64,000 bases of DNA from a virus. Its lineage: Duplodnaviria; Caudoviricetes. Of this stretch, positions 1 through 64,000 are shown piece after piece. A program made the position numbers and the translations under genes. The DNA is taken from the IMG/VR virus record IMGVR_UViG_2721755344_000002, positions 1-64,000 of that record; one strand, 5' to 3'. Under the pieces are notes generated by a model. It did not search any database. It had not been told where the DNA came from and saw only the letters and a program-made list of their open reading frames with translations. The number at the start of each line of letters is the position of its first letter. Position 1 is the stretch's first letter.

Positions 1-654
1 GCTTAAATACTTATGTGTAAATTTACTAAAAAATCCTTTGTCCAAATCCTCGAGACTCTTCTTTACCTTAATAATATACTTGTAGTTCTGAGGGGAAGGA
101 TAAACCTTTGTCTCCATTACCTTACCAGCGGCTGTTTGTTTTACTTTAATTGATACCTGAAAGTTATCGGGAAGTAAACGACACCTGCAGCGGGGATGTA
201 TAGGAGGAAAATCTTCTTCTGTTAATTCTCTAATCAGATAGGTTCTGTTATTCCTACCTAAACATCTTTCGCAAACTCTTCCATCGGATATTGCTACCCA
301 CCTAACCCGATTAATTTTATTAGCTTTGTAAATATCAATAGCACCTTTTTGTCTTGCCCTATGAAGTTCGGTTTTAGCTATTAAATAAGCTCTCTTTCTT
401 GCACTTGCAAATATACCCTTATCAAGTCCCGTAGTCATCAAACTACTAGCTATCGCTGAAACAGACTTACCCTCGGCCACTCCTTCACGCAATATAGTTC
501 TAATATTATCTCGAATTGAATTATTGATGTTCGTAATTAAAGATAAACTTCTGCGAGTGAGTTTCCTTCGTGTAGCTTCTTTAAAGCTCCGAGAAACATT
601 TTGTTCATAAATTGAAGTTATTTGTTCCGGAGAGTACTTAGCTGTTCTTGGCAT
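1..654 (-). CDS. Phage head morphogenesis protein (SPP1 gp7/MuF family), runs off the left edge; has a C-terminal extension
   Basis: Hand translation from ATG at 654 (not in the ORF track): RAYLIAKTELHRA...WVAISDGRVCERC...PPIHPRCRCRLLP, the MuF Cys/His motif. Frame stays open to base 1. Lies downstream of the portal. Confidence 0.88.
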   Translation of the reverse strand, partial: MPRTAKYSPEQITSIYEQNVSRSFKEATRRKLTRRSLSLITNINNSIRDNIRTILREGVAEGKSVSAIASSLMTTGLDKGIFASARKRAYLIAKTELHRARQKGAIDIYKANKINRVRWVAISDGRVCERCLGRNNRTYLIRELTEEDFPPIHPRCRCRLLPDNFQVSIKVKQTAAGKVMETKVYPSPQNYKYIIKVKKSLEDLDKGFFSKFTHKYLS

Positions 655-979
655 TTTCTAATCTAATCATCCTTAAAGGTTTCCTAAGAATCTTTTTAAA
701 CACAGGTGGATCAGCTTTGACTGGTTCTGGATAAGGAGGATTAACTCCTCGACGCATTTCTTCCAAAACTACTTCAAGTACCCTATAACCTTCAGTAATC
801 TTATAATCATTTTCTAATAAGGGAGGTAAGGGAGTACTCCAGGGAGAAATACTTTCGATATTATCGCCAATATAGGGATAAACAGTCCAATTATCACTAG
901 TAGTATTATCACTAGTAATAATACCAGTATAGGTAATACAACCTGAGCTACTTAAATAGCCGGAAGAAATTTCGTCCAT
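638..979 (-). CDS. Small hypothetical protein with C-terminal RMIRL tail; paralog of 1014..1217
   Basis: AGGAG RBS; ends KPLRMIRLENAKNS. Confidence 0.7.
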   Translation of the reverse strand: MDEISSGYLSSSGCITYTGIITSDNTTSDNWTVYPYIGDNIESISPWSTPLPPLLENDYKITEGYRVLEVVLEEMRRGVNPPYPEPVKADPPVFKKILRKPLRMIRLENAKNS

Positions 980-1013
980 TTTTATTCTCCTTTCTTAGTT
1001 TTTACTTATATTT

Positions 1014-1217
1014 TTAGCTATTCTTGGCATTTTCTAATCTAATCATCCTTAAAGGCCTTCTATAACTTTTTATCTTGTCTTTAGCTGGTTCTGGTTCTGG
1101 TTCCCCCAATACAATTCTATACTCTGGATTATACTGTAGCGCCATCTTTTCCCAAAGTTGACCAATAGTCAAATTATTAATGGTCCAGTTATCACCGCTA
1201 CTATTGCTACTATACAT
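1014..1217 (-). CDS. Small hypothetical protein with C-terminal RMIRL tail; paralog of 638..979
   Basis: Near-identical RBS region and 3' ~45 bp to 638..979; ends RPLRMIRLENAKNS. Confidence 0.7.
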   Translation of the reverse strand: MYSSNSSGDNWTINNLTIGQLWEKMALQYNPEYRIVLGEPEPEPAKDKIKSYRRPLRMIRLENAKNS

Positions 1218-1451
1218 TTTTATTCTCCTTTCTCAGTTTTTACAGGTAACTAATAACATTCTGGAAGATCTAGACTACACTTAAACCTACTTGCCCAGTC
1301 GAATCCTGCACTTGTTAAGACCTTCTTGAACTCTACTATTTCTTTAGAACTGAGTAGAAACTTTTTACGACCATTTATGGTTATTTCTATATTTTTGTCG
1401 TCCAGTATCTTATACTTAAATCTTACCGACATGCTAAACACCTTTAGATCG

Positions 1452-2243
1452 TTATTTTCTCAAAAATGCTGCAGCTATTTTCTGTCCTTCTACTGTTCTA
1501 TGAACATTATGCGCTGCACCTTCTATAATAGTTCCTAGGCACTTTACCCTACGAATGAAGGGATAAAAATGAGTTACTGGAGTGCAGAGCTTATCCTTCT
1601 CGCCATAGATAAGGATGATTTGCTTCTCCAATCCTGTATATCGCCCCTCGTTTGCTAACTGCATAGGGTCAGGAGCTTTATCAAAGAAAGCTTTTGCATC
1701 GTCTACTAAGTCTCCATGTCTTCCGTCAGCCGTCCAGGCATCCCAATCATACGGACGCTTTGGATCGTGCATATTGATTGGGCCAATCATACCGACTACT
1801 CTACGAAATAGCTGTGGGTATAAAGCAAAAGCCCGTAATGATCTATAACATCCCAAAGATACACCAACCAAATCTATTGACTGAAGGTTAGGAAACCGCT
1901 GTTTCATTAGAATAGCCACATCCCTCAACTCGATAGCATCCCTATTCGGGTCCTGGTTGTAAATATCTGGCTCTCCTTCAAAATTTGGATATACTGTAGT
2001 CCACCCCATATTGACATACGGAGCGTAAGTCGAAACTAGCCCAGCTATCCAACCCCCATGTACTGCAATAGCACCACGATTGGCATTCTTAATTCTACCG
2101 CTTGGAACGTACACCCACGCATTAATATCATTCCCATCTACAGTTCCATTAAACGGATCCGGATCAACTAATGGCTCTGCAGGTGAAATTTCGGGAGACG
2201 ATCCTCCAAAACACCTACTACTAATCCAATCAAATATACTCAT
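1452..2243 (-). CDS. Alpha/beta-fold hydrolase (esterase/peptidase)
   Basis: HGG oxyanion motif, GVSLG nucleophile elbow, GEKD acid, AAH catalytic His. Confidence 0.8.
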   Translation of the reverse strand: MSIFDWISSRCFGGSSPEISPAEPLVDPDPFNGTVDGNDINAWVYVPSGRIKNANRGAIAVHGGWIAGLVSTYAPYVNMGWTTVYPNFEGEPDIYNQDPNRDAIELRDVAILMKQRFPNLQSIDLVGVSLGCYRSLRAFALYPQLFRRVVGMIGPINMHDPKRPYDWDAWTADGRHGDLVDDAKAFFDKAPDPMQLANEGRYTGLEKQIILIYGEKDKLCTPVTHFYPFIRRVKCLGTIIEGAAHNVHRTVEGQKIAAAFLRK

Positions 2244-2887
2244 GTTATATCCTCCTATTTTTTTGCAAGTTCTAAGATTTGACCTGTCTCTTTAAGTCCC
2301 TCTTCATACGATTCAAGTATTTCTTTCTTGAAAATTTCCACTAACTCGTTGTATCTTTCTTTGAAAGCTTCAGCCGATTTTGTAAGTATATTCCTCAACT
2401 CTTGACGATTAATATTTTCCTTATCCAGTCCTATTAACTCTTTTGTTGCTTTTGCTACCGCTTCGTCGTAAGCTCGATTTACTTCCTGCATCAACTGGTC
2501 TTCCCTTTTCTTCAACTTCGAGTCGTTCATCTTTACTAATGTTTGAATGTCCATCTTTCACCTCCTCAAGAATAGGACCTCCGAATAATTGATAATCGCT
2601 CATTTCTTCACTAGTGCATTTCTTGATCTTATAAAAATCAATATCTTTATCAAGAGCCAGCACAAGAGTTGCAGGTCCAAAAATACTTCTAAGATTAAGA
2701 TTTAGTTCAATTATATTTTGATAGGGCAGATTTTCCCGGATGTGAACAATCGTAAGTCCGTTCACATCGCTTATACACAAAGGAGCTTGAATTCCTAAAC
2801 ACTTTAAATTACCTCGAGCCTCCCTTATATAAGGAATAATTTTATACCAACCTGTCTGAGTTTGCCATAATTGTTCCATGCCTTCCA

Positions 2888-3280
2888 TTACTTAACCTCC
2901 ATTTTATTACGAATTTCGTGATGAAAGAGTTCATACTTCCTTCCATATTCGTCTCTTGCCGTAACTCCGTGTTCACCAACTCCTGTTATAGTAATAGGCT
3001 TTCCGTAATAATTGATTCGATGCCCAACTTCTGCGCCTGAATGTTTCCCTTTATACGGTTCTCTTTGAGGTTTCCCTTGCTGAGGTTTCCCTTGCTGAGG
3101 TTTCCCTTGCGTTTGCTCCCATCTTCTGACATTAGGATTCGTCTTGGATGGAAGTAACTGGAGTCCTGGCCTACCACCCTGTATGCCCTGCATGCCCTGC
3201 ACACCCTGCATACCTGGATTAGGTTGCATAGGCATCTGATTTGGAAATGCTTTCTTAATAACAAATTTTACTTTTTTCAT
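2888..3280 (-). CDS. Small Gln/Gly-rich probable virion protein next to the portal
   Basis: VIKKA junction, GKPQQ x3 repeat, directly downstream of the portal. Confidence 0.5.
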   Translation of the reverse strand: MKKVKFVIKKAFPNQMPMQPNPGMQGVQGMQGIQGGRPGLQLLPSKTNPNVRRWEQTQGKPQQGKPQQGKPQREPYKGKHSGAEVGHRINYYGKPITITGVGEHGVTARDEYGRKYELFHHEIRNKMEVK

Positions 3281-3288
3281 AAACTCTC

Positions 3289-5106
3289 CTAATCTAACTC
3301 TTCTCCTTTAGGAGCTCCACCTCCACCAAATTCTTTACCAGGTGATGTTTCTTCTTTAGGAGCTCCGCCTCCAGGTGGTGCTTCTTCCTCGCCTCCCTCT
3401 TGACCAAAATCATATTTACCTTCTTCACCCTCTTGACCAAAATCTTCACCTCCGCCCATTCCGCCCATCATTTGCTGCTGCTGTTGCTGCATCTTGAGCT
3501 GAAGCATATATTGAGTATAAACATTATTCATAATAATATCCCCGCCTTTTTCTTCCCCAAGCGGTTTGTAATCTTCCTCGATTCTTATTTCGTCGATAGT
3601 CCTATAATTCTGTAATTGTTCGGTCCTAAGTTTCTGCCTTTGTTCTTCTGTTTTAGCATCTAACCCCACAAATTGAAATTCAATTCTGGGATCTATCTGC
3701 CAAATAATATTTTTGTTTATTTCTCCTTCAATAAATTTCAGTAAAGGTTTAAGCCCTCTATCCCTGGACATCTTCTGCTTTGCTTCATTCTGGCTTTCAA
3801 ACATAGGTCCCTGAGTTTGATGAGCAGAACCCTTCAAATCAAAATTAATCTCTGCGGGATCAATCAAGTAAACAGCGCAAATAATTTTTACTAAATATTC
3901 GAGCCAGCTACTAAATTCCATCTGCCTATTATTACTATGTAAATTAGTATAATTCAACTTAGCAGGAGATGCTATAATCGGGGTTCGCCAGGCATTATAA
4001 ACACCAGCAATTTGAGCGTGCCATTGTCTCCTAAAAGACTGAAGATGTTCCTGATTTATATTTGCTCCCTCGAAATGAATAATTCCTTTAGGTGCTGAAC
4101 CTTGAGAAAAAAACCTTCTGTTGTGCTCCTCTGTCCACATATGAGCCACAACTGTATTAACAAGAATTTCTAACTCAGATGTTCCGTAACCGTTTAATCG
4201 AACACTTGTTCTTGGATTTCGTATCCCAAATATAAATTCCTTTTCTGTATATGTGTTAATAACTCTACCCATTAAAATCTGGACATACCTGATATCCTCA
4301 GGTTTAATATCATCGTCTATTGCTCCCTTCCAGCTTGCCATCATTCTAGTACTGGTTTCAATATCTTCCTTAGTAGTTTTCCCCTTTTCGTAATAGCCTC
4401 CCACTTTCCTTCTATCTCTCCAATATTCTGGAGTCGTGGCTAATCTTATTGTACAAGCATCTATCGCATAAAAAGCTCCAGGTGTTCCCTTTCTACTTGG
4501 AACTATTTCGGATGTAGCCTGATCATAAGTTAGACTATCCCTTGAAAACTTTCTTAGAAAAGCATCAAAATCGTCCCTTTCCTCTTCTTCAATTTTTCCT
4601 GGAAAACCAGTAGCTTCGATAAACCCTGTCAATTCCTTCATCCTTTTTTCATCAGCCTTCGTAACTTTTTCATCCTTATCTCTCAACATAAACTCAAAAC
4701 CAACATCGTAAGGAGTTCTTGGAGTTCTTGAAAAGCTAGCCACCTGGTTAACTCTTGTATTAATAACTGCGGCTACTACTGGGTTTCTCTCCGACATAAG
4801 ACGAAGTTGATCAAATCCTAACATCATAGGTCTTTCCCTGTATCCAACAGACTCAAGAAGTTGATAAGGATCGATAAACAAAGACTTTGCTTCTAAATCC
4901 TCTTTTTTTCCGTTCGATTTCTCAAAAGCTTCGAGCCAGGTAGCGTGAATTTCCTGAGCTTTCTCTAGAGCCTTTTTTTCAGAAATCTCTACCATACGCT
5001 GTTCTACTTCAAAAATCTGTTTTGCTTTGGTTAGCTCTATCTCTTCCAACTTCTTTTCAAAATCTTGTTTCAAAGCCTCTATCTTTTTACCATCAAACAA
5101 GCCCAT
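3289..5106 (-). CDS. Portal protein, Herelleviridae (SPO1/K)-like
   Basis: NRRFFSQGSAPKGII...FRRQW...MEFSSWLEYLVKIICAVYLIDPAEINF...GLKPLLKFIE...FQFVG...TIDEIR matches the portal motif series; acidic Gly-rich tail. Confidence 0.93.
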   Translation of the reverse strand: MGLFDGKKIEALKQDFEKKLEEIELTKAKQIFEVEQRMVEISEKKALEKAQEIHATWLEAFEKSNGKKEDLEAKSLFIDPYQLLESVGYRERPMMLGFDQLRLMSERNPVVAAVINTRVNQVASFSRTPRTPYDVGFEFMLRDKDEKVTKADEKRMKELTGFIEATGFPGKIEEEERDDFDAFLRKFSRDSLTYDQATSEIVPSRKGTPGAFYAIDACTIRLATTPEYWRDRRKVGGYYEKGKTTKEDIETSTRMMASWKGAIDDDIKPEDIRYVQILMGRVINTYTEKEFIFGIRNPRTSVRLNGYGTSELEILVNTVVAHMWTEEHNRRFFSQGSAPKGIIHFEGANINQEHLQSFRRQWHAQIAGVYNAWRTPIIASPAKLNYTNLHSNNRQMEFSSWLEYLVKIICAVYLIDPAEINFDLKGSAHQTQGPMFESQNEAKQKMSRDRGLKPLLKFIEGEINKNIIWQIDPRIEFQFVGLDAKTEEQRQKLRTEQLQNYRTIDEIRIEEDYKPLGEEKGGDIIMNNVYTQYMLQLKMQQQQQQMMGGMGGGEDFGQEGEEGKYDFGQEGGEEEAPPGGGAPKEETSPGKEFGGGGAPKGEELD

Positions 5107-5117
5107 AATGTTCCTCT

Positions 5118-5657
5118 CTATTTATCTTTACCCAATATTTTTATTATAGCCGATTCTTTGCTTTTGTAGTAAGGAGATTGCTTTTGTTTATCTTCTCTTT
5201 CCTGAACTTCTATCTCCCTTTTCCCAACAACATCTTCTCTTTTTAATACTGTACCTTCACGATGTTCAATAACTGTTTCTCTCTCCATTAAAACTGCATC
5301 CCCATTAGTGTGTAAATATTTTTTAAAAAGTTTGTAAATAAATTTTACAAATAAAAGCAACAAAACGCTTACAACAATAGTTAAAAGTACTTCGTAAATT
5401 ACAAGATCAAAATATGGAAAACTCGAACCAACCATCAAATGAAGGTGGTAGTCTGGCTCACACGCTTTAGTAAGTAGTGTGTAAAATCCTACACCTCGTC
5501 TTATAAAAATTAAGACCTGTGCTACTAAAAAAAACTTCCAAGCAAAAGACCAATATTTTATATATCCTATAAATCTATAAAATTTCAGTCCGTAATAAAC
5601 CATCAATCCATGCGAAATCATGGATATTGTACACAAAATAGCAAGAAAATAAATCAT
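5118..5657 (-). CDS. Membrane protein (about 3 TM helices, charged tail)
   Basis: Three hydrophobic stretches and a KRE-repeat C-terminus. Confidence 0.6.
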   Translation of the reverse strand: MIYFLAILCTISMISHGLMVYYGLKFYRFIGYIKYWSFAWKFFLVAQVLIFIRRGVGFYTLLTKACEPDYHLHLMVGSSFPYFDLVIYEVLLTIVVSVLLLLFVKFIYKLFKKYLHTNGDAVLMERETVIEHREGTVLKREDVVGKREIEVQEREDKQKQSPYYKSKESAIIKILGKDK

Positions 5658-5660
5658 CTA

Positions 5661-6209
5661 TTAAACCTCCGCCTGAACTTTTACTGGTGCTTCTTCCGCA
5701 CAAAGACAATTTCTATCATACAAAATCTGGTCGATATATGCGAGGGCTAAAGCATAAGCTAAACATTTCTCTGATTTCACTTCTGTTAAAGCTGGCAATT
5801 CTTCTTTCAATATACTTTTTAATTCATACAATTCTTCTATACGTATTTTGGGTTTTCTTTCCTCCAACAATTTATCCATCAATTCGTCTTTCTTAAAATG
5901 GATAGGCTGCTTAATCATAGAATTAACAGCCCCTCTTACCTGATTCCAAAATAACTCCATCTTAGTTTCTACACGTGCAAGCCTCTCTGAAATTTGGATG
6001 AGATGAGCATCTAACTTATCCTCTACACTTTTAATTTCTAATTTTAACGGACAGGTTTTTATTTCAGCAGAAATTCTGTCACCTAACTTTATTTCTAAAT
6101 CGGACATTTCTTTTCTTGATCTTAAAACCCATCCAAAATAATGATATACCAAAGTCAATATAGAAACTAAAAGAGCTACAGCACCTAAATAACTAGCATA
6201 ATCATTCAT
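5661..6209 (-). CDS. N-terminally membrane-anchored coiled-coil protein
   Basis: Single N-terminal hydrophobic helix followed by a helical, charged body. Confidence 0.55.
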   Translation of the reverse strand: MNDYASYLGAVALLVSILTLVYHYFGWVLRSRKEMSDLEIKLGDRISAEIKTCPLKLEIKSVEDKLDAHLIQISERLARVETKMELFWNQVRGAVNSMIKQPIHFKKDELMDKLLEERKPKIRIEELYELKSILKEELPALTEVKSEKCLAYALALAYIDQILYDRNCLCAEEAPVKVQAEV

Positions 6210-6728
6210 ACAAGCCTCATTTTATTTTTTGTTACATTCTGTTGGAACGTACATATTTAGTCGGCCCCACTACTCTACGCCCTTCTTCGATATTGCTGTT
6301 ACTACACCCCTCCAACTTCTCTATCCTTTCATTTAAAAAACGATGGAATTTCCAGTGTGCATCAATCCGTTTATCTATTGCATCCAACCTATCTATAATC
6401 TCATTTATCTTTTCTATCACATTCTCGATCATTAAAGCATCTTCAAGTGTCAACTTTTCCATATTATTCTCCATTTAAATTTTAATCGTCAGCACCGTTC
6501 AAATATTCTTCATAATCTTCTTCAAACGACTCATCAAGTAACTCCTGTTCTTCCTCTTCGTCAACCCAACTTCTTCCTAGCCTATCCAAAATACTTAGTA
6601 AACTCATTTCTTCTCCTCTGTTTCTTCTTCTCTCTTGTAAGATTCGTTATTTATTTTAGGATTCCGATCGCACATACCACACGGAATACTAGGATAATTG
6701 CAATCAGTACCATCAAAAGCACATTTCA

Positions 6729-7697
6729 TTAAAATTTTCCTCCCATTAGCCAATGCTCCATTAATGCGGGCATTATATATTTGCTCCTGCAAGTATTTGG
6801 CTTATTATTAAGTTTTGTAGCCACCCGAGTAATAATATCAGCCAAAACTTCTTTTTGTGCCTTGCGCTTTAACGGCATAATAGACTTTTTCGCAAACTCT
6901 ACGAAATAATTCGATGCGTGATATGTTCTAAAATCCTTAGCGGTAACTCGGAATCTACCTAACCACTTTACTACATCCTTCCTCTCCACTTCGTAAAGTA
7001 GTTTTGATTCTGGTTCTCGATCGTCCTTCAGCTCCATCAGAGCTTTTCCTACATTTGGGTCATCAACCTTAATATGCCAATCAACCCCGCTCTTTCCTAC
7101 AAAGTCGAGGTAGACAACACCATCTTCTGCTTGTGAAATGTGTTTACATTGAAGCGTTGTGGTTCCAAAATGATCTTCCCTATTATGAGCGCCCCCTCCA
7201 ATTCTCATACAAAACCGGTCCACGCAATACATAGCTACACCAAAAGACTTCTTTATTGGGTTACTATCCCCAATCATGGGTTCGTATTTAGCCCTGATAG
7301 TAGGTAAATACTTTTCGATATACTTGAGTCTTGCCCATTTTACTTTAGCTCCCCTCTCCTTTTTCTTATCCGTATATTTCTTCCCTGCAACAGTTCCATC
7401 AGTCTTAATTACACACCTGACCAATCCTGTTTCTGCTGGCTCTTTGAAATCAATCACTTGGGCAATCTCATCAACTTTCACACCCGCATACCATTTTGTA
7501 CCATCTTCACTAGGTTTAATTGCATCTACATTGATTTTATCCCTGGTAATAACATTAACTTTATCTGGATAAGCCGATACATATCGAATAGCATGAAACG
7601 TTTTTGTCTTGCCTCGCACCAACCTAACTTGCGGTATTAACCCTAAAGGAATAGATTTCTCTATTAAAATAAAGGCTTTAGGTTGATTATCTATCAC
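6729..7697 (-). CDS. DNA topoisomerase IB (viral/bacterial type) with a cargo-type N-terminal leader
   Basis: MRIG, FGTTTL, FVGKSG, KDFRT, LNN...CRSKYI give the TopIB catalytic series R-K-R-(N)-Y. Confidence 0.88.
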   Translation of the reverse strand: MIDNQPKAFILIEKSIPLGLIPQVRLVRGKTKTFHAIRYVSAYPDKVNVITRDKINVDAIKPSEDGTKWYAGVKVDEIAQVIDFKEPAETGLVRCVIKTDGTVAGKKYTDKKKERGAKVKWARLKYIEKYLPTIRAKYEPMIGDSNPIKKSFGVAMYCVDRFCMRIGGGAHNREDHFGTTTLQCKHISQAEDGVVYLDFVGKSGVDWHIKVDDPNVGKALMELKDDREPESKLLYEVERKDVVKWLGRFRVTAKDFRTYHASNYFVEFAKKSIMPLKRKAQKEVLADIITRVATKLNNKPNTCRSKYIMPALMEHWLMGGKF

Positions 7698-7910
7698 TTA
7701 CTTTTTTCCTCTCTTGGAAGCTTTTAAAGGATTTAACTTGAAAGCATCGCCTTTGGTTTCTTTTTTAATATGGGTCGCCATCGGGCAATTCCCAATTCTC
7801 CATTTGGAACTGGGTACCAAATAAACAGAACAAACCTGTGCTCCAGCTTCGGGCAACGACTTCCCGCAACCCTCGCACTTCTCTATGATAGGTTCTCGAG
7901 TAAAATCCAT
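7698..7910 (-). CDS. PxxKW-family cysteine-rich protein
   Basis: PIIEKCEGC...CSVY..PSSKWRIGNCPMATH...KLNPLKASKR; a family typical of Desulfobacterota. Confidence 0.8.
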   Translation of the reverse strand: MDFTREPIIEKCEGCGKSLPEAGAQVCSVYLVPSSKWRIGNCPMATHIKKETKGDAFKLNPLKASKRGKK

Positions 7911-8356
7911 TCTTCCTTCTTACATTAGTAATTTTAGTAATCATAGTAAATTACTAAACTCAACTTACTAATTCTTCTTCACACAATCATAAAGACAATG
8001 TGGCCTATTAATGGCCTATTTCGCAAATACGAAAAATAAATCCTTCATCTTAAAAAGTTTTATAAAATTATCTACTTCTACTCTTCATCTCACTTAATAG
8101 CCTTTTTAAAGTTTTATTATCGGAACAAGCTATCATTTTCGCAATATTTTTCGTTTGTTGCTTATTTTTTCTTAACAATTCTTTCTTTTCCAAATTTAAC
8201 CTCTTGGCCAAGCCATCCTGGCTCTATGAGGTGTTCACCTCCATCTTTTATTTTTACAACTTCTTCGATTTTCTTCTCTTTAGTCATCAATACAACTATA
8301 GCCGCAAGTTGTGATACCCTGAATTTTCTTCCATCTTTTGAATATATTCAATCAGA

Positions 8357-8404
8357 TACAATCGGTAGGTTACAATCGGTAGGTTACAATCGGTAGGTTA
8401 CAAT
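8357..8404. repeat. Tandem repeat, 14-bp unit TACAATCGGTAGGT x3.4
   Basis: Read directly; perfect copies. Confidence 0.95.
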
Positions 8405-8882
8405 AGAATCATTAATTAGATCAATCTTCATTCTTCCAAACAGCCTCACATTCTTTACACCATTTTTCCGGTATGTGGTAATCTTTCGGGGTACTATTCC
8501 AAGCCGATAAAGGGATACTGGTTTCCATCACCCGCTCGTTTCCGCACAAGGCCTTCTTTTCCCCATCCCGGGCCAAATGATAATGCCAAAAACCTTCAAC
8601 ACCCTCAACTATCTTCATTGCCTAGCGCACTTTCGTAATAGTTATTGCCACATCCGGGACAACCCCAAATTGTCCGATTTCTTTAATTCTAAACAATTTG
8701 TCGTTCAGCCATACTTCTACATCAGGATTAAGTTTTCCTGCATTTTTAACGCACAGGTCAATGCACTTTTTTAATTGTTTCAGCTTCATTTCCACCTCCT
8801 TGTTGGCTACATATTAATAATAACACTATTCATTATAATTTTCGTATTAACTATGTTAGTTTCCTTATCACAAACTTTGCAA

Positions 8883-9992
8883 TTAACTAACACTATCGGC
8901 AAATTCAATCGCCTCCTTTTTGGTCTTAAACCCCTGTATAGCCCTGTGGCTCCATCCATAATAAAGGCCATCTTTCTTACTTCTTCCTATACTCGTAATA
9001 GTATTACTTGGATGAGCTTTCTCTGGTTCAAGCTCGAGATATTCCTTCCATTCCTTTATGCTTCTACCCTTCTTAAAAGATTTCCCCAATGCTTCCATAA
9101 GTACATTTTGTTTTTTCAGCATTCTTCTTCTATCTAAAACTTCTGTCATAAAATCGTAAGTTTTAGGAAACTTATCTCTCTTCAAAATCCCCAATCTGTA
9201 GTAAGCATACGCTTCAGCAAATCCTTCAGAAAAATTATTAGCGCTCCTTGCGTAGTCACTTACTCGCTCGGTTTCGTAAATCTCTTCATACTTTTTTCTA
9301 TCTGCAGAAGTAATAAATTTATTATAATGAAAGTTATGATGCCCTATTTCGTGAAGAAATCCGTGTAATTTATAATGTTTGTTCACCGCAAAAGACAAAT
9401 TTGAGCTGTCCATAACATAACTTTTTAAATCTGGAAAATACATCCCAGCTATATACGGATCTTCTTTCCTATACTTTATTAGATATTCCAAATATGGGCG
9501 CATAGGAATAGTCTGGGCTCCCTTTTCAAGCTGCTTAAAATCCAATTCTTCAACGCTCCTTAAACCAGCCAATTCGTCTCGGGGCAAAGCCCGTTGTATA
9601 AACATCTTGGTATCTTCCGACACATTAACAAAAGATGGGCTAGCTAGTTCAGAAATAAAAGATTCTCCAACTTTATGTTCCCTTTTTGCCGTCACCTTTT
9701 CTCTCAAGTCCTGAGCACTCTTTTCTCGAGAGTATCCGATAAGCGGTTTTCCCATTCTGTCAACATCAAACACAACTCCTCTAGATACCAGATATTGCTG
9801 TTCGCTTGTAGGAAGCTTCTCGACTCGTTTTCTTCCGTATACTCCTAATAATTTTACTTTCTCAACCAAAGAATCAAGATAAGCCTTTCTATTGCGAGGG
9901 TCTTCCCTTGTATACCCTATTACATATTTACCTTTTCTCTGGTAAGGCTTAACACTAACCCTTTTAGACTTTTCTATTAGTATGTGTTTCAT
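8883..9992 (-). CDS. RKGK-leader protein with a zincin-like metallopeptidase domain
   Basis: IEKSKRVSVKPYQRKGK leader; LHEIGHH plus VSDYA...EGFAEAY. Confidence 0.75.
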   Translation of the reverse strand: MKHILIEKSKRVSVKPYQRKGKYVIGYTREDPRNRKAYLDSLVEKVKLLGVYGRKRVEKLPTSEQQYLVSRGVVFDVDRMGKPLIGYSREKSAQDLREKVTAKREHKVGESFISELASPSFVNVSEDTKMFIQRALPRDELAGLRSVEELDFKQLEKGAQTIPMRPYLEYLIKYRKEDPYIAGMYFPDLKSYVMDSSNLSFAVNKHYKLHGFLHEIGHHNFHYNKFITSADRKKYEEIYETERVSDYARSANNFSEGFAEAYAYYRLGILKRDKFPKTYDFMTEVLDRRRMLKKQNVLMEALGKSFKKGRSIKEWKEYLELEPEKAHPSNTITSIGRSKKDGLYYGWSHRAIQGFKTKKEAIEFADSVS

Positions 9993-10174
9993 CCATCTCC
10001 TTCAAAACTGGAGAACTCTCCAAAAGTAAATACTCTTCCAGTGCTATTTTATATTTAGGATGAGATTTACCAATTAGTTCTATTGTACTTACATAATTTC
10101 CATTAGGAAGCATCTTGCCTCCCCTCAACGGAATCTTTTCTGGTATCTTAATTTTATTCTTCATAATAGCTCCC

Positions 10175-10317
10175 CTTTCTTCGTTTTCAGCATAAGGGAA
10201 TAACCCCAGGTGAGCACTAAATTGTTCAGCGTTAAGCGAAATAGTGCTTTCTTCGTTTTCAGCATAAGGGAATAACCCCAGGTGAGCACTAAATTGTTCA
10301 GCGTTAAGCGAAATAGT
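10175..10317. repeat. 72-bp-period tandem duplication (in frame in ORF 9964..10365)
   Basis: Two perfect 71-bp copies encoding TISLNAEQFSAHLGLFPYAENEE. Confidence 0.95.
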
Positions 10318-10550
10318 ATCCTTGTTTGTCCTATACGTTTTGTCGACTGCTTTTCTTTTAGCCATAATAGCACCCCTTTATTAATTTATAAGCTTCATCC
10401 AGGCTAAAAATTTCTATCAAACTCTTTTTAACTTTCTTCTTTTTCTCTGGTAAATCTTTTGTATCAGGTGTATGCTCGGCCCATTCTTTTGCCATTTCGG
10501 GCTTCTTAGCAAACATCCATCGCATTTGTGATTTTGAGGCAAACGGCATT

Positions 10551-11072
10551 TTATTCCTTCCTTATATCGTTATAGTAAATTGCTTTAATTTCGTGAAGGG
10601 ACTTGCTCTTCATATCCCCCGCTACGTACCCCAACTTCTTTAATCCATCTTTGAATTCGTCGGGAATATCCTGTCCATCCTTGGATAAAACTGTTTTCTC
10701 AGCTTGTTTTTGCTTCTTAGCCCATTCTTGTTTATATTTATCTTCCCACAATTTATCTATTATTCGCTTATCACCTTTAACAACTAACTCTGCCCTAATC
10801 TGCTTGATCACTTTGGCAACTTCCATTTTTTGTTTCTGGGTTTTGAAATATTTCATCCTAGGTTCTAATTCCTTCAAAGTTTTATGAATATGCACCCTTT
10901 GCTCGTTTGTTAGTGGACCTTTTCTCTTCATCCCTATAATTCTTCGCAATAAACCTTTCAAAGCATCCAAAACAGACTTTTCTCTTGGATCTTCCCTGTA
11001 GTATCCTTTTCTCCCCTTGGATGGAGGAACCCAAATTCTCTTAGACTTAACCATCTCAAATTCGTATTGCAT
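10551..11072 (-). CDS. Basic protein with a variant RKGK leader
   Basis: MVKSKRIWVPPSKGRKGYYREDPR. Confidence 0.6.
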   Translation of the reverse strand: MQYEFEMVKSKRIWVPPSKGRKGYYREDPREKSVLDALKGLLRRIIGMKRKGPLTNEQRVHIHKTLKELEPRMKYFKTQKQKMEVAKVIKQIRAELVVKGDKRIIDKLWEDKYKQEWAKKQKQAEKTVLSKDGQDIPDEFKDGLKKLGYVAGDMKSKSLHEIKAIYYNDIRKE

Positions 11073-11949
11073 ATTTTTCTCCTCTAGTATTAAAGGCGTA
11101 GGTAGCAGATTAGTTATCTGCTACCTTACCTACTTAACTCCTTGTCAAGAGATAATCATTGACTGTCCCCAAAAGTCGGTTAAGCACATCTAACAGCTGG
11201 ATGTTCTTTTTCTCAGCCTTCAATTGCTCACCTATCTCGGTGACGAGAGTTTTTTGTAACTCTTCCATTGAGACCTCCTTTCTGGTAGTTTTTTGAACTA
11301 CCGCCTGTTAGTTTTGCACTACCGACCCCGCTCATTTTACAAATCATACCCCCTAAATAAAACGCTAGCTGCCGGTATCCAAATCATCTCGCCAGTATCC
11401 TTATCGCCAATTAAAAAGTTAGTGACAAACCCACCTTCTTTCTCTTTATACTTATGTACATCCAGAACAGGGTATATCACATCTTCTTTAAGTAATTTGT
11501 TTCTAGGAACCAGCTTTCCCATTTCTTTTATCATTCTCACTTTTACATAGAACATTTTTCACTCCTTTCTAGGTCTTTTTTCTTCTGAATTTGTCTACTA
11601 ACTCAACAAGCGTTTTTAGACCGGCCAGTCCTCCACATATCTTTAAAATCCAATCCCAAACATCAAAAGATTTTTGGGGATCAAGAGAGTCCAGTTCAGG
11701 TTTTAAACTTTCTTCCGGTAATTTCTTCTGCGGCAATCTCTTCTGCATCTCTTCTTCAGGTAATCTCTTCTGCCTCTCTTCTGTTTTAAGTTGGAGCTCG
11801 TACTTCCTTTCTCCACGTTCCACTGCCAAACGATAATCCATGTAGGAAGCTCTACTAATCCAAACTACAATTAGGCACAAGAAAATCATACCCCATATGA
11901 AAAATTTCCATCTTTTCATATTAGAATCCGCGCCATTTTATCCGTATCA

Positions 11950-12912
11950 TTATGACTCCTTTTTCACCTGCTGGCGGTAGATCTCGGTCTTGGCGATGGC
12001 TGAGAAGGCCGAATATTCATTTATAAATGGTAATTCTTTTACTAAAAACCCCCCCGCTCCAGCGTGACCTCCGCCCCCATACTTTTCGCATATCTTCGAC
12101 ACATCAACTGACTCCGAATATACACCCACGGTATAATTTTTTCCATCAAACTCGAAAGTAAGTAATAACTCGTAATCCTTTATCCTACTACCAAAAGCAT
12201 CACTACCAAATGCCATTAGTCCTAAAGCAAAAGACTTATGCCCCTCGAACATAGTTTCAAATCCAAAAGACTTAATATAATCCTCGCAAATGCTATCCCT
12301 GTATTTAACGCACAACTTACCTTCTTCTAAAATTTTATTAAACTCAACATACTCTCTATTTCCAGCATAACCGGCTGGACTACCGAGTAATAAATCCCAT
12401 ATAGGGTCTTTAGGTTGGTGCGGATATAAGTGTAAACCTTCAACAAACTCCACCGAAGCCTGACCAAAATTAAATGCCCATTTATCTCTATCCCCGATAT
12501 ATTCTATTGCTTGAGGCATCTTATCATCCGGAAAGAAATACTTCCAGGCTAACTCACAACCTGAGAAATTCTTATCTCGAATGCCAGACAACTCAATTTC
12601 TTTACCACTTATTCCAATCCCATATTTATATTCCAAAGAAGTTAAATGGTGATCTAACCAAATAATATAAGAGGTTTTTGCCAATATCTTACTCATATCC
12701 CGAGGCTTAAAAGAAAAATCCACAATTATAAGCAACTCGTTAGGATGAATAGTATTAAAGTCAAAATTCCCTGTCTCCACAGTTTTGTAGTCAATCTCAA
12801 TTACTTCGTAAATTGAACTTCTGTTTACAAGCGGACTTCTCCAAGCTACAGCTCCTGCAGCGCGCCCATCGGGATCATTGTGAAAAAATATTTTCAAGTT
12901 GCACCTCCGCAA
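11950..12912 (-). CDS. DHH/DHHA1 phosphoesterase (NrnA/NrnB-like)
   Basis: HNDPDG, VDFS, LDHH and GGGGHAGAGGF motifs. Confidence 0.9.
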   Translation of the reverse strand: MRRCNLKIFFHNDPDGRAAGAVAWRSPLVNRSSIYEVIEIDYKTVETGNFDFNTIHPNELLIIVDFSFKPRDMSKILAKTSYIIWLDHHLTSLEYKYGIGISGKEIELSGIRDKNFSGCELAWKYFFPDDKMPQAIEYIGDRDKWAFNFGQASVEFVEGLHLYPHQPKDPIWDLLLGSPAGYAGNREYVEFNKILEEGKLCVKYRDSICEDYIKSFGFETMFEGHKSFALGLMAFGSDAFGSRIKDYELLLTFEFDGKNYTVGVYSESVDVSKICEKYGGGGHAGAGGFLVKELPFINEYSAFSAIAKTEIYRQQVKKES

Positions 12913-13481
12913 TTTGTATTTTTTGTAAACTCTTGTATTTTTTGTAGTTGGGTATAAAAATCTTTAATTGCCATATCTCTCTTCATTCCATTACAAATCT
13001 TACAACAAGAAACACAATTATCTTTTTTATAACCTCTGCGACTATCAATTCTATCTATCCCGTTGTAGATGAAAATTCCATAAAGTCCTTTCTTTTCTAC
13101 TTTATTAGTCGGTGGGCTTCCACAATAATTACAATTTTTGGAGAATAAATTTATACATTCTTCTCTTGTTAAATTGAATTCTACTTTTATATTTCTTGCA
13201 TGCCTTTTATAGCAATTAATGACATAAGTTTTAGACGATTCCCCATAATCCAACCTTCTCGTATTAACTCTCTTAGGATTCTTTGTGCGAAGACAACCAC
13301 AACTTTTAGTATGCCCACTCCTCAAGTGGAAAGTAGATACTACGGTTAGCTTTCCACAGTCGCATCTACATCTCCAATATCTTCTTTTTCTTTTAGTTCC
13401 ATTTACAGTAATAGCACCTACTGTATCCGGTCCTATAGCCATCAATTTTCCGAACCTTTGTCCGTACAAACTAAGACTCAT
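12894..13481 (-). CDS. HNH homing endonuclease
   Basis: GQRFGKL...WRCRCDCG...TKSCGC DNA-binding module plus CNYCG...GIDRIDS..GY..DNCVSCCKICN. Confidence 0.85.
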   Translation of the reverse strand: MSLSLYGQRFGKLMAIGPDTVGAITVNGTKRKRRYWRCRCDCGKLTVVSTFHLRSGHTKSCGCLRTKNPKRVNTRRLDYGESSKTYVINCYKRHARNIKVEFNLTREECINLFSKNCNYCGSPPTNKVEKKGLYGIFIYNGIDRIDSRRGYKKDNCVSCCKICNGMKRDMAIKDFYTQLQKIQEFTKNTNCGGAT

Positions 13482-13484
13482 TTT

Positions 13485-14036
13485 TTACCTCTCCATTATC
13501 ACATAGTAAAATGCTTTTTCAAGTTTCTTGTGCTTCTTTAAAAATTTAGCCGTAGCAAAATACAGGGGATACATGAACCATTCGGAATGCCACGCCCAAA
13601 GAATAGGAGCAATTTCAGGTTTTCCTAATTTTACAAATAGAGCTGGCAATACTACATCCTCCATAATTTCTATCGCAATAGCATAGGCAATAAAAACAGG
13701 ACCATGCTTTTTTCCCAACCCTTTAATTTCTTTATATGTTTTTCTTATATCTACCTTATCTCTGATTATTTTCCCTACTTTATATAAACCCTTTTTAAAT
13801 AATTTTTCGTATTTTCCCAATTTACGATTATATTTAAGTTGTTCCTCAATTAAACGATGAGTCGCTTCAACAACAGCATTATACGACTCTGGAGTTCCTT
13901 TATCGAAATCCGGAAGAGTAATGTGTGTATTCAAAGGAAGTCCAGGTTGAATAGGATCATACTCTCTCCCGTACTCCCTTACCATTTCTAAACCGTGTCT
14001 GCCCTGCCTAACATGAGCTTTAACTCTTGCTTCCAC
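13485..14036 (-). CDS. Leader-motif protein with hydrophobic C-terminal segments
   Basis: RVKAHVRQGRHGLEMVREYGR variant leader. Confidence 0.6.
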   Translation of the reverse strand: MEARVKAHVRQGRHGLEMVREYGREYDPIQPGLPLNTHITLPDFDKGTPESYNAVVEATHRLIEEQLKYNRKLGKYEKLFKKGLYKVGKIIRDKVDIRKTYKEIKGLGKKHGPVFIAYAIAIEIMEDVVLPALFVKLGKPEIAPILWAWHSEWFMYPLYFATAKFLKKHKKLEKAFYYVIMER

Positions 14037-15066
14037 TCTTGGCCTCTTTCTCCAACTTTTTGAGTCTCGTGTAATAATCTGGGATCTCCTTCAAGTGAGC
14101 CAAAGCTATCCAACGAGCCAATTCTGGATATTTAGTATGTTCGGACTCAATTTTAATTCCCATAGATAGTTCTCTAAGATTTGGCTTGACTCCTTTTCCA
14201 TGCTCGATCAAATCACTTAGTATTCCGTAAATCTTTGCCTCGAGCTCGTCGGTTTCAATCTTCATCCTATCGGATAAATCGTGAATCTTCTTATCTGGAG
14301 GAAAAGGATTATCTACAATAAACTTGATAGCCTTACCTTCTACCGATTTTTTGAAGTGTTCTGCCTCTTTCTTTCGAGCTATTAATTTTTCTTGATACTG
14401 TTTAGCATATCCTTTAGGTTCATGTACGACTTTGCCGCCAAAGGTTATTTGAGGTTCTGATTCCTCCGATTCCGTAGCTTGTAATTTTTTTAAAGCTACC
14501 CCAAGATTTTCCATTATATTTGATTTTACTTCCTGCACAGCATCTCGAAGTATTTTCTCATCCACTCCTTTTACATCTTTTAAAGCTTCTTCCATACCTT
14601 CCGCAATTCCCAGCATCAAACCTTCTATCAATTTGCTTTTTATACTGGGTGGATGTTTCTTAGGTTCTCCTTCTGTTGTAAAAGGTTCGCCAAGTTTCCA
14701 TGATTTAACTTCTTGCTCCCTCATTACCTTATCAGCATCTTTTTCGCCATACAATTCTTTCAAAGTTTCGTAATGGCTTGGAATAGATTTCTCGCCGTGT
14801 TTGTAGGCTTTTTGGTATCGGTAAATATCGACGTCATGAACTGTTTTAACATCACCAGGGGTCATTATACGTCTTTCAATAGCTTCCTTTTTTAATGCTT
14901 TATGTCTAACTTGCATCTGATCTTGTTCTTGTGTTAAAACCTTACCAACCAAATCTTCCGTTGATTTCTTTTCCTGCTCTCTTGTAAATCCTTTTACTTG
15001 CTCCATTTTTCCTTTACGAGTTCTGGTAAAGGGTTTTACTTGAACGGCTTTAATTATGTATTTCAT
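14020..15066 (-). CDS. RKGK-leader protein with a C-terminal DUF5661-like domain
   Basis: IIKAVQVKPFTRTRKGK leader; MGIKIESEHT...IALAHLKEIPDYYTRL. Confidence 0.7.
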   Translation of the reverse strand: MKYIIKAVQVKPFTRTRKGKMEQVKGFTREQEKKSTEDLVGKVLTQEQDQMQVRHKALKKEAIERRIMTPGDVKTVHDVDIYRYQKAYKHGEKSIPSHYETLKELYGEKDADKVMREQEVKSWKLGEPFTTEGEPKKHPPSIKSKLIEGLMLGIAEGMEEALKDVKGVDEKILRDAVQEVKSNIMENLGVALKKLQATESEESEPQITFGGKVVHEPKGYAKQYQEKLIARKKEAEHFKKSVEGKAIKFIVDNPFPPDKKIHDLSDRMKIETDELEAKIYGILSDLIEHGKGVKPNLRELSMGIKIESEHTKYPELARWIALAHLKEIPDYYTRLKKLEKEAKSGSKS

Positions 15067-15086
15067 TCTTTCTCCTCAACTTTTAC

Positions 15087-17849
15087 TTAACTTTTAGTCA
15101 AACTTTTAGTCAAACTTTTAGTCAAACTTTTAGTCAAACTTTTAGTCCATCCTGCTAATGCTTTTTCTAACTGGACTGCATCTATTCCCTTCATTATTGC
15201 TTCTTCTACAAGATAAAGAACTTTAGATAGCGACTCTTTAAATAAAATATTTGCCATTCTTGATTCTCTATGATTCACCATAGCTTTCTTTAAAGGACTA
15301 TCATCAGGCAACCTCGCAAACACCCATTGTTCGTAAGCTCTAGCCCATATCTCTGTAGGCATATCAAAGTATTTTCTCCATTTTTTTGGATTTCTCATTT
15401 CCTTTAATCCTTCCAAAAGTCCCCAATGCTCTGGAGTTTTTCTAATTGCACTTACCACCTTCAAAATAATATTAAGGGGAATTATTTGGTCTTCAAGAAA
15501 ATGACCAAACTCGTGAGGCAAACCTTCATGCGCAGTTTCTTTAAACTCTATTAAAGAGCATCCTGTAAAATATACTGCTCTTGCATGTTGGTGCCCACTT
15601 CTTCCGCCTCTTATTTTTAAGGCTGTTCTGTTAGATGCTTGCTTTTGCAAATCCACATTGTGCAACCTCGCAAGCTCTGACATCATCATTAAAGCATTAT
15701 TTTCAATTTCTTTTTTCCATTCGGATGGTGTTTTCCATCCTTCTATACCTTTTACTTGTGTAGGCTCATAAATAATACCCATCTCTTTCCACGATTGAGG
15801 TTTTGGCCTGAGAGGTCTTTCTTCCAAAACATAAAGTAAAACATCCTCTTTCGTTTGTTCCTTTTGAGCTTCCAAAACAATTAGGTTCACTTCTGCTTTT
15901 GCTTGCTTTTTATCTCCTCCCTCTTTTATGTAAGCTGTTTCAAATCTCTGCACCATATCCCATGCATTATCTTTAAGTATTTGGTTATCTGGATCTTTTA
16001 TAACTTGTTTAGTAAGCTCTGCTACCCACTTTCGTAATTCTTCTGCTGGTAATTCGTGAAACTTCGTCCTATATAGCTCCCCAATTTTATCTCTTGGGTC
16101 TACTCTATCATACCCAACTACATACTTACCTTTTCTTTGATAAGGCTTAACCTGTACTCGTTTGGATTTCTCTATCGCTTCCTCCTTAAAACTAGCAAGT
16201 TCCTCGTAAGGAACAATTCGCCACTTAAACTGCGAATATAATTTTTGTGCTTTCTCCATCCGTTTATTTGCGTTCGGTCCGACTATCCAAATCTCTTTCA
16301 CTACTTCTATAGGATTCTTAATTGGTTCGCTCCTAACTTCCATTTCATCCGCCATAGATGCAGTATAAGCTTTTCCGTGTTCCCATTCGTAATCCTTGTT
16401 TTTACTCCAATCTGTTACAGGTTTGTAACGAACAGGTCTTGCTCCGTTCTTCTCAGCTTTTTCCTTATCTAAAACATAAACATAACCTTCCACTACGTCC
16501 CCTATAAAGATTCCTGCCATAGAGGGATGAATGGTCATATATACTGTTCCAGCAGTTTGATCGCCCGATAAGGGCTTTCCAGCCAGTATGTCTATAACTG
16601 CATGGTCAACATCGTTCGCCATAATTCCTCGATATATTACTTTAGATTTCTTATATTCATCTTGAAACTTCTTATTATAATTCTTGAGTTCCTCCAAAAA
16701 ATTTTTATACTCAAGCTCCTCCCCGTAAATTGCTATTAAAGAATCTATTGCTATTTGCTTTCCTTTCCTTCGCAAATCTTCTACTTCCCTTGTATCTTTG
16801 TATAATGCCTGTAAAAATTTATCTGTATCAGACTCATTCCAATAATCTTTCTCAGGTAAATGAGTTGGAATAGATTCTGGATGAACTTTTCTCTGCCTTC
16901 TACTAAAAGGTTCTCCAAGTTTCTCATCGTTTTCAATAATACCACCCCAGGATCGCACAAATTCATTTATAAATTCCAAATCATTGTGGCTAAATTGCAA
17001 CTCCCATTTATTAGTAACAGGATTTTTCCCCATTAATCTGTAAGGCCAATTCTCACCTCTTCTTGTAACCCTATATACAGTAGGACGTTGAGCATTCTTT
17101 ACTTGCGGTTTTGTTTCAGTTAGTTTTTCAAAACCCGATCTTGAAATAATATTTTCCCATCCTTTTACGTCCATCCCTACGCTAACTTTTATTTTACCAG
17201 AAATTCCTGGAATTTTTCTAATCTCGGATAAAACCGATGTTAAAAGCCCCTTTCCTCTCAATTCATCTGGAATATAAACATTAGAAAGTTCAATATCTCC
17301 ATTAGTGTTTATTTTTAAGCTAAGTGTCTGATCTGGCATAGAAAAAGTTTTATTTTTATTCCAAAATTGAATAGTTATCCAATCTCCTTCTTTAACCGAT
17401 CTAACATCATATTTTGTGGATAACTTTTCCGTAGCACTTTTAAACGATTGTTCAATTTTCTTATCTCTTGGGTCTACTCTATCATACCCAACTACATACT
17501 TACCTTTTCTTTGATAAGGCTTAACCTGTACTCGTTTGGATTTCTCTATCATTACATACTTTACTTCTCTTCCAAGTCTGTCCCAAATATTATGACTTAT
17601 ATCTACTACTTCATCCTCAAATTCCTTTTCCCTCTTTTCATCTTCTTTAGTTTTAAATTTACTACCTTCCCAATTAGGTCTAATCCTACGGGGTAGTCCT
17701 ACCCATGCTCTGTAATCTCCCACCTGTATTTCATTAATAGTCTGGCCTTTTATCGGGGGAGCAGGCTTCTCAGTCTGGATTTCATTCTCGCTTTTGTTCT
17801 TTCCCAACTTAAAATAATTCTTAACTGTTATCATACTTACCACTTCCAA
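15087..17849 (-). CDS. Polyvalent protein: two RKGK leaders, GNAT-like, ART-like and zincin/LPD1-like domains
   Basis: IEKSKRVQVKPYQRKGKYVVGYDRVDPRDK x2; ELRGKGL (GNAT); YRG...T..P...EMEV (ART-like); HEFGH...PTEIWARAYEQW. Confidence 0.72.
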   Translation of the reverse strand: MEVVSMITVKNYFKLGKNKSENEIQTEKPAPPIKGQTINEIQVGDYRAWVGLPRRIRPNWEGSKFKTKEDEKREKEFEDEVVDISHNIWDRLGREVKYVMIEKSKRVQVKPYQRKGKYVVGYDRVDPRDKKIEQSFKSATEKLSTKYDVRSVKEGDWITIQFWNKNKTFSMPDQTLSLKINTNGDIELSNVYIPDELRGKGLLTSVLSEIRKIPGISGKIKVSVGMDVKGWENIISRSGFEKLTETKPQVKNAQRPTVYRVTRRGENWPYRLMGKNPVTNKWELQFSHNDLEFINEFVRSWGGIIENDEKLGEPFSRRQRKVHPESIPTHLPEKDYWNESDTDKFLQALYKDTREVEDLRRKGKQIAIDSLIAIYGEELEYKNFLEELKNYNKKFQDEYKKSKVIYRGIMANDVDHAVIDILAGKPLSGDQTAGTVYMTIHPSMAGIFIGDVVEGYVYVLDKEKAEKNGARPVRYKPVTDWSKNKDYEWEHGKAYTASMADEMEVRSEPIKNPIEVVKEIWIVGPNANKRMEKAQKLYSQFKWRIVPYEELASFKEEAIEKSKRVQVKPYQRKGKYVVGYDRVDPRDKIGELYRTKFHELPAEELRKWVAELTKQVIKDPDNQILKDNAWDMVQRFETAYIKEGGDKKQAKAEVNLIVLEAQKEQTKEDVLLYVLEERPLRPKPQSWKEMGIIYEPTQVKGIEGWKTPSEWKKEIENNALMMMSELARLHNVDLQKQASNRTALKIRGGRSGHQHARAVYFTGCSLIEFKETAHEGLPHEFGHFLEDQIIPLNIILKVVSAIRKTPEHWGLLEGLKEMRNPKKWRKYFDMPTEIWARAYEQWVFARLPDDSPLKKAMVNHRESRMANILFKESLSKVLYLVEEAIMKGIDAVQLEKALAGWTKSLTKSLTKSLTKSLTKS
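15090..15146. repeat. 12-bp tandem repeat encoding (LTKS)n at the C-terminus of the 920-aa protein
   Basis: AACTTTTAGTCA x4-5. Confidence 0.9.
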
Positions 17850-18297
17850 AATATTTCCTGTAATCCATAGTAAAATCTGATCTTCCTATAGCATTATTTA
17901 ACCATTTAGCAACTCTTTCTCTATCAAAAGACGCATCCTTTTCCCAAAATGTCTTTTCAAAGTAAGATGGAATATACCCCATATCATTCATATTATTCTT
18001 ATTTTTAAACCTAACTATAACCATCTGTTTCGTCCCTCTACCAACACCCACATATGCTGAATCATAATATACATCAGCAAGATGACCTTTAGGTCCAACA
18101 AACTGTGTACTAACTCCTAAACCTAATCCTCTAATCTTTCCAAGCTTAAACATTCCAAAATAAGGATGTTTTCCCTTACCATCCCAATCTTTCTCCGGCT
18201 CACCTACTCTCTCGTGCTCCTTAACACGTTCCATTTTACCCTTTCGAGTTCTTACATGGGCTTTCACTCTCGACTTTTCTAAAATTACGTAATTCAT
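17821..18297 (-). CDS. RKGK-leader protein
   Basis: ILEKSRVKAHVRTRKGKMERVKEHERVGEP. Confidence 0.7.
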   Translation of the reverse strand: MNYVILEKSRVKAHVRTRKGKMERVKEHERVGEPEKDWDGKGKHPYFGMFKLGKIRGLGLGVSTQFVGPKGHLADVYYDSAYVGVGRGTKQMVIVRFKNKNNMNDMGYIPSYFEKTFWEKDASFDRERVAKWLNNAIGRSDFTMDYRKYFGSGKYDNS

Positions 18298-18303
18298 ATT
18301 TTC

Positions 18304-20370
18304 CTATTTTATTAAATCAAATAAGCCTATTAAAGCTTTCTTCAGCGACTCCGAACCTCGAATAGCCACTATCAAATTCTCTATAGACTTATTAATAGCT
18401 TTCCTTTCTTCTCCCTGAGGATAAGGTTCTACTTCTCTCTCCGCACCTTTTACCTGAACTTTAGTCCCATACTTAACTTTAGTCCCTGCTACAAGATAAG
18501 TCGAATCTCTTCCACCTTCATCTAATTTATCTTCCACATAACTTTCAAATGCTCTCGCAAATAATTCGTGAGGTCTTTTCCAGTAAACACCCAGAGTTTC
18601 AGCAGCTCTATAATAGTTAGTACTCTTATCTCTTACCATCCTATTATATTCTCTTATCGAATCATTCAAAGCGACTCGAGCTTGCTCTTTCTTCTTAGCT
18701 ATTTCACCTGTAGGATTTTTATAGTCTGAAGGCAACTCATAATAAGTCTTTCTTAGTACAGCCGTAGTTGATCTCATAGTTGCTAACTCCGCTTGTTTCT
18801 GTTGGGCATCCCCTGTACCTTTCTTAATAGTATTCATCACATTCTGAAAAGCATAAACTACATCTTTGTGTTTTGGGTCTGCAGCAACAACCCTACCGCC
18901 AGAAAGATACTCCGTCTTTCCCTTTTCGCCCGCGATCGCCTCAGCCAAGATATTATCAAGAGCGTGACCCCATTCGTGAGCAGCACACCCACCCCCTGAA
19001 AACTTAGTAAGGTTAATAACCTTCTTCATAGGTTCATAATGTGCCCGAGCCTTGCCTGCACCTCGAGCCCCTATTGCCAGGGCTAATTTTCCTTTCAAGG
19101 AAACATCCGTCTTTTCAAACCCTAAAATGTCTGCCAGGTCGGAAAGAGCTTCCCAGGCGTGTTGGATGTGATACCTAGCGTCGTCATCAGATATCCAGTT
19201 GCCATATTCCACTCCTCGTAAGTCAAATGATTTCAATATGTTATCTGCGGTAGTATCTGGAGGTGCATTATCTCCTCCATTCCTCTCTATTTCTGAACTA
19301 ACTTTCCTTTCCCACTCGAACCTCTTCTGTTTTTCTCCTACTTCCTTCTTACCTGCCCAAGACCAGTCGTTAGCCTTATCCATCTTTCGAGCCAGAGCCC
19401 AATCTCTAGTCCAAAACACGCTGGTTTTCTTACCAAATCCATACCAACCATGTCCCCTTGCAGAATCAGTTACTATTGTACTAACTCTAACTCCCAATGA
19501 TTTCAGATAGTTATTAGCTGTAGTATCTTCACTCGGTACATAAATCCTGAACTCTCCACCCCACATCCCTCCACCTGTGCCTTCTATTTTCTCTACAAAA
19601 GCATTAGTATATCCAAGCTTTTTTAGAGCTTTAGTTTGGTCATAAAAAGGATGAGCGGGATCCGTTCCAGTTATAGATAGCTGTTGTAACTCCTCTCCTT
19701 TAATTACCCTTTCAGGTTTTCTCATCTGCCGTAGCTGGTCAAATTCTGTAATAAAATTAAGAACATCCGCTACTGTTTTGCTGTTATTAAAACTACCCTG
19801 AACAAACTCCGAAGCATGAACGAATGCTTCTCGCATTTCTGGACTGTCCGGGGGTCTGCTATTTACTGCCAATAGAAACTGCTGTTTCATATAAGCTGCT
19901 CCAGGACTTACCCCCATCTGCTGTTCTGTTACAACGTTAAGAGGTGCAAACACAGATTGTTTCGTAACCTTCTCGTAAGCTACCTTAACCCCTTGTTCTT
20001 CAACAGCTTTTATATTCTCTGCCGATATTTCCGCCCAGATATCCTTTTTAGCCCCACCAATCTTGGCCCCGACATCGTGATGCTCCTTCCTGTGAGCCCA
20101 TTTTAGCTTCTCTTCCGCCGTCATTCCAGGCTTAACTCTGTAAGGTTCGCCATATGGATAAACTTCTTTGTGCCTAAAGGGTTGCTGAAAGGGTTGATAT
20201 TCCCCCATCTCAAACGGAGCCCTCATACCCATTCGCTGCCTGATCTCTGCCCTTGCTTCTCTAGCCTCCCTGCTTTCTCGAGTATACCCTATCACATACT
20301 TACCTTTGCGTTGATAAGGTCTAACCCTAACTTGTGCTTTCTCTAAAACTACATATTTTGATTTTTTCAT
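18304..20370 (-). CDS. RKGK-leader polyvalent protein with an LPD1 (zincin-like) domain
   Basis: Likely start MKKSKY at 20370; DVGAKIGGAKKD, RGVEYGNW, LAIGARG, AHYEP..VINLT, AHEWGHALD, ELFARAFESYV, PYPQGEER. Confidence 0.85.
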   Translation of the reverse strand: MKKSKYVVLEKAQVRVRPYQRKGKYVIGYTRESREAREARAEIRQRMGMRAPFEMGEYQPFQQPFRHKEVYPYGEPYRVKPGMTAEEKLKWAHRKEHHDVGAKIGGAKKDIWAEISAENIKAVEEQGVKVAYEKVTKQSVFAPLNVVTEQQMGVSPGAAYMKQQFLLAVNSRPPDSPEMREAFVHASEFVQGSFNNSKTVADVLNFITEFDQLRQMRKPERVIKGEELQQLSITGTDPAHPFYDQTKALKKLGYTNAFVEKIEGTGGGMWGGEFRIYVPSEDTTANNYLKSLGVRVSTIVTDSARGHGWYGFGKKTSVFWTRDWALARKMDKANDWSWAGKKEVGEKQKRFEWERKVSSEIERNGGDNAPPDTTADNILKSFDLRGVEYGNWISDDDARYHIQHAWEALSDLADILGFEKTDVSLKGKLALAIGARGAGKARAHYEPMKKVINLTKFSGGGCAAHEWGHALDNILAEAIAGEKGKTEYLSGGRVVAADPKHKDVVYAFQNVMNTIKKGTGDAQQKQAELATMRSTTAVLRKTYYELPSDYKNPTGEIAKKKEQARVALNDSIREYNRMVRDKSTNYYRAAETLGVYWKRPHELFARAFESYVEDKLDEGGRDSTYLVAGTKVKYGTKVQVKGAEREVEPYPQGEERKAINKSIENLIVAIRGSESLKKALIGLFDLIK

Positions 20371-21056
20371 TGAACATCCTCGAAGACATGGCCGTTTCTG
20401 CAACGAAATCTTCTCACCCATAAATGGTCTCGCTTAAATCTGCTACCCACCTGAACTGCTGACTTACCACACATCGGACACACATACCCGCTTTTATTTA
20501 AACTACCTTCTTTTATTTCCAATTTTTCCAATTCCTCTTGCGCCCTCTCGAGTGCTCCCAATGTCAACTTTCTTACCCTTAATGATCTGACTCGATTAGC
20601 CTTCCATCTTAGATGCTTAATATCGTTATTTAATTCTGTCACACGTCTACTTTTCCTTTTTTTCCTATCTGTTGCTCCAACAGTTCTTGATTTAATCAAA
20701 TCGGTTACTACATATTTCGTTTCAGCTTTTTTCCAAGCGCAATCCAAAAAGTCATAAGTAGACCCATCAAATATCCTACACCCTTGCGGTCTTTGGTGAT
20801 ACATCTCGCACGTAAATCCTTTATCAGACTTACTGAGGTGAGGACATGGATAAGGGAGTTTAACATAAAGATTGTCTTTAGTTTCTCGTACGATTTCGCA
20901 ACCTCTCGCATTTAACCAATCCTCCGTAATTGCTTTGTTCATTCCATCGGGTCTAGTAATTGGCAAAACCAGGCATTGGCAACACTTACCACACGTTTTG
21001 CAAAGGTTACTCTTCTCTAATTCACTTAACATCTTCTTCCTCTCCATGTTCTTCAT
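20367..21056 (-). CDS. YkgJ-like cysteine-cluster protein fused to a basic C-terminal module
   Basis: CKTCGKCC...CPHL...CEMY..RPQGCR; then LIKSRTVGATDRKKRK and a CPMC..CRNGH ribbon. Confidence 0.75.
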   Translation of the reverse strand: MKNMERKKMLSELEKSNLCKTCGKCCQCLVLPITRPDGMNKAITEDWLNARGCEIVRETKDNLYVKLPYPCPHLSKSDKGFTCEMYHQRPQGCRIFDGSTYDFLDCAWKKAETKYVVTDLIKSRTVGATDRKKRKSRRVTELNNDIKHLRWKANRVRSLRVRKLTLGALERAQEELEKLEIKEGSLNKSGYVCPMCGKSAVQVGSRFKRDHLWVRRFRCRNGHVFEDVQ

Positions 21057-21396
21057 ACTTTATAGCGGATAGTATCTTGAAAATCTTTTCAAAAAACTAT
21101 CAAAAGAATTTTTTTCAACAATAATAGTTTCTATGCCATTCTCATAACCATTAGGGCATAAATAAAAAACCCTATACTGCCCTGCACTCAGAAATCTAAC
21201 AAATTTTTGGTAAATTCCTGTAGAGGTTTCAGTTAGTTCCCCTTTCTCGATTTCAATATCTGGAAGTCTTGTAATTGTGTATTCAATAGACAAGCCCGAT
21301 ACAGAATTTCCAGAACCATCAGTAACCAAAACTTCCAGATAATATGGTTCATTAACATATAATCTCAACTAGCATCATCGCCTCTGTGTCAAAATT

Positions 21397-22011
21397 TTAT
21401 TTTACCAACAGAATATCCAAATAATCCGTATAGGCTATTCCTGCGGGATCACTGGATTTCATTTTTAGCAAAGCTTTATGTTTCCCACCAACCAAGTCAG
21501 ATATATCAAATTCACCGGAAACTAATTCATAAGTTTCAGATGTACTTTCCATCGTAGCTCTTGCTCCAACTTCATCATCAATATAAATTTTAGCTGTAGC
21601 TGTATTCAGTTCATCGTTGGTTTTTAAAGTAGCAACAACCCTCATCTTTACGGGTTCTACTACTCCTACCTTTTTAGAAAAACTAAATTCTTTTAAACCA
21701 ACTTCAACATCTCCTTCTACATTCAGCTCGGTTTCATCTCCTACAAAAGTAACAACTTTTACATCATCGTTTGCTTTCGCCAACGTAACAACACTATCTT
21801 TCAGCTTTCCAGTTGAAATAGCCAAATCAGCTAACTTAGCTTCAAGAACTGCTCCATCAGCTAACTTAGAATTATCAACAGCATCATTTGCAATTTTTGG
21901 AGTAGTAACTGCTCCATCTGCTAATTTTGCTTCTGTAACAGAACCATCAGCAACTTCCCCGACTTTTCTTATATTTAGCGCCATAATATCACCTCCTCTC
22001 TTCTCCGACAT
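21397..22011 (-). CDS. Virion fibre/decoration-like protein with 10-aa repeats
   Basis: [10 protein letters not shown]-type decapeptide repeated about 6 times. Confidence 0.65.
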
Positions 22012-22475
22012 TCAGATTTTAATTCATCTCATTTTCCGTCATTTGAAGCTTCATTATTTCCATAAGTCTCCATCTATAATTAGATAATGCCTTTTCTATA
22101 TGTTTGCGAACTTCTTTCTCTCCGTCCCCCTTTTTAAAACATCCAGCGCCAAGTTCGATAGATTCTTTATAAGCGTCATCCAACTTAATTCTTAATTTAT
22201 GAATTTTAGCTTCTGTATTCTTAGTAGGAACTAAGTATTCTGTCATATCTTCTCGCTTATTACAAATTTAGTTTTTTGTCTGTCGTGCCATGCCTTGTGC
22301 TGGTTTTCCACTTCTTCCCTTGAAGAAATCAAGGTAGCATCCTGAACTCTAAAATTGATGTGCCTCTCCGTATCTACCGGATCGGCTTTCAAATTATCAG
22401 CATACCATTTATGAACATGCTCCCAATACTCATCTGGAATCCTGTATTTGAAATCCTCTTCTTTTGGTATTTCTT

Positions 22476-25400
22476 CTACCATTTTAGTCCCTCCAAACTT
22501 CTTTTAATACTTTTTGCCATCCCTTTAGGCCAGGGTAAATCCTTGTAAATATTCAATACTTTAACTTTACCTTTAAGTTGAGGATATTTAGATTCGACTT
22601 CTTCTATAGCTTGAAATTTTTCTTCTTCGCCAATACCTTCCTTATGAATCCATACTTCTGCAATTACGCTAAGAGGATCGTGAATATGTTTTGCCCTTAC
22701 TTCCATTTCCTTAACATAATGAGCGGTATAAATATCATCATGCTCAGAAGATTTTCCCTTAAACGTTCCAGGCTCTTGTTCCTGTAAAGCATAATTATAA
22801 TATTGAATAGGTTTTACCCAATCGGAATGCTCTACCAACTTCTTCTTATCTAAAACAAATATATGACTCCCAAATCCTAAAGATGACCAGGGAGATATCG
22901 AGCAACATGTTGTTCCCAGTGCGTGACTACTACCAGTTAAAACATGCTCATTCAAAACTTGCTTCATACTTTTATGAAAAGCTTCATTACCCACCGCTCT
23001 AAATATATAAGGTGTTTCTTCAAAAGCATTTTTCAAACTCTCATTGAACTTCTTTAATTTAGGTGCCACAACTTTAGCCTCGTAACCACCTGAGTTTTCA
23101 ATACTTTTAGCTTGAGCCCACACATTATTTATTCTATGAAAAATATCTGGAGTTATGGCTACGCTCGGTGGAGGAGATTTCTCTTTAGGTGTAGGAGCAA
23201 CAGTCTTATCTATATCAGAAGTAATATTCAGGTCAAATTCTTGAATTTTATTGCTCCAATTATCCCACTCTTCGATATGTAATTTATTATTTGAATATAT
23301 ACTTGCTACCTTATAATGATGTTTTACATTTGCATGATGATACTTTATCCAGTCCCCAGTTTTTATCATCTTTCCGTTGGGTAGTTTATAATCGGCCTGA
23401 GCCCAAGGAGCTTTTAATTGTGACTCGTGAGGTATTTGTGGAGCTTTGTGTTCAAATCCGCTAATTTTATTTTTAGTATATTCGTAACCGTGTTTGGTTA
23501 AATTCTCTTTTAACTTATCCAAAGCTTCTTTTTCAGTAGAATAAGAACCAGATGAACTAGGCAATCCTGTTGTCTTTTCAGCTATGCCATATTCCCCTTT
23601 TGAATTTTTAAATTGAAAAAATTCTAAATCCTCAAAACCAGGAATAGGAGCTAATAATTTTCCCTTCACTGCTGAATGATGAGTTCCAACCGTAGTAAAG
23701 CCTTCTTTCATAGCGGTTGTCGCTCCCTCATAGAGGGCAAATACAGTCTGTTCTTCTGCTGGAACAGCGAGAGCATATTTGTCAATCAAAACTTGCCTTC
23801 TTCCATTTAATCCAACAAGTGCCTTTAACCTCATCTCTCCAGTAAGTCCAGAATCATCCACTAATCTTTCAATATCTGCTAATTTCAAAGTACTTACTAA
23901 ATACTGTGCTTGACTTTTTATATCTGCTTCGGTAACCCCCTTAAATATCTTACCAGCTCCATGCTGGGGATTACGCATACTATCTAATTCTGGTATTGCA
24001 TTAGGATTGAACTCTTTAGGGGAACCTTGGGCACGAAACATCATTGTGCCACCATTATCCTGACGAATTAATTGACCCGTAACTGGGTTTTTAACAATAT
24101 TATCGAACGTCAAACCTGCTACATCCCAATTCATAAGATACGCATCTGCTACAAATCCATTAATCACATCTTTTGAATGCTCTTGCACATCAGTAGGAAC
24201 AGCCGCTGCTCCGTCTATCCATTCGGAAGCTATACTTAACTTACCAAAATCTTTCATCATTACTAATTCTGTCGTAGCTGTAGCAATTCCTAAATGCTGG
24301 TAAATCTTGTTTGATAATTGCTCCACTCTTGCTTGTTGCGAACCAGAATCCACTCCCTGCTTATCAGGATACGCCTTTACATAATACTTCTTACCAGTCT
24401 GTTTGTCTGTATAAACACCACCTGGATTACTTCCTAATTTTCCTTGCCCTGTTGGAACAAGATTCTCCTGAAGAATAGTCTGGGATACTTTCTCTGAAGG
24501 TTTAGAAAGTTTAGGAGGTTTAACTTTTACTTTTTCAGGCAACTCCTCTATAATTTTTACCGGTTCTAACAATTTCTCTTCTAATGATTCATATGGTTTT
24601 ACTTTTACTTCTTCTGAAACTTCCTCTGTAATATATGGAATTGGTTTCTTTCCTTTAGTATATTTAGCCTTCTCTTTAGAATACTTATACTTATTCTTTG
24701 CCCATTCATCAACTATTTTACCTAGATCATCAATTCCGGCTTGATCCTCAACATTTTTTCCTATACCTGTAATAAAAATTAACCTTGATATAGCGTTAAC
24801 CTTATTGATCTTATAATAGAAAAATTGCTTTTTAACCTGCTCAATCTCTTTATGCTGTGCATCCGTAAGTTTAGCCCATTGTTCAATACTACTATTAGAA
24901 ATACCAAGAACAGCTTCAGCAGAAAGTTTAAGCTCCCCAAGAAGTTCTTGAGGAGGAGGGGGTATTGATGCAGAAATAGGGATCTCTGCTTTCCATTCTG
25001 TTAATATCTTGTCTATCTGACTATTATCAAAACCTTTGTCCTCAAGTAATTTTATTACCTCAGCCTCTTGAATAAATTCTTTATTCTCGAGACCCATTTC
25101 CCAATCTTTTTTTAAGGCATCTAAAAAATCCTTATCGGTAACCGGTTTTAGCTCCGCCTTCAAGTGTTCTTCAGCTTCCAAAAACCCCAAGTGGAGATTG
25201 TGCATAGCTGATTTTGCTTTAAGTTCTGCGCTCCACTGGTCAGCGTAAGTTGTCGCCTCTTTAGAGCCCATATTAAATTGTGTTTTCAATTCTTGAACCG
25301 CTCCTAGGTAAGAAAAATCCCCATGTATAAAGGCGTCTTTAATGTTCTCGAGAAGAGTTTTCTGTTTCTGAATCCATTCAGCTTGGTCACTAACAGAAAT

Positions 25401-25526
25401 AGGTTGCCCTATTACATATCGGGTATGCCCTTTCACATGCTCAAGTTTACCTTTTTTAGTCCGAACAAAAGGTTTAACAGTAACATCAGATTTAGATAGG
25501 TCGTTGATAAAATGATAAGTCGTCAT
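22476..25526 (-). CDS. Polyvalent protein: RKGK leader, HipA/PI3K-like kinase domain, C-terminal ART-like domain
   Basis: LSKSDVTVKPFVRTKKGK; GSNPGG..YYVK..E..IY..NWDV..DN..DNGG; FRAV..SISP..EMEV. Confidence 0.7.
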   Translation of the reverse strand: MTTYHFINDLSKSDVTVKPFVRTKKGKLEHVKGHTRYVIGQPISVSDQAEWIQKQKTLLENIKDAFIHGDFSYLGAVQELKTQFNMGSKEATTYADQWSAELKAKSAMHNLHLGFLEAEEHLKAELKPVTDKDFLDALKKDWEMGLENKEFIQEAEVIKLLEDKGFDNSQIDKILTEWKAEIPISASIPPPPQELLGELKLSAEAVLGISNSSIEQWAKLTDAQHKEIEQVKKQFFYYKINKVNAISRLIFITGIGKNVEDQAGIDDLGKIVDEWAKNKYKYSKEKAKYTKGKKPIPYITEEVSEEVKVKPYESLEEKLLEPVKIIEELPEKVKVKPPKLSKPSEKVSQTILQENLVPTGQGKLGSNPGGVYTDKQTGKKYYVKAYPDKQGVDSGSQQARVEQLSNKIYQHLGIATATTELVMMKDFGKLSIASEWIDGAAAVPTDVQEHSKDVINGFVADAYLMNWDVAGLTFDNIVKNPVTGQLIRQDNGGTMMFRAQGSPKEFNPNAIPELDSMRNPQHGAGKIFKGVTEADIKSQAQYLVSTLKLADIERLVDDSGLTGEMRLKALVGLNGRRQVLIDKYALAVPAEEQTVFALYEGATTAMKEGFTTVGTHHSAVKGKLLAPIPGFEDLEFFQFKNSKGEYGIAEKTTGLPSSSGSYSTEKEALDKLKENLTKHGYEYTKNKISGFEHKAPQIPHESQLKAPWAQADYKLPNGKMIKTGDWIKYHHANVKHHYKVASIYSNNKLHIEEWDNWSNKIQEFDLNITSDIDKTVAPTPKEKSPPPSVAITPDIFHRINNVWAQAKSIENSGGYEAKVVAPKLKKFNESLKNAFEETPYIFRAVGNEAFHKSMKQVLNEHVLTGSSHALGTTCCSISPWSSLGFGSHIFVLDKKKLVEHSDWVKPIQYYNYALQEQEPGTFKGKSSEHDDIYTAHYVKEMEVRAKHIHDPLSVIAEVWIHKEGIGEEEKFQAIEEVESKYPQLKGKVKVLNIYKDLPWPKGMAKSIKRSLEGLKW

Positions 25527-25539
25527 TAGCTATCCTTCG

Positions 25540-26739
25540 CTATCCAACATAAGTAGTCATCTCGTACTTGCCTGAAGGCATCTTGTACCAACCCATTGCC
25601 AACATTGTATTTTTGAAAGGAGTATATATAGTATAAGGATTTTCTTTACTTCCTAGAATTTCTGCACTTCCTACAGGAGCTATTTGAAAGAAAGTCTGAG
25701 CGCTTGCTCCTAGAAAAAATCCAGACCATTCAGTACCATCTTCTTGAAGAACTACAACTCCTCGCTTTCTTAAAATATCAAAAATCTGTTCGCTTGGGAA
25801 CTCTACATGATAGGCAGACGATATATCATGCAACTCGCTATTTATATCCTTTTTAAACTTAGCATCCAAAACCTTCGGAGGCTTCTCTGTATTGTTATTC
25901 GCTTTTACTGCTTCCTTTATCTTCCACTCCTTAGTCTTTTTCATCCCCTTAGTTTCTAATTCAATATGTCGCAAAGGTTTATCTGCTACAAAAGGTTCTC
26001 CCAACTTCTCTTGTTCTTGTCTCCATTTCCAATTCTTTAATTTTTGTTTATCTTTAGGAGGGCCTTTTTTCTCCATAGCCAGAAAATGCTCAAAGTCTAA
26101 CGGTGAAGTATGCTTTACTTTTTTAGGAAATAAAGTGCTATAAGGTTCTCCTACTGGTTCTATTGATTCCAATGCAAGTCTAAGCTTCCATTGCTCGAGA
26201 GATAATTCTTTTTCATCGCCTTTCAAAGAAGCAAGATATTTTTTATATTCGTCCTGGCTATGCTCTTTAACAGAATAAGGTTCTCCAAACATTCTCCAAT
26301 TATCTATTTCTGTAACTAAATCAGTAAGTTCCTTACTTGTCACTTGCTGCTTATTCTGCATTTTATCTTTAATTACACCAAGTCTCTCTCCCAACTCGTT
26401 CTTCCACTTATCCGCTACTTTCTTTTTCTCGCTCCCAAATGAAAAAGGCTCTCCTACCTGTTCTTTTCTTTGCCTAATATTCTCGAGGAGATTCTTCTGT
26501 CTACGTTCGATTTCAGCAGCAACATCACTATGAAAGTCTTTAGTATCTGGATCTATAGAAGAACCACTAAGCAAATTTTGTAACGTAATATCTGGAAGAT
26601 GGGTAAGGTGCTCTCTTGTCTTTTCTCTTCGTCTCTGTTGTAATTTTTGTTCCCTACTAAAAGGCTTTACTCTCTCCAACCTACCTTTGCGAGTTCTTGT
26701 AAATCCCTTAACTTGAACTGATTTGATTACGTGCTTCAT
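25540..26739 (-). CDS. RKGK-leader protein with four GEP[FY] motifs
   Basis: VIKSVQVKGFTRTRKGRLERVKPFSR; GEPF/GEPY x4. Confidence 0.7.
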   Translation of the reverse strand: MKHVIKSVQVKGFTRTRKGRLERVKPFSREQKLQQRRREKTREHLTHLPDITLQNLLSGSSIDPDTKDFHSDVAAEIERRQKNLLENIRQRKEQVGEPFSFGSEKKKVADKWKNELGERLGVIKDKMQNKQQVTSKELTDLVTEIDNWRMFGEPYSVKEHSQDEYKKYLASLKGDEKELSLEQWKLRLALESIEPVGEPYSTLFPKKVKHTSPLDFEHFLAMEKKGPPKDKQKLKNWKWRQEQEKLGEPFVADKPLRHIELETKGMKKTKEWKIKEAVKANNNTEKPPKVLDAKFKKDINSELHDISSAYHVEFPSEQIFDILRKRGVVVLQEDGTEWSGFFLGASAQTFFQIAPVGSAEILGSKENPYTIYTPFKNTMLAMGWYKMPSGKYEMTTYVG

Positions 26740-27375
26740 TTCTTTTTCCTCTTTTTTCCCTTTTCTTTCCCTTTTCTTTTCTTAACTTATCAAACTCGTA
26801 AAGAATCCTTCCTCCGAAGTCTATAGCATTATCAAAATCACAAAAATAACTATCCACCTTTTTTTCAAGCATTCCGGCCAATATCATTAATTTATCCTTC
26901 TCATTTAACTCATCTAATCCTTCAATAAACTCGTCATATTCCTTTCTAGTATCTCCCATAAGAGCAATACAAAAAGCACAAAACATTTCAGCTGGATATT
27001 TATTCCCTTTACTAATGATCTGTTGCCTGATTCTTCTAGCTTCGATCAAAACTCTATCTTCCCCATTCATTTCATTCCTTATCCCCCTCATTTTTGAAAA
27101 TCAATCTTTCTAGTTCCCGAAACTTTCTTTCTTGCTCTTCCTCTTCTTCGTTGTCTAATATCCAATATCTCTGCCCGCAGGCCCCGCAAAAGAAACTACC
27201 CTTCACAGGTTGAAAAATCATCTGCTTACCGCAACTGCAAACTACATTATTTACTCCTACCATAACCTTTCTCGTAGATATATTTTACTGGTTTTTCATA
27301 CAAGTCATGCTAAACGGATACTAGGAAATCATTTATATAAAAACAATTAGCTCATTACCAAATCGTATTCCAATG

Positions 27376-27885
27376 TCAATATAATATGTTTAGCCATCTA
27401 TAATCTATCTCAAGCTGTATAGCTTGTAGCCATCCGTAGGCAGGTTCACCATACCAAGGATCCCAGTCTTTGCTTATTTCTTGCCAAGTACATCCCTGTC
27501 TTGCCTGAAAGATACCTATCAATCCTCCTGTTCTATCCTTACCACCTTCACAATGAACCCAAATAGAACTTTTGAGCGTGGATAGTAAGGTAACAGCTTG
27601 ATCTACTTCATCATAGTTAGTTGGTCCTGTTGGTCCTCCAGCTCCCCATGTAAACGAATAGTATCCTATCCCTTTCTTCCGTGCCCACTCTCTTTCATCG
27701 GGGTCCTGTTCATCCTTTACTGGAGAATCTGCTAAATTAATAATGTTACGGAATTTTGTAAGCTTATAAATGATCCACCTTCTTATTCTACCAGGCTGGC
27801 CTGAACGAACTATTTCTACTGAGCCAACCTTAACCGTGCCCATATTCTTAAACAAGTAGTTCTCAATTATTGCAATTAGTTTCAT
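27376..27885 (-). CDS. Dual-specificity/tyrosine protein phosphatase
   Basis: RSGQP, IINL, VHCEGGKDRTG (CX5R P-loop). Confidence 0.88.
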   Translation of the reverse strand: MKLIAIIENYLFKNMGTVKVGSVEIVRSGQPGRIRRWIIYKLTKFRNIINLADSPVKDEQDPDEREWARKKGIGYYSFTWGAGGPTGPTNYDEVDQAVTLLSTLKSSIWVHCEGGKDRTGGLIGIFQARQGCTWQEISKDWDPWYGEPAYGWLQAIQLEIDYRWLNILY

Positions 27886-28108
27886 TCACCAACCTTTTTC
27901 CATTCATCATACCATCTAACAAACAATACACCAAACCCAAAGAATCCTCCTAATACTAAGATAACTCCTAAGATACCTAAAACTGTATTCATTCTTTACC
28001 CCCTTTCCCTGTAATGCAAGATTCACCGCAATCGCCTTCTCATGATATTCAGCTCTGATGGAGTTGGTAGCGAAGTTGGTAATTGTCTCTTTTTAGCTGG
28101 CTTTTTCA

Positions 28109-28486
28109 TTAAATTTTCCTATAATTTCCTACGGCAAAAGGTCTTTCACCATAAAGATAAGACTCATCTTTCTTGCTTTTTCTTTTCAAAAAATATCGCC
28201 TGCCTCCTTGCTCAATTACCTTCCACGGAGCTCTCTTTTTTCTAGCTTTGATATCTTTAGCTCCCGAGGTTCTAGCTTTGGAAATGTTATCTGTATTTTC
28301 TTCTCTACGTCTTTCTGCCAAATCTCGCATTCTCTCCTGCTTCGGAGTTGTTTCTCCTGATTCATCACTTTCTTTCTTCTTTGAGGCTTTTTCCTCCTCG
28401 CCCATTCCCCCGCTACGAGCCATGCGGAATATAGGCTTAACACCTTTCTTTAGATCAAACAACTCATCAATTGAATAAACTTTCAT
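28109..28486 (-). CDS. Small basic protein of the cargo block
   Basis: SIDELFDLKKG and SKARTSGAKDIKARKKR motifs shared with neighbouring ORFs. Confidence 0.55.
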   Translation of the reverse strand: MKVYSIDELFDLKKGVKPIFRMARSGGMGEEEKASKKKESDESGETTPKQERMRDLAERRREENTDNISKARTSGAKDIKARKKRAPWKVIEQGGRRYFLKRKSKKDESYLYGERPFAVGNYRKI

Positions 28487-28495
28487 TCGGGCCTC

Positions 28496-31400
28496 CTATT
28501 TTTTTGGAACCATTTTTTCAGCCATTTTTTCAGCCAGTTTGTAGGCATAATCTCTTCCTTCATTGCCCGAACTGGATAGAATTCTGCGAATACTTGGACT
28601 ATCTCTGTATAATCCCTTCAATTTAGCACTAAATTGAGAACTAAACTTTTTATGTTCTTCTGGATTTAGACCATGTCGCTGTAAAACCGTCTCTGCAATT
28701 AACCAGGGCATAAGTGCTGTGTCTTTACTGAAACCACCGCCTTTTGGGCCTGGTAGCGTTTTACGCCTATGAGCTGTTACCATTTTGCCTTGACGTTGCT
28801 GTATCCACTGTTGCTTGTGCTCTGGTTTAGCTTTCTCTAAACTAACTACATACTTCTCTCCACTCGTAACTGACTTATTGAAACTCAAATATAATCCTGT
28901 TTCTCTTTCAAACAGTTCTTTCAAATCTTCCCAATAAATATCCTTGTGCTCACTCAACTTCTTATAAATATCATTGATATCAAAATCCCCTGACATCAAT
29001 TTAGCCATTCCTGCTTTTCTCCCAAACTCTACTGTATAAGTATCGTCTGGTTCGAGAGTAACTTTGCAATAGTTTGGCCCTTTTCTATTCGGAAACTCGA
29101 AACTCACACCACTTGGAAGCGCTATAAAGTTCTTAGCTCCTGTCATAGTCTTAATCTTTCCGGCCCCACCACCAAGTTGAAGAAGAATAGTATTAGCTAC
29201 CTGCATCCTTTCTTCGTGAGAAGTATTCTCTAATGTCTTGAAAGGTTCCCCCAAATTCTCTTTTACATATTGACTAATATCGTCCCAAACACTAATAGGA
29301 ATATTATCTCGAGCCGCTGTGTCCATATCCAAAGCTCTATTATAAGCTCCTTCGTAATCTTCTCTTTTCCAAAGATCATAAATCTTTTGCAAATTTTTAG
29401 CGTCATTTACCAACATATCTCGCATCTCTTTAGCATCTTCTTTACCATATTCCTTTTCTGCATTGCGAGCTTCGTCCTTCACCAATGCAATAGCCCGATC
29501 AAACTCTCTTACCATTTTATCATATCGAGGATCACGAGCTTGTCTGCTAAAACCCTTAACTCTCTCCATTTTTCCTTTACGAGTTCTAACAAATGGCTTG
29601 ACTTGCTGAGTTGCCTTTTCCATAACCCCTATAGGAACTTCTTTACCAAAATCCTTTTGCTCGTACAAATCGCTTATTGTAACTAACCTACCTTTGCTTG
29701 ACATATCTCCCTTCCTTAATTCAAGAGCTTCATCCAAAGACAGCAAACTCTTCTTTACTTTAGAGCTGGTAGCTGTTAAAGTTTTTGGAAACTCTTGTTG
29801 CCAATATTCGTTTACGCTACTATATCCCTTCTCTTTAGCATCCCTTAATTCTGATTCGCTAAATTCAACTAAGTCTTTGTAATCTTTAAATTCCCAATCG
29901 CTGCTAATTTCAAGTTTATTAAGAGCATCTCTCATTTGTTTAACTGCATTATCATCAATAATAGTATTGCTCATATCCACTAATCTAGTAATTCTAGTTT
30001 TGATTTCGTCTAATTCAAGTATTTCGTCCCTACTTCTTCTTTTAGTTTCGGATGTTCCTCCTCTGGCATCTTCTTCAGCTTCTTCATATTCATCATCTGG
30101 TACTTCAGCAGAAGCTAGTCCGCTTGTACTAATTGGTTCTCCTAATTTCTTTATACCTAACTGAGCCATCGACCTGTCCGTAATATCTAAAACTGCCTGA
30201 TTTGTTTCTTTGGAATATCCTGGTTTAACTTTCTCTTTCATAAACCCAAAGAAATCAGGTTCTTCCAACCCTCCTATATTCTTTACCTTTTCTCTTAACT
30301 CATCGGAAAAATCCTCAACATCGAAGTCGTCAAAATCCTCTTCGCTGTTCCCTTTTCTCCAATTCTTCCACCACATTTCCGACCAGTTCTGTAGTTCTTT
30401 TTCCTTCTCTTCCATATTTTCAGGAAAATAATGTTCTGTTATCAAGCCAACAATTTCTTCTAAAACACCGCTATCATCCATAAGTTCTCCACTCTGACCG
30501 TCTTCGTCCGGCTTTGTATATGCTGGTGTTATAGGAAATCTATCTTTATAAGATGGATCACCAACTATATCTTTAATCGAATATTCTGCTATCTCCCTAC
30601 CAGATATTCCAGAAAAGGGTTCCCCAAGAGTTTTATCCTGTTGATCTACAACATTGGGTTTCTTAAAAAGTTTATTTGCTTCCGCAAACCTAGACCTTCT
30701 CGACATTGGAAATACACTTGGAGGACCGCTCACATCTGTAAACGTCGGTCTCTTTGCTCTTTCCCAAGCATCGGCTTTCTGGTTAGCAATAAAACTTGGC
30801 TTAAATGGTTCTCCAATTTTCTGTTTAATAACATAAGCAATATCCCTAGTATGAGGCTTAACTCTTTCCAACTTACCCTTACGAGTCCTCGTAAAACCTT
30901 TGACCTGAGCTTTCTCTAGAGGAGCAGTTCTTCCAAAAACTTCTATTCTAAAATCTCCACCATATCCGTCAAATTGTGGTTTAGTATCGTACTTGTCTTT
31001 ATAATAAGTTTTTTTAGGAACTTCGATTTCATTTACATCCATACCCATTTTCTTAGCCATCCTCTTTATTTCGTTAGCAATAACTATAGGTTTAACTTCG
31101 TATTCCCAAGGAACTTTCTTAAAATTTCTTTTTGAACTTGAACCCATCTTTGAGATTTTGGGATGAATAAAAATAGTTCCTTCTTCAGCGGTTGATGGAG
31201 TATAGTCATCTAACGCAGAACTTTCTACTCCCTTAATATCTTTTAATGCAGAAGCAAAATTCTGCATTGACTTAACTCTTGATTCTCTTTCCTCGCCTTT
31301 TAGTTTTTGGGTTGTCTCTTTCTCTTCCGCAGTTTCTTCTCTCCAAGGCATGGATAATTGTGTAGAATAAGGTTCTCCAAATTTACCAGAGTGAGTTCTC

Positions 31401-31630
31401 TCCCATTTAAGATGCTCTTTTGTGGGGTCAAATTTTTTTCTTTTCATAAATTCTTTTCTTGCCTCTTTCTTACTTATCCCATAATCCTTTGCTACCTGAT
31501 GTACAGTAGCTTCGTGAGTAGCAGATGGATATTTACCCTGTCTGGTAAATGCTTTGACCTGTTCTATTTTACCTTTTCTTGTTCGAGAAAACGGTTTGAC
31601 CCTCTGTTCGCTCTTTACTATGTATTTCAT
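28496..31630 (-). CDS. Large modular protein with three RKGK leaders and five GEP motifs
   Basis: VKPFSRTRKGK, VKGFTRTRKGK, VKPFVRTRKGK; GEP[YFI] x5; ANTILLQLGG..MTGAKNF..DDTY..FERETGLYLS phage domain. Confidence 0.72.
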   Translation of the reverse strand: MKYIVKSEQRVKPFSRTRKGKIEQVKAFTRQGKYPSATHEATVHQVAKDYGISKKEARKEFMKRKKFDPTKEHLKWERTHSGKFGEPYSTQLSMPWREETAEEKETTQKLKGEERESRVKSMQNFASALKDIKGVESSALDDYTPSTAEEGTIFIHPKISKMGSSSKRNFKKVPWEYEVKPIVIANEIKRMAKKMGMDVNEIEVPKKTYYKDKYDTKPQFDGYGGDFRIEVFGRTAPLEKAQVKGFTRTRKGKLERVKPHTRDIAYVIKQKIGEPFKPSFIANQKADAWERAKRPTFTDVSGPPSVFPMSRRSRFAEANKLFKKPNVVDQQDKTLGEPFSGISGREIAEYSIKDIVGDPSYKDRFPITPAYTKPDEDGQSGELMDDSGVLEEIVGLITEHYFPENMEEKEKELQNWSEMWWKNWRKGNSEEDFDDFDVEDFSDELREKVKNIGGLEEPDFFGFMKEKVKPGYSKETNQAVLDITDRSMAQLGIKKLGEPISTSGLASAEVPDDEYEEAEEDARGGTSETKRRSRDEILELDEIKTRITRLVDMSNTIIDDNAVKQMRDALNKLEISSDWEFKDYKDLVEFSESELRDAKEKGYSSVNEYWQQEFPKTLTATSSKVKKSLLSLDEALELRKGDMSSKGRLVTISDLYEQKDFGKEVPIGVMEKATQQVKPFVRTRKGKMERVKGFSRQARDPRYDKMVREFDRAIALVKDEARNAEKEYGKEDAKEMRDMLVNDAKNLQKIYDLWKREDYEGAYNRALDMDTAARDNIPISVWDDISQYVKENLGEPFKTLENTSHEERMQVANTILLQLGGGAGKIKTMTGAKNFIALPSGVSFEFPNRKGPNYCKVTLEPDDTYTVEFGRKAGMAKLMSGDFDINDIYKKLSEHKDIYWEDLKELFERETGLYLSFNKSVTSGEKYVVSLEKAKPEHKQQWIQQRQGKMVTAHRRKTLPGPKGGGFSKDTALMPWLIAETVLQRHGLNPEEHKKFSSQFSAKLKGLYRDSPSIRRILSSSGNEGRDYAYKLAEKMAEKMVPKK

Positions 31631-31659
31631 TTTTTTCTCCTTAAAAAGTGTCGGAAGTT

Positions 31660-32457
31660 TTATTCTGGTTTCCGTCCCAGCTCTAAATTTAATGCTATGA
31701 ATTTATCAATGACGGATGCACCAGCATCTATACGTCTTTTTAGACGATACAAGCCTGGCGTTTCGGTCACAACAGCTCGAGGCACTCCAAGGTGGAACAT
31801 CCAATCCTCGAATGAGCCGTCACAATGTCTGAAAACTACACCATCTTTAACAATCGGACCGGTTGCCGAACCGTCCGATGCGTCAATCTCTACATGAACT
31901 CCATCGAGAGCTTTGCGAAAATGCTTGCCAAGCTCCTCCCTAATCCCAGTAGTAAATGCTCCAGGCTTTTTACTTTTCTCAAAAGTATAAAGATAAAAAG
32001 CATTTTCTCTGATATCTTCGTGCAAGGATAGAAACCCATCCTCGGCTAATGGTTTTAGTAAATCAATATTAGTAATTAGTATTTTACCCTCTCTGGAAGC
32101 AACTTCACCTCTTTCTGGGTGACAAAATCCGCAATTAGTTTTCTCACCAGGGATGGCGTATCTCATATTCTTCGCAAAACCTATTGGATTAACTATCGGA
32201 ATAAAAGACAAATCCACTTTTCGCAAAGTTTGTTGGTCGCAATTCTTCATCCACTTCAAGATTGCATACGGTCCTGCTTTCTCCTCTCCGTGAAATCCTG
32301 CTACTACTAACATCTTAGGGTCTGAATGTTCTGCATTAGAACGGCTTCTCACCAACCATATCTGACGTCCGTCCACTTCTCCCAAAGCACAAAGGAAAAA
32401 GCGTTTCTGTGCCGATATGCTAAAAATGTCTTGCATAAATTTACGAATAGCTGCCAT
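31660..32457 (-). CDS. M14-family zinc carboxypeptidase / succinylglutamate desuccinylase-like
   Basis: AGFHGEE, VNP.G, LSLHED, TETP. Confidence 0.85.
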   Translation of the reverse strand: MAAIRKFMQDIFSISAQKRFFLCALGEVDGRQIWLVRSRSNAEHSDPKMLVVAGFHGEEKAGPYAILKWMKNCDQQTLRKVDLSFIPIVNPIGFAKNMRYAIPGEKTNCGFCHPERGEVASREGKILITNIDLLKPLAEDGFLSLHEDIRENAFYLYTFEKSKKPGAFTTGIREELGKHFRKALDGVHVEIDASDGSATGPIVKDGVVFRHCDGSFEDWMFHLGVPRAVVTETPGLYRLKRRIDAGASVIDKFIALNLELGRKPE

Positions 32458-33054
32458 AGAAAATCCGCAAAAGGTTGGAAACTTCCCTTATTAGAAATTG
32501 TATAAAGAAGTTAGGACTAAATCTTAAAATTACGAAAAGGACGCCTTTTGCAGTTTAGAAGAATTGTAGGCAAGTTGCTGAAATTTCAAATAGAATCATC
32601 TATACCAGTCACCATAAAAACTTGAAACGAATCTCCAAAGGCTCCCTTGTACCACCTCTCCTCCACTATATCCATAGCATCCCTAACATTTCCGGCCTTA
32701 ACAAGCAATACTCTATCAGCGCTTAGCACAAAAACAAATGTTTTCATAGCATCCTCATTCTATATCATGGAGTTGGATTTTACGACCTTTGAATTTTTCT
32801 ATCTTTCCTATAATATTTTGATTAGGTCCTTCCAAAAATTCAGCAACCTCATTTACTATCTTCTGAAACTCCTTTAACCCATCAGCATTAACTCTTAGTT
32901 CATATTCGATTGAACCATCCCTATACTTCCACCGCAACCATTGAATATGACCATTAAAAAATCTAGCCTCCACATCTCTAAAATGAGCAAGACCGTCTTT
33001 AAATTGAACAATTTGGATAACTTCAGTATGCACATTCATAAATTCACCCCATAT

Positions 33055-33306
33055 TTATTTTTCTTTCTGTTCGTCGCATAGCCTTATCATTCGGAATTTT
33101 GCCGTTCGCTGAACCTTTTCTTTCAAACACTTGATCCCTAAATCGCTACCAAATTTTCTAACTATGGAATTATCTACTTTTTCTTCAAGTGTAGATATTT
33201 CATGCCATTCTCCGTCTGGCCCTAAATATTCTAATTTCACAAGTTTGCCATAAGCCATTCGATATACCTTCCTATGTCCTAATTTCACAAGTTTGCCATA
33301 AGCCAT
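33055..33306 (-). CDS. Small RMIRL-tail protein; paralog of 54138..54308
   Basis: EYLGPDGEWH..STLE..VRKFG..LG..FRMIRL; N-terminal 48-bp tandem duplication (33231..33308). Confidence 0.65.
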   Translation of the reverse strand: MAYGKLVKLGHRKVYRMAYGKLVKLEYLGPDGEWHEISTLEEKVDNSIVRKFGSDLGIKCLKEKVQRTAKFRMIRLCDEQKEK

Positions 33307-34402
33307 TCAATATTCCATCCTATATCTAAATTTCATTAAGGGAATAAAGTGTTTCCTCCTTGGGCAACTTTTTCAAAATAACGCTTCCTCCGCCCTTTAT
33401 AGGTAAGTCCTTATCCCAGGGTATCTTTCCTGTAAGAAATTCCAAAGAAATTACTTCTATTGTATCGGGCGGAACGAAAAGCTCATAATGATTGAATTCT
33501 TCATCTGAACAAACCAGCGTATATCCCTTGCGAGGATTACCGCCACAATTTAAACATTCGTAAGTTAATTTCTTCATATCTTCCTCCTTTATTTTAAATT
33601 TACTAAATTTAGCAGGTTTGAGCAACTTCAATAAGTCCTCCAGTTTACTTTAAACTAAACTTCATTACTTATACTACCTTTTTCCCAACTTTTTTAAACC
33701 TCTTTCCTATCTTCAGTTAAAGCCGGTTCAGGTTCCTTTCTAATTTCAATAGACTCCCAAAACTGAAAAAATTTATCAGTATCCCCATATTCACCTACTA
33801 TCTGCAGCAGTGCTGAAGATATTGTTAAATAATGTGAATTTGATATTTCCACTTCTTTTTCAGTCAAAGGCACATCAGAAAGTTCAATACCTTTTAAATA
33901 GTTTTGTAAATCGTAATCTTTAAACTTAATTTTTATTTTCATTACTTAGTGCCTCCTTTATGGTGGATAAACCGCCCTACTCCACCATTCATGACCACAT
34001 TTTTCGCATCTAACTTTATAATGATCAATATAAATTCCCTTGCGAAACTCTCCGGTAGGTTCTGCTTTTCTTTTCTTACATCTCCGGCACAACAATTCAA
34101 TTTTCATTTCAGCACAAATGCGAAGCGGCCAGGATTTGAACCTGCTTGGACGATTTCGGACAAACTTACCACCTCATAACTACAACTTCTACACTTCCCT
34201 CTCCATTGTCTAATTCGTAAGAACGCTCTTCAACAATGCCAAGACCATCATTATACTCTTCTTCATGTAAAATGGCTTTGGTTTCCTCAATATTATCCAA
34301 AGGTAAATAGCCAAACCCATCCTCCCCAGGCATCACAACTTCCAAGTTCTTATCCAAGCTTGACAATGCTTCTTCCAGCTCCCAAACTTTCATAACGCCC
34401 CC

Positions 34403-35362
34403 CTATACTAACTCCTGCATCTTCATAAAAGCCTTGAAAAACGATTGAATAAGTTTAGGCTTCCCTCCCTCCCAAAAAGAATGAGAGAAAATTTCTATCA
34501 CTTCGCTTGCCCTTAATCGCTCCCTTTCATTTTTTGGATTCTGATTCAGTAACACAGTTTGCATAAACCCTAATACCATTCTTCGCAAATCTTCTACCTC
34601 ATCTTCGTTAGCCTTCAATTTCTCCGATATGTAAAGCCAATTCTTTCCTTTGGTTAAGAGAAATTTACAAATTTCCATCATATCTTCTTTCGATCCTGAA
34701 GAATCGTCTAATGCCTTATTAGCTTCATCTTCATTTTCAGCATTACAAATTTTCTCAAGAAGTAATAATGCTTCCCTTGGACACCCGTCGGCAATGGTGT
34801 GAACTCTTTCTATTATCTTATCTGAAGCCAACACTATCCCCTTTTTCTCAATCACATCAAGAATAAAATTCATCATTTCGTGGTCTTTAAGACGGTGAAC
34901 CTGAAACCTTTCGCATCTTCCCTTTACAGTAGCCAAAAGTTTCTCTGGATTAGTCGTGGCAAGAATGATGTAAACATATGGCGGGGTATCTTCTAAAATT
35001 TTCAACAATGCTTCTGCTGCTACTCCTGTTATTTGGTGGGCCTCGTCAAAAAGAAAAACTTTAACTTTCCCCATTGTGGGAACATAATGCGAGAACTCAA
35101 TAACTTCACGAATTGAGTCTATTCCTCTTGTATTTGCAGTATTCATTTCGTACAATTCGGAACTGTGACAACCTAATTCCTTTGCAATTAAACGAGCAAT
35201 AGTTGTCTTACCACAACCTGTCGGACCATAAAGAAGATAGGAATGAGGTTTAGTAGGTCTTGATAGCATTTCTTTAAGAACTTTCACTGTGGCAACATTA
35301 CCCCTAACTTCGTCAAAAGTCTTAGGTCTTAACTCGAGGTGAAATCCGTTTTCTTTTTCCAT
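34403..35362 (-). CDS. dnaX: Clamp-loader AAA+ ATPase, DNA polymerase III gamma/tau-like
   Basis: RPKTFDEVRG, GPTGCGKTT, DEAH, LLKILED, ATT.PEK, GRC, GCPREAL. Confidence 0.85.
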   Translation of the reverse strand: MEKENGFHLELRPKTFDEVRGNVATVKVLKEMLSRPTKPHSYLLYGPTGCGKTTIARLIAKELGCHSSELYEMNTANTRGIDSIREVIEFSHYVPTMGKVKVFLFDEAHQITGVAAEALLKILEDTPPYVYIILATTNPEKLLATVKGRCERFQVHRLKDHEMMNFILDVIEKKGIVLASDKIIERVHTIADGCPREALLLLEKICNAENEDEANKALDDSSGSKEDMMEICKFLLTKGKNWLYISEKLKANEDEVEDLRRMVLGFMQTVLLNQNPKNERERLRASEVIEIFSHSFWEGGKPKLIQSFFKAFMKMQELV

Positions 35363-35364
35363 AA

Positions 35365-35586
35365 TTATTTGTTACCCTCCTTCCTCAACATATCATTTCT
35401 CATTCTTTCAAATCCAATTTCGCAGCAAAGCCCTATACATTCATCACAAATACAAATATTGTGTGGCCCAGCAACCATGTAGACGGCTTCGTCTTGAGAC
35501 TTATCGCAGAAAGAACAATGATATTTATTTTCCTTCTTCTTCTCGTTCATCCTCAAACTCCTTATTTTATTTTCTTCGATACACAT
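35365..35586 (-). CDS. Stand-alone ClpX-type C4 zinc-binding domain protein
   Basis: [10 protein letters not shown]...VAGP...ICDECIGLC with no ATPase domain. Confidence 0.85.
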
Positions 35587-36534
35587 TTTCTTTTTCTATC
35601 TGCACAAGTAGTTTCTTTTTCTTCAGTTCGGCCAGAGCTTGGGCTTGCTCTTCCCCGCAATCCAAGCAAATATCGTAACCCAATACCTTCCGCTTATCTG
35701 AAAACTCTTCTCCGCATCTATTACAAGTCGCCATCTTAAATTCCTGATTGTGGGATACCCACTAATAGAATCTGGTTTCACTTTACTATCATCATATACT
35801 TTGCTACTATTATTGGTCGTCCATGCTGTTCCCCCGTAGCTACAACCTTTCTAAACTTAACTTTTTTTACCACTGGACACCTTCTTCCAGCATCTTCCCA
35901 ATGGTTCGGCCATTTCATGCCATCAGTACACGTTTTCCAATAATAAGCGTCCCTCCGACGAGAAAAGATATGAAAACCTGATTCATACCTCAAGCGCTCA
36001 TAGTTCGACATACAATTAGGTTCTTCCTTCTTCGTTTGCCCCAAGAGGACACTGGAACGAGTATTACTTCTCTTGTTCCATACTCCTGTTTTATAAGAAA
36101 TATTATAAAACTGTGACCAATAATTCCAAAAATGGCGAGAGGAATAGTTACGATAAAACACTTTCCATCCAAACTTTTGTCTAATTGGTATAGGTTTTAC
36201 AGTGTCTAAACACATATCAAGTCACCTTCACACCAACAGAAAAACCCATTGCGGAAGTTTTGTAAATAAATATCAATTTGCCATAATCGTAAATCCAATA
36301 AGCCCCACATGAATGATAGATGTCGCAAAAAAGAAATTTTTTTTTAAGATCATCGACACTCAAAACTTTTTCCATAAAATCAATCTTTAGAAACTACTCC
36401 TCCTATTGTTTTACACTCAGTAACAAAGTTGTATCTAGTAGCTGCAGACGCTCCTTTTCTTAGTTTTAAGATAAACCAAGAGTACCCGCATTTGACGCAT
36501 CTCCAAACACCCTGACCAAATTTTTGTTCGGTTT

Positions 36535-37428
36535 TTAATTCTCCTCCGCAACCTGGACATTCCATGTGTCACCTCGTAATCTCCATATACAATTATTTTT
36601 AAGTTGATTCAAAAGTTTTCTCCTCAAAATCAAATGATTTGTTCTACACGAATTATGATCCATTGGCTTAGTAATACCTGGATAGCACTCATCAATAAGG
36701 GCATAGTTTTTAGTTCTATCGTGCTCGGCACCAACATCATATTTTTTGCCTTTGAAATCTGTTGCCACTATCAATCCTGTATCTTGTAATACATCAAGTG
36801 AGTTTGACCAAAAAACTGTTTTGAATTGCGCTTTTGCATCTGCAGCTACTGAAAATGTTTGATCAAACGGATTTTCAGACCATTTGAAAAAGCCAAAAAA
36901 TCCAGTCCATTTATAAGTTCTTATTAATGGTTTTTCCCGATCATACGAGCTTTTTATCTTGTAATTGAGACTCGTTGTAAAATACGGAATGTTCCACGCT
37001 TTAGCAGTTCCTATCAGAACCTGTAGCTTTTTGGTATATATCTCAGCGTTCAATACACTAGTACGATACGCCCATCTTGTCGGTATAGCATCAGGCAAGA
37101 TATACCTGGTCATAATTATATCGTCATCTAATAGAACACCCGCATCCTCATCCCCCATATAACAACGCTTTAATAAATTCATTCCGTGCCAGCGTAGAGC
37201 CCCAAACGGAGGCTTTCCATCTGATGAGACAAAATCATGTCCCAAAATTTCTATTTCGTAACATTCCAACAAATCTTTAAAATCCTGTAATTGCGACCTA
37301 TGGCAAAATATCTTAATCTTATTCGATTCAACTCCAAGTCGATTAACAAGTATTCTTACTGTTTTAGCACACTTTTTTGGATATTTTGAAGCAATTAAAT
37401 AGTAAATTTGGTATGCCATTTTTCTCAC
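36535..37428 (-). CDS. GT-A fold glycosyltransferase-like protein (possible DNA modification)
   Basis: G..R..LLDDDI DxD motif followed by FD...D; has its own sigma70 promoter. Confidence 0.5.
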   Translation of the reverse strand: MRKMAYQIYYLIASKYPKKCAKTVRILVNRLGVESNKIKIFCHRSQLQDFKDLLECYEIEILGHDFVSSDGKPPFGALRWHGMNLLKRCYMGDEDAGVLLDDDIIMTRYILPDAIPTRWAYRTSVLNAEIYTKKLQVLIGTAKAWNIPYFTTSLNYKIKSSYDREKPLIRTYKWTGFFGFFKWSENPFDQTFSVAADAKAQFKTVFWSNSLDVLQDTGLIVATDFKGKKYDVGAEHDRTKNYALIDECYPGITKPMDHNSCRTNHLILRRKLLNQLKNNCIWRLRGDTWNVQVAEEN

Positions 37429-37439
37429 CTCGTATAGCC

Positions 37440-37468
37440 ATTATAGCATATCCAAAATTATTTGTCAA
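37440..37468 (-). promoter_or_regulatory. sigma70-type promoter, TTGACA-17-TATAAT with extended TG
   Basis: Perfect consensus just upstream of 36535..37428. Confidence 0.85.
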
Positions 37469-38242
37469 GTCTTATTTTTGTGCAAGTCCACAAGAGACTT
37501 AAGCAATTTTATTATCTCCTCCAACTGTCGATTCATTTCCAACAGTATGTTAAAATCTTCCTGGTCCATCGCCATTTTTTATACCATCCCCAAATCAAAT
37601 GCTTCTATACCATCTGGACATTTTCTCCTATTAATCCACGCTATTTTACATCCTTTCCCTTAAGCTCCAAACTATTCCTATGAGAAGCATAAACAAACAG
37701 ATTCCTCCCCATACCCAACTAATCCAATGGACCTCTCCAACAAGAAGGAAAAGAAAACACGTGACTGTTACTCCACCAATTCCAACATATATCATACTCC
37801 TGCATATTTCTGACTTAGTCATTTTATCTCCAAATTAATCCATCTTAATTGTTTCCATTTCTCGCCCAGTAAATTTGACCTAAGATATCTTTAAACAACT
37901 TATACTCCGTTGTTTCAAAAAACAATGTTAAACCCCCAGCTTTTATATCTTCTTTAGTTGCAAACCTGTACATTTTTTCAACTAACTGTTCAGAGCTTAT
38001 CATCTAACTCCTCTTCTATTATAAATCTAACATATTCAAGGTGATAGCTAAACCAACCCTTTTCCCACATTCTATCCCATGTTTGCTGTTTGTACTCTTG
38101 ACACCAAGACTTGAAGTCCTTCTGGTACTTTTTCGGCACCTGTTTCCATAGAGCAGGAAACGGTGTATCATCCTCGTTAATCATTCTTGACAAGGCTTTT
38201 AAAAAATATTTACCATTCATACTATCCCAACCCTTTCGCAAT

Positions 38243-38271
38243 ATCATAACATAATAAAATCTATTTGTCAA
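38243..38271 (-). promoter_or_regulatory. sigma70-type promoter, TTGACA-17-TATGAT
   Basis: Read directly. Confidence 0.7.
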
Positions 38272-38330
38272 CCTGTTTTTGATTCAAAATCGACCTTCTT
38301 TAATTGCTATTAAGATAATAATCTTTTCAA

Positions 38331-39020
38331 TTATATTAGATATTTCTGAGAGCATAAGCAATCTAAATTTGTCCAAATTCCCTCGTTCCTAAGTTTTGAT
38401 CCCTTGCGTTGTCCACTTGTGGTACACAAAGGTCTAAACGGTAACCATACAGCACTATCGTTTTCGCAAACAATAATTTGACCTTTTCGACTTTTGCACC
38501 AACTGGCTAATACTTCATAATCCAAATCCTTCCCATATGGATACAATTTCTGGCCGATATAGGGAGGGTCAATAAACCATGTAGCCTCTATATCGGGGGC
38601 TATGGAATAGTCGCCGAGCAGAATTTCCCATGTACGAATTTTAGCAACGTCATCGGCTACTTTATTCCAATTCAAATTTTGATTACCTTTGAAACCACCA
38701 ACAAAATTTTTAGGAGTTGGACTACCTTGATTCAACATAAAACCTAGAAAATCTCTGGCCTCCTGAGGTTTGATATCAGGTATAGGAGCCTTTGCATCAG
38801 GATGTGGAAGATTTCTAATAAAGTCTAGATCTGAATTTTGCAACCATTTCAGCATAGAAACAATCACAGGATTTTTTTCAATTAAAATAACATGCCTACC
38901 AACACTATGTCTTAAAGCATAATTTGCTGCGCCAGAAAACGGCTCAATAATTATATTATAAATAGGGGCAGGATACTTTTTCCATATTTTTGATTTTGAA
39001 CCATAATAACTGAATATCAT
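38331..39020 (-). CDS. Dam-like (D12 class) DNA adenine methyltransferase
   Basis: YYGSKSK, EPFSGAA, FIDPPY. Confidence 0.8.
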   Translation of the reverse strand: MIFSYYGSKSKIWKKYPAPIYNIIIEPFSGAANYALRHSVGRHVILIEKNPVIVSMLKWLQNSDLDFIRNLPHPDAKAPIPDIKPQEARDFLGFMLNQGSPTPKNFVGGFKGNQNLNWNKVADDVAKIRTWEILLGDYSIAPDIEATWFIDPPYIGQKLYPYGKDLDYEVLASWCKSRKGQIIVCENDSAVWLPFRPLCTTSGQRKGSKLRNEGIWTNLDCLCSQKYLI

Positions 39021-39477
39021 ACAATGGTACTCTTCAGCATCTTAATCTCTTCTTCTAGATCTTTAATCTTAGTTTCAGCTTCAGATAATGGATGTTTTGG
39101 ACACTGTCTAATATGATCATATAGCACTTTACGTTTAACAGCATTCGTTCCAGGTGGATATCTATGGCCGCAATATACACAATTTATATACATACCACTT
39201 TGTAAATCATCAACCCATTTTTCAAGTCTAACTACTTCATTTTCAAGTTCTATTACTCTATCTGTAAGCTCTAAGTGCTCTTTCTGAACTACTGACATTT
39301 GCTTTCTCCTTTCAAGTACCCAGTACCTTCAAAACTCTTATTTTCGCAAAAATGCTACAGCTACATTTCACACAAAGATAAAATCCGCTAGGTGTTAATC
39401 TTGATCTATGCGGTCTTGTTCTACCGCCACATCTGATACATTTATATTTTGATAGTTCTGATCTATCACTACCACAA

Positions 39478-39852
39478 TCAGTTGTACACATCTTTCCCTC
39501 CATTTCCCTCTGCCCAATATCGTATCATGGTTGGAAAACTCTTGTGTGGTGTCGCCATCGGAAATAATCGTTCAATAATTTTTACTTTCTTCCCCGCCAT
39601 AAATGCCATACCAATATCAAAAAGACAACCCTCACTTTTTCCATCCCAAGCGATGTGAATTTCGTCGGCCCATAAAATACCTTTTTTATTATCGGTGCAA
39701 ATTCTAAAACCAACCGAATCATTCTGATCTGTGTCCCGTGATGGCCAGTAAACCCTATTTCCGGTAGCTTCAAGACTTTTCACATATTCTTCAAGGATTT
39801 CTTTCCAATGTACATCAATATTTCTAACTGGACAGATTAAAAAAATTTTCAT
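39478..39852 (-). CDS. Nucleoside 2-deoxyribosyltransferase-like protein
   Basis: IFLICPVR..VYWP.RD..ADEIH..S.G..FDIGMAF. Confidence 0.65.
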   Translation of the reverse strand: MKIFLICPVRNIDVHWKEILEEYVKSLEATGNRVYWPSRDTDQNDSVGFRICTDNKKGILWADEIHIAWDGKSEGCLFDIGMAFMAGKKVKIIERLFPMATPHKSFPTMIRYWAEGNGGKDVYN

Positions 39853-39912
39853 TCTACCTCTATTTTTGATTTTGAACCGTAGTAGCTAAAGATCATTATT
39901 TAAACCTTAAAA

Positions 39913-39982
39913 ATACCATACCTTACCATACCGAACCTAACCGAACCAAACCTTACCAAACCAAACCTCACCCTACCGAACT
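39913..39982 (-). repeat. GGT-NN pentamer array 3 (13 GGT units); candidate guide ncRNA
   Basis: Plus-strand ACC at 39915, 39920 ... 39975 in exact 5-bp phase with variable dinucleotides; intergenic. Confidence 0.9.
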
Positions 39983-39988
39983 TAAAAT

Positions 39989-40882
39989 TTACCACTCATA
40001 CCCATCTGAATATAATTTTAAATCGCTCTTTTCGTTTATAAGAACAAATCCATTCTTCCACTTAGAATGACTGCTTTTTACAGTACTCCCATTATAGGTC
40101 ATTGAATCTTGAGAAAACATCCCTCCGCAATCCGCTCCAATATATTTCCCACTTTGATCGTTTCCCGAACCGAAATGATGACCGTGAGCACAAATCACAT
40201 TTTTGTGTTCGATTGCTATTATATCTAAAGGAGTTTTGATTGTCTGCTTTGAATAATTGGATGGATGGCAAATAATCCAATTTTTATCTTCCGTCATAGC
40301 ATACTTAATATTTGATGGAAAAACTCTAACCCCAACCAAATCTATTGGAACTAATTGATAAAAAAGATTTTTTACATCAAAGATGCTTCCCAAAGCTCTG
40401 AAAATTCTTATATCATGGTTTCCCAAAATAAAATAGATTTTTTCAAACTGATTCAACAAACACTCGAACAATTCCCTCCCCGCTTGGAGTTCAGTATCCC
40501 AATCCACTTTTACTCCTGTATTCATCCAAATCTTAAACTGGTCTTGATCAAAGAAATCTCCAGCTATCATAAGAGTTTTAATTTTTCTAATATCTGAAAT
40601 TTCGCAGAGTAACTGAAGCCATTCTTTGCTAGTATGAGGTATATGAAAATCCGCAACAATTAAACAAGGAAGAGGAATATACATTGTATTATCTTTTATC
40701 CATTCCAACGACATTTTAATAACTGTGTCAATAGTTGGAATTTTAATAAGATTTCTCTTCTCAGCTCTCTTCAATAAATCATCTTTTGTAAACCCAGCCA
40801 CGGAACTAAATTTCAAAATTTTAGATTTATTAGAAGAGTTACTAATACTTTTTTTACATTCACTAAATTTTAGATTTTTCAT
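39989..40882 (-). CDS. Calcineurin-like metallophosphoesterase
   Basis: ADFH, GDFFD, GNHD, CH, AHGHH; GAGGTG RBS before ATG at 40882. Confidence 0.85.
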   Translation of the reverse strand: MKNLKFSECKKSISNSSNKSKILKFSSVAGFTKDDLLKRAEKRNLIKIPTIDTVIKMSLEWIKDNTMYIPLPCLIVADFHIPHTSKEWLQLLCEISDIRKIKTLMIAGDFFDQDQFKIWMNTGVKVDWDTELQAGRELFECLLNQFEKIYFILGNHDIRIFRALGSIFDVKNLFYQLVPIDLVGVRVFPSNIKYAMTEDKNWIICHPSNYSKQTIKTPLDIIAIEHKNVICAHGHHFGSGNDQSGKYIGADCGGMFSQDSMTYNGSTVKSSHSKWKNGFVLINEKSDLKLYSDGYEW

Positions 40883-40900
40883 TTTCACCTCACTAAGTTA

Positions 40901-40963
40901 TCCATACCATACCAAACCGAACCGCACCTGACCGAACCCTACCATACCCGACCAAACCACACA
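40901..40963 (-). repeat. GGT-NN pentamer array 2 (11 GGT units, ends GGAT); candidate guide ncRNA
   Basis: ACC at 40906...40956 in exact 5-bp phase. Confidence 0.9.
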
Positions 40964-40998
40964 ACAGCCTGATAAGAAGAATATTAAGAATAATTGCA

Positions 40999-41071
40999 TC
41001 CTTACCATACCATACCGAACCGAACCCCGCCTAACCATACACTACCATACCAAACCGAACCAAACCTTACC
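40999..41071 (-). repeat. GGY-NN pentamer array 1 (14 units including one GGC and one TGT, ends GGAT); candidate guide ncRNA
   Basis: ACC/GCC at 41004...41069 in exact 5-bp phase; the first unit overlaps the stop codon of the RAMP-like gene. Confidence 0.9.
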
Positions 41072-41609
41072 TAACTTCTTTTAATTCTACATCGAAACGT
41101 CCGAATCTAGGTCTCCAATCACCGATACCAATCTTATGCCCAGTAATTTCCATAACACTCTCAACTATTTGCTTTGGAATATCATCATCCACAATTATCG
41201 TAAATTCTGCTTTCCACCCCTTTTTGAAAAGGGGCCTATGAATAGCCACTCTTCCCCCAGTTCTTGGAGGTCTCCTCCCATGACTAATATGAATATCGTC
41301 CCATATTTTTTTGTTGGGAATAAATCGGATTTTATTTTCTTCAATTAAAACACCAGCTATAAAATCTCCTGTCCATTTAGTAGCACCTTTCTTAACCAAT
41401 TTAGATGCTCCAAATTTGATAGCCGCAAGAAAATGTTCGTCTGGGATATAACAACCATCCTCGTCTTTATACACAACTTCATCAACTTTACTGGTCGCAT
41501 CTGTGGCTAATGATTTAGCTCTTTTTACACCTTTTGATTCTTCTTCCGAAATGGTATACTGGTTCTGAAGATAATCGACAATCCCTATACATTTTACTTT
41601 AATTTTCAT
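41067..41609 (-). CDS. Stand-alone RAMP/Cas7-like RNA-binding protein associated with the GGT-NN arrays
   Basis: N-terminal strand KIKVKCIG; YIPDEHFLAAI (compare RAMP YIPGSSxKGAh); RPLF..GW.AEF; C-terminal Gly-rich loop GHKIGIGDWRPRFGRFDV; GGAGG RBS before ATG at 41609. Confidence 0.7.
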   Translation of the reverse strand: MKIKVKCIGIVDYLQNQYTISEEESKGVKRAKSLATDATSKVDEVVYKDEDGCYIPDEHFLAAIKFGASKLVKKGATKWTGDFIAGVLIEENKIRFIPNKKIWDDIHISHGRRPPRTGGRVAIHRPLFKKGWKAEFTIIVDDDIPKQIVESVMEITGHKIGIGDWRPRFGRFDVELKEVR

Positions 41610-41634
41610 AGTATCCTCCATTTAATTTAATATT

Positions 41635-41664
41635 ATTATAACACAATTAAAAAGGTTTTGTCAA
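41635..41664 (-). promoter_or_regulatory. sigma70-type promoter, TTGACA-18-TATAAT, driving the RAMP-like gene and arrays
   Basis: Perfect hexamers 26 bp upstream of ATG 41609. Confidence 0.85.
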
Positions 41665-41665
41665 C

Positions 41666-42982
41666 TCAGCCCCACTCCTTTTGAACATTCTGAGTTCTTT
41701 TGGTTGAAAGTTCCGAATATCCCAAATCAACCCCAAACCCGCGCCTGCCTAACTTTTCCGCAACTCTGATTGTAGTACCGGATCCAGCAAACGGGTCTAA
41801 TACCGAACCTGCTATCCAACCTGCATTACATCCGCAGTCCGTTAGCTCGACTAACTTCTTCATATACTGACCCATATTCTTTTCTTTAAATTCTCTCGGG
41901 TCTCGAGGGTCGGGTCTAGGCTTATTAACTTTCGGATCATAATCACCTGAATATTCTGAATCATAAATTTTCTCTCTCGGCTTCCCACATTTCTTACAAA
42001 TAAACTCTGGGACACCAGCCAAAATCATAGGTCGAACAAGATCCTCGGGAAATATTGCGAAATGAGCCTCTCTAACTCCTTTTGTAGGAATCTTCCACAC
42101 ACATCGTTTATTACGACCTAGAGGGTTAAGATTATTAAAAATCCTTTGTCTTACTTTAACACCTCCGCTCACGCCTTCGGAATCATAATCTTTCCATCCC
42201 CTTCCCCCCTCATCATTTCCAGCTCTTGCATCATTGAGCGTAACAGAAGACATTGGCTCAAATTGCTGGTCAAAGAAATAGTCTTTCTTCTTAGCAAAGA
42301 AAAATACAGGCTCCCAGTCGACCGTAAACCTATCTTTTACGCTGTGAGGTAAGGTATTCGGTTTATGCCAAACAATTTTATTCCTAAGTATCCATCCTCT
42401 GTTTAACATCTCGATCACAAATCTTTCCGGAATACCTAACAAAGACTTTGGGGCAAACTTTTGAGAAGGAGGAGCTCCAAATCCGCCTATACCAACAGGA
42501 CGAGAATCAATTCCTCGAGGACCTTTTCTTTGAGTACCAGGTTTCTTTCCCTGATCACCTCCACTCCCTCCGTAACTATCTGATAAATTCACAAAAATTA
42601 TACCATCGTCTCTCAATACTCTTTTCACTTCATCAAATATATCGCACAAGTGCCTGATAAAGTCATCATAATGAGACTCGCATCCTAACTGCCCTTTCCA
42701 TGCGCCACACTTAGTACAATTTGAACGAGAACCATATTCAATTTTTTGTGCTTTAGGTGGCGGTCGATCTCCATACATTGAGTTTTGTGTTCCACCAGCT
42801 CTCATTCGATAATCAAAAGCCAGCTCTTCTGTAACCCAATCGTGGGGGCAATTCGGGGACCCGTCCCAAATCACATCTGGAATATCATACTTTCTGAGAG
42901 CGTAATACGGCGGGGAAGTGATAACGCAATTTATTGACTTATCCGCAAGCGGAATATGCCTTGCATCACAGTTAAATATCAT
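41666..42982 (-). CDS. Beta-class N4/N6 DNA methyltransferase with Cys-rich inserts
   Basis: TSPPY, W.KPN, HFAIFP, VLDPFAGSGTT. Confidence 0.9.
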   Translation of the reverse strand: MIFNCDARHIPLADKSINCVITSPPYYALRKYDIPDVIWDGSPNCPHDWVTEELAFDYRMRAGGTQNSMYGDRPPPKAQKIEYGSRSNCTKCGAWKGQLGCESHYDDFIRHLCDIFDEVKRVLRDDGIIFVNLSDSYGGSGGDQGKKPGTQRKGPRGIDSRPVGIGGFGAPPSQKFAPKSLLGIPERFVIEMLNRGWILRNKIVWHKPNTLPHSVKDRFTVDWEPVFFFAKKKDYFFDQQFEPMSSVTLNDARAGNDEGGRGWKDYDSEGVSGGVKVRQRIFNNLNPLGRNKRCVWKIPTKGVREAHFAIFPEDLVRPMILAGVPEFICKKCGKPREKIYDSEYSGDYDPKVNKPRPDPRDPREFKEKNMGQYMKKLVELTDCGCNAGWIAGSVLDPFAGSGTTIRVAEKLGRRGFGVDLGYSELSTKRTQNVQKEWG

Positions 42983-43006
42983 CCTACGCTTTCTAAATTT
43001 GGTCTT

Positions 43007-43204
43007 TTATTCCACCACTACATTGATTGCTTGTGGACCTTTGGGACCTTCTTGAATCTCGAAATCTACCTTGTCGCCTTCGTTCAGGGATTTAAAACCC
43101 TCCCTCTGAATAGCTGAGAAGTGAACGAATACATCGCTACCATCTTCTCTGGAAATAAATCCGAAACCCTTCTTCTCGTTAAACCACTTAACACTACCTT
43201 TCGT
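43007..43204 (-). CDS. csp: Cold-shock protein (CspA family), apparent ACG start
   Basis: [34 protein letters not shown]; AAAGGAGGTG RBS 8 nt before ACG at 43204. Confidence 0.9.
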
Positions 43205-43229
43205 AAATATCACCTCCTTTCTATTTTTA

Positions 43230-43322
43230 TGGGGACAGGCGGGGGACATAACGGACTCAAACCGAGTTCTTGGTATAACTTCACCCCCGAGGAACCTGAA
43301 CCTGCTTTCGCCACTGTCCCCA
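43230..43322 (-). ncRNA. Structured, partly tRNA-like element upstream of csp
   Basis: GGGGACAG/CTGTCCCC closing stem, CGGGGG/CCCCCG inner stem, CGG-TTTGAGT-CCG T-loop-like hairpin. Confidence 0.4.
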
Positions 43323-43384
43323 CTAATATTTCACCTTCTATCATCGTCACTAAAATTCACTAGAACTCCCTGAATACTTTCTCT

Positions 43385-43981
43385 TCATACTTCGTCCCCC
43401 CAAACTTCCCACTTTTCATCTCTTTTCCTAGCAAAAAGTTCAATTCTTTTTCCTATAGGATATAAATCTTCAATCATCTTCCTAAACTTAGGAGGTTTCT
43501 CGGAATGTTTACCTCTATGTATTGAGACAACACTTGGATATAATTTCCGACGGTCTGGCAGGCAACTTCCTTTAGTAGCTACCAATAAAAACTCGTGACG
43601 CAACGAGTTGTAGTGAGCGAAATTGTGAGTCATCTTATCCCAAACGAACGAACTTTTGTATTTGAACCCCCAAGCATTAATTACCTTAAAAGCATCTTCC
43701 AGTAATGGAGAAGTTACCCAAAGAAATAAAACAGCATTATCTTCTGTTCGTATCTTTAAATTACAAATTTCTTCAAGACTCATCGTTCCATAATGATGCT
43801 CTGCTGCTCCATATCCATCTACTAGTTTATCACCATATTGCCAAGGCGGGTCAGCATAAACCACACGAAATTTATCGCTGGAAAGAGATTTATTTGTTTT
43901 TTCTCTTATATCATCTTGAAAAAATGTATCTTGATTAGGATTCTTAATCCTGCGCTTAGGAAATTTTTTTGATAGTTGCAT
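43385..43981 (-). CDS. MT-A70 family adenine methyltransferase
   Basis: YADPPW, LFLW.T, WGF.YK, HE.LL..TKG, HSEKP, IELFAR..W..WGDE. Confidence 0.92.
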   Translation of the reverse strand: MQLSKKFPKRRIKNPNQDTFFQDDIREKTNKSLSSDKFRVVYADPPWQYGDKLVDGYGAAEHHYGTMSLEEICNLKIRTEDNAVLFLWVTSPLLEDAFKVINAWGFKYKSSFVWDKMTHNFAHYNSLRHEFLLVATKGSCLPDRRKLYPSVVSIHRGKHSEKPPKFRKMIEDLYPIGKRIELFARKRDEKWEVWGDEV

Positions 43982-45205
43982 TCTACTCCGAGTTTAATCC
44001 CAAATCGAATGATTCTTTATACCAATCGGGCACACTTGACCTTATCTCTTCTATATTATGTGGTTTTCCCACATTAAACCCTCTTCCCAAAAGCCACCAA
44101 ACCATTTCGGTACTATTAAAATATACCCTACCCGTAGATTTTATTCCACCTTCTGGCTCAATATTACCGGTATCCAATTCCCAATCAGGAATTTTTACTA
44201 TAACTGAAAGTTCGTCTGCAAACTGGGATGTACCTTCCTTACTTTTCAATATACAAAATACTCCTGGTTCTACAACTAGATCATATCCTTTTAATTCAAA
44301 AAATTTGTCATGGAAATCATCTTTATTTTTAACCAATACTCTCACATATAACTTAGAATGTTTCGCCAGATAACCAAGAGTTTTATAAAAATTGTTGCTG
44401 TCGGTAAACAAAAATTCCTTTCGATTATAGGAATTTCCTTTGCGAGCATCAGCCCTTCTCGACTTATTCTTATCATCACTAAAATTTTTTAAATATCTTT
44501 CGTTCGTATTTTCTAATAAAACCTGCGGAGAAATAGAAGTTCTAATTTCTTCCCCATCTTTTCCTCGTCTTACTATAACTACCTCATCGTTTGTGATAGA
44601 CTCAATCGTATAATACCCCGAGTTATCCATGTAAGTTTCGCCTACCCGCAAACCTAAAATCTTAATCTCTGCTAATTTGTATTCTGCAAAGCTGTCAAAA
44701 TCGTCCCTGTCTAGTGCAATATCTTTATCTTCTTCATCATTTAAATTTATTTCTTTTACCTCTTTCACATCTTCTTTTACCTCAACATTTTCCATTTTTT
44801 CTCTCCTCCCGTATCATTATTTTCATAACATCATTCTACATAGATATCTTCTCCACTCTCTATCGCTTCTTTAGCTTGAATCCAACCTTCAACTTGGCAA
44901 CTGTTCTCTTTATAGTTTAGTTTCTTCTCTTCGATCTTCTCATAGAAAATAGCAACTCTTAACGCAGATAATAAATTTTCTCGCAATATTTTCATCATTT
45001 AAAAACTATTGCCTCTTAAACCTAGCCGGTGTGTGTTGGTCATTCCAAATAGTCTGCCCAAAAGCGTAACGTATGGCCTGAGATATAATAACTCTCATAA
45101 ACCAGACTCCCCCTAATGAAGCAATACAAAGAAGAACATACAAAATAGCATCCATTGAACTCTTTTTAGTTTCCATCTCATACTCCTTTCATTTAATTTA
45201 TAATT

Positions 45206-45234
45206 ATCATATCACAAAAAAAGGAGATTGTCAA
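45206..45234 (-). promoter_or_regulatory. sigma70-type promoter, TTGACA-17-TATGAT
   Basis: Read directly; intergenic. Confidence 0.7.
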
Positions 45235-45427
45235 GCTATATTTTATAAATAATTCGTATGTAATATCAAATACTTAGCTTGTTGAAAATCAACTTTTGCC
45301 GTAAGGAATTGATTCATTACACCGCCCGCAAATTGGACAGTAACAAGTCCATCCAGCTAAAACTGCACCGCACCTTGAACAATAATCATATCTTGGAATC
45401 ATAGTCAGGGTCTCACTTTCCCTCCTT

Positions 45428-46480
45428 TCACTTAACCATACAAACCACATCTTCCCAATCTATTCTAGGAGCGCCTTTCTTTTCCTGTAATCTTCGGAAA
45501 AAGCTTTTTCTCTCTTTGGTAAATTCAGCACCGTCAAATGCAGTTTGAGGATCATTATTTACTAACATTGCATAATGCCAACATACTATTTTAAAACCAA
45601 CAGACTCACATAAAGAAGCCCACGTATCAGAAAAATTAATTCTAGTCTTATTCCTTATATAATCCTTTGTAACCCAAATTGCATGCCCATCAGGTTTTAA
45701 CAAATTATAGCATTCTTGAATTATCTCACGAGAAGCCAACCAAAAGTCATCGCCAGCTATGCTACCCAAATTATCTTTATTATCTTTATTGTACCCTTCC
45801 CACGTTTTATTTTTACGATCTATTTTTCTTTGCTCTCTATCTGCTTGCTTAGATGAGCAAATTTCCGATGCTCCGTATGGAGGACTCGACATTATCAAAT
45901 CTGCCTTCATATTAGAAAGATTTCCTGGAGTACAACCGTAGGCATTTTGATAACGTAATTGACCGCATCCTATTCTACCATGCCCCGCTTTTGTTGCTAA
46001 TTCTTGACGTCTTGCATGGTTTTCAGGTTTATCACTCCCAGACAAACTATTTGCATAAGGAGGACTCGACATTACCAAATCAGCCTTATCAATCAGCTCC
46101 TTTAACTTTCTTGAATCCCCTTGAATAATTTTTGCTGTTCCTCTATATAGATGGAAAGGACGGCTTTCGCAAAGTTCCTTATCCAGTCCTTCCCACTTTT
46201 TAATATTTTTTCTGCCTAATTCTACAAATTTTTTCTCGATCTCTATTCCTATCCAATGTGCCCCTCTCGTCATAGCACCAAAACCTCCCAATGCTACTCC
46301 TCCAAACGGGTCGAGAACAATGTTGCCCTTCTTCAACCATTCATTATCAACAGCATGATTGTATATCTTCTCAACTAAGGCACAGCTAAACTTTGCTGGA
46401 TGACAAAAAGCATCACTAACTATGGAATCTTTCCATCCGGTTTCGTAACAATTCCTCCATACATCTGTCTCAAATATCAA
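45428..46480 (-). CDS. DNA amino-methyltransferase with a duplicated SPPY motif
   Basis: HPAKF, VLDPFGG, GIEIE, GDSR, ADL.MSSPPY x2, LKPDG. Confidence 0.85.
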   Translation of the reverse strand: MIFETDVWRNCYETGWKDSIVSDAFCHPAKFSCALVEKIYNHAVDNEWLKKGNIVLDPFGGVALGGFGAMTRGAHWIGIEIEKKFVELGRKNIKKWEGLDKELCESRPFHLYRGTAKIIQGDSRKLKELIDKADLVMSSPPYANSLSGSDKPENHARRQELATKAGHGRIGCGQLRYQNAYGCTPGNLSNMKADLIMSSPPYGASEICSSKQADREQRKIDRKNKTWEGYNKDNKDNLGSIAGDDFWLASREIIQECYNLLKPDGHAIWVTKDYIRNKTRINFSDTWASLCESVGFKIVCWHYAMLVNNDPQTAFDGAEFTKERKSFFRRLQEKKGAPRIDWEDVVCMVK

Positions 46481-46623
46481 TATTCTTCACCTTCGCCTTC
46501 TTCTAATGAGTTATAACACTCTTCACAAAGAATGTCGTAATCGTAATCTAATCCCCTAACCCTAGCTTCAAAATCTTCTTCTGGAATTTCTTCCCCGCAT
46601 CTTTCACACAGCATAAATACCTC

Positions 46624-47418
46624 CTATACAAATGTCCTTTGTACTCCGGATGTTAAGTTACCATAATACTTGCACAACTTTATAAACATAGCTACTTTGT
46701 ACGCAAAAGCAGGAGGAACTGCATTGCCTATTAAAATTTCGATGTCACGTTGCCCTAATTTTCCCAAATCGAAATAAAATGGGAAAGTTTGTAAAGATAA
46801 CGCCTCTTCGTGATTCAATACTCTCACCCTATTTCCATCTTGAATATGAGGACATATCCTACCAAATGAGTTATACCTACAAGTTATGGTCGGATATTTG
46901 CGAATAATTCCCTCAGGTCTGAACTCTCTTAACTTCTGCTCTTGTTCTTCGGTCAAATATTTATTTTTAGTCTTTGGAATACTCAATTTAATATTACTGC
47001 AAAATAATCGCCTTCTTCGTTGAAGTAACCCGTAGACACTCATATCAAACACTTCTTTGAACGGAGCACCTACGAAATCACTCACAGCAGGCACATTCTC
47101 CATCACCCAGAACTTCGGACGGATTTCTGACACCGCCCTAAAGAACTCGTTAGTTAATTTGATATCGCAATCTCGACTTAAAGTATTAGCACAAGAAAAG
47201 GTCTGACATGGAGGAGAACCAATCACTACGTCAATCTTGCCTTCCCATTCCTTAAAACTATATCCCCTAATATCTGCTAGTATGCACTTTCCTATGTTTG
47301 AAGTATAAACTTCAACCGCGTTAGGATTGTTATCAAGTCCCCACAAGTGCTCAAACCCCGCTGCTTTAAATCCCAATGAGAATCCGCCACAGCCTGAAAA
47401 CAAGTCTACAAAGTTCAT
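46624..47418 (-). CDS. DNA (cytosine-5) methyltransferase
   Basis: DLFSGCGG, GSPPCQ, MENV, Q.R.R, QTFP, IGNAVPP. Confidence 0.93.
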   Translation of the reverse strand: MNFVDLFSGCGGFSLGFKAAGFEHLWGLDNNPNAVEVYTSNIGKCILADIRGYSFKEWEGKIDVVIGSPPCQTFSCANTLSRDCDIKLTNEFFRAVSEIRPKFWVMENVPAVSDFVGAPFKEVFDMSVYGLLQRRRRLFCSNIKLSIPKTKNKYLTEEQEQKLREFRPEGIIRKYPTITCRYNSFGRICPHIQDGNRVRVLNHEEALSLQTFPFYFDLGKLGQRDIEILIGNAVPPAFAYKVAMFIKLCKYYGNLTSGVQRTFV

Positions 47419-47718
47419 TTTTAAACCTACTGGTTTCCTTTACGGAAATCCCATTTCCTATCTAAAAGACATGCAATACCTTCACTTCCTTTTATAGCCG
47501 TCTTCCAGGTTTCAGTTTTGAAGATATTTTCGTAATTCTTACTACCGATCGCCCTTTTGAAAGCATCTCCTGCAGTATACATCGCTTCCATCTGGACCAC
47601 TTGAGGTCCGAGTTCTGGCATGTTCATGTTGCGAGCGTGACGAATAAGTATCTCAACTCGGGCCAAATCTTCCAGTTGACTTTTGCTAAACTCTTTCATT
47701 TAATCCTCCTTATTTCGT

Positions 47719-49053
47719 CTAAAAAAATGTTTTTTGCAATGGAGCTTTCAACCTTTTTTGAATAATTTTACAGTATCCTTCGTCTTTCTCAATCCCAACA
47801 GCTTTTCTATTAAGTTTCTTTGCTGCTACCAGAGTTGAACCCGAACCTGCAAACGGATCAAGTATTAAACTCAGATTCTTCCTACTTACTAAATTTAGTA
47901 ACCATTTCATCAACTCCACAGGTTTAACTGTTGGATGGAAGTTCTTTCTCTTGCTCTCCGCACCCCTGTTTCTTGGGTTTGTTCCGCCCAGACTTCCTTC
48001 TTCCCTACCTTCATCCATGAACTCTCCATTTTCCTGCTCGAGTCCCAAGTCCCTTTCTTCCTTATCCGCCTTAGCGCAGTAAAAAAACCGTGATGCTGAA
48101 CCTGAACTAGCTTCTCCTATCCATTTAGTTTTACCTGATGGTTTACCCAACGAAAAACCAGTATTAGTGTATTCATAAGACTTTAGCATAGCACCTGATT
48201 GCTGCTCTGGAAATAGCTCTTCAACTTCTTCACTACCGTCGTGGACTAAGTTAGCTGGAAATCTACCCTTAGAATTTTGCTCATAAAGATTTGGAGTCCC
48301 ATCTTGAAACATCCCTAACGCTTTTCCTTCTCGTGAGTCTCCGCTAAAAGTTCTCAACGGACCTCCGTGAGTTAATATATCTTCTGTCTTAACTCTACAC
48401 TCATCAATATTTATAGCTCCTGTTCCATACTTCAAAACATTCTCTGCTACTGTTCCAATTACTAGCTTTCTGAAAACTAGTATAGGCTCCCAGGCAGGCT
48501 TTAACGCTGTTCCCCACCCCTCCCATTCTTTAGCTTCGGAAGTTGCCGGAATTGTAATCTCACTTGACAATCTCTCTTTCATCATTGCTTTTTCACTCTC
48601 GTATCCTCCCCCTCTGATATCTTGCATCGTCTGGGATTTATGTCCTATAACTTCCCTTTCCGCACCTTTCATCTTGTCAATGGCCTTACTCACGTCCAAA
48701 CTCTTGGGGAAGCCCGACCCGTACACCCACATAATAGTATCTCGAAATTCAAACCCAGCATCCTCGATTGCACAGGCTAAACGATGAAACGTTCTTGTTC
48801 CCCCAAAGACTAGTAAATACCCTCCTGGCTTTACTACTCTCAGAGCTTCTACAGCCCATTGATAATGAAATTGATAAGATGGTTGACCTTTCCCACTTTT
48901 ATCCCATTTTTTTGACATGAAACCGAGCAAATACGGAGGATCCGTTACGATCGCATCAAACGAGTTTTCATCAAACCCCTTCATTACTTCGATACAATCC
49001 CCACAGTACAACTTTACTAAATTATCTTCGTAATCAATCAAATATTTTATCAC
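47719..49053 (-). CDS. Beta-class N6/N4 DNA methyltransferase
   Basis: TDPPY, GSGFPKS, LKPAWEPI, GRFPAN, HPTVKP, LDPFAGSGST. Confidence 0.92.
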   Translation of the reverse strand: MIKYLIDYEDNLVKLYCGDCIEVMKGFDENSFDAIVTDPPYLLGFMSKKWDKSGKGQPSYQFHYQWAVEALRVVKPGGYLLVFGGTRTFHRLACAIEDAGFEFRDTIMWVYGSGFPKSLDVSKAIDKMKGAEREVIGHKSQTMQDIRGGGYESEKAMMKERLSSEITIPATSEAKEWEGWGTALKPAWEPILVFRKLVIGTVAENVLKYGTGAINIDECRVKTEDILTHGGPLRTFSGDSREGKALGMFQDGTPNLYEQNSKGRFPANLVHDGSEEVEELFPEQQSGAMLKSYEYTNTGFSLGKPSGKTKWIGEASSGSASRFFYCAKADKEERDLGLEQENGEFMDEGREEGSLGGTNPRNRGAESKRKNFHPTVKPVELMKWLLNLVSRKNLSLILDPFAGSGSTLVAAKKLNRKAVGIEKDEGYCKIIQKRLKAPLQKTFF

Positions 49054-49699
49054 CTTCCAGTAACCATTTCTCTAGAAACTCCTGATGAGTCATTTTAAAA
49101 TACTTACCATATTTTGCAATTCTCGTTTTTGGCCGGTACATATCCATAAAGTCAACTACATATCCCCTAAACTTTTTAGATTGAGCAACCGCTAAAGCTT
49201 TAGTAAACACTTCTGGATGGATAACAGCACTACCCATACAAATAAAATCAAACTCTTCTTCATTCATTATGCAACATAGTTTATTAAAATCATTTTTAGT
49301 TTTGTACGCAAACATAACCCATCTATCATCAAACAGTTGCCAGAAATCCCCACCCAGAATAGTAAATAGCATTACTTCTATTCCGTTAGTTTCGCAAATT
49401 CTTGTTACTGAACCTTCGGGAGCTAAAACTCCCGACTTTCCAAAATTATGAAGCACACAATTTTCGTTTATCCACTGCCACAATAATTCAGACGCATCCT
49501 TATTTAAATCTGGATTTATCATTAAAGCGTCAAGAGAATGAGAATGATAGGGAATAAGTTCGGTAGCTAGCTGAAAATCGTGAAAGATCGAACCTCCATT
49601 GTGAATAAGAACATCAAACATTTTCTTTTGAGCAACTTGTTTCAATTCATCAAGCGCGGTTTTAATAACTGCGCCACCTATAGCAAGTATTCTTTTCAT
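49034..49699 (-). CDS. Deoxyhypusine-synthase-like (DHS/NAD-binding fold) protein
   Basis: GGAVIK, NGG..FHDF.LA, GSAVI.PEVF.KAL. Confidence 0.5.
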   Translation of the reverse strand: MKRILAIGGAVIKTALDELKQVAQKKMFDVLIHNGGSIFHDFQLATELIPYHSHSLDALMINPDLNKDASELLWQWINENCVLHNFGKSGVLAPEGSVTRICETNGIEVMLFTILGGDFWQLFDDRWVMFAYKTKNDFNKLCCIMNEEEFDFICMGSAVIHPEVFTKALAVAQSKKFRGYVVDFMDMYRPKTRIAKYGKYFKMTHQEFLEKWLLEGDKIFD

Positions 49700-50273
49700 A
49701 CCTCCTCGCCTGTTTTAATATCTATTTTTCTTAACCGTAGCATTCTTTTAGGTCTTGGTTTAGAAATAGGAAATGCAATTCCAATTTCTTCAGGCATATA
49801 GTAAATATGTTCGGAAGACGATGCAGCTGTAGATGTTACAAAAAATGATCTCATTAACATCTTTTCAAAATGCTTGCATAATCCATTGTGAAGTTCAGCA
49901 TGCTTACATAATTCAGATAATACCATTTGATTATAATCAAATCTAGCAGTCACCATTTCGAGTTCCGAATACTCGGGAGTGTGCCAAAAATATCCAATTC
50001 TCTCACAATCTTCGCAAAAGAATATAATAGACTGAGATTCAAAAGTACGACATGCCCTAAAACCAACCCCATTAGGAAATCGGTATTTCTTTAGCTCGTC
50101 TATTAAGTTCATAGACATACGTCCTCCTAACTTTTTTCTTCATAGCTTTTTTATCAACAAAGTGAGAACACTTTTTAGGAACATAACATAAAGTGCTTCC
50201 ATCAATCGGGCACCAAATTTCCTTTACCCTGCTATTTAGATAAGTACTAATAATGGGATTCCAATAACACTCT

Positions 50274-51836
50274 TTACATAGATTCATAGCAATCATTCCA
50301 ACTAAGTTGGGTCGTTTTAGAACGCTCTGACGATAATTCGTGATATCCCAAATCAAGGGATACTCCTATTCTTCCTAACTTTCTAGCAGTTTTCATTGTA
50401 GTTCCGCTTCCCCCAAATGGATCAAGCACCAATCCTGGCTTCCAGGGGATATTTATGTCAAAATCTGAACAACCACACTTTTCGCAAATTATTTTACCAG
50501 AAACCATTCCAGACAATGGGGGCAACGTATCTTCCCCTGATGAAATTTTTTTATCCGAATTAGAAAGATATATAATATTCCCGCAACGAATACAAGTCAG
50601 TTCTCTACATCCGCAATCCGATAATCCTTTATCAACCCGTTTAGTTTCTCTAGATGCCCACACTCTTTCTTTTTCATCCAAAGTCATATCTTCTGAAATT
50701 TCGAGCCAGTCGCTTTTGTCATATTCTATCACTCGAGCTCGAGGTTGTCCGCAAGCTTTACAAATGAACTCTGGGCAACCAGCTTTAATTATTTCTTCGC
50801 ACAACTTCTCTGGAAAGCAAGCGTAATGGGCTTCTCTATATGGTTTAGTTGGAATCTTCCATATACATCTTTTAATTCTGCCTTCTGGATTAGGACGCAT
50901 ATTTCTAGCCCTATACCAACTTTGGCCGGTCCCCTCATCCCAAGTACTTACTCCTTTCGGTATGAGAGTTTCTCCACCCCACCTATCCATAGACTTTTCG
51001 TATTTCTCTAGAGGCTGGTCAAACCAATAATTTTTTGATTTTACGAGGAAAAAGATGTATTCAAAATCAACAGAAAATCTATCTCGAGCACTATTTGGAA
51101 TACCGTTAGGCTTCTGCCAAATAATTGTATTCCTTAATCTCCACCCCTTGTCTATCATTTTAGTAACTAATCTAAACGGAATACCGCATAAAGACTTATC
51201 TTGAATTTGAGTCTTTGGTTGATCAAGTCTAAATTTTTCTGACTTCCCAAACTTATTACTTCTAAACGATGAGTTGCAAACTCCTTCTTTTAAACTTCCG
51301 GAAACGGTAGAATAAGTATCTCCAATATTTAAAAAGAATATACCATCGTCCCGCATTACTCTCCATACTTCATCAAATATCTGAATTAAATGCTCAATAT
51401 ATAAATCAAACGTAGGCTCAAGTCCTAACTGCCCTTTCCATGCACCACACTTCTTACAGAAAAAGCCTGAATCCCATATTGTGTCTCCCGCACTTCCAAT
51501 ATCTTTAGTAACACCCAATACTGTCATACTACTCGAGCTCACACCATGAGAAGGCTTCTTACCTAAAAATTTTATCTGCTCTCCCCAATCATGCTCGCAA
51601 TTCGGGTCGTCATCCCAAATCTGGTCGGGAATATCATATTTTCGGAGGAACCAATAAGGAGGGGACGTAAAGACGCAACTTATTGTTTTGTCTTTTAGAG
51701 GAATAAACCTCGAGTTGCCTTTTATATTAAAAGTCCTTACCGACTCTTTTAGAGATTTCTTACACTTTTCAAGTCCTAGCAGATCACTAACCATCTCGTT
51801 TAGCTCGTTGATACTTTCCACGCCTACCAGTATCAA
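50274..51836 (-). CDS. Beta-class N4/N6 DNA methyltransferase; paralog of 41666..42982
   Basis: TSPPY, CKKCGAWKGQLG, WQKPN, HYACFP, VLDPFGGSGTT. Confidence 0.9.
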   Translation of the reverse strand: MILVGVESINELNEMVSDLLGLEKCKKSLKESVRTFNIKGNSRFIPLKDKTISCVFTSPPYWFLRKYDIPDQIWDDDPNCEHDWGEQIKFLGKKPSHGVSSSSMTVLGVTKDIGSAGDTIWDSGFFCKKCGAWKGQLGLEPTFDLYIEHLIQIFDEVWRVMRDDGIFFLNIGDTYSTVSGSLKEGVCNSSFRSNKFGKSEKFRLDQPKTQIQDKSLCGIPFRLVTKMIDKGWRLRNTIIWQKPNGIPNSARDRFSVDFEYIFFLVKSKNYWFDQPLEKYEKSMDRWGGETLIPKGVSTWDEGTGQSWYRARNMRPNPEGRIKRCIWKIPTKPYREAHYACFPEKLCEEIIKAGCPEFICKACGQPRARVIEYDKSDWLEISEDMTLDEKERVWASRETKRVDKGLSDCGCRELTCIRCGNIIYLSNSDKKISSGEDTLPPLSGMVSGKIICEKCGCSDFDINIPWKPGLVLDPFGGSGTTMKTARKLGRIGVSLDLGYHELSSERSKTTQLSWNDCYESM

Positions 51837-52073
51837 TTATTACTCCAGTCTTTTCATATACTTTGTATTCCCTTTCCCTACTCAAATCCTTTCCGTAAAT
51901 TTCTTTTCTCAGTTTCTTTGCTTTTTTAGCATTCATTATTCCTCCACTCGCAATCCTACTGGGTGACCTGCTGCAGCTAAAACAGAATTATTATTTAAAT
52001 TTTAATAACTTAAATTAAACCAAGTGCCAAAATGTAAATTTTTAAACCTATTCCATAATAATTAAGAATAGTT

Positions 52074-52144
52074 AGCCCGTAGGAGGAATCGAACCCCCTT
52101 CTGATGGGTACAAACCATCAGCTCTGCCATTGAGCTACACGGGC
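52074..52144 (-). tRNA. tRNA-Thr (anticodon UGU), CCA not encoded
   Basis: Cloverleaf GCCCGTG/TACGGGC, GCTC/GAGC, GATGG-TTTGTAC-CCATC, GGGGG-TTCGATT-CCTCC. Confidence 0.88.
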
Positions 52145-54031
52145 AACTCTTCTACAAATTTTAACTTTCATAGTGCTCGTATTGAATCATAAAGCCTCCT
52201 TAAGTTATTTTGTCCATATTATTTTTTAAAAATTCTTGGTTTTCATTTTCCTTAACCCAAAAAATCTTATTTAATATTTCGCTAATTTGTTCATCTGATA
52301 TCTCAATTTCTCTTTCTCTCCAACCAAATTGTTCATGTTCTTTAAACCTAATCCTCATAAAGCCTCCTTTTACGAGGGTGCCATCTTATCAACTTTTACC
52401 TTGTTAAACATCTTCATTGCGTCCACCCATCCATCGAAAATCAAGAAATATCCGCAAATTGAGCACAGCGACCCCTGCAGCATATAGAAATCTGTAGAAT
52501 ATTCCTTGTACACCATAGACTTACCGCAACGTGGGCAAATAAAAGTATCCTTAGCTTTATTCAACGTTATCTCCAAAAGTAGAACTCTTGACTTCCCGTA
52601 TTTGAATCATTCTTTTCTTACCTTCTCCTCCTGGCACAGACCCTTTTTCAGCAAACTCCGACAAGTCAATACAAACTTCCAACAACTTCTTAATTACCTG
52701 AATATTCTGTTCTGCATTTTTTAGACTAATCTTATGATTAGTCGTATTAAGTTTAAACTCAAGTACTAACAATTCTCCATTTAAAACAGTAGCCGATATA
52801 TTAGTCATCGGGCCTGCATTAGACCAACTAAGATATTCATACACTTTTTTTTCTACTTTTACCATAAAAATCTCCTATCATTTAGAGTGGGGGAGGCAGT
52901 CAGGAGGAATTTAGCGACTAGCCCCCCTCCCCCTTTTAGAACTTAGTCGCTTGAGGGCTTTTTAATAAAATAACACTATCTTTAAAATTGTTCGCTATTT
53001 ATCCTAATCATTCTCTTACTCTTACGGTTATTTGCTTTTATATTAGAATTAAAAGGAGATATAAAATTAAGTACATTCTTCCAACACTTTTTGTGAACAT
53101 AATAGTAAATAAGCCCCTCTGAAATATCTTCTGAAATATCTAATCTGTACTCTGGCTCGAACGATGGCGATCCACGATAATACAACTGCTTCTGGCAGAC
53201 AAAACAAGTACCAGGTCTCATTGACATCACCTCCAGACTTAAAAATCTTTGCCATCTGTGCAATTTAGAATCCATACCAATCTATCCCAGGAAGTCCGTC
53301 CACTATTGCCTTTAACAATTTTTCATCTTCAGTAGGTTCTGGAGGAGGTTGTAAATCCTTTGTCAATAGCGGTTCTGAATTAAATTCAAAGCAAAATGGT
53401 TTTGGATCATTCCTTCTTTTTTTCAGCCATCTCTTTCTCCGCATCTAATTCCTCCACCCTATCTACGTGAAAATATTTAATAAGATCATCCAAAAATTTA
53501 TTTTTCCATTTCCAACAAATAGGAGCAGTTTTTGTAATCATCCCGTCGTCATCTACTTTCACACAAAATGTAGATTTAGGACTTGATAACCAATATGTTT
53601 TCATTCATCCCCATCCCTTAACCTTAGCATCCTCCATTTTGAAGTTCTTTCAACCTTGTTAGTATTTCTAACATCCAATTCAATAGGATCATTTTTTCCT
53701 ATTATTTCTATCAAACCCTGAATGTTTCCTTCCGTAAATACAATTTCGGCAGTAGCAAAACTTCTGCATGCAAGAAATTCCTTATTCCGTTCTCCAAAAG
53801 AAGAAACATCAAGTGATTCTCTATCAATATTTACAGATTTTATATAACCTTTAACTTTCATTTTAAATCACCCAATTCTTTCTCCATCTGCACCGCACCA
53901 ATCGCATTTTTTAGAAACTTTGTCGACTGCTTCCCATTCATGGTGGCACTTCGTACAATGGAATATATAAACTTTCCATTCTTTACAAAACTTCAATGCT
54001 AATTGCCTAAATCTATTATCTTTAATTTTGT

Positions 54032-54151
54032 TCATCTTAAACGAATCATCCTCTTTGGTTTAGGAACATCTCCATTTTTAATATGAAATCGCTTATGAGC
54101 CATCTTATAACATTTCGGTACTTTCTTCCCGCACAATTCACATTTTTTCAT
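54032..54151 (-). CDS. 39-aa C2H2-like protein with RMIRL tail (below the ORF-track cutoff)
   Basis: Hand translation MKKCELCGKKVPKCYKMAHKRFHIKNGDVPKPKRMIRLR. Confidence 0.65.
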   Translation of the reverse strand: MKKCELCGKKVPKCYKMAHKRFHIKNGDVPKPKRMIRLR

Positions 54152-54308
54152 TTGCTCTATCCTCTCTAAGTCTTATCATGCGATACTTTTTAGGTCTAAA
54201 AATTAATCCTAAATTTTCGCCAAATTTTCTTACTACGGAACTATCCTCCTTTTCGAGAGTTGAAAAATTATGCCATTTCCCATCCTGTCCTAGATATTCT
54301 ATTTTCAT
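54138..54308 (-). CDS. 56-aa RMIRL-tail protein (below the ORF-track cutoff)
   Basis: MKIEYLGQDGKWHNFSTLEKEDSSVVRKFGENLGLIFRPKKYRMIRLREDRANEKM. Confidence 0.7.
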   Translation of the reverse strand: MKIEYLGQDGKWHNFSTLEKEDSSVVRKFGENLGLIFRPKKYRMIRLREDRANEKM

Positions 54309-55016
54309 TACGCAATCTCGTACTTCTGTTACCTTGGCCTGTTATTGAAAATCAAAATATTTTTTACTTTACAAATTTTGCGCAAACCTATATCCACTTT
54401 ACATTACGTCTTTCGCATTCCTATTCGATTCAATCGAATCTGTTATACAAGCTATTTCCAAATCTTTGGAACCAACTACACAGTCAAATCCGCACTCGCA
54501 ACTTATAGTCAGTCCGCTGGCTTCAATACACCACCTGCTTTTCTCCAAGTCTATTTCCCAAATCTTTTTGCATTTTGGGCACTCTAAAGTCCAACGGTAG
54601 ATTGTTCTCCCAGACTTACTTCTAAATATTTTAAATTTCTTCTCTTTCATTATTTTTTGGGAAAAGTAACTTTTTGATTGCTTCAAAACGTTCCTTTCCA
54701 GTAAGAACTCTAATTTCCTTGGCGAGTGGTACTAACAACGGCTTACCTTCCTTATTTTTTGAAAAAAGCTGATCAACTGCTTCTTTGGCTTCTCTTAAAT
54801 GTGTTCCGAACAACGGCTCTGGATCATCCAAACAACGGCGTACCTCGATAGATTTTATTATTTTTTCTAATAACTCTTCAAGTTGCGGAATTTCATCTAT
54901 TGAAATATTGAATTTCTTGGTAGTAAACGCATCAATAAACTTACCGTTCTCGTTCAGTTTATCTCTACCGTTAACAAATATCGTTACTTCATCGCCAGAA
55001 ATATCGTATTCAAATC

Positions 55017-55604
55017 TCAATAGTTAAACTCCTTCAAAGGAGTTCCAGACTCTCTTGCCCAAATTAGAGCATCAAGTTCGGCTACTCCCATATCCTGTTC
55101 TTTGGCTTTAATTCTAAACTCCTCTTCCAATCTTAAATAATCTCTTATAGTCATACGGAATTTGTCGTATTTCAAATATCTTAAAATATGAACATCCAGT
55201 ATAGCCAGGTCTCGAGCACCCATATTTCTCAAAAAGTGACTAGCTGCCTTCATTCCCAATCCGCCTACTTGCCTTACTAATATCCCTCTTTTAGATTCCC
55301 AATCTATTTCACTCTTAATTAACTGACATATAGCAGGAAATACATATCGCATATCTTTTAGATATCTTGCTTTCCTTTTCCAAAATCTTAAAGTCTTAAT
55401 CATCTCCTCTATTTTTTTAACCGAAAAATTTGCAAAATAAAAATCATTTTCTTTTAATTTATCAACTATTTCAGTAACTTTTTTAAACTTGCATCCTGGA
55501 ACAAGAATACAAAATACCAAATCATAAAATATATCCACATCGGATTTATTCTGAAATCTAAATCTCTCGGACAGTAAATTATTTATTAAATTAGTTTTAG
55601 TCAT
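55017..55604 (-). CDS. 8-oxoguanine DNA glycosylase/AP lyase (Ogg2-type, HhH)
   Basis: LVFCIL, RFW.RKA, GLGMKAASHFLRN, AILDVHILR, Y...E, ELD..IW. Confidence 0.85.
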   Translation of the reverse strand: MTKTNLINNLLSERFRFQNKSDVDIFYDLVFCILVPGCKFKKVTEIVDKLKENDFYFANFSVKKIEEMIKTLRFWKRKARYLKDMRYVFPAICQLIKSEIDWESKRGILVRQVGGLGMKAASHFLRNMGARDLAILDVHILRYLKYDKFRMTIRDYLRLEEEFRIKAKEQDMGVAELDALIWARESGTPLKEFNY

Positions 55605-56953
55605 CGTTTTCGGTTCTTACAACTTTCAGCCTTTCCTTATTGTGTTTAGTTCCCTGAAAATCAAAGTACTCCATAACTTCCCAAAGTAATTCTTCGTGTT
55701 CTTTCAAATCATCATTCTCGTCTTCTTCAATCACTATTGAAAAAGGCTCTCCGCCTCTCTCCAAAACATAACCGTTTCTAGCCCTATTAATTTTTAACCA
55801 CAAATCATTCGCCATTATTTCCCCTTTCATACGAAAAATTATTTAAAAAGGGTTTATAAAGTAGGAAAATACCTACAATTCCAATATTTCTTAGCCTGTT
55901 CTTCTGAAGTGAAACCCATATCAAATCGTGGGGGCATAGTAACACAATCATTCTTACACGATATCTTATACAACTTACTTCCAGGAATAATCCAAATAAA
56001 TGCCTCGCTTCCGCAAAACGGACAACCCATTAAATCTTTGCTTTCTCCAAGTTTTGGGTTTTTATCCATAAGGCTCCCTAATTCATTAGTAGTCCTCATT
56101 TTGCTTGTAAATAGGAGAATCCTAGTTAAATAATAGCACACCCAAAATATCATTAGTAGTACTATTACACCACCTATAATGTATCCCTCTATTGTCATTT
56201 TGTCCTTTACCTCCAAGTTCTGTGTTTTTCAGCTATCCACTCCCTCCCATCATACTCCTCGATCTCCCAATCAACATCATCCGGGATTTCTACTACGGTA
56301 AGTTCTGCATGGGCACCATTTGCTTTCTTCTTTAAAGTCTCAACAGCTTGAATTAAATATGGATCGTCTCTTTTATAACCGTCACCTTCTCCCGCATAGC
56401 CATATCCATGAAATGTGGGATCATCTTTATACTTTACATCAATCTCTAACCATTTTCTATATTCCTCTGGACAGTCATCAGGCCATTCCCCATTCTTCTT
56501 ATAATAATTAAACCATCTTTTTTTCATCTTCCATTCTTGGACTTCATCCTTAGCCTGTTTACTTCCTAAATCAGCCATCAATTCTGCGCACTTCCTACTA
56601 ATTGAGAATCCACCATAACAACTATTAATAACAATATTCATTATACCCTCCGTTTTTTTTCAGTAGAAAAATTACATTCAGAGTTTGAACATTTAAAGGT
56701 GCTCCAGCACTTAATATGCGACTTCTCTGTTATTGAGTCTCCGCATTGCATCGCATTAATTGCTTGCTCTCTTGTTTTGAAACCATTAATCGCATTACGT
56801 TCTACCAATAGTAAATCATCTCCGCATTGAGGGCACACTCGATTTTCTAAACACCTTTGATAATCTCTTCGGAAAACATCTTTCTTGTGACACCTATCGA
56901 GTGCTTTATCGCAAATCTTAAATTCTTCGGACATTTTATCTCCCTCTAAAATT

Positions 56954-57050
56954 TGGTGGGGAATTACTGGCTCGCCCAGTAGAGTAGCACCACATGTGCC
57001 GTCAGTCCAGACCTTCCATTACGAACACGGTAGACGCTTGCTCCATCCCC
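56954..57050 (-). ncRNA. Candidate small structured RNA ending CCCCACCA
   Basis: 5' GGGGA pairs with 3' TCCCC followed by ACCA; TACTGG/CCAGTA hairpin; GC-rich intergenic island. Confidence 0.35.
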
Positions 57051-59036
57051 ATTCTTTAAACATCCCCATAAGCACCTGATTTTGGATTAATTACTGGGTC
57101 AACTTCCAATATTAAAGTTCCAACATTTCCGCAATGCAAACAATATTGTTTTCGCAAGCCAGCAACGTTCCCAATCAGCAATTCGTATTCTTTTTTACAA
57201 TTCTTGCACTTTACTTTCCACAAGTTTTTTATATTTGCATCCATTATCCGTCTCCTGTTGAATCCTGGAATCTTGGAATGAAAACCTTATACTTCTTAAT
57301 AACTCTCTCGGCTTTCTTAGGTTGTTTCTTTTTACCAGCTTTATTCCGTTTATCTTTTTTCATTTTCCTTCTTCCGCTTTGCGCTTTGCTATCTTCTCAC
57401 GCCATTCAATTTCAAGTACTTCACTATCCAACTCATATTTAGTTTGCAAAAGACTTAGTTGTCTTAAATAAGGTTCTCCAATCCTTAAACAATCTTTGCA
57501 ATAGATAACAGCATGGTCCCCTTCCCAGCGATGAAGAATTTGACAGCCCCCGCATAAGTCTTTATGGCACATACAGCACTTTCTCAAACTTGATATCTGT
57601 TTTCCACAATCATCGCAAATATATCTATTCACCATACTTGTTACTTCTTCTTGTTTTATCATCTTAACTCTTCTTTCCGTACAAAGCTTTTCTGACCCAA
57701 GCGTCTGTCATCTTTATACCAAACTGAGAACGCCACATAAAAGATATGTCGCTTACTGTCACATTATTAAACTTAGCTTTTGTTAATTGACAAGTAGAAG
57801 TCATCCAATCTCTTAAATTTGATTTTATTTCATCCCTACTTTTCATTAGTTCTTCTTTCTCTCTTCATAAATTCTTTTCTTGCTCTCCAACCCCTGTAAG
57901 ATATCTATGATGTCTTTCTTAATCTCGTCCTTTAAGTCTCGTCCCGTTACCACAGCTTTCTTAATGTTGTTCTCTGTTATGTTTTGAACAACTATCATAC
58001 CAATAAGGGTATTCTTACTTGGAGTAATAATAGATAGAACAAGAAATATTACAAACAACCATTTGATATACCTAAATCTCCGGTGAACGTTCATTAAATC
58101 TTTGTCATTATCTTTGGCACCGAAAAGACCAACTAAGAAAACTATACCAGCGCCAGCACCAAATATAAAAGCCAAAAGACTAACTATAATACCCAAGTTC
58201 TCAGAAAACCCCAATAGATAAATTAACCAAGGACTAATTATCGGTTCCATATATTCCTCCTATATTCTTTCTTTCCAATCATACACCTTCGCCCAACGAC
58301 GAATAACATCTTTACTGGCTCCCGCCTCCTTGGGCAACAAAGAAACTGGGACCCCTTCTAACTTCACACAAATGAACTACTTGTTGAGCAATCTCATCAA
58401 TCTCAAGAACAAAAAATTTCCTCCAGCAGCAGCCACATCCATCAGTCTCGTTTTTTGGAACAGCCGGAAAAGTTTTATTAATTGAGATTACATCAGTATC
58501 TTGATGCCCCTGTAAACTATAATGCTTCATCAGTAAATAAACTTTCACCTGCTAACTCCTCCCAAAAAAAATCGACTATCTCTCCTATCCTACTATGACA
58601 ATGACAACCACATCCTTCTGATTCATCTGCAGTTAAACAACAAGCACAATCAAAACTTAGACTGTCTTCTCCCATTTGTCCATCGTAGCAAAATATCCAT
58701 CTATGAGTAGATCGTGGAGAAGACTTATTCTTCTTATCAAACTCATCCCCTAGCCACTCATTAAACTTCTTCCTTAACTCCACTTTCCTATTATAAACAG
58801 ACTTCGGAATAATAACTTTATCCATATACTCCTCGCTTCTTAAACAGCTTAAAACATTTAAAATCTTCACACCAGTTGCCCGGATCTTTTTTTACTTTAA
58901 ACAACTTACAAAATCCGTTATCAAGATATTCTCCATCAAAACCCGGATTAAAATTATAATGTCCACAAAAATCGCAGCAAGCATTACAAAACTCGCTACA
59001 CTTTTCCACTTTAGTTCTCCTCATGTTTTGTTACAA

Positions 59037-59252
59037 CTACTTTTTCCATTCAATTATTCCATAAATAGCCAAGCAGAAATAGATAGTAAACAGTACCCCC
59101 TGCCAGAACGCTCCTATCCAATAATCGTATACCGCCCAGCTGCCGTTTGTAAAAAACCAAACAAAGAAACAACTTCTCTTCTTCTTAATATTCAACACCA
59201 CACCAACCAAACTAAAAATCGTAAGTATGAAGGTAAAGGTACTTAATCCCAA
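59037..59252 (-). CDS. Small PnuC-like membrane protein
   Basis: SLVGVVLNIKK..CF.VW..N..W; three hydrophobic segments. Confidence 0.55.
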   Translation of the reverse strand: MGLSTFTFILTIFSLVGVVLNIKKKRSCFFVWFFTNGSWAVYDYWIGAFWQGVLFTIYFCLAIYGIIEWKK

Positions 59253-59567
59253 TTATTTCACCTCCGATTTAACGTAACTGCTCAAGACACTTGGCGACCA
59301 TTTTCGCTTATTACAGTAAGGACATTTCATAAAGTTTCCTCAGTAAGAACATTTCATAAAGTTTCCTCTCTAAAGCCTGAATATTATCTTTGAGTAAAAT
59401 ATTCTCCCTAACCAAACTAGCAGGATCACTATTGGTTTCAAGCTCATAAATGTAATTTCGGACTGGCTTCGGTAAGGCATTTATATTTTTAGATGTTGGC
59501 TTCCATCTTCTTCCAGGATTCTGTTTCATATATATTAAATAACACTATTATTTAGAATTTTCGCATT

Positions 59568-62138
59568 TTAAACGAACTCGAAAGTGAACTCTCCGCCTGT
59601 ACTGGCTATAAGAGCTATTGCATTTGCTAAAACTATATCGTCAGGTGATTTAGAACCGCCTGTTTTCATCTTAGCTAAATAGGAAAATCTTTTGGCCTGT
59701 TCAATAAATCTCTTACTTTGAATTACCATCTCATCCATTCTAATAGCTTTGTCAAGCAAGTCGATCATTTGGGGTCTTGATAAATTCGATGTCAACCAAC
59801 CCATCTTTCTATCAGGTCCCACATAAATATTAGGATAAGCTGGATAGGCTACCGCTCCCCTTCTTACTATTCCATTTGCCAAATTCAGAATTACAGCGTG
59901 ACCGTGATTGTTTCTTTCCACAGCAAGTACCGCATTATTATATGCCTTACCAAGCCTCCATAATTTCTCACTAAATATATCAGGGGTCCACCTTCCCACC
60001 AATAAACCTACCTGTTCTATAGGAAGAGGAAAAGTCCTTAATACCATAGCTGCTGAATAATCTGAGTGCGGATCTCCTTCTGCAACATCTGCTCCCACCA
60101 CATATTTAGCCCCAGGTTGAGCCATTCTGTAAACATACATATCTCCGCCTAGCCATATCTCTGCTGGAAACTGCTCTACTAAATTCTTATCTATTTGATT
60201 TAACTTAATATTATCAAATACTGGAGTTCCTGACTTTAGAAAGACTTCTTCATCGTCGTCCTCGGGGTATTCCTGAACAAACTTAGCCCCCATCCTGAAC
60301 TTCTTTTCCCTCCGCCAAGCTAACTGTTCAACAGTTAATCCAAACCTTTCTATTAATGCGACCTCTTCTTCATCCAAACTCGTAAGTATCTCTGACTTTT
60401 GCTCTTCTGTCAAATCGGTAATTTTATATTCTGAGTGCTTGTGCCACACAAAGTAGTGCCCAAAATACTCGTTTTTAACCCTTCGTTTGGGCCTGAATGG
60501 GTTTTTAGCTCCCATGTAATAGTCATAGAAGGGTCCGCCCTCCCCTCGTGCCGTAGACTCTAAAACCACGTGCCCAGTCCGAGGAACCGATTCCAATAAA
60601 CCTATCAAAAAATCCTCCGTAAAGCTGGGAGAGCTCACTTCTGATAAATGAAGGTTATTAATAGTCCTGCCACGCCCAAAGTCCCTAGTTTCTGCCGAGC
60701 CAATAGTTAGAGTTGAATTTATCTTATCAAAATAAAGCTCTAATCTATTCGAGTACTTAACATGAGGCTGAAACACAGGAGCTGGTAATGGTTGACCCGC
60801 TATTGAATCAAACATAAACTTTGAATTATGAATAATCCCGGAAACAGTTCTGTATTGATTATTAGGCTGATTCAATTTATCGTATAATTGCCCTTTATAG
60901 TAAATGCTTTCTATTTTTTTAATCTTTTGATAAATATAATCGTTGGTTTCAATAAAAGAAACCTTCCTACATTTTCTATCTAATTTTGAGTATTTTGCAA
61001 AAGTAGAACCAAACATAGTAAGACTATATAGAGGCTTTTTCCTATTATCTTTACTTTTACGAATACTTGACCAACCATAGCCAAGAGCACATATTATATC
61101 ACGTAATTGATACGCTAACTGCGGTCTGCTACTTCCATAACTATTAGCTTTTCTATTTTTTAGGTTATGCCCATCACCGTCTATTAGCCCTCTCACAAGC
61201 CCTGTACAAAAATCTTTATTTGCATCAAAAATCCAATCTGGAATATACTTCTCATTACCATCAGAGTCTACATAAAAAGTTTCTCGAAAAAATCTACGCC
61301 AAACTTCGCTAAGAAGTTCTACTCTTAAAACATTATTTTTTACTTTTAATTTTACTTTACCTCTTATTTTTACTTCGCAAGTTTCAAAAAATCTTTTGAT
61401 TCTTTCGCCGAATAGCTGCTCTTTTTTATTTAAAGTAAAAATAATATTAGAACCTCTATTCTTATCTTTTTCTACATAACCTTCCGCAAGTAATATTCCA
61501 ACTACCCAACCAAACTCTTCGTTTAAATCTATTTTAGCTTCATTTACCCCGTTATAAAGAAGTTTACGACACATAAGTTCTGTATTAATGAAAATACTCT
61601 TTAATTTTCCTGTAATATTCTTCTTATCAAAAGCAATTCTATCCGATAAAGTTATGTAGCGAGCTTGCTTCCACCCCTTCTCTGTAAGAATTTTATGATC
61701 GGGGGTAACTATAATCGGATGATTTGGATTATTTCGCACCTGAATAGAAATCAAATCTCCATCCCATCGAATAGTAGAAGTACCTGATTCGCTAATTTTC
61801 TTAGGAAAACCGTTTGCTTCCAAAGTTTCAACATCTGGATGCACACAACGCTCAAATAATGCACTCGAGTCTTTCTGTGTATGGCAAACAATAATTGAAA
61901 CAGTATTTGGAACAAATAATGTATCGTGGAGGAACAAACCAAGGATCAAGGTTGAGAACCCGAGCTGCCTCGGTTTCAAGATCACGTCCCTACGTGTTCT
62001 ATTATCATAATATTGATTTTGAGCTTCGTTGAATATAAAAGGAACTACATTTCTATCTTTATCTGTAATAGAAACTAAGCTTTCGATAAAAAACTTCGGG
62101 TCTATTAAAGCACGGTCTCTAAGACTTAAATTTGTCAC
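59568..62138 (-). CDS. terL: Terminase large subunit containing an intein
   Basis: ILKPRQLGFST (Walker A), GRG.T...HLSE (Walker B), ESTA.G, QEYP, GADVAEG...DYS, ERNNHG, DD.V.A nuclease motifs. Confidence 0.93.
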   Translation of the reverse strand: MTNLSLRDRALIDPKFFIESLVSITDKDRNVVPFIFNEAQNQYYDNRTRRDVILKPRQLGFSTLILGLFLHDTLFVPNTVSIIVCHTQKDSSALFERCVHPDVETLEANGFPKKISESGTSTIRWDGDLISIQVRNNPNHPIIVTPDHKILTEKGWKQARYITLSDRIAFDKKNITGKLKSIFINTELMCRKLLYNGVNEAKIDLNEEFGWVVGILLAEGYVEKDKNRGSNIIFTLNKKEQLFGERIKRFFETCEVKIRGKVKLKVKNNVLRVELLSEVWRRFFRETFYVDSDGNEKYIPDWIFDANKDFCTGLVRGLIDGDGHNLKNRKANSYGSSRPQLAYQLRDIICALGYGWSSIRKSKDNRKKPLYSLTMFGSTFAKYSKLDRKCRKVSFIETNDYIYQKIKKIESIYYKGQLYDKLNQPNNQYRTVSGIIHNSKFMFDSIAGQPLPAPVFQPHVKYSNRLELYFDKINSTLTIGSAETRDFGRGRTINNLHLSEVSSPSFTEDFLIGLLESVPRTGHVVLESTARGEGGPFYDYYMGAKNPFRPKRRVKNEYFGHYFVWHKHSEYKITDLTEEQKSEILTSLDEEEVALIERFGLTVEQLAWRREKKFRMGAKFVQEYPEDDDEEVFLKSGTPVFDNIKLNQIDKNLVEQFPAEIWLGGDMYVYRMAQPGAKYVVGADVAEGDPHSDYSAAMVLRTFPLPIEQVGLLVGRWTPDIFSEKLWRLGKAYNNAVLAVERNNHGHAVILNLANGIVRRGAVAYPAYPNIYVGPDRKMGWLTSNLSRPQMIDLLDKAIRMDEMVIQSKRFIEQAKRFSYLAKMKTGGSKSPDDIVLANAIALIASTGGEFTFEFV
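60825..61847 (-). mobile_element. Intein (341 aa) with a LAGLIDADG homing endonuclease
   Basis: Begins C98 (ER|CVHPD); TPDH block B; GILLAEG and GLIDGDG motifs; ends IIHN|S. Confidence 0.9.
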
Positions 62139-62649
62139 ATATGTCCTTTTTAATTTTTACATTTTTCATCTCCTTCATACAATCATTTGACATTCGGTAA
62201 TTGAAAAGGGCATAATTTACCCTATTGGAATACAAAATGTAAATCTTATGCCTTTTCTAGATCTCGGCCCGCCTGGTCACCGAGAACAATGTTGCTTTCT
62301 TGAGCAACCATTTCTTGAGCAGGTTCCCTTGTTTCTTTTGTTTTATATGCTGAAGTTGTCCCTGTACCAACCAAACTAAAAAACATTATAAGTGCAGGAA
62401 TCAACTGAAGCAGGATTATAATAGCCCCAAGAATTAAGAATATCCAAAGAGCCGTCCCGCCTTCTGAAAGGTCCCTCATCCTTAATCCCGACTTCGCTCC
62501 TGGATAGGTAGAAAACCAGAAGAATACAAAAGTCGCCACTGTTAAGATTAAAGACCATCTCCTCATTTTCTCACACGTGCTTGTTTTTACTCTCATTTTA
62601 GTTACCTCCTTATTTATTCATTTAAGTATTTTGTCCAACTTATTCAAAG

Positions 62650-62764
62650 ACCGACGGGAGGGACTCGAACCCTCACGATCCCCTGCAAATCTTGGGTGAA
62701 TTTATCGGTTTTACCAGCAGTTGATCTATCCCATCATTTAGCGTCTACATTTCGCCACCGTCGG
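62650..62764 (-). ncRNA. tRNA-Leu-like element with an expanded, non-canonical anticodon domain
   Basis: CCGACGG/CCGTCGG acceptor stem, TGGCGAAATGTAGACGC D-arm, CGT-GAGGG-TTCGAGT-CCCTC T-arm. Confidence 0.6.
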
Positions 62765-63014
62765 TCTCCGATTTATTTTTTTTCTTAAGCCTCTTGTCTA
62801 ATCTATCCAAATCCACAACAGGCAAATTAAGAGCTTGCCTCATATATTCTAAATCGTTTTTCAATCCTTTCAATGTATCACCCCAAGGCCCACAAGCATC
62901 AACAGTCCACGCTGTAACTACTTTGCTGTTTTTCCCCAAATAATAACATTCATGGATTGTAAAATACGATTCACCTTCAATCAGGCGTTTGCAAACTCTA
63001 TAGTTCCAACTCAT

Positions 63015-63356
63015 CTAGCTACCAATATAGACCTGGCATCCATTCTGCGGGACTGGCACAAAGTACAGAATGACACCATTAATACGCCAAGTTATGTAGG
63101 CGTTACGTCCATCCTTGTATAGGAAAACATATCCTGTTGGCATATCTATATTATCAGGTGAAGTCAAAAGCCTAATAGCTATACCATCTAGTGTGCCACC
63201 AATATAGATCACAATAATCTTATAAGCTCCCTGGTTAAAACTGAATACCTGCTGTCCAGCTACAAACTCACCATACAAACTACCAGGAGGAGCAGCTGCC
63301 GATATATTAGGTAATAGCAACGCCCCTAATAATAACAACACAAGTAATTTTTTCAT
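63015..63356 (-). CDS. Predicted secreted protein
   Basis: MKKLLVLLLLGALLLPNISAA signal peptide. Confidence 0.6.
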   Translation of the reverse strand: MKKLLVLLLLGALLLPNISAAAPPGSLYGEFVAGQQVFSFNQGAYKIIVIYIGGTLDGIAIRLLTSPDNIDMPTGYVFLYKDGRNAYITWRINGVILYFVPVPQNGCQVYIGS

Positions 63357-63712
63357 TGATTCTGCACCCCCAAGTTCTTAGGACCAATAGGCGGTGTAGC
63401 ATCAAGATTGTAAGCATAGTTAGCCGGATCGCTATCCAAGCTCTCATTATTGTTAGTGTCCACAGCAGTCAGCACGAAGGACAATATTCCCGAACTGCCA
63501 TCGGGAACCGTCACTGTAAAGAGATAGAAAGTTGTTGGATGCGGAATAGTACCAATCAAGCTACGGGTTCCATCACTCCTATACAACCTATACTCCTTCA
63601 TATCTGGTTCTGTATTAGCTGTCCAAGTTGCCTTAAGGTTTAGTGTCGCCGCTCCTGCTGTACTGGCTATAAACAATAGCCCCAAAATAAAACAGAAAAT
63701 CCCTTTTTTCAT
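63353..63712 (-). CDS. Secreted fibronectin type III-like protein
   Basis: Signal peptide from ATG 63712; W.ANTEPD...Y.LY...FVLTAVD..NNES..S. Confidence 0.7.
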   Translation of the reverse strand: MKKGIFCFILGLLFIASTAGAATLNLKATWTANTEPDMKEYRLYRSDGTRSLIGTIPHPTTFYLFTVTVPDGSSGILSFVLTAVDTNNNESLDSDPANYAYNLDATPPIGPKNLGVQNQ

Positions 63713-64000
63713 GCTACTCCTTTCTATTAATACAATTCTACCTAACCTGGCATCCCCATACAGGATAATGATAATAGGAATACGGATAGGAATACGGATA
63801 AGGTTGAACCACAACTGGAGGAGGAACTACTACCACCCCTCCGTGCCTATGATGCCGAGCACTTGTTTGGGTTGCTAAACTTGGCAAAATAATTAATGCT
63901 GCAAAAACCAACAGTATAATAATTTTCTTCATAACTTTCCTCCTTTTTTAGTTGTTTGTTTTCTGTCATCCACAATCTTAATTCCTCGCTCTTCTGCCAT

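Follow-up and report, generated by a model that had tools for sequence, protein, structure and literature searches.

Introduction

What is the function of a short phage gene that is followed, from within its own stop codon, by tracts in which GGT recurs every five nucleotides and only the dinucleotide in between varies? The question is raised by a 180-aa gene and its surroundings in a 64-kb window (the whole stretch of DNA analysed here) that is part of a 114,307-bp virus record, scanned in its complete form. An earlier note, made from the letters of the window, had read the gene as RAMP/Cas7-like and the tracts as guide arrays of an RNA-guided system, and had tentatively linked them to a report of phage 'VIPR' systems using GGY/NN RNAs. 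This report does exist and describes such an architecture (bioRxiv 10.64898/2026.04.26.720920).

VIPR, for Viral Interference Programmable Repeat, is the subject of three 2026 preprints, among them bioRxiv 10.64898/2026.04.26.720920 and 10.64898/2026.04.26.720927. According to the former, a VIPR locus encodes Vipr, which is a minimal RAMP protein, together with vrRNAs and, in most cases, one accessory gene (vap). Each vrRNA is a series of 9–16 YNNGG repeats with a fixed GGY and a hypervariable NN. It is through the NN dinucleotides that dsDNA is read, with one base skipped between them, mostly at codon wobble positions; in nature, the targets are competing phages and satellites. The preprint distinguishes seven types, which vary in array architecture, and six vap families (10.64898/2026.04.26.720920). 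In the structural preprint, each repeat carries one protomer, and the residues holding GGY and the skip base are identified; the characterised VIPR of Escherichia phage SUSP1 is described as binding dsDNA and as silencing from either strand.

The evidence assembled below makes it very probable that the locus is a VIPR system of an uncultured tailed phage of ~114 kb, following the mechanism proposed further on. It is a new, divergent member of a kind of system already known from the 2026 preprints. Its arrangement, its guides and the enzyme gene lying between its arrays raise the further question of whether it belongs to a subtype of its own.

Organization and genomic context of the locus

The minus strand of the window carries the promoter, the 180-aa gene (hereafter vipr), the arrays and a gene encoding a calcineurin-like metallophosphoesterase (Table 1). 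Both the perfect promoter and the 180-aa ORF that the earlier note had picked out were recovered, the former with a TG extension and the latter with a ribosome-binding site. Unit 1 of array 1, GGTAA, contains the TAA stop codon of vipr, the ribosome-binding site of the phosphoesterase gene comes after array 2 and its GGATA, and array 3 begins directly past the phosphoesterase stop codon. The spacer separating arrays 1 and 2 has no significant fold, and no terminator-like site was found on the minus strand between positions 39400 and 42000. The single promoter upstream of vipr probably drives the whole vipr-array-phosphoesterase-array operon.

Table 1. Features of the locus, in the order of transcription (positions in the window)
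Feature	Position	Strand	Evidence
Promoter TTGACA-18-TATAAT with TG extension	41635..41664	-	Sigma-70-type; consensus match 12/12
vipr, 180-aa ORF	41067..41609	-	GGAGGA ribosome-binding site
vrRNA array 1, 14 GGY-NN units, then GGATG	41002..41071	-	Pentamer scan
AT-rich spacer between arrays 1 and 2, 43 nt	40959..41001	-	MFE -3 kcal/mol, z=0.69
vrRNA array 2, 11 canonical GGT-NN units, then GGATA	40904..40958	-	Pentamer scan
Calcineurin-like metallophosphoesterase, 297 aa	39989..40882	-	PF00149, 5.4e-8; phrog_221, 3e-16
vrRNA array 3, 13 GGT-NN units, then T-run	39913..39977	-	Pentamer scan

The record is that of a tailed phage, as indicated by its portal and clamp-loader genes and its IMG/VR entry. 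A contig from a separate assembly of another sample (L017) also carries this locus, differing by 2 SNPs and with no change in the arrays; the locus is therefore not an assembly artefact. The flanking genes scanned encode DNA methyltransferases, the phosphoesterase and small unassigned ORFs. In agreement with the earlier note, the repeat search of the window returned no CRISPR repeat family, and neither adaptation genes nor other cas genes were found among these flanking genes. No hammerhead ribozyme or other Rfam family was detected in or near the locus. Direct-repeat families between positions 36000 and 46000 are limited to the pentamer tracts and one 36-nt pair, a duplicated gene start located just downstream, which shows local insertion activity.

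A minimal RAMP protein related to SUSP1 Vipr

The 180-aa protein matches the SUSP1 Vipr protein (PDB 36pp_D, E=7e-12), with 29% identity over residues 3–176, i.e. 97% of its length. It also matches phrog_4652 (7e-20) and no Pfam family. By exhaustive HMMER search, its family counts 1011 cluster representatives at E<=1e-3. An AlphaFold2 model built with 82 family members reaches a pLDDT of 94.3, and a Foldseek search with this model returned type VII Cas7, Csm3 and Cmr4 as the best PDB folds (E 2e-6 to 1e-4, TM 0.5–0.59). Judging from this model, Vipr is a minimal RAMP with an RRM core, a thumb and a G-loop, and with a Cas7/Csm3-like fold. The RAMP/Cas7 hallmarks that had been recognised by eye in the earlier note are thus borne out twice, by homology to a protein of solved structure and by the predicted fold.

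The residues that could contact the guide were mapped by pairwise alignment with SUSP1 Vipr, using the GGY and skip-base positions named in the structural preprint. The G-loop corresponds to the GIGDWRPRFGRF segment, the D-W-R of which aligns with the GGY contacts D177/W178/R179 of SUSP1. In this alignment, D164/W165/R166 correspond to D177/W178/R179, R125 to R138, E58 to E71 and K32 to K33, and H17 of SUSP1 is replaced by N16, N being the majority residue of the family. On the basis of this alignment, the protein keeps most of the published GGY-gripping and skip-base residues. The earlier note had suggested that each subunit grips one GGU. The stoichiometry of one protomer per repeat holds, but two neighbouring protomers together grip each GGY in the published structure.

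Three vrRNA arrays devoid of a structured tail

The pentamer scan gave exactly the NN strings that had been written out in the earlier note for the three arrays, and arrays 1 and 2 do both continue into GGAT. Over the 38 units, the scaffold is nearly invariant: it reads GGT in 36 of them, and the two exceptions, a TGT and a GGC, are located in array 1. The entropy of the three scaffold positions is 0.18/0/0.18 bits, compared with 1.56/1.85 bits for the two N positions, so that the contrast of a fixed scaffold (at most 0.18 bit) with variable dinucleotides, which the note had put forward, is now quantified. Arrays of at least five units appeared in 0 of 50 shuffles of the window, and no further GGY-NN array exists elsewhere in the whole 114,307-bp record. 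The lengths of the arrays, 11–14 units, fall inside the published range of 9–16.

The only terminal sequence common to the arrays is that of their last units, GGTATGGTAT. No shared downstream sequence or structured 3' tail was found on the arrays, with 3' fold z-scores of 0.3–1.5. This lack of a 3' tail counts against the VIPR reading but is compatible with membership, because VIPR architectures are reported to vary between types (10.64898/2026.04.26.720920). Locus-specific terminal units also occur in related loci, for example GGCAC in L010.

Related loci and the metallophosphoesterase gene

Arrays of GGY-NN units lie beside vipr, on the same strand, in all seven of the homolog loci for which readable DNA was available (L001, L002, L003, L007, L008, L009 and L010), so that the association on which the guide reading of the earlier note depended extends to relatives of the locus. 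The NN strings of these loci differ from those of the window. In two of them, L002 (Vipr 54% identical) and L007 (Vipr 39%), the order vipr, arrays, metallophosphoesterase gene of ~300 aa is kept, and L002 is the only one of the two with a further array past the enzyme gene. The phosphoesterases of L002 and L007 are 63% and 36% identical to that of the window, respectively. Furthermore, vipr is followed by a 312-aa gene in the P0009 contig. In L015, which is more distantly related, an RNase T-like neighbour takes the place of the phosphoesterase. No phosphoesterase gene was found in the cultured phages bearing a Vipr homolog. The closest relatives of the locus come from metagenome assemblies only; therefore, the published NCBI-based survey may have missed this clade.

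The earlier note had described vipr as a lone gene. This is right as far as cas genes are concerned, but vipr is not strictly lone, since the metallophosphoesterase gene stands between arrays 2 and 3 and is conserved. All five metallophosphoesterase motifs (D78-x-H80, G108-D109, G154-N155-H156-D157, H206 and G234-H235-H236) are invariant. The structural model of the enzyme is moderate (pLDDT 64.5), and its Foldseek matches are generic ones to PP1, MJ0936 and LpxH and do not point specifically to Mre11/SbcD. The phosphoesterase gave no match in a PDB profile search or in PADLOC and only sub-threshold matches in NCBIfam, and its comparison with the 146-aa neighbour gene of SUSP1 showed that the two are unrelated. 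Synteny in three loci and intact catalytic motifs suggest that the predicted enzyme is a conserved, clade-specific, vap-like accessory partner of Vipr. Its role may be that of an effector on the bound target, or it may release or trim the tail-less vrRNAs from the operon transcript.

Putative targets of the guides

Targets were searched with the published NN-x-NN code, i.e. with a 1-nt skip. Within the phage genome itself, only background scores were obtained (best 20/28, 16/22 and 20/26 for guides 1, 2 and 3, respectively), the same as with other skip lengths. Cross-targeting among the related loci and the phage genome likewise gave background scores only (0.6–0.8).

Guide 2 matches exactly, 22/22, at a single site of the viral contig collection, L012:11379-11410 (IMGVR_UViG_3300025251_001757). 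The match takes in an ATT, the ATG and the nine codons after it in a gene encoding a 94-aa predicted membrane/coiled-coil protein, and every skipped base falls at the third (wobble) position of a codon. The site is 26 nt downstream of an intrinsic terminator. The TA of the 3' GGATA unit also matches, giving 24/24 if it is counted, and extension of the guide in 5' into the degenerate GCT and TGT units did not improve the match. From composition, the chance of such a match is ~1e-13 per site, which leads to ~0.01–0.02 matches expected by chance if ~1e11 searchable positions are assumed, the size of the viral collection being a rough approximation. In a much larger collection of prokaryotic genomes, the pattern of guide 2 has 0 matches. 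The L012 contig is unrelated to this phage except for a distant ribonucleotide reductase. Globally, the gapped-guide idea of the earlier note agrees with the published 1-nt-skip code and, applied to array 2, yields a perfect target.

Units 4–13 of guide 3 have one match among the viral contigs, at L013:5582-5610 (23/26 over all units), which falls on the beginning of a 99-aa ORF (its ATG and first codons) just past a portal gene, in the wobble register. As the pattern is very AT-rich and 2–20 chance matches of its 20-base core are expected, this match is a lead only; guide 3 may, with weak support, target a gene beside the portal gene of another phage. No match was found for units 1–10 of guide 3 in viral contigs or for its full length in metagenome contigs. 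For guide 1, no match was obtained in viral contigs with units 1–10, with units 5–14 or with the full length with unit 7 masked, nor in metagenome contigs with the full length, nor in genome contigs with units 1–12.

The candidate target genes of guides 2 and 3 belong to no PHROG family and have no homolog in cultured phages. Both matches place the guide antisense to the mRNA, with unit 10 on the AT of the ATG, a geometry seen in two cases (n=2), too few to generalise. Taken as sequence matches, these sites make the guides appear to be directed at other phages.

Comparison with known systems

Among characterised systems, the locus is closest to the type II VIPR of Escherichia phage SUSP1 (Vipr, vrRNA and Vap1; PDB 36pp). 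Both have homologous Vipr proteins with conserved GGY and skip-base residues and GGY-NN vrRNAs on the vipr strand (11–14 units here). Both are encoded by a phage, lack cas genes, CRISPR repeats and a self-target, and the predicted target here, located in another phage, obeys the 1-nt skip with skips at wobble positions. However, the vrRNAs of the SUSP1 clade have a structured or pseudoknotted 3' tail, whereas the arrays of this locus have none and share terminal GGTATGGTAT only. The accessory protein of SUSP1 is the DNA-binding Vap1, whereas the one found here is a 297-aa metallophosphoesterase, i.e. an enzyme. Moreover, the arrays are here interleaved with the accessory gene, apparently under one promoter.

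An enzyme as accessory, in place of a DNA-binding protein, recalls VIPR types III–V, which are nuclease- or helicase-associated according to the available preprint text. The accessories named there for these types are, however, HNH nucleases and helicases and not a calcineurin-like phosphoesterase. More generally, the accessible text names DNA-binding, HNH and helicase accessories, and no phosphoesterase is named in it among the vap products.

The backbone proteins of Class 1 CRISPR-Cas systems (Cas7/Csm3/Cmr4 and type VII Cas7) share with this Vipr the RRM core, the thumb and the glycine-rich loop, and likewise polymerise on RNA at a fixed period. Unlike them, the locus carries no repeat-spacer array, cas1/cas2, large or small subunit, or Cas6. 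The period is also different, 6 nt with a 5-nt readout in Class 1 systems compared with 5 nt with a 2-nt readout here.

Alternative explanations

One alternative would be that the pentamer tracts are ordinary microsatellites or structural DNA, G-rich and curved or quadruplex-prone, without any guide function. They are indeed short-period tandem repeats, but their scaffold is fixed while NN varies, they all lie on one strand beside a Vipr homolog with none elsewhere in 114 kb, the same association recurs in every relative examined, and array 2 has an NN string that is matched perfectly, with gaps, in another viral contig. This explanation is extremely improbable. A system of the VIPR family that acts on mRNA, with antisense guides that block translation at the initiation region or recruit the phosphoesterase to RNA, deserves somewhat more credit and remains quite improbable. 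It would account for both guides being antisense to the mRNA of their candidate targets, where they span the start codon and the nine codons that follow, with unit 10 on the AT of the ATG. However, this geometry rests on two matches, one of which is compatible with chance, K32, the counterpart of the residue accommodating the DNA skip base, is conserved, and the VIPR characterised in SUSP1 is a dsDNA binder able to silence from either strand.

The alternative that carries most weight concerns the enzyme and not the system. The metallophosphoesterase gene could be an unrelated passenger inside the array region, with no role in VIPR. Its fold is generic, PADLOC does not recognise it, the accessible preprint text names no such vap, and L015 does without it; besides, phage genomes are mosaic, and the 36-nt duplicated gene start downstream betrays local insertion activity. 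Against a passenger, the gene keeps its position and strand in three loci that share only 39–54% identity between their Vipr proteins, with vrRNA arrays on both sides of the gene in two of the three. Furthermore, the phosphoesterase is more conserved than Vipr in the comparison with L002 (63% vs 54%), and its catalytic motifs are invariant. A passenger gene thus appears unlikely, and a VIPR system that includes the phosphoesterase as a partner is the reading retained below.

Proposed mechanism

From the layout of the locus, the strong promoter would transcribe vipr, two vrRNA tracts, the metallophosphoesterase gene and the third tract, probably as one RNA. By homology with the SUSP1 complex, Vipr protomers would polymerise on each GGY-NN tract, one per pentamer, sequestering GGY and exposing the NN dinucleotides. 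The resulting filament would, if it behaves as its homolog does, read dsDNA through an NN-x-NN-x code and block transcription; the work on SUSP1 suggests that dsDNA binding would involve the formation of a triplex or R-loop. The arrangement of the arrays suggests that the tail-less vrRNAs could be released from the polycistronic RNA or be protected by the Vipr coat, and the phosphoesterase could act on the bound target or mature the vrRNAs. Guide 2, from its pattern match, would be aimed at an unrelated phage, at the start of a gene for a small membrane protein.

Together with L002, L007 and probably the P0009 contig, the locus could even represent an unclassified VIPR subtype, a proposal that is tentative and that we consider possible, not probable. 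Such a subtype would be defined by tail-less vrRNAs embedded in the operon mRNA, by a catalytically intact metallophosphoesterase partner (target effector or vrRNA maturation enzyme) in place of a DNA-binding Vap, and by guides directed, in antisense, at gene starts of rival phages, from the start codon through the first ~9 codons.

Significance

VIPR, a class of RNA-guided DNA binders that is only months old, has been proposed as the ancestor of CRISPR RAMPs, and each well-resolved natural locus helps to chart the diversity of this class. The locus described here is a compact three-guide system, for which a gene start in a rival phage is a concrete predicted natural target. Its guides are devoid of the structured tail reported to cap vrRNAs, and its metallophosphoesterase partner is absent from the accessible text of the VIPR preprints. 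If this phosphoesterase is functional in the system, it would represent a new effector or a new maturation mode for VIPR; otherwise, the locus would be one more ordinary member of the family.

Surroundings of the VIPR locus

Across window 36535-51836, orphan DNA methyltransferase genes surround the VIPR locus, as checked for the two genes that are listed in the table together with the tRNA gene.

Positions and identification of the methyltransferase and tRNA genes in the window
Feature	Window position	Strand	Location	Score or family
N6/N4 DNA methyltransferase gene	41666-42982		immediately upstream of the VIPR locus	PF01555
DNA methyltransferase gene	38331-39020		downstream of the VIPR locus	phrog_56
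tRNA gene (single)	52074-52144	minus		60.9 bits

The first 12 codons of the downstream methyltransferase gene are duplicated directly downstream of array 3, as one copy of a 36-nt direct repeat (38985-39020 and 39861-39896, 86% identity between copies), and in this copy a stop closes the reading frame after 15 codons. Between the repeat copies lie about 840 bp with three small ORFs, and the whole arrangement looks like an insertion scar.

Tandem repeats are found elsewhere. A 72-nt unit is duplicated in tandem (2.0 copies, 100% identity) at window 10175-10317, and the GGY scan of the complete virus record (G000) flagged a tandem repeat of the 15-nt unit GGCTTGGTTTCTACA located outside the window (107774-107828, about 3.7 copies), which is not a pentamer array.

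Diversity of arrays and possible accessory genes in related loci

The layout of the arrays can be followed in other loci encoding Vipr homologs. In L007 (3685-5209; Vipr 39% identity), vipr is flanked by arrays on both its upstream and downstream sides, with at least seven tracts altogether. Similar AT-rich spacers of about 40 nt lie between the tracts on the downstream side, and the AATAAAT..TTGAGAA motifs in these spacers could be per-guide promoters or tails. In L010 (1609-2007), five arrays succeed one another upstream of the Vipr homolog; their terminal unit is GGCAC in four and GGTGC in the fifth. The last unit is thus particular to this locus, much as the window arrays end in GGTATGGTAT.

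The gene accompanying vipr also differs between loci. Whereas the window carries a phosphoesterase gene, the Vipr homolog of L015 (460-1564; 36% identity) is directly preceded by, and overlaps, an RNase T / DEDD exonuclease-like gene, which may represent another accessory type.

What the first reader, a model, noticed from the sequence alone, without database searches (positions are those of the whole stretch)
39913..41071. The variable dinucleotides decode as codon positions 1-2 of defence-gene-like peptides
I assumed each NN pairs with two target bases and the third base is skipped, then read the complement (plus-strand dinucleotides, ascending) as XYn codons. Array 3 (AT AT TT AT GA TA GA AA TT AA AA TC CT GA) can read IIFIDYENFKKSLE, resembling the hhFhDxxN start of NYN/LabA PIN ribonucleases. 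Array 1 (TT AT AT GA GA CC TA AT CT AT AA GA AA TT) can read LIIEDPYILIKENL, resembling the hhhxDPY motif of PLD-like/MIT-C domains seen in defence proteins. Array 2 (AT AT AA GA GC TG GA CT AT CG AA AC) can read IIKDA(C/W)DLMRKT, resembling the N-terminal helix of type I RM HsdM. If real, the guides are antisense to the coding strand, ignore wobble positions (so synonymous changes do not escape them), and silence host or competitor defence genes. Caveat: the decoding is degenerate, the 2+1 register is assumed, and I picked the residues by eye.
Basis: inference. Interest (0 to 1): 0.8.

Follow-up and report, generated by a model that had tools for sequence, protein, structure and literature searches.

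The report
Phage VIPR guide-RNA arrays, targets unknown

Summary

They follow a 180-aa gene (41067-41609) behind a consensus sigma-70 promoter. Its product folds like Cas7/Csm3. Its family profile hits the published vipr gene of Escherichia phage SUSP1 (E 5e-28), and the GGY-binding residues R-P and D-W-R are kept.

This is therefore a VIPR locus (Vipr + vrRNAs; bioRxiv 10.64898/2026.04.26.720920, .720927, 2026.10.15.759431). Those papers show experimentally, in SUSP1 and P. fulva systems, that NN pairs with dsDNA under a 1-nt skip rule, with the skipped base usually at codon wobble positions.

The peptide reading (NYN/PLD/HsdM defence genes) found no support. No seed hit lies in a defence gene, there is no self-target, and no full-length match exists in IMG/VR. 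The best candidate is a 22/24 in-frame match of array 2 to the start of a small unknown phage gene (about 0.1 such hits expected by chance).

A metallophosphoesterase between arrays 2 and 3 is conserved in a second locus and may be an accessory gene. This scan has already found VIPR in at least 7 other genomes. Verdict: a new member of a known kind.

The parts
41635..41664 (-). Consensus sigma-70 promoter (TTGACA, 18-nt spacer, TG-TATAAT) directly upstream of vipr
   Evidence: 12 of 12 hexamer matches plus an extended -10 TG; sequence read
41067..41609 (-). vipr: 180-aa minimal RAMP/Cas7-like protein. ATG at 41609 follows a GGAGG ribosome-binding site. The ORF list also offers an upstream ATG at 41621. 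The TAA stop lies inside the first GGUAA unit of vrRNA1.
   Evidence: AF2 model pLDDT 84. Foldseek top hits are type VII Cas7 and type III Csm3, prob 1.0, TM 0.5-0.6. Family profile hits SUSP1 vipr at E 5e-28. R129-P130 and D168-W169-R170 align with SUSP1 R138-P139 and D177-W178-R179. Matches phrog_4652.
41002..41076 (-). vrRNA1 array: 14 GGY-NN units (one internal UGU, one GGC) plus a 5' AGU-UA unit, followed by GGA
40961..40999 (-). AT-rich linker between vrRNA1 and vrRNA2, with no significant fold
40904..40963 (-). vrRNA2 array: 11 strict GGU-NN units plus a 5' UGU-GU unit. It ends 15 nt before the ribosome-binding site of the next gene.
39989..40882 (-). Calcineurin-like metallophosphoesterase (297 aa) with intact DxH, GD, GNHD and GHH motifs; candidate accessory (vap-like) gene
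   Evidence: Pfam PF00149 at 5.5e-8; phrog_221; 63% identical orthologue in the same position in L002; motifs invariant in 3 homologues
39913..39982 (-). vrRNA3 array: 13 strict GGU-NN units plus a 5' AGU-UC unit

Best explanation
This is a phage-borne VIPR locus. One strong promoter drives vipr, then vrRNA1, vrRNA2, a metallophosphoesterase gene and vrRNA3. By homology with the SUSP1 and P. fulva systems, Vipr protomers polymerise along each (GGU-NN)n RNA, one protomer per pentamer. They bury each GGY and present the NN dinucleotides. The filament binds double-stranded DNA whose target strand reads NNxNNx..., with x unpaired and usually a codon wobble base, and represses transcription of a rival mobile element. 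What is shown here: the arrays, the Vipr homology and fold, the conserved GGY-contact residues, the conserved protein-array linkage in relatives, and the absence of self-targets. What is inferred from the literature: RNP formation, the 1-nt skip pairing, and silencing. The natural targets of these three guides are unresolved.
For: Arrays are far above chance. Vipr has a Cas7/Csm3 fold. Profile A1 finds a single gene in phage SUSP1 (E 5e-28), and that gene is flanked by one upstream and three downstream GGYNN arrays, as published. The G-loop D-W-R and thumb R-P residues that bind G1/G2/Y3 are conserved. Homologues in 8 other contigs carry same-strand 5-nt-periodic arrays next to the gene: L001 (NNNGG), L002, L003/L004, L021, L022, L023, L025 (GUU-NN). 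NN strings are completely different in the orthologous cassette L002 although Vipr is 54% and the phosphoesterase 63% identical. Array lengths of 11-15 units lie within the published 9-16. No self-target exceeds shuffles at any skip length, as published. The arrays have no intrinsic fold. The record is a virus record of 114 kb.
Against: There is no expression or RNP evidence for this locus. No conserved structured 3' tail was found, unlike the SUSP1 pseudoknot. No statistically secure target was found, so the skip rule is untested here. A metallophosphoesterase is not named among the vap classes in the text of the papers. The NN-composition test for codon positions 1-2 was weak: T12 and T23 were about equal for the window, and the SUSP1 positive control discriminated only marginally.
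Confidence: 0.88

Rival explanations
1. One reading: the three guides spell codon positions 1-2 of conserved motifs of defence proteins (NYN/LabA PIN RNase, PLD/MIT-C, HsdM) and silence host or competitor defence genes.
For: The register is right. The locus sits in an anti-restriction island of orphan methyltransferases. [quoted passage not shown]
Against: An exact scan with 10 of the 12 units of array 2 over 185,579 species genomes, where HsdM is common, gave one hit, in a TPP enzyme. The metagenome scan hit only one small phage gene family. Viral-contig seeds hit unknown small proteins, MazG and terminase. None is a defence gene. The peptides were chosen by eye from degenerate codon families. 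No cross-targeting of related VIPR loci was seen.
Confidence: 0.04
2. Sub-hypothesis: vrRNA2 has a real natural target, the start codon and first ten codons of a 94-aa predicted membrane/coiled-coil protein (MNEAWELIRNV...) in L010-type phages. This would silence a gene in the nucleotide-metabolism and replication module of a rival phage.
For: All 11 strict GGU-flanked units match (22/22); only the degenerate 5' UGU unit mismatches (22/24 = 92%, above the published 80% cut-off). The match is in frame with skips at wobble positions. L016 differs from L010 at three wobble bases yet keeps the NN matches. All three metagenome hits belong to this one family. A reversed-order control seed gave 1 hit against 5 loci (3 independent families) for the real seed.
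Against: About 0.1 exact 22-base hits are expected by chance across the three collections. This is my estimate from 4^-22, the stated 596 Gb of genomes, and hit counts of the 18- and 20-base seeds. Two of the 11 units are the AU-GGU-AU motif that ends all three arrays and may carry no target-specific information. The commonest variant of the protein (59 members) has S instead of R and loses a unit. Arrays 1 and 3 have no above-shuffle match in the 12.8-15 kb of these phages that could be read.
Confidence: 0.3
3. The arrays are not programmable guides. They are periodic binding sites that only titrate or autoregulate the RAMP-like protein (a TRAP-like or Csr-sponge logic), or decoy RNAs.
For: The GG periodicity alone would fit an oligomeric RNA-binding protein. 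The arrays lie inside the operon's mRNA, next to ribosome-binding sites. Satellite-encoded solo vrRNAs can act as redirecting decoys.
Against: NN is hypervariable between orthologous cassettes while GGY is fixed. This is the signature of the information-bearing positions demonstrated experimentally in homologues.
Confidence: 0.05

Closest known systems
VIPR systems (Vipr + vrRNA + Vap), type II of Escherichia phage SUSP1 and the Pseudomonas fulva prophage; bioRxiv 10.64898/2026.04.26.720920, 10.64898/2026.04.26.720927, 10.64898/2026.10.15.759431
   Same: A small single-RRM RAMP protein with the same G-loop and thumb residues. Same-strand intergenic arrays of 11-15 GGY-NN pentamers with hypervariable NN. 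Phage-borne, with no self-target. One array block lies downstream of the protein genes.
   Different: Only 32% identity to SUSP1 Vipr. No recognisable conserved 3' tail or pseudoknot. The arrays are interleaved with protein genes in one operon. The adjacent conserved gene is a metallophosphoesterase rather than the small DNA-binding Vap1. The host is unknown (soil, sediment or groundwater metagenomes).
Class 1 CRISPR backbone subunits (type III Csm3/Cmr4, type VII Cas7)
   Same: Best structural matches: RRM core, thumb and G-rich loop. One protomer binds per RNA repeat unit, with periodic base flipping.
   Different: No CRISPR repeats or spacers, and no other cas genes among the neighbours. 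The period is 5 nt with 3 bases sequestered, instead of 6 nt with 1 flipped. The guide information is non-contiguous.
TRAP (trp RNA-binding attenuation protein) with its (G/U)AG-NN(N) repeats
   Same: A fixed triplet recurs with a period of about 5 nt and is bound by an oligomeric protein.
   Different: The protein fold is unrelated. TRAP spacers carry no information. This was recalled from memory as an early lead and dropped once the RAMP fold and the VIPR homology were shown.

Membership tests
VIPR | Vipr protein: minimal RAMP (single RRM, G-loop, thumb) homologous to published Vipr | tested here: met
   Foldseek hits Cas7/Csm3 at prob 1.0. Profile A1 hits SUSP1 vipr at E 5e-28 as the only match in that genome. 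32% identity alignment.
VIPR | Residues that recognise GGY (SUSP1 R138, D177, W178, R179; H17) | tested here: met
   R129-P130 and D168-W169-R170 are invariant. H17 aligns with N20, which is H or N in relatives.
VIPR | vrRNAs of about 9-16 tandem YNNGG/GGYNN units with conserved GGY and hypervariable NN, beside vipr on the same strand | tested here: met
   Three arrays of 12-15 units. NN strings are unrelated in the orthologous L002 cassette.
VIPR | Invariant structured 3' tail capping each vrRNA (a pseudoknot in the SUSP1 clade) | tested here: not met
   The 3' flanks differ. Only GGAU is shared by vrRNA1 and vrRNA2, and all three end in AU-GGU-AU. Fold z-scores are -0.08, +1.36 and +0.38. 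Rfam finds nothing. The papers describe variable architectures across seven types, so this does not exclude membership.
VIPR | Accessory vap gene next to vipr | tested here: inconclusive
   The metallophosphoesterase is conserved in position in L002 (63% identity) but absent from the other relatives. It is not named in the papers' text, and no supplementary files are held.
VIPR | Target recognition by the 1-nt skip rule with natural targets in rival mobile elements | tested here: inconclusive
   The best hit is 22/24 in frame, of marginal significance. There is no full-length hit for any array in IMG/VR.
VIPR | No self-targeting | tested here: met
   The best non-self scores on the 114-kb contig equal the shuffle maxima for skips 0-3.
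VIPR | vrRNAs are expressed and co-purify with Vipr; programmable repression | not testable with these tools
   No RNA run holds the stretch. This needs bench work.
CRISPR-Cas (class 1) | CRISPR repeat-spacer array and further cas genes (Cas5, Cas6, large subunit, adaptation genes) | tested here: not met
   PADLOC and Pfam give no cas hit among 10 neighbouring ORFs. The only repeats are the pentamer arrays.

The most novel reading that the evidence does not exclude
The window and L002 define a VIPR subtype in which a catalytically intact calcineurin-like metallophosphoesterase, embedded between tail-less vrRNAs in one operon, is the effector or accessory. This could turn guide binding into target or signal degradation rather than plain repression. 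In addition, vrRNA2 would truly target the start of a small membrane-protein gene of a rival phage.
Probability: 0.25. Interest if true: 0.5.

Novelty: new member of a known kind. Interest (0 to 1): 0.3.

Why it matters
VIPR is a newly described RNA-guided DNA-recognition system related to CRISPR. Each further natural locus adds guide-target pairs, scaffold variants and accessory genes. This locus extends the family to an uncultured 114-kb phage from soil, sediment or groundwater. It has tail-less arrays interleaved with genes and a conserved metallophosphoesterase neighbour that the papers' text does not mention. It also shows that a sequence-only reader can recover the gapped code, and that reading peptides out of degenerate NNx strings by eye over-reaches.

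Tried and rejected
- **TRAP-like or Csr-sponge binding sites, two-tier G-quadruplex tracts, pentapeptide-coding repeats.** These were early ideas, dropped after the RAMP fold and the VIPR homology.
- **Self-targets.** None at skip 0-3.
- **Seed scans of IMG/VR.** Two overlapping seeds were used per array. Array 1 gave 0 and 0 hits. Array 3 gave 1 and 0; the hit (L005) scores 23/28 at the start of a 99-aa ORF after a portal gene. About 3 chance hits are expected for this AT-rich 20-base seed (my estimate). Array 2 gave 5 and 1.
- **Control.** A reversed-order control seed gave 1 hit.
- **Larger collections.** The metagenome and species-genome scans could be run for array 2 only, because of the caps.
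- **Co-occurrence.** Contigs of four runs that hold the window phage (soil, sediment, groundwater) were laid on the L010 target region. Only spurious 18-38-nt pieces aligned, so there is no support. This is not evidence of absence.
- **Expression.** No RNA holder is listed for the locus.
- **Target-family variants.** None gives a 12/12 match.
- **Cross-targeting.** None between the window guides and 8 related VIPR loci, or between their guides and this contig.
- **NN-composition test.** The likelihood test for codon positions 1-2 was weak for the window, even though positions 1-2 win clearly for L002 and L003.
- **Phosphoesterase structure.** The AF2 model had pLDDT 46 and is unusable, so no fold search was run. 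No PDB sequence relative was found.
- **Extra candidate array.** A fourth candidate at contig 107774-107828 is a 15-nt coding tandem repeat, not a vrRNA.

Full report
**Observation**

On the + strand, window 39913-41076 holds three tracts of NN-ACC pentamers, which read GGT-NN on the - strand, the strand that carries all local genes. The pattern ACCNN repeated gives 28 overlapping matches, all inside these tracts, against none in 100 shuffles. Tandem Repeats Finder sees periods of 5, 10 and 15.

In RNA sense the arrays have 14, 11 and 13 strict GGY-NN units. Each has one extra 5' unit with a degenerate scaffold (AGU or UGU), and all three end in AU-GGU-AU.

**Context**

A perfect sigma-70 promoter (41664-41635, - strand) precedes a 180-aa gene. 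Its ATG is at 41609, behind a GGAGG site. Its stop codon lies inside the first unit of array 1.

The order on the - strand is array 1, a 39-nt linker, array 2, a 297-aa calcineurin-like metallophosphoesterase (Pfam PF00149), and array 3. The surroundings are a run of orphan DNA methyltransferases in a 114-kb virus record.

**What it is**

- The 180-aa protein has no Pfam or NCBIfam family and matches phrog_4652, of unknown function.
- Its AlphaFold model (pLDDT 84) is most similar to Cas7 of type VII and Csm3 of type III CRISPR complexes (prob 1.0, TM 0.5-0.6).
- A profile search finds 6,434 cluster representatives.
- In every relative whose DNA I could read, same-strand 5-nt-periodic arrays flank the gene. 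These are L001 (GG-NNN), L002, L003/L004, L021, L022, L023 and L025 (GUU-NN with GNRA-hairpin tails).

A literature search led to three 2026 preprints on VIPR systems. These consist of a minimal RAMP protein (Vipr) and vrRNAs of 9-16 YNNGG repeats. The GGY bases are buried by the protein, and the NN bases pair with dsDNA under a 1-nt skip rule. The skipped base mostly falls at codon wobble positions. The systems silence satellites, prophage regulators and rival VIPR loci.

My family profile hits one gene in phage SUSP1 (KT454805.2, 28474-29061; E 5e-28). That gene has one upstream and three downstream GGYNN arrays, exactly as published. In the alignment, the published GGY-contact residues R138-P139 and D177-W178-R179 are conserved as R129-P130 and D168-W169-R170. 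The locus is therefore a VIPR member.

Reading the + strand dinucleotides in ascending order as NNx is the target-strand reading prescribed by the published rule: guide 5'-GGYNN-3', target 3'-xNN-5'.

**Target tests**

1. *Own contig.* No match exceeds shuffled-order controls at skips 0-3, apart from the arrays themselves at skip 3. This agrees with the published absence of self-targets.
2. *IMG/VR viral contigs.* Two overlapping exact seeds of 9-10 units were scanned per array.
   - Array 1 gave none.
   - Array 3 gave one hit, 23/28, covering the start codon of a 99-aa ORF after a portal gene. This is chance-level for an AT-rich 20-base seed.
   - Array 2 gave five loci in three families plus one more. 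The best is L010, with 22/24.
   - A reversed-order control seed gave one hit.
3. *Metagenome contigs.* A 10-unit seed of array 2 gave three loci, all in the L010 gene family.
4. *Species genomes.* The same seed over 185,579 species genomes gave one hit, in a Gallicola TPP enzyme.

The L010 site reads ATT ATG AAC GAG GCT TGG GAA CTA ATT CGT AAT. All 11 strict units match. It is in frame, and it begins a 94-aa protein of unknown function next to dCMP deaminase and ribonucleotide reductase genes.

I estimate about 0.1 chance hits of this quality over the collections searched. Three further points weaken the case:
- Two of the 11 units are the shared AU-AU ending.
- The commonest protein variant loses a unit.
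- No second guide matches the readable parts of these phages.

I rate it a candidate (about 0.3), not a finding.

None of the hits lies in a defence gene. The others are a MazG-like gene, a terminase (antisense, with the skip at codon position 1) and an unknown structural-looking protein. The NYN, PLD and HsdM readings therefore have no support. For HsdM, the genome-wide scan argues against them.

**Other tests**

- The arrays have no intrinsic fold or conserved tail, and no Rfam family matches.
- The NN composition resembles codon positions 1-2 clearly in L002 and L003, but only weakly in the window and in the SUSP1 control.
- No cross-targeting was found among related VIPR loci.

**Accessory gene**

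The metallophosphoesterase has an intact catalytic motif set. It has only two other homologue clusters. One sits in the same vipr, array, array, phosphoesterase, array order in L002, at 63% identity, while the NN strings differ completely. It may be a clade-specific vap. Its structure could not be modelled.

**Verdict**

The arrays are real and more than chance. This is a new member of a known (2026) kind, which this scan has already met in at least seven other genomes. The gapped 2+1 code is right, the defence-gene decoding is over-reading, and the natural targets remain unknown.

Noticed in passing
L025:900-1200 and 1745-1925: A Vipr homologue (P0017) is flanked by arrays whose fixed triplet is GUU, not GGY (units NN-GTT). 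Each array ends in a CCACCC-GNRA-GGGUGG hairpin. This is a scaffold variant.
   Followed up: partly
L003:3612-3957 (same in L004): A small element with HTH, D5-type primase, HNH and integrase genes carries four GGT-NN arrays of 23, 20, 12 and 8 units upstream of vipr. The first two arrays each end in a CAGCC-UUCG-GGCUG hairpin, the last two in GCC/GGC-stem hairpins with UUUUAA or UUUCGA loops. The first two arrays exceed the published 9-16 units, or are staggered or overlapping guides.
   Followed up: partly
L001:3440-3795: In a high-GC phage, the arrays upstream of the Vipr homologue keep only GG (GG-NNN). Each is preceded by a conserved ggtgcgaatagcgcc motif and followed by gggctgttttcagc.
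   Followed up: no
protein P0016: A 336-aa representative matches the Vipr profile in two stretches. It may be a tandem Vipr fusion or two merged gene calls.
   Followed up: no
L002:4634-4759: A lysine-rich 41-aa ORF sits between the first two arrays of the orthologous cassette. The window has no counterpart, only a 39-nt linker.
   Followed up: no
contig G000:C1:107774-107828 (outside the window): Four copies of a 15-nt unit (CTACAGGCTTGGTTT) partly mimic GGY periodicity. It looks like a coding peptide repeat on the - strand, not a vrRNA.
   Followed up: partly
window 52074-52144 (-): A canonical tRNA gene (Rfam RF00005, 60.9 bits) is the only Rfam hit in the window.
   Followed up: no
window 36535-46480: There is a run of orphan DNA methyltransferases of several classes (N6_N4, MT-A70, Dam-like) with no recognisable nuclease. 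It is probably anti-restriction armour around the VIPR locus.
   Followed up: partly
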